Source: Bdellovibrionota bacterium (GTDB lineage: Bacteria > Bdellovibrionota_C > UBA2361 > CALJRW01). From it: a stretch of 16,987 nt of DNA. The stretch covers positions 1 through 16,987 of the forward strand of contig JBGSMD010000014.1 of assembly GCA_041740355.1 (NCBI GenBank), in the 5' to 3' direction. A program made the translations under genes and the position numbers. Below, one piece after another: positions 1-16,987 of this stretch. Each line of letters begins with the position of its first letter. Position 1 is the first letter of the stretch. The notes beneath the pieces are model-generated. The model worked only from the letters and a program-made list of their open reading frames with translations, ran no database searches and had not been told where the DNA came from.

Positions 1-75
1 ACTAGTTGCTTTTTAAAGAAATCAATCTCTTAAAAAATTAAGAGGGAATTTTAATTAAAAAACAGGAGAAATATC

Positions 76-306
76 ATGGAAACAAAAAAACCAATCCACG
101 AAATAAAATCAGGCAGTATTAAAGCATCAATTTGGGAAAACAAAGGCAAAGATAAGTCCTTCTTCTCAGTTACGATTGTAAAATCTTACAAGAGTAAAAA
201 AGACAATGCTTGGAAAAATACAACTGCTTTTAATGATTATGACTTAGCAGAAATTCTAAAAGTCATTACAGACACTAAAGCATATTTAGGAGACAGGGCT
301 AATTAG
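76..306 (+). CDS. Small conserved-type protein, putative PC4-like ssDNA-binding protein
   Basis: AGGAG RBS at 64-68; pattern KPIHEIKSGSIKASIWEN...FSVTIVKSYK...WKNTTAF...DL resembles a widespread small beta-rich family seen on mobile elements; the function is inferred. Confidence 0.6.
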   Translation: METKKPIHEIKSGSIKASIWENKGKDKSFFSVTIVKSYKSKKDNAWKNTTAFNDYDLAEILKVITDTKAYLGDRAN

Positions 307-319
307 CCCTCCTTTTTTT
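295..319 (+). terminator. Intrinsic terminator overlapping the stop codon of ORF 76-306
   Basis: AGGGCT-AATT-AGCCCT (295-310) followed by CCTTTTTTT. Confidence 0.7.
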
Positions 320-343
320 GAAATTATATAAAGGATTATTACA

Positions 344-892
344 ATGAATAATTTATCACTTAAAACAAAAGAATTTAATTCAAACCCTAGTATTTATGTA
401 GCAAGTCTAAGTCATTACAATAATGGTGAACTTGTCGGTCGCTGGTTTGATTTAGTAGATTATCAAGATGGCGAACACTTATTAAAATCAATTAGTAGCT
501 ATATTTACGGACTCACTTGCTATGGTGAACAGTGCGAAGAATGGGCAATTCATGACTTTGATAACTTGCCTTTTAGAATCGATGAATACGCATCAACTGA
601 AACATTTAATAAACTGTATCAAGCAGTCGAATTATCTAAAACTTATGATATGGAGGCAATTACCGCCTTTGTCGCTTGCTTTAGTCAAGATGAATTAGAA
701 GGATTTGAAGATTGCTATCAAGGTAATTATGAAAGTGAATTAGATTTTACACATGAATACATTGAGAATAATTATGATTTAGATAAAATGATGGGGTCAC
801 TTTCCTGTTACTTTGATTATGATAGTTACTCAAATGATTTATTTATTAATTCATTTTCTTATCATAATGGTTACGTCTTTAGCAGGTATTAG
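344..892 (+). CDS. ardA: Antirestriction protein ArdA (DNA-mimic inhibitor of type I R-M)
   Basis: IYVASLSHYNNGELVGRW, EEWAIHDFDNLP, YQGNYESELDF, YFDYDSYSNDL motifs; very acidic; AAGGA RBS at 331-335. Confidence 0.93.
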   Translation: MNNLSLKTKEFNSNPSIYVASLSHYNNGELVGRWFDLVDYQDGEHLLKSISSYIYGLTCYGEQCEEWAIHDFDNLPFRIDEYASTETFNKLYQAVELSKTYDMEAITAFVACFSQDELEGFEDCYQGNYESELDFTHEYIENNYDLDKMMGSLSCYFDYDSYSNDLFINSFSYHNGYVFSRY

Positions 893-1440
893 TATCACTT
901 GCTAAGTTCTAAAAAATTAAGTCTCTCTTGCATGATTATTCTTAGGACCAAATCGAGTTTTTGAACTTGATGATATCTTTTACAACAATAGTCTATGCAG
1001 AAACAACGAACCTTGGAGTTTCTTTCCTTATCTAGCAATCCCACCTTGCTCATCTTATACTTCAACCGTATCCCTAGTAATTAACTCAGTTTTAATTTCC
1101 ATCGTATTTTAGATTTGCTTATTTGCAATGAAGATAAGACAATATCAGAAAAGATAGTAAGTTTCTCAACAATTCACGAAGGTGCGGACTTTATGATTTC
1201 TTATCTTATTGTCAGTGAGGTGTTTTAAGATCGTCAACTGCTGCAACACACAAACCTTTAACTTAAACTTGCAGAGTCCTGCTATGTAGTTCTCTGGGCA
1301 GACTTTATAGATGGTCGAGTGCCCCATAAAGCTAACGGAAGTTATATAGGCGAAGGTTTATAGCAGTTACAAGGGAGTTGCCTGCAAAGCTAAAAGACAC
1401 TAAAAATGTGACACGAATAATATAAAAAAAGAAAAGAAGT

Positions 1441-3834
1441 ATGATAAATAAAGTTGAAAATCTTGTTTCAATTGGAAAATTTCGAGACTATCGAGCACGT
1501 GGACAAGTCAATTTTAAAAAATTGACCTTAATATATGGCGAAAATGGGAGCGGAAAAACAACTTTGACTTCAGTGTTTCGCTCATTAACAGCCAATAATC
1601 CCGAAATCATTAGAAGTAGAATTTCCACAAATCATACGACAGCACAAGCTGCACAAATTACGGAATTCGCATCGCCAAATAATGTATTTCATACATTTGG
1701 TGTCAATGGTTGGTCAAATCTATTTCCAGAAATAGAAATATTTGACATTCATTTCGTCAATGAAAACATTTATTCAGGCTTTGACTTTAGTGATGAGCAC
1801 AGAAGACAATTGCATCAATTTGTAATCGGTGCTCAAGGAATTGCTATTCAAAATCAAATTGAACAAAATAAAATTGACAAAACAAATTCTAGACAAATTC
1901 AAACCAATATTGAGACGCAATTAATCCAACTAGTTGGTAGCAATCTTACACAGGATTTAATCACCTCCTTTCTTGATATTCCAGCAGCAAATGCAAATAA
2001 TATAGACCAATTAATTACAACTGCTGAGACAGTCTTGGCGAGTGCAAATGCAAGTGAAATAATACAAACGCTTCAACCACTTTCAAATCTTACGAGAATT
2101 TCGACCAGTATAGATTTTGTCTCTCTTATTTTCGACCTTCAAGCGACTTCTCAAACAATTCAAAACAAAGTATTAGAAATATTATTTGCTGAGCATTGCC
2201 AAGACTTATTGGCCAACAATATTGTCGGACCTGAAAACTGGTTACAAACTGGTTTCGCATATGTCGAAAATAAACAAGCATCAAATGAGCCTAATATTCC
2301 GTGTCCATTTTGCAAACAGAGTATTGATATGAGCTCTGATATTCTAAATGCGTATGCAAGTAAATTTAATGATGAATTTAATGAATTAGTACAAAGACTT
2401 CAAGCACACTTACAATTACTTCAAAAATTCAATATAGAAGCAACTCTCCAAGCAATAAACAATATCAATCAAACTAATACATCAAGAATCGCATCTTGGG
2501 CAACACATTTATCTAATACTGTTCAAGCACCAGTATTTAATATTATTGCTAACGAAGCTAATTTTAGAAAAGAACTTCAAGATTTAATTGTTTCTGTTCA
2601 ACGAAAAATACAAAATCCAACAGTAGCCGTGGCTACCGCCACCGCTACTGTTTTTCAAACTTCTGAGCAAGCCATAAATGCAAATATTGATGTGTATAAT
2701 CAAAATGTAGTTACTTACAATACTGTAATAACAACATTCCGTTCAAACATTCAAACTGTCACAACAGCACAACTTGAAGTAGATAGATTGAAAAGGATAA
2801 AAAATAGATTCGAAACACAAATTGAAACACTCTGCAATCAGCTTATCAATGAAAGGCAAAGATTAAGAGGGTTAGAAACTGCTTATACTCAGTTATCCCA
2901 ACAGCAACAAGCGGCAGCAACAACTTTCTTCAATACTTATCAAACTCAAATAAACCATTATTTGGAAAATGTTTTTAGAACGCCATTCCGTATTGATAAT
3001 GTTGTCCACATTGCACCACGAGGTAGGGCTCTTCAGAGTCAAATCAGTTACAAACTGACAATTGATGGCAATGATATTTCATTTACACAGAAGCAACCAC
3101 TTAATGCAAAAGAATGTTTAAGTGAAGGTGATAAAAGTACAATTGCACTTGCTTTCTTTTTATCAAAACTTGATATTGACCCAAATAAGCGAAACAAGGT
3201 TTTAATTTTTGATGACCCATTATCTAGTTTAGATACAAAGAGACGAACATATACAATTGGAATTATTAAATCTTTGTTTCAGCTATTAAAACAAGTTGTT
3301 GTTCTAAGTCATGATGAATATTTTCTTCACGAAGTTAGTAAGGATATTGCTGCATCAGAGAAATGCACCCTTCGCATTGCAGAAAATTTTACAGCAGGAG
3401 CCTCATATATTGAAGTTTGTGATTTAGAGGAACTGGTTAAAATTGACTACTTCAAAAATCTAGAAAGATTGGAAAAGTTTAGAAGCATTCCCGATATTAG
3501 CTTGAAAGATTCTGTTTTAGGTTGGCTTAGAAATGTTTTAGAAGCTCATCTTCGATTTAAGTTTTATAGAGAAATTCGTTCAATGACTGGCCAACCAACT
3601 TTTGGCAAACTAATTTCATTTTTGAATAGACTTCCAGTCACTTTTAGAGATAATGCTAATAGAAATGACATAATATCAAAACTCAATTTGATTAATGGTG
3701 TTTCTTGGAAATCACATCACGGAGACCCTACCCCTGACTATATAACATTAGGTATGAATCCAAATACCATTACGGCTTCAGAATTGAACAACTTAATTCA
3801 AGACACATTCGATTTGATTGAAAAGCGTTTATGA
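1441..3834 (+). CDS. RloC-like (AAA_13) ABC ATPase with coiled coil, zinc hook and C-terminal HEPN-like nuclease domain; putative anticodon nuclease
   Basis: Walker A GENGSGKT, zinc hook CPFC, signature LSEGDK, Walker B/D-loop IFDDPLSSLD, H-switch LSHD, C-terminal LRNVLEAHLRFKF...INGVSWKSHHG. Confidence 0.85.
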   Translation: MINKVENLVSIGKFRDYRARGQVNFKKLTLIYGENGSGKTTLTSVFRSLTANNPEIIRSRISTNHTTAQAAQITEFASPNNVFHTFGVNGWSNLFPEIEIFDIHFVNENIYSGFDFSDEHRRQLHQFVIGAQGIAIQNQIEQNKIDKTNSRQIQTNIETQLIQLVGSNLTQDLITSFLDIPAANANNIDQLITTAETVLASANASEIIQTLQPLSNLTRISTSIDFVSLIFDLQATSQTIQNKVLEILFAEHCQDLLANNIVGPENWLQTGFAYVENKQASNEPNIPCPFCKQSIDMSSDILNAYASKFNDEFNELVQRLQAHLQLLQKFNIEATLQAINNINQTNTSRIASWATHLSNTVQAPVFNIIANEANFRKELQDLIVSVQRKIQNPTVAVATATATVFQTSEQAINANIDVYNQNVVTYNTVITTFRSNIQTVTTAQLEVDRLKRIKNRFETQIETLCNQLINERQRLRGLETAYTQLSQQQQAAATTFFNTYQTQINHYLENVFRTPFRIDNVVHIAPRGRALQSQISYKLTIDGNDISFTQKQPLNAKECLSEGDKSTIALAFFLSKLDIDPNKRNKVLIFDDPLSSLDTKRRTYTIGIIKSLFQLLKQVVVLSHDEYFLHEVSKDIAASEKCTLRIAENFTAGASYIEVCDLEELVKIDYFKNLERLEKFRSIPDISLKDSVLGWLRNVLEAHLRFKFYREIRSMTGQPTFGKLISFLNRLPVTFRDNANRNDIISKLNLINGVSWKSHHGDPTPDYITLGMNPNTITASELNNLIQDTFDLIEKRL

Positions 3835-4055
3835 CAAATAACATAAATATTGTTAATAGCTGTTCAAGTTGCAAGCATATCCGCTGGATGATTGCTATCG
3901 GTTATGGACTAAGATGTGGTAATCCAAAGAATCAGGATAAGATTTTTAGAGAAGAGGAAAGAGATCCGCATCGTGAAAAAATGGGACCATTAGTACCATC
4001 AAGAGACTTTGCTTGTGAACACTTTCAAGAAAAAGAAGTTAAAGAGCTGGATTAA
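3831..4055 (+). CDS. Small Cys-rich, probably metal-binding hypothetical protein
   Basis: CSSCKH...RCGNPKN...ACEHF; ATGA overlap with the upstream stop codon. Confidence 0.6.
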   Translation: MTNNINIVNSCSSCKHIRWMIAIGYGLRCGNPKNQDKIFREEERDPHREKMGPLVPSRDFACEHFQEKEVKELD

Positions 4056-4220
4056 TTTTCTATTTTTTTTAATGATTGCCTCTGATATTAATTTAGAAAC
4101 TTTGCTTGGTAAATTTACCATAGTTAAATATTACATTTGTATAAGCGGACATAATTACCACCTCTTCCAATTTTGTACCGTTAGTACTAATTTTAAAGAT
4201 AATTAATAAAACAAGAACAT

Positions 4221-5486
4221 ATGAACGAAATTATTTGCCCAAATTGTAAAAAAGCTTTTAAAGTTGATGAAAAGGGATTCGCGGATATTCTTAAGCAAGT
4301 TCGTGATCAACAATTTGAAGAAGAATTACAAAATCGATTAAATCTTGCAGAGAAAGAAAAAGTGAGTGCTGTAAAACTAGCAGAAGCAGAGGTGAGAAAT
4401 GCTTTGCAAGCAGAATTAGGAAAGAAGGATAAAGAACTAACGACACTCAAAGCTCAAACCGACTTAGAGCTATCTGAAAAGCTAAATAAGAAAGAAGCAG
4501 AAATAGCACAACTAAAATCTAAAATTGAGAATGCGGAAGTTGCCAAAAAACTTGCTGTTAATGAGGCACTTCAAAAAGTGGAGAAAGAGCGAGATAATTT
4601 GGCTCATGAGTTAAATACCAAGGAATTAGAAAAACAAAATCTAGAAAGCTCTTTAAAGGAAAAATATTCAACAGAAATCCAAAATAGAGATGCAATAATC
4701 AAATATAAAGATGAGGAGATTATTCGTGTCAAAGATATGAAGCTAAAGCTTTCCACCAAAATGCTAGGGGAAACTCTTGAACAACATTGTGAGACCGAAT
4801 TTAATAAACTTCGCGCCACAGCTTTTCAAAAAGCTTATTTTGAAAAGGATAATGATTCCAAGTCAGGGAGTAAAGGGGATTTTATTTATAGGGAGATGGA
4901 CGAGGCAGGGAATGAAATTATCTCCATAATGTTTGAAATGAAGAACGAAGGGGATGAAACAGCAACAAAAAAGAAGAATGAAGATTTTCTAAAGGAACTA
5001 GACAAGGATCGTAATGAGAAGAAATGTGAATATGCGGTTCTTGTTTCTTTATTAGAAATTGAAAATGAACTTTACAATACTGGAATTGTTGATATGTCAC
5101 ACAAGTACAGCAAAATGTATATTGTTCGACCTCAATTTTTTATTCCTATTATTACCATCCTCCGTAATGCTGCTATGAACTCCTTGCAGTATAAATCGGA
5201 ACTTGCTTTGGTGAGAAGTCAAAATATTGACATTACAAATTTTGAAGAAAAAATGAACAAGTTTAAAGATGGGTTTGCTAGAAATTATGACTTAGCAAGC
5301 CGAAAATTTAAAGATGCAATAGACGGAATAGACAAAACAATCAAAGAACTGCAGAAGACTAAAGATGCTTTATTAGCGTCTGAAAATAATCTTCGACTTG
5401 CAAATGAAAAGACAGAAGACTTAACAATTAAGAAACTAACTCACGGCAATCCGACGATGAAAGCAAAATTCAATGAACTTGAATAG
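4221..5486 (+). CDS. DUF2130 family protein (N-terminal CxxC, long coiled coil, C-terminal putative PD-(D/E)XK-like domain)
   Basis: [17 protein letters not shown] start; [44 protein letters not shown] motifs. Confidence 0.88.
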
Positions 5487-5589
5487 TTTCTTTATTGGCT
5501 CAAATGAGACTTTGGATGTCATGGGGAACGATACAGATAATATAGACTGTAATTATCCTAAGAATTAAAAACTGCTAGAATATTGGGGT

Positions 5590-6039
5590 ATGCAGAAAAT
5601 TGAAAAAATTCTTGTAATTGAAGATCAGAAAGGCCCGATTGGTGCAATTCAGTATGCACTTTCTCAGAGCTTACCACCTTTGAATCTAGATCCTGAGGTT
5701 AGGTATGTTACTAACTATACTGATGCAGAAAAAGAAATTGCGTCAGAGGAAAGATTTGACTTAATTCTGCTTGACCATAGGTTGCCAAGAGTTGATGTTG
5801 GAGATCTTGAAGATAGAGATATGAGAGCTTTCTCAGATAAGTTAGCAGATATTGGATACAACTTGATCCCAACTATTAGGACCCAGCAACCTCAGAGCAT
5901 AATTATTGGCACTTCTTCCATGAGAGATGAAATTGAGGGTCTAGAACAAATGCCTGATGAAAATATTGTTAAGAGTGATATGTACTTCCCTGAAAAAGAA
6001 TTTTCACCGTTGCTAAGAAGACTGGTCACAGGAGACTAA
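5590..6039 (+). CDS. Stand-alone response regulator receiver (REC) domain protein
   Basis: KILVIED acidic pocket, FDLILLDHRLP phospho-acceptor Asp, IIIGTSS, conserved Lys (IVKS); no output domain. Confidence 0.8.
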   Translation: MQKIEKILVIEDQKGPIGAIQYALSQSLPPLNLDPEVRYVTNYTDAEKEIASEERFDLILLDHRLPRVDVGDLEDRDMRAFSDKLADIGYNLIPTIRTQQPQSIIIGTSSMRDEIEGLEQMPDENIVKSDMYFPEKEFSPLLRRLVTGD

Positions 6040-6062
6040 CAAAAACTAAAAAGTTTATATTT

Positions 6063-7961
6063 TCACACACCAAAAAAATTCTTGATCAATGAAAAAAGAA
6101 CACCATCTTGTTTCTTTGGTTTTTCTTGTTGTGGGGACTGAAAGGGTTGCGTTGAACTCATAGTGTTAGTTTTAAATGAATCTTTTGGTTTTGAGGGGAA
6201 TATTGTCTCCCTTTGTTCATACAAAGAGGAGTATTTTCTCATCCTGTAGGAGCTTCCATTAAATAAAAACTTTTCTACATTTTCGGAGTAGGTGAGTTCT
6301 TTTTTCGCTCTGGTTAGAGCAACATATAAAATTCTTAGTTCCTCTTTGCTAATTGGTTGTTCTTCACCTTCTTTATCTTTTCTAACTGTTACATAGTCAT
6401 CAGCTAATCGAACACTATTCCACTCACGTCCTTTTACCTTGTGGGTTGTGCCGATAATGGTCTTTGCTGAGTTTTCATCCTGTTCACATGATTTTAGAGC
6501 CGTAAAAAGAGCTCCTAACCCAAGTTTACTCACTAAATTTACCAGTGTTAGTAGAGAGGCCCCATCTTCTGTCTTGCTGAAATCAATGACTTCATCCCAA
6601 TTGGAAAATCCAAATAGTTCAGGAGCATCAGTAGGAGTATTATTCTGAAGATCTCTAACTCCATAGAGGAGGTTTAGTAGCTCTCTGGTGCCACCTACCA
6701 CAGCAACTGATTTGTTACTATTTAGTTGCCCTAAAAGCTCTTCTATTAGTTTGAAATTTGTTCTACACAGAATAGCGTCAGCATTAAAACTACCGATAGT
6801 GCTATTGATACGCTGGTTTCCTTGAATCTTTTGCTTCTCTCCAAGTTTATTTAGAACTAATTGCGCAGTTTCAGCAATTGGCTGACCAAAACGAAAGCTT
6901 TGGGTAAGCAAAGAGGAATTGACCGTTTCAATTTTTTCCATTGCATTTACAGCACCTCGCCATTCGTAAATCTGCTGATGGCGATCCCCAACATAAATGA
7001 TTTGAGAGGACTGCTCGCCGAGAACACCCAATACTACAGGATTAGAATCTTGAGCTTCATCTAAAAGTATAAAATCAGCAGTTAATGTGGGCTTGGATAG
7101 TGCCCACAGTTTTAAGTATCCATCATGTCCCAAGGGAATTGGAGAGTAGGGATCTTTCATCTGATTCCAGAGAATGTGGGTTTTTTCCAACACAGCACAT
7201 TTTAATTGATTGGAATGAACTTCTGAAAGCATACCAATTGGCCCACTAGGACGTGGAATATGGTGTATAACAATACTTTCCTCAGCGCTATGTAAAAACT
7301 TATTTAGTGTTCTAAGAACAAGACCAGCAAATATTTTGGCTGGAATCTTTTGTGAATCAAAATAAAGAGGTTCAAGATTTAAATGCTGATTAACCGCGTT
7401 TACATTTAGAGAATTAGTTAGCTTAGCAGTATCACCCGAAAAGGAACGAGAAATATTACGATAAGCAAGGCTATGGGTAGTTCTACATTCTATCCTATTG
7501 GGAAATTTCGCTGAGGCATCTTGGGCAATAGATTTATTGAATGCCAGGTAAAGCCCAGAGCGATTTGTAGATTTAGCCATTTCTACTAAGGTTGAAGTTT
7601 TTCCAGCTCCGGCAAAAGCATTAACTTTTAGACTCTGATTCGTGCTGAAGAATTGGATTGCTGCATTTTGCTCATCAGTTAGTAAAAAACCATTGGTTTT
7701 AGGAACAGTTTTTTCGTAGATTAACTTGGAAGCACTAGTCCCATTTGTTTGGCTCTTATCATTAGAATTATTTGTTATTGCAGGGTGTCTACCTGAGATT
7801 GCTTCTAGAACCTTTTTCTCAAGATTTTTTGCTGCAGCAGTTTTACGAAAACTTAATTCATTCTTCAGATCTTCTAGTACTTGGATGTTTGATGTGTTGT
7901 CTGTAAACTCCGCATAGAGTTCATTTATGCCGTATCTAAAGTATTTGCGCGTATTCGCCAT
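6063..7961 (-). CDS. UvrD/REP-like superfamily 1 DNA helicase with N-terminal extension
   Basis: LTDEQ Q-motif, AFAGAGKT, LYLAFNK, ILLDEAQD, VGDRHQQIYEWRGA, LTQSFRFG, TTHKVKGREW, LYVALTRAK; AGGAG RBS upstream. Confidence 0.9.
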   Translation of the reverse strand: MANTRKYFRYGINELYAEFTDNTSNIQVLEDLKNELSFRKTAAAKNLEKKVLEAISGRHPAITNNSNDKSQTNGTSASKLIYEKTVPKTNGFLLTDEQNAAIQFFSTNQSLKVNAFAGAGKTSTLVEMAKSTNRSGLYLAFNKSIAQDASAKFPNRIECRTTHSLAYRNISRSFSGDTAKLTNSLNVNAVNQHLNLEPLYFDSQKIPAKIFAGLVLRTLNKFLHSAEESIVIHHIPRPSGPIGMLSEVHSNQLKCAVLEKTHILWNQMKDPYSPIPLGHDGYLKLWALSKPTLTADFILLDEAQDSNPVVLGVLGEQSSQIIYVGDRHQQIYEWRGAVNAMEKIETVNSSLLTQSFRFGQPIAETAQLVLNKLGEKQKIQGNQRINSTIGSFNADAILCRTNFKLIEELLGQLNSNKSVAVVGGTRELLNLLYGVRDLQNNTPTDAPELFGFSNWDEVIDFSKTEDGASLLTLVNLVSKLGLGALFTALKSCEQDENSAKTIIGTTHKVKGREWNSVRLADDYVTVRKDKEGEEQPISKEELRILYVALTRAKKELTYSENVEKFLFNGSSYRMRKYSSLYEQRETIFPSKPKDSFKTNTMSSTQPFQSPQQEKPKKQDGVLFSLIKNFFGV

Positions 7962-8028
7962 TTCAAAAAAACTCCTTGAAAATATGAGATGAAACTTAAA
8001 GCAAACAATAAGTCTTATAGAATCTAGT

Positions 8029-8136
8029 ATGAAAATGAAAAAAATACACCGTCATTTTTCATGTCTTAATAAGACAACTTCTCTCTATTCCCCCCGATAA
8101 CCTAACTAACAACTTTTAAATTTTAGTTAGGGTTAT
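8029..8136 (+). promoter_or_regulatory. Cluster of three inverted repeats upstream of ORF 8139, the last one covering its RBS region
   Basis: ATGAAAATGA(8029-38)/TCATTTTTCAT(8052-62); TGTCTTA-A-TAAGACA(8062-76); ATAACCTAACTAA(8097-8109)/TTAGTTAGGGTTAT(8123-36). Confidence 0.45.
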
Positions 8137-8138
8137 AA

Positions 8139-8381
8139 GTGAACAAACAGCAATCAAACAATCAAAAAGGCGTTAAGGTCTTATCCATTAAAAAATCAGT
8201 GGGGCAGGGGAAGAAATGTCTTGAAATCAAACTAGAAGCTGAAGAAAAACTATTTCAAGGAGCTGACTGGTTAGTCTCACTTGGGCGTCTTAAACCTTTA
8301 GAGGATAGCCTAAAAGATAACCTAAAGACTCTAGTCTTTAGTTATCTAGAAAGTGCTAAATCTGAACTAAAGGCTAGGTAG
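8139..8381 (+). CDS. Small hypothetical protein, possibly RHH-like; probable distant paralog of 9063-9272
   Basis: GTG start; strand-helix-helix pattern; gapless alignment to ORF 9063; shared upstream TTTTAGTTAGG. Confidence 0.6.
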   Translation: MNKQQSNNQKGVKVLSIKKSVGQGKKCLEIKLEAEEKLFQGADWLVSLGRLKPLEDSLKDNLKTLVFSYLESAKSELKAR

Positions 8382-8427
8382 TATAGTTCTTATAAAAAAT
8401 AACATTAACTATATACTCCAAGTTTTA

Positions 8428-8955
8428 TCATACATTATTGTATTTTGAATGATATTGCTTAATTACAGTCAGTAATTCAGAAAAATCAATCTTTAACTCT
8501 TGAGATGAAAATACAATAGGAGTTCCATATGTTTTATAATGGTTTTCATCCTTATCTCTCTGTGTAGGTTCTTTATCTTCCATATAACGATAAGGCTCGG
8601 TGACTTTCACAACAAGAAAACTGGTCTTATCTTTTTCCACAACCTCGTAACTTATTATTTCAGACCATGGGATTTCTCTAGCTAGGCTACAACAAGTATT
8701 ATCTAAAATACCTGAACTGTTAAATGTAAGGGCAGGAGTCTTATTAAATAGTTTTTTTAACAGGTAAGCACCTAAGAGTCCGTATAAAGCAATCGCTACG
8801 TAAGCAGTGCCACGTTGATATCCAGAGATGCCATCACTAGATAAGAGTAGAGTCCCAAGCCCAACAATAAGGAATGCTATAAAAGTCGTTATGGTAATTC
8901 TCCCTTTCTTCAGCGCCACTACTTTTTCATCATCAGAACTCATATTATTTTTCAT
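8428..8955 (-). CDS. STM3941-like membrane protein (two TM helices plus PH-like cytoplasmic domain)
   Basis: Two hydrophobic segments followed by PALTFNSSGILDN, IPWSEI, YGTPI, LKIDF motifs. Confidence 0.72.
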   Translation of the reverse strand: MKNNMSSDDEKVVALKKGRITITTFIAFLIVGLGTLLLSSDGISGYQRGTAYVAIALYGLLGAYLLKKLFNKTPALTFNSSGILDNTCCSLAREIPWSEIISYEVVEKDKTSFLVVKVTEPYRYMEDKEPTQRDKDENHYKTYGTPIVFSSQELKIDFSELLTVIKQYHSKYNNV

Positions 8956-9062
8956 CTACGTAACGTTCTAAAATATCATAATATTATAATCCTAACGCAA
9001 CAATTACATATTTTCTCCGATTACTCAGTATTACCTTTTATTTTTAGTTAGGAGAGAGAATT

Positions 9063-9272
9063 ATGGGAAAATCAAAGAAAACCATAGCGCCTTGTTTTGA
9101 ACTTTTAGATATTAAAACAGCTAAGAGAGATGGCCAGTGCTACATAGATTTCGACTTCAAAATCAATAGATACCACAAGGAAATTATTAACTGGATGGGA
9201 TGCAAGGAGTTCTCTAAGTTGCTTGGCAACTTCGTTAAGAAGGCAATATCCCAAGTAGAAGCTAGAGCCTAA
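9063..9272 (+). CDS. Small hypothetical protein, the first gene of the predicted leading region
   Basis: AGGAG RBS at 9050-54, ATG start, terminator immediately downstream. Confidence 0.7.
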   Translation: MGKSKKTIAPCFELLDIKTAKRDGQCYIDFDFKINRYHKEIINWMGCKEFSKLLGNFVKKAISQVEARA

Positions 9273-9284
9273 AAACTATCTCGA

Positions 9285-9315
9285 TGAGGAGGGGAGAAAT
9301 CCCCACTCTTTTTTT
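9285..9315 (+). terminator. Intrinsic terminator between ORF 9063 and oriT
   Basis: GAG-GAGGGGA-GAAA-TCCCC-ACTC stem-loop followed by a T-run. Confidence 0.7.
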
Positions 9316-9324
9316 ATTTTTTAT

Positions 9325-9343
9325 CACCACACCCAACGCACCT
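9325..9343 (-). other. oriT: oriT nick site of MOBF type; predicted nick between 9329 and 9328 on the minus strand
   Basis: Minus strand reads AGGTGCGTTGGGTGT^GGTG; plasmid F nic core is TGCGTGGGGTGT^GGTG (15/16 identical, from recall); lies directly upstream of the RHH-relaxase operon. Confidence 0.85.
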
Positions 9344-9346
9344 CAG

Positions 9347-9464
9347 TTTGTAACAAAAAATGCAGTAACTATTAGATTTTATAAATTATCTTTGTAACAA
9401 GATTTTGAAAATACGTTACAAAAATGGGCTAACTATCACTGAACATTAAAAATATTTGTAAACA
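9347..9464. repeat. TTTGTAAC repeats; putative relaxosome accessory protein binding sites
   Basis: TTTGTAACAA at 9347-56 and 9391-9400, inverted GTTACAAA at 9415-22, partial GTAAC at 9365-69, variant TTTGTAAACA at 9455-64. Confidence 0.65.
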
Positions 9465-9815
9465 ATGAAGAAATTAAAAGTTAAGAAAGAGGCTTTAGGA
9501 GGAGACGTAATAATCTTTAGATTAGAAGATGAAATAAGTCGGGCACTAGCTCAGTATTCAGTGACTCAAGGTCTCAGTCCTAATCAAACAGCAAGGAAAA
9601 TTCTTGGTGATTTCTTTCATGGAAACGATAATTTTATAAGCCTAAAATGTGATATTGAAGAGCTTGATACCAAGCTAAAAGTTATTGGGTTAGATATCGC
9701 TTTCTCCGTCAAAAAACTTCTTGAAATTGGAGGAGTAAGGGTAGGGGAATCAGATAATTGGGTTAGCGAAAATGTACGAAGTCTTATCTGGAATACTGAT
9801 AAGGAGGCTAAGTAA
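9465..9815 (+). CDS. Ribbon-helix-helix relaxosome accessory protein (functional analog of TrwA/TraY)
   Basis: VIIFRLEDEISRALAQYSVTQGLSPNQTARKIL RHH pattern; sits between oriT and relaxase; TAATG overlap with the relaxase start. Confidence 0.7.
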   Translation: MKKLKVKKEALGGDVIIFRLEDEISRALAQYSVTQGLSPNQTARKILGDFFHGNDNFISLKCDIEELDTKLKVIGLDIAFSVKKLLEIGGVRVGESDNWVSENVRSLIWNTDKEAK

Positions 9816-12247
9816 TGCTATCAATTTCAGGGGCAATTAAGGGAGTCGGACAAGGGGATTACTACCTGTCTCTTGCAAGGGAGGACTACTATTTAGAAGG
9901 CGGTGAGCCGTTAGGTGAATGGTTAGGGGAGGGGGCAAAACTACTTGGTCTAGAGAACCAAGTTAAAGGTGAAGACCTTAGAAATTTAATGGGTGGTAAG
10001 GATAAAGCTGGAAATTCATTAGTCCAAAATGTAGATGATCCTAATAGACGGAGTGCTTTTGACTTAACCTTTTCAGCTGACAAATCAGTCTCAATCATCT
10101 GGGCACTTTCTCCTGAAAAAGAACAGTAAATTATTTAACTTGCCCACAAGGAAGCTGTTAAAAAAACTATTGGTTTCTTAGAAGAGTATGGAGTTAAAAC
10201 TAGAAGAGGAAAGGGAGGAGCCACTAAAGAAAGTGGCAAATTAATAGCGGCCACCTTTCTGCACTCAACTAATAGAAATGGAGAACCACATCTTCATACC
10301 CACTCCTTATTTCTTAACGTGGTAGTAAGAAATGATGGGACAACAGGAACTCTGGAATCGTTAGATTTATTTAAGCTTAAGATGACGGCTGGAGCACTTT
10401 ACCGAGCTGAGCTTAGTAAGATTTTGCATGACAAACTAGGACTTGAATCAGAGCTACTCTCTAATAATTGCTTTAGGTTAAAAGGAATTCCAAGTAAAAT
10501 TATTAACCAATTTTCATCAAGACGATTTGAAATATTAAAAGCATCAAAAGAGCTAGGTTATAAAAGCCAGAAAGCACTTGAAGTCCTTACCTTCGCTACT
10601 AGAAGTAAGAAAGTACTAGTAAAAAGAGAAGAGCTAATAACTGCGTGGAAAGAACTAGCAAAGAATCTTAACTTTGAAGCAAAAGATCTGACTAAGCTAT
10701 TTAAAAAGGGAGTATCCCGGGAAAAGGAGTTTGATTTAGAGATAGTAATTAATGAATCATTAAGATTAATAACAGAGCGGGAAAGCCATTTTAGTTTCTT
10801 TGAACTCGTTAGGCAGATGGCACAATTATCCCAAGGACGCGCCCTTGGTATTGATGAAATATTAGCTACTGCCAAAAATTTTCTAGAAAATGACTTAGGT
10901 ATTATTAAGTTATATCGAGGACAGGAAGTACGCTACACAACAGCGTTAGTCTTAAAAGAAGAGCGAGCACTTATTAAAAAAGTTAGAAGCTTAAGTCAGG
11001 AAATAAGGGAGTTCGTCCCAAGTCATATTAGGCAAAAAATAGGTACAGATTTTAAAACTTTAACTCACGAACAAGAAGTTGCCTTAAATCATATCACTAA
11101 CACTCAAGGCTTAATTAAGGTTGTAAGTGGTATGGCTGGGACGGGGAAAAGCTTTTTATTAAATGCTGTTAGGGAAAGTTTTGAGTTAGCAGGTAAAGAT
11201 GTAATCGGGCTCGCTCCAATGGGTAGAACTGCTAAAGGCCTAGAAGCTAGTTCGTTAATAAAGTCTGAAACTATTGATATGACTCTCCTAAAGATTGAAT
11301 CTAAGCAATTAAATATTACTAAGAACTCAGTACTCATTGTCGATGAAGCTGGGCTTATTGGCACAACGCAGATGAAAAAGTTAGTTGATATTGCATATCA
11401 AGAAAAATGTTTGCTTGTTCTTGTTGGGGATACGCTTCAACTACAACCAATAAGTCGTGGGGCACCGCAAAGAGAAATTATAAAAGAGATTGGCGATACA
11501 AAGCTTAAGAGTATTAGAAGACAAAATGAGGAGAATAGCTGGACTAAAAATGCGATTCTTGATTTTTCTGTTGGAAAATCAAAAAAAGCCCTAATGGAAT
11601 ATATTAAAAGGGGACAAGTATTTATTGGAGAAGATAGATCTGACGCTATAAAATTATTAATTAATTCCTGGGGGGAGCTAAGTGATATTAAAAGAAATAA
11701 AAGCTTAATAATTGCTAGTGAAAAGCAAGATGTCTTTAGCTTAAATATTAAGGCACAGAACTTGCGAGAAAGTCTTGGTGAATTATCAGGGTTAGGTATT
11801 AAGATTAATGATTATTCATTTTATAAAAACGACCGAGTACTTTTTACTCAAAATTCCAAATTTTATGATGTTTCAAATGGTACACTTGGAACTGTTAAGG
11901 CTTTAAATCCGATTACTAAAACACTAACCATTAAGTTAGACCAAGGAAAAAGCGTCAGAGTCTCACTTTCCAAGTATTCTGAATTAGAATTAGGGTACGC
12001 CATTACAACTCACAAATCACAAGGGGAGACCTGCTATAATGACTATATCCTTGCAGGTGGTGGTATGCAGAATCGACACTTAACTTACGTGCAAGCTTCT
12101 CGTGCTAAAAATAAGACGTTCTTTTTTACTGATAAACTTGAAGCTGGGGATAATTTTGTAAACCTAGTAAATGCTATGAGTAAGGATCGGACTAAGGAAA
12201 TGGCAATTTCATATCAAACATCTAAGCCAAGTTTTTCGCGAGCCTAA
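9815..12247 (+). pseudogene. mobF: MOBF (TrwC/TraI-like) relaxase-helicase, ~810 codons, interrupted by in-frame TAA at 10127-29 and 10136-38
   Basis: ORFs 9815-10129 and 10319-12247 are in the same frame; DYY...DYY tyrosines, FDLTFSADKSVS, HLHTH (10289-10303, in the gap between the ORFs), FSSRR, GMAGTGKS, VDEAG, GYAITTHKSQG, YVQASR; AGGAGG RBS. Confidence 0.9.
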
Positions 12248-12250
12248 TAT

Positions 12251-13960
12251 ATGTATCAAAAACTTGAGCCAAGAAAAGTTGTTTTAGAAAGGATTTTAAT
12301 AGTTACAGTTCTCTGCATTACTATTTATTTTACAGCGTTTAATTTAAGAACAATATATCAGGATTTAAACCTTGTAATTAATATCACAACAGTCCTAACT
12401 CTTTGGGCACTTTTAGTCCTAACTTATCTTAGAACGAAAAGGGGAGTAACTGTTAGAAGTTTTCATTTGCGAGGTGCAAAGCTAATTAGTTTTAAGGAAG
12501 CAATAAAGTCTGCTAAAGAATTAGTAAAAAATGAGGCAAGTATTTTCTGGGGATTCTTGCCACTTCCAGTTAGCATATCAACTAGTCATTTCGCTGTAAT
12601 TGGAGCTACTGGAAGTGGTAAAACTCTTTGTCTTAGACTGCTCTTACAATCAATTCTTCCAGAAATAAAAAAGGGAACAAAAACTAGGGCAATTATCTAC
12701 GATGCTAAGCAAGATATTTTGCCACTACTTGCTGGCATTTGTCCTGATGTTCCAGTTTTCACATTAAATCCCTTTGATAAAAGATCCGTTGCTTGGGATA
12801 TGGCCAAGGACATTACAACTCCAGCCAGTTGCTCCCAACTTGCTAGTGCACTAATTCCCACAAATCCAAAAGATGTGAATAAATACTTTGATAATACGGC
12901 CCGACACCTTCTAAGTGGAGTCTTAATAACTTTTAATAAAGTAGCAAAAGGTAATTGGACACTAAGAGATGTAATGTTAGCAATTAAAGATGCGAAACGA
13001 CTTAAACAAATCTTATCAATTACGGAGCTTACAAGGGATAGACTACAACATTTTGAGAATGAGAAGACCCTAGCTGATGTCGTATCAACTTTTACAACTA
13101 ATATGCAGGAATATGAGAGTGTTGCTTCTGCTTGGTATTATGCTGAAAATAAAATCAGCCTTAAAGATTGGTTAAAAGATGAATTTATCTTAGTCCTTGG
13201 AAATACGGAAGTAGCCAAGCGAGCAACTGATGAAATTAACCGAGTTATCTTTAGACGAATGAGTGAGCTAATTTTAAGCTCTGAAGAAACAACAAAAGAG
13301 AAGACTTGGATTATTTTAGATGAAATTCGTCAAGCTGGTAGGCTTGATAGCTTAAATCTTTTACTAACAAAAGGTAGAAGTAAGGGAGCCTGTTGTGTGC
13401 TTGGTTTTCAAGATATTGAGGGCATGAGAACAGTTTACGGAAGGGAGGAAGCTAATGAATTAGTCGGGCAGTGTGCCAATAAGATGATTCTAAAACTAAA
13501 CTCACCTGAGACTGCCAACTGGGCCTCATCCCTTTTTGGAGATTCTGAAATTGTTGAGGATAAAAGAAGTGAAAATCAAAGTAAAAATGCTATCTTTAAC
13601 GGAAGCACCTCAAATAGCAGTGAAAGGACAAAAAGGGGAGCTGTGTTATCAAGCGAAATTCTGAATTTACCAATTAGTAATCCTGAGAATGGACTTAGCA
13701 CTTTTTCAATTGTTCCGACAATTGGCTCATATCTAGCAAATGTTTCTTTTAACTCAGTTCTTAAAAGTCTTATTGAACCTTCTTCCCAAATTCAAGGACT
13801 AGAAATGCGAGAGGAGAGAGACCAAGAGTTAGTAGAGTGGGGGAGTAAGGATTTGGAACGCTTAAACCTCCTAGAAGCATTAAATCTGCACAAAGTTATC
13901 TCTCCTAAAACTAGCAAAAATAAATGTGAATTTAATCAACTATCGAGGCAGTCCCTTTAA
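12251..13960 (+). CDS. Type IV coupling protein, TrwB/TraD family
   Basis: Two N-terminal TM helices, HFAVIGATGSGKT, IIYDAK, NPFDKRS, WIILDE, KGRSKG...LGFQ; starts 3 nt after the relaxase stop. Confidence 0.92.
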   Translation: MYQKLEPRKVVLERILIVTVLCITIYFTAFNLRTIYQDLNLVINITTVLTLWALLVLTYLRTKRGVTVRSFHLRGAKLISFKEAIKSAKELVKNEASIFWGFLPLPVSISTSHFAVIGATGSGKTLCLRLLLQSILPEIKKGTKTRAIIYDAKQDILPLLAGICPDVPVFTLNPFDKRSVAWDMAKDITTPASCSQLASALIPTNPKDVNKYFDNTARHLLSGVLITFNKVAKGNWTLRDVMLAIKDAKRLKQILSITELTRDRLQHFENEKTLADVVSTFTTNMQEYESVASAWYYAENKISLKDWLKDEFILVLGNTEVAKRATDEINRVIFRRMSELILSSEETTKEKTWIILDEIRQAGRLDSLNLLLTKGRSKGACCVLGFQDIEGMRTVYGREEANELVGQCANKMILKLNSPETANWASSLFGDSEIVEDKRSENQSKNAIFNGSTSNSSERTKRGAVLSSEILNLPISNPENGLSTFSIVPTIGSYLANVSFNSVLKSLIEPSSQIQGLEMREERDQELVEWGSKDLERLNLLEALNLHKVISPKTSKNKCEFNQLSRQSL

Positions 13961-14068
13961 GCAATGTATAAATAGACTTTGTGCTTGAAAATAGAGAAAA
14001 ACTATTTTAATCTCTTAGTCTTAGCTCAAAAGCGTATTCCTACGCTCTTGTAATTTGAGAATAATAAA

Positions 14069-14407
14069 ATGTTTAATTTCCTGATTCCATTTTTGCTTTT
14101 ACTATTTGTAAATATAGTGAGCGCAGAAGAGCCACTCTTACAAGAGCTTAATCAGTCCTCCATTAATAGCAGAGCTAATCTTGCTTGCACTCGTGTTGTT
14201 GGAGGATGGTATACATGGAGAAAAAGTTCTATCTTAGGACGTTATCAAAATGGTCGCAGAGGGAAGATGGTAATGTCTTGCCGTGCGAGAACTCCTTTTC
14301 GTCTTTGGTTAATTCCAGGGGATTATTGGTGCGTGGGGAATGTTAAATCATTTACAATATATGGGAGAAATTACCTATGCCAAGTAAGGAGAATTAAGAT
14401 CAGATAA
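14069..14407 (+). CDS. Small secreted basic hypothetical protein with 4 Cys
   Basis: Signal-peptide-like N-terminus (…NIVSA|EE); Arg/Trp/Gly-rich mature part. Confidence 0.65.
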   Translation: MFNFLIPFLLLLFVNIVSAEEPLLQELNQSSINSRANLACTRVVGGWYTWRKSSILGRYQNGRRGKMVMSCRARTPFRLWLIPGDYWCVGNVKSFTIYGRNYLCQVRRIKIR

Positions 14408-14647
14408 TTCATAGTTTTGGTTCGGTGCGAAGTACAAAATCGCTAATTTCTCATTTATCACCGCCAACGTCTTTATCCGCATATTTATTTAAAAAGTTAG
14501 TGTCAAAGACCAAAAAAGAAGTGGGGCGACAAGAGGATCTTTTAATAACAAGAATTTCGTTTTAGCATCGATGATTATTCTTGTGTGCCTTGATTAAATC
14601 GAATAAGTTTATTTTTTGTCCTGCCATTTAAACTTAATTGAATATTG

Positions 14648-14983
14648 ATGAAAATATTAACACTAATCCTTTCCTGTCTTCTTTTCACACAGTATTTAAA
14701 TGCTGAAACAATTTCTGTAAAATATCGTTCAAGCCCAGTTGAAGTATCTAATGGAAATTTTACGGACTACTCGTTAAAAGAATCTTCGATCATTAAAAGA
14801 TTGCTTTATGATCAGAAAGAAAATTACCTACTAGTAAAATTACATGACGTTTATGATCATTACTGTGGAATTCCTGCTAACTTAGTGGATAATTGGGTAT
14901 CTGCGGAATCCCTTGGTAAATACTACCATGCTAATATTAAGAATAAGCTTGATTGACGAATGGTAGAATTGCCAATTTATTAA
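14648..14983 (+). CDS. Secreted KTSC-domain protein; called ORF stops at TGA 14954-56 but the frame continues to TAA at 14981-83
   Basis: Signal peptide then ETISVKYR; SSIIKRLLYD...YHYC-like (YDHYC)...AESLGKYYHANIK KTSC pattern; read-through gives D*RMVELPIY. Confidence 0.75.
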
Positions 14984-15024
14984 AATATAATTTTTATTCA
15001 TTAAAATCAGAGAAGGGATAATAT

Positions 15025-15534
15025 TTACTTGATAGCTTTTATTTGGGTTTGTTTGATATTTATAAGTTCTTGTTGAGACATTGGCTTCGCGAACTTTGAT
15101 TCATTAAGATTGCTTACTACCTTGATATCTGTAGCCCGATTAAAATGTTTTAGATCTGTTGTCCATATTTCTTGGCATTGAAATTTTTCTGCAATGCCAA
15201 TAGATATACGATCAATAGTTGTACTTCTTCCTTTTAATTTCCCGCTTCTTACAAGCTCTTTACTTACATCTATAATTTCTAACGTGGGGTTAACCATTGT
15301 AAATTTAGAGTTTCTACCAAGAATTAGATTTTGATAAAACTTGTCAATGCTTCGATCCTGAAGTTGATCAATAAATAAAAGTTCCGCAAAAATCAGATTA
15401 GAAGTATAGAAGCAGATTTTCTCTTTTGGATCTTTAATTAAATCATAAAATACATAGCTATTAGGATCTTGTTTGTCTAGGCGAAGAAGATTTAGCAGAA
15501 TACCAGTATCAACAAAAACTGAATTACTCATCAT
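15025..15534 (-). CDS. PIN-domain (VapC-like) ribonuclease
   Basis: VFVDTGIL, TSNLIFAEL, IDRISIGIA, IWTTDLKHF carry the four acidic PIN residues. Confidence 0.85.
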   Translation of the reverse strand: MMSNSVFVDTGILLNLLRLDKQDPNSYVFYDLIKDPKEKICFYTSNLIFAELLFIDQLQDRSIDKFYQNLILGRNSKFTMVNPTLEIIDVSKELVRSGKLKGRSTTIDRISIGIAEKFQCQEIWTTDLKHFNRATDIKVVSNLNESKFAKPMSQQELINIKQTQIKAIK

Positions 15535-16330
15535 TCTGCCCTCTAATAGAATTCAGATACTGATTAGTCGTTAAATTTCCGAGCAAGTTAGGTTTTGTAC
15601 CTAGCATTTTCTCAAAATATTCCAAGTCAAATTCTGGCGATATTCTAAAATCTAAAACTTCCATTGTTGGTTTTTTTGTATTGTCTGTAAATTCCGTATA
15701 CATTCCTTCAACTATTACGAATAAATTTCTATCTTTAAGAGCTTCAATCATTTCATTATAAATCTTTTCGCTTTTGGTGATACAAGTAATTAGATTTTTT
15801 GATATTTCTTCTCTGATCTGAAAAGAGAATTCAGAGGCTTTACTATCTCCAATCCGAATCGCATATACTGAACCAGTTAACTGAAAATGGTGACTCGATT
15901 CTAAATTATCTATTGTGAACTCAAAATCAGCTGGTCGGATCTCACTTGTACCAATTTCACGACCCGAGTCATAAACTGTAAACTTTATTTTATCTTCATT
16001 GGGCACATGAGAAATCAAGTTTTTGAAATTTTGGTTTGTCGTACTTGTGAATTTCTTGCTAACGTCATTAAGCGACTTTAAGTAGGAATTAAGTGCTATA
16101 TTTAAGTTTGGGGTAAATACCTCAGGGTCATAAGATGCTTCAACTGCATACGATACGGATTCATTTTTAAATTCCTGTGCAATTAAATTTTCAGCTGGAA
16201 TTCTCACTCCAAGATCGGTAGTAAAAGATTCCAGAAATTTTTCTAGTGAGCTAGTGATTGCAGATAGCTGACTCAGCTTAACACCTGCTCGACCTTCGTT
16301 AAATCTTATTCTAAGAGTTAATTTTGACAT
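15524..16330 (-). CDS. 268-aa hypothetical protein overlapping the PIN gene; possible OB-fold C-terminal half and antitoxin-like tail
   Basis: 11-nt overlap with the PIN gene; LTGSVYAI...FQIRE...ITC...VIVEG OB-like pattern; tail PNLLGNLTTNQYLNSIRG. Confidence 0.7.
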   Translation of the reverse strand: MSKLTLRIRFNEGRAGVKLSQLSAITSSLEKFLESFTTDLGVRIPAENLIAQEFKNESVSYAVEASYDPEVFTPNLNIALNSYLKSLNDVSKKFTSTTNQNFKNLISHVPNEDKIKFTVYDSGREIGTSEIRPADFEFTIDNLESSHHFQLTGSVYAIRIGDSKASEFSFQIREEISKNLITCITKSEKIYNEMIEALKDRNLFVIVEGMYTEFTDNTKKPTMEVLDFRISPEFDLEYFEKMLGTKPNLLGNLTTNQYLNSIRGQNDE

Positions 16331-16397
16331 TTTATAAATGCTACCATTTTTTTTCGTTACTAACCACTATAAAGAAGATCCCAATTTATAAATAAAA

Positions 16398-16964
16398 CTA
16401 TATAAATAAGTCATCTCTGAAGATACCTCTTAAAAACTCCCAGATAAGGTTAGATGTGTTGGTAATCTCTTGACTCCTTGTTTTAATCTTATCCAATGTA
16501 ATTATACCAGTTTCTACAGTTAACGTTTTTTTATTAAAATCTTCATATTCAAGCCCATCTTCATTACTCCACCCATAATATAGTCCATGAGTTAATGCAT
16601 TTCTTGATTCACGAATTGAGTTAAGATGTTTAATGATTACCTTCAGAGATTTCTTATTAAATCCTAGATCTCTTTTCTCATGATGATATTTAAGTCTATA
16701 TTCTGACATAAGCTTAAATTTATTTATTTTTGCACCGAAACTTAAATCTCTAAAATTAATTGCTCTTATTAGAAAATAGTCCTTTGGATTTTTGAAATGA
16801 CTAGAGCATGAGCCACTTAAATGATTTAAACTCTGCAATAATCTGAAATCTAAAGTTTGAAAACTTATTGAATAAGTTCCATATGCATGAACTATTTTAT
16901 CGTACTCACTAAAATGATCACCTTGAGAAGTTAGAAAAGCATTGTCTTTAGGTTCATCTTTCAT
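16398..16964 (-). CDS. HEPN-like all-helical protein, putative RNase
   Basis: RNALTHG (Rx4H) preceded by LSFGAKI; AGAT/A-rich upstream region lies at the window edge. Confidence 0.65.
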   Translation of the reverse strand: MKDEPKDNAFLTSQGDHFSEYDKIVHAYGTYSISFQTLDFRLLQSLNHLSGSCSSHFKNPKDYFLIRAINFRDLSFGAKINKFKLMSEYRLKYHHEKRDLGFNKKSLKVIIKHLNSIRESRNALTHGLYYGWSNEDGLEYEDFNKKTLTVETGIITLDKIKTRSQEITNTSNLIWEFLRGIFRDDLFI

Positions 16965-16987
16965 AATAGGATTTAAAAATAATCTAA

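Follow-up and report, generated by a model that had tools for sequence, protein, structure and literature searches.

The gene pair at positions 15025 to 16330 of the window (the whole 16,987-nt stretch of DNA analysed here) is, on balance, probably a VapC-like type II toxin–antitoxin cassette with a large OB-fold antitoxin of a new kind, which would act as an addiction module of mobile elements. The downstream gene would encode the toxin, a PIN-domain RNase. The upstream gene would encode its partner, a three-part protein of 268 residues with an N-terminal α/β domain, an OB fold and a helical tail. In the predicted complex, the partner would bind the PIN protein by the tail and one face of the OB barrel, cover the acidic active site and in this way keep the nuclease inactive. 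We infer that the free PIN protein would be toxic, that the partner would neutralise it and that the partner would be the labile component, as expected of an antitoxin. The cassette would then stabilise the mobile DNA that carries it.

A PIN gene and its large partner

Both genes lie on the minus strand. The partner ORF (15524..16330, 268 aa) comes first, in the place of an antitoxin gene, and is followed by the PIN ORF (15025..15534, 169 aa), which encodes a VapC-like putative RNase toxin. The stop of the partner gene and the start of the PIN gene share 11 nt (15524..15534, minus strand; coding strand ATGATGAGTAA), and a ribosome-binding-like AGAGGG can be read 4 nt 5′ of the first ATG of the PIN gene. 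The first-pass annotation had described a PIN toxin gene overlapped by 11 nt by an unusually large partner gene. The ORF list and the shared bases agree on this overlap, and the partner is indeed upstream, translationally coupled and 268 residues long. Both ORFs are full length and contain no frameshifts or stops. Upstream of the partner, a 67-nt spacer (16331..16397, minus strand) is the presumed promoter/operator; a consensus scan of its minus strand found no sigma-70-like site.

The product of the PIN gene matches the Pfam PIN family (PF01850) with an E-value of 2.9e-7 and 31.6 bits (cut-off 23.6). When aligned with the cognate PINs of related loci, to which it is 14–21% identical, it shows the acidic residues D9, E51, D108 and D127. 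It holds 12 of the 39 positions conserved across 12 cognate PINs and is therefore a divergent member. The PIN subfamily has no relative in 123 other genomes of the phylum.

By sequence comparison, the partner belongs to a real protein family that was previously undescribed. An exhaustive HMMER search returned 148 representatives at E≤1e-3, of which 61 also pass E≤1e-10; almost all match end to end, and the members are mostly 250–290 aa long. Among 15 billion proteins, none is more than 30% identical to the window partner, which together with its PIN is the most divergent member seen. Word-index homologue searches with the partner and the PIN protein found only the query itself, and sequence searches of the PDB gave no significant match. 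Of the 26 positions that 80% or more of the other 90 aligned members have in common, the window partner keeps 20. It lacks W49 and G149, which are kept in 96% and 94% of the other members, respectively. Searches of 100 relatives and of 123 other genomes of the phylum turned up no relative of the partner. Searches by tblastn gave no match in plasmids (queries P0001, P0036 and one sister-family member) or in 50,697 phage records (query P0036, a family member). The partner has no match in Pfam, NCBIfam or PADLOC at E≤1 and none in PHROGs. The earlier remark that the pair is no named system is borne out by these databases, in which it matches no named system, and by the literature, in which we found no description of such a pair (OB-fold antitoxin of PIN/VapC, NetFlax with PIN).

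The pairing itself is conserved, a point that the first-pass annotation had left for checking. A PIN ORF follows the family member directly in 18 of 18 related loci, which were found with a six-sequence alignment containing FFGCAP[ND]LT and thus form a sample biased to that tail motif. The same holds for all four loci of a sister family, which has the OB domain and the tail in common with the partner (hhalign probability 98.6, E 8.4e-16). In related loci, too, the PIN gene starts overlapping or abutting the partner gene. Decayed copies (L008, a fragment; L020, with a frameshifted PIN; L032, with a shortened PIN) keep the end of the partner and have lost the PIN.

Predicted structure of the partner and of the complex

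An AlphaFold model of the partner built from a 91-sequence alignment has a pLDDT of 88.9. It was used instead of the single-sequence model, which was poor (pLDDT 54.8). Residues 1–135 (15926..16330, minus strand) form an α/β domain in this model, with strands at residues 2–10, 50–52, 59–67, 115–121 and 124–131 and helices at 19–39, 76–85 and 96–107. No sequence family was found for this domain, and the N-terminal 135 residues gave no usable Atlas match, in keeping with the earlier description of an α/β domain of unrecognised type. The VIA-align structure comparison covers residues 144–234; for the N-terminal domain, ‘new’ refers to its sequence. Residues 144–234 (15629..15901, minus strand) are modelled as an SSB/Stn1-like OB fold, a five-stranded Greek-key barrel that can be superposed on the OB domains of SSB, RPA and Stn1. 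The OB-like domain suspected in the first-pass annotation is therefore present in the model. The partner has no sequence similarity to the SSB, RPA and Stn1 OB folds, and its barrel is predicted to contact protein. Residues 235–268 (15527..15628, minus strand) make up a conserved two-helix C-terminal tail with the family motif FFGxAPxLTGxLSTxEFIxxIR. Within the tail, 99% of the other alignment rows have G244 and 86% have P247; the window partner keeps both.

A Foldseek comparison of the whole partner model with viral proteins gave a match to Q6NE06 of Leptospira phage LE1 with E 4.3e-11 and TMq 0.49; a DUF6575 protein of a phage matched over 267 columns (E 4.8e-11, TMq 0.43). The whole-model matches are far stronger than those of the OB domain alone, and for this reason the N-terminal domain is probably involved in them.

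The complex prediction for the partner and the PIN protein reached a score of 0.78, against 0.00 for the best of three controls. The mark for this score is reached by 116 of 157 solved complexes and by 2 of 215 mismatched pairs, counts that hold roughly here because custom alignments were used. At least 92% of the contacts agree between runs, and the pLDDT of the partner is at least 75. The predicted interface comprises residues 145–152, 175–176, 204–215, 221 and 231–265 of the partner; on the PIN side it includes residues 10–11, 51, 105, 107 and 126–127, against which the tail residues 231–265 are placed. The tail and one OB face together cover the active-site region of the PIN in the predicted complex, and the antitoxin-like tail noted earlier is thus modelled at the active-site face. 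Solved complexes of PIN proteins with antitoxin tails exist, so part of the score may reflect likeness to them. The model suggests that the two proteins bind each other and that the partner probably blocks the PIN RNase with its tail.

The pair resembles VapBC in its toxin, a PIN domain with four acidic residues, in the antitoxin-like gene that lies upstream and overlaps it, and in the C-terminal stretch that the prediction places over the active site of the PIN. It differs in the size of the partner, which at 268 aa is about three times as large as a classical VapB (under ~100 aa), and in having no RHH, AbrB, Phd or HTH DNA-binding domain. The partner adds an N-terminal domain and an OB fold, the barrel of which joins the predicted interface. 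Because of this size and the missing DNA-binding domain, autoregulation is unexplained; the OB or N-terminal domain might bind DNA for this role or might bind another nucleic acid. A two-gene module of a PIN RNase and a ‘HelixGK’ protein, linked to ParA, is presented in the available part of a preprint (bioRxiv 10.64898/2026.10.19.760177). Compared by description only, it is similar in being a two-gene PIN module, and an OB fold is a Greek-key barrel. As far as that part of the preprint goes, the HelixGK module differs in being described next to ParA, whereas 11 of the larger ORFs of the window have no ParA/MinD-type Pfam match.

IS1595-family transposons as carriers

Relatives of the window pair are cargo of IS1595-family transposons. 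The transposase, identified by Pfam PF12762 and PF12760 (DDE_Tnp_IS1595 and zinc-ribbon), lies directly upstream in nine loci overall. Among the 9 distinct family loci whose upstream sequence reaches 1 kb or more, it is upstream and co-oriented in 5, and it is so in 4 of the 4 sister-family loci. In L003, L004, L030 and L033, the transposase, partner and PIN genes are enclosed by terminal inverted repeats of 25–33 nt that are 84–100% complementary, and perfect 8-bp direct repeats (target duplications) flank the elements. In L030 the inverted repeats are 28 nt long and perfect. The carrier elements measure 2.5–2.8 kb. In L003 the partner starts at 4001, shortly after the end of the transposase gene at 3998; in L033 the two genes overlap (transposase end 1258, partner start 1243). 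This arrangement of a pair inside a transposon occurs in two divergent cassette families. Protein comparison shows cassette turnover in these elements: two transposases that are 83% identical bear cassettes of different types, and the partners in these share only 16% identity. The genes that flank the transposons have housekeeping functions (aminotransferase, URO-D, PfkB and UbiA). The pair is found without a transposase in the window and in L005, L007, L015 and L019.

IS1595-family insertion sequences of the ISNwi1 type reportedly carry passenger genes. The elements of the relatives resemble them in the IS1595 and zinc-ribbon transposase, the inverted repeats, the 8-bp duplications and the extra genes; the window copy differs in having no transposase. 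We found no paper that links IS1595 to a PIN pair or that describes VapC as a passenger of an insertion sequence. Toxin–antitoxin pairs, PIN toxins included, are passengers of Tn3-family transposons according to the available part of Lima-Mendez et al. 2020 (PMC7157771), a text in which the term ‘IS1595’ does not occur. As described there, the Tn3-family case is alike in that a toxin–antitoxin pair sits inside a transposon beside the transposition genes. The cases differ in the carrier, here of the IS1595 family with 2.5–2.8 kb and 8-bp target duplications, and in the OB-fold antitoxin.

The cargo argument rests on these relatives because neither the window nor the 97%-complete assembly yielded an IS1595 transposase (PF12762). 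Around the window pair, the core motif of the inverted repeats gave 2 matches at 3 mismatches, with 4.0 expected. Of the inverted repeats flanking the pair, the best has 71% complementarity, lies in AT-rich DNA and probably arose by chance. Upstream of the partner start, 657 nt remain before the contig ends, so an unassembled element may lie beyond it. A 188-aa ORF upstream of the partner has no relative in 123 genomes of the phylum and no PADLOC family at E≤1. The window pair is a divergent, transposase-free copy at the edge of a conjugative-element remnant. The TrwC relaxase of this host element has two in-frame TAA stops, and the element looks degraded. It also carries a PDC-S06 candidate defence ATPase (E 9.4e-68), 11 kb away from the pair, as well as a GajB-like helicase and ArdA.

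Possible functions and wider meaning

The first-pass annotation had framed the pair as a sensor–antitoxin defence system, in which the OB and/or N-terminal domain would detect nucleic acid or protein of a phage or another invader and free the PIN RNase, aborting the infection. We consider this rather unlikely. The large, multi-domain partner with a fold of the nucleic-acid-binding type would suit such a sensor, as would the cassette turnover between closely similar transposases and the company of the PDC-S06 candidate, the GajB-like helicase and ArdA on the window element. However, the related loci sampled do not look like defence islands. The recurrent neighbour is the IS1595 transposase, with the pair as its cargo and housekeeping genes at its flanks. 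As to the enrichment in defence islands that the annotation had proposed to look for, 1 of 36 neighbour ORFs in 15 related loci, a sample too small for statistics, matched a specific PADLOC candidate, namely PDC-S36 at L031. A PADLOC search, also proposed there and run against PADLOC-DB 2.0.0, gave no family for the window PIN or partner at E≤1, and the L004 and L030 pairs have no match at E≤1e-5. The lack of tblastn matches to the family member in the phage records likewise argues against a phage-directed sensor. The architecture of a toxin–antitoxin pair is compatible with both functions, which differ in trigger and benefit.

The only link of the partner to defence appears to be its modelled structural resemblance to DUF6575-type phage proteins, that is, the whole-model similarity to Q6NE06 and to the DUF6575 protein. 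The nearest named Atlas cluster to the partner carries DUF6575 (score only 0.77), which also speaks for a sensor. The available part of Vassallo et al. 2022 (PMC9519451) names DUF6575 as one of the domains that occur in anti-phage systems validated in E. coli; the domain is not mentioned in the accessible portion of the supplement. Sequence profiles, however, do not confirm homology. None of the 91 family members matches Pfam DUF6575 (PF20215) at E≤0.01, and hhalign of the partner family with one DUF6575 protein gave a probability of 6%. The DUF6575 proteins seen are 370–430 aa long and, in the one context examined (L034), have no PIN neighbour. DUF6575 was not found in 121 relatives; in another class, 401 genomes yielded only 2 with a match.

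Quite doubtful, in our view, is a nucleic-acid-gated switch, in which the OB barrel and a DUF6575-like N-terminal domain of the partner would hold the PIN shut and release it on binding ssDNA or RNA. Such ssDNA or RNA would arise when a phage infects, during conjugation, or when the transposon is excised or lost. If true, IS1595 elements with exchangeable sensor and RNase cassettes would combine host protection with self-retention and would represent a hitherto undescribed type of immune module borne by transposons.

Together, an OB fold and a PIN-like nuclease could also act as a complex that processes nucleic acids. As an accessory of IS1595-type transposons, the OB subunit would hold ssDNA or RNA while the nuclease trims intermediates of transposition or repair. 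The pair lies inside the transposon, co-oriented with the transposase gene and abutting or overlapping it (L003, L033), and does so in both of the divergent cassette families; ligands of this type of OB fold are single-stranded nucleic acids, and the PIN-like superfamily includes structure-specific DNA nucleases. Such a role is nevertheless very unlikely. The pair also occurs without a transposase in the window and at four other loci, and to our knowledge most IS1595-family elements have no such genes. A tail modelled over the catalytic residues looks like inhibition, not substrate delivery, and the loss of the PIN from decayed copies that keep the end of the partner is the usual fate of toxin genes. 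That the window copy is a decaying, non-functional remnant is equally improbable: both proteins are the most divergent seen, with the low identity of the partner, the few conserved PIN positions and the missing W49 and G149 described above, and the relaxase of the host element is interrupted, but both ORFs are unbroken, G244 and P247 of the tail are retained along with the catalytic residues, the overlap and AGAGGG are intact, and the high complex score was predicted from the window's own sequences.

If the reading as a toxin–antitoxin cassette is right, the partner would represent a new antitoxin architecture for PIN/VapC toxins, composed of a new domain, an OB fold and a tail. The OB fold raises the question of whether the antitoxin reads nucleic acid. 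Compact at about 2.5 kb and bounded by perfect inverted repeats, the system is well suited to testing whether such a cassette stabilises transposons or host replicons. Small IS1595-family insertion sequences would then carry toxin–antitoxin cassettes as integral, swappable cargo, and the cargo pattern of Tn3-family transposons would extend to simple insertion sequences.

The gene pair and its family

The window is one complete contig of a 3.27-Mb assembly in 74 contigs (G+C approximately 33%). The pair lies on the reverse strand, with the gene for the 268-aa partner upstream (15524–16330, −) and that for the 169-aa PIN protein downstream (15025–15534, −). The two ORFs overlap by 11 nt (ATGATGAGTAA), and AGAGGG is found 4 nt upstream of the first ATG of the PIN gene. 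Pfam assigned a PIN domain to the 169-aa protein (PF01850, E 2.9e-7, 31.6 bits against a cut-off of 23.6), and its acidic residues D9, E51, D108, and D127 are at the expected positions. The ORF coordinates and the PF01850 match bear out the first-pass annotation, which had described a 268-aa gene overlapping a PIN gene by 11 nt. Its remark that the partner is not a recognised named system also holds, as the partner had no match in Pfam, NCBIfam, PADLOC (models of defence systems), or PHROGs.

Word-index searches returned no match to the partner beyond the query itself. When 1.84 billion representatives were searched exhaustively with HMMER, 148 proteins scored at E≤1e-3, 61 of them at E≤1e-10; almost all have a length of 250–290 aa and align end to end at 20–30% identity. 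We aligned 91 of the 148. No Pfam family is common to these 91, and one of them matched the Stn1 OB model in the Pfam scan. Ten clusters that were inspected are small, mainly metagenomic, and called "hypothetical protein" wherever named. The family is rare: it was found in none of 123 other genomes of the phylum, in four of 401 genomes of one order (two full-length, two partial matches from a sister family), and in three of 401 genomes of another phylum (one full-length, two partial), with the centre genome included in both tallies. The recorded hosts of related loci are metagenome-assembled genomes of Desulfarculaceae, Nitrospira, Syntrophobacteraceae, Burkholderiales, and Pseudomonadota. The window partner retains 20 of the 26 positions common to 80% or more of the remaining 90 rows; the conserved W49 and G149 are absent from it. 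We give little credence to the reading that the window copy of the cassette has decayed.

Predicted structure of the partner and its complex with PIN

The AlphaFold2 model of the partner from a single sequence was poor, and that from the 91-row alignment reached a pLDDT of 88.9 and a pTM of 0.64. In the latter, residues 1 to approximately 135 form an α/β domain, which is followed by an OB fold (144–234). The C-terminal tail (235–268) consists of two short helices with the family motif FFGxAPxLTGxLSTxEFIxxIR. Prediction of the complex of PIN (13-row alignment) with the full partner (91 rows) scored 0.78, 0.78, and 0.79, versus 0.00 for all three controls. In the calibration of the method, which is only roughly valid for the custom alignments used here, the mark was attained by 116 of 157 solved complexes and by 2 of 215 mismatched pairs. 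The runs agreed in at least 92% of contacts, with a partner pLDDT of at least 75. On the partner side, the confident interface comprises the tail (231–265) and one face of the OB fold (145–152, 175–176, 204–215, and 221). The PIN side includes residues 10–11, 14–21, 46–55, 60–85, 105, 107, 126–127, and 130, a predicted surface that flanks all four acidic residues. The model thus lends support to the earlier suggestion that the tail occupies the PIN groove, as it places residues 231–265 at the acidic site. Likeness to solved VapBC complexes may have helped the predicted score.

Related pairs and their mobile setting

A six-sequence alignment sharing the tail motif yielded six related loci from species genomes and 12 from metagenomes, and a genome search added one more (L029). 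One locus (L008) has a C-terminal partner fragment only, leaving 18 with a family gene; among the loci, L009 repeats L004 and L010 repeats L011. A PIN-like ORF is directly downstream of the partner gene in all 18 (six recognised by Pfam, seven by alignment, and five from the translated sequence), so the pair, whose conservation the first-pass annotation had proposed to check, is conserved. Residues T44, S45, E51, and D108 are invariant in the seven confirmed by alignment. At L012, the called PIN ORF begins 98 nt downstream, and at L016 it continues past the contig end. The partial matches (L030–L033) are 260–270-aa proteins of a sister family, in which approximately the last 160 residues (OB fold and tail) are homologous to the partner family (hhalign probability 98.6, E 8.4e-16) and the N-terminal part has no detectable similarity to it. 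An overlapping PIN ORF directly follows the sister-family gene in all four loci, with Pfam E values of 1.9e-12 to 8.9e-6 in three and a weak match in L032 (E 0.003). Decayed copies were found at L008:3896–4337, which keeps approximately the last 38 partner residues and the first PIN residues; at L020:320–900, where a frameshift splits the PIN gene; and at L032:587–1009, where the PIN ORF is cut down to 140 aa.

A DDE_Tnp_IS1595 transposase with a zinc ribbon is encoded immediately upstream, in the same orientation, in five of the nine distinct family loci whose upstream sequence extends for 1 kb or more (L003, L004, L006, L011, and L013; none in L005, L007, L015, or L019) and in all four sister-family loci. 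Some IS1595 subgroups carry passenger genes. Four transposons are complete: L003 (2948–5600, 2653 bp; inverted repeat of 26 nt, 92% complementary), L004 (2404–5185, 2782 bp; 25 nt, 84%), L033 (209–2702, 2494 bp; 33 nt, 91%), and L030 (528–3070, 2543 bp; 28 nt, 100%). Their terminal inverted repeats, alike in their cores (ATTATATACTTGACAAACCCAA and variants), bracket the transposase, OB-fold partner, and PIN genes, and perfect 8-bp target duplications (AAAATAAA, GTAAAACT, AAAAAAAT, and CCAATAAA, respectively) bound each element. The whole unit has therefore transposed. L003 and L033 have nearly identical inverted repeats and transposases that are 83% identical; L003 carries a pair of the partner family and L033 one of the sister family (the two partners share 16% identity and the two PINs 22%). 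Closely related insertion sequences have therefore swapped cassettes. The genes outside the repeats are housekeeping genes (aminotransferase, URO-D, PfkB, and UbiA). The context of related pairs points to transposons; that the pair is itself an accessory of transposition is improbable. Further conflict genes adjoin some of the related pairs: a SocA/Panacea-domain antitoxin-like gene (L010:1958–2527, −), a Gp49 and HTH (HigBA-like) pair (L015:678–1372, +), and the gene of a PDC-S36/PD-T4-1-like protein (L031:2224–3003, −).

In the window's assembly (97% complete), no IS1595 transposase was found. Upstream of the partner start, the contig continues for 657 nt, so an element may lie beyond its end. 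The contig otherwise consists of a mobile element. It encodes an ArdA antirestriction protein (344–892, +), an AAA_13 ATPase matching the PADLOC candidate system PDC-S06 (1441–3834, +; E 9.4e-68), an adjoining DUF2130 protein (4221–5486, +), a UvrD/GajB-like helicase (6063–7961, −), a TrwB-type coupling protein, a KTSC-domain protein, and a TrwC-type relaxase (9815–12247, +). The relaxase gene, otherwise in a single frame, has in-frame TAA codons at 10127–10129 and 10136–10138 and is likely a pseudogene, so this conjugative or mobilisable element may be decaying. An inverted repeat of 28 nt (14959–14986/16321–16348, 71% complementary, with perfect 8-nt ends AATGGTAG/CTACCATT) brackets the two genes; in DNA as AT-rich as this it probably arose by chance. 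On the same strand, a spacer of 67 nt separates the partner from an upstream 188-aa ORF (16398–16964, −), which adjoins the contig end. Pfam, NCBIfam, PADLOC, and PHROGs gave no match to this ORF, the 123 other genomes of the phylum gave no relative, and none of the related loci has a counterpart of it ahead of the pair. It contains RNALTH, which we take to fit the HEPN R-x4-H motif.

Role of the cassette

The partner/PIN architecture is compatible with a defence system in which the partner acts as the sensor, a reading we consider unlikely. Its sole support is a structural lead to DUF6575, a domain that PMC9519451 names for anti-phage systems validated in E. coli. Among predicted viral structures, three proteins matched the whole partner model at E values far below those of matches to the OB fold alone (approximately 1e-4). 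These are a protein of Leptospira phage LE1 (E 4.3e-11, TMq 0.49), one annotated as "DUF6575 domain-containing protein" (E 4.8e-11, TMq 0.43), and a 270-aa myovirus protein (E 7.1e-10). DUF6575 is also found in the nearest named Atlas cluster, at a score (0.77) below the reliable range. Sequence profiles did not confirm the relation (hhalign probability 6% with one DUF6575 protein), which is thus a lead from modelled structural resemblance. A 428-aa DUF6575 protein at L034:1061–2739 (+; E 2.1e-17) has an overlapping 131-aa ORF before it, a convergent DNA methyltransferase-like ORF after it, and no PIN neighbour. Of the 36 ORFs that neighbour the related pairs at 15 loci, one had a specific match to a defence candidate (PDC-S36/PD-T4-1-like, L031:2224–3003, −), and three others matched generic OmpA/MotB, GlgB, or HTH models.

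Full-text literature searches (PIN/VapC with OB fold, NetFlax, IS1595, and passenger genes) found no published description of the pair. A 2026 preprint (bioRxiv 10.64898/2026.10.19.760177) describes a two-gene module of PIN and "HelixGK" beside ParA. This module may be of the same family; the preprint text gives no sequence, and the comparison is by description only. The closest published parallel is the toxin-antitoxin passengers of Tn3-family transposons (PMC7157771).

We favour, with some reserve, the reading of the pair as a VapC-like type II toxin-antitoxin cassette that has a large OB-fold antitoxin of a new type and serves as an addiction or stabilisation module of mobile DNA. One defining feature of VapBC is an antitoxin that is small and bears a classical DNA-binding domain; the partner lacks this feature, and we therefore class the pair as a variant of the VapBC kind rather than a member. 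The partner would be the putative antitoxin of PIN, and the cassette would stabilise the mobile DNA that carries it.
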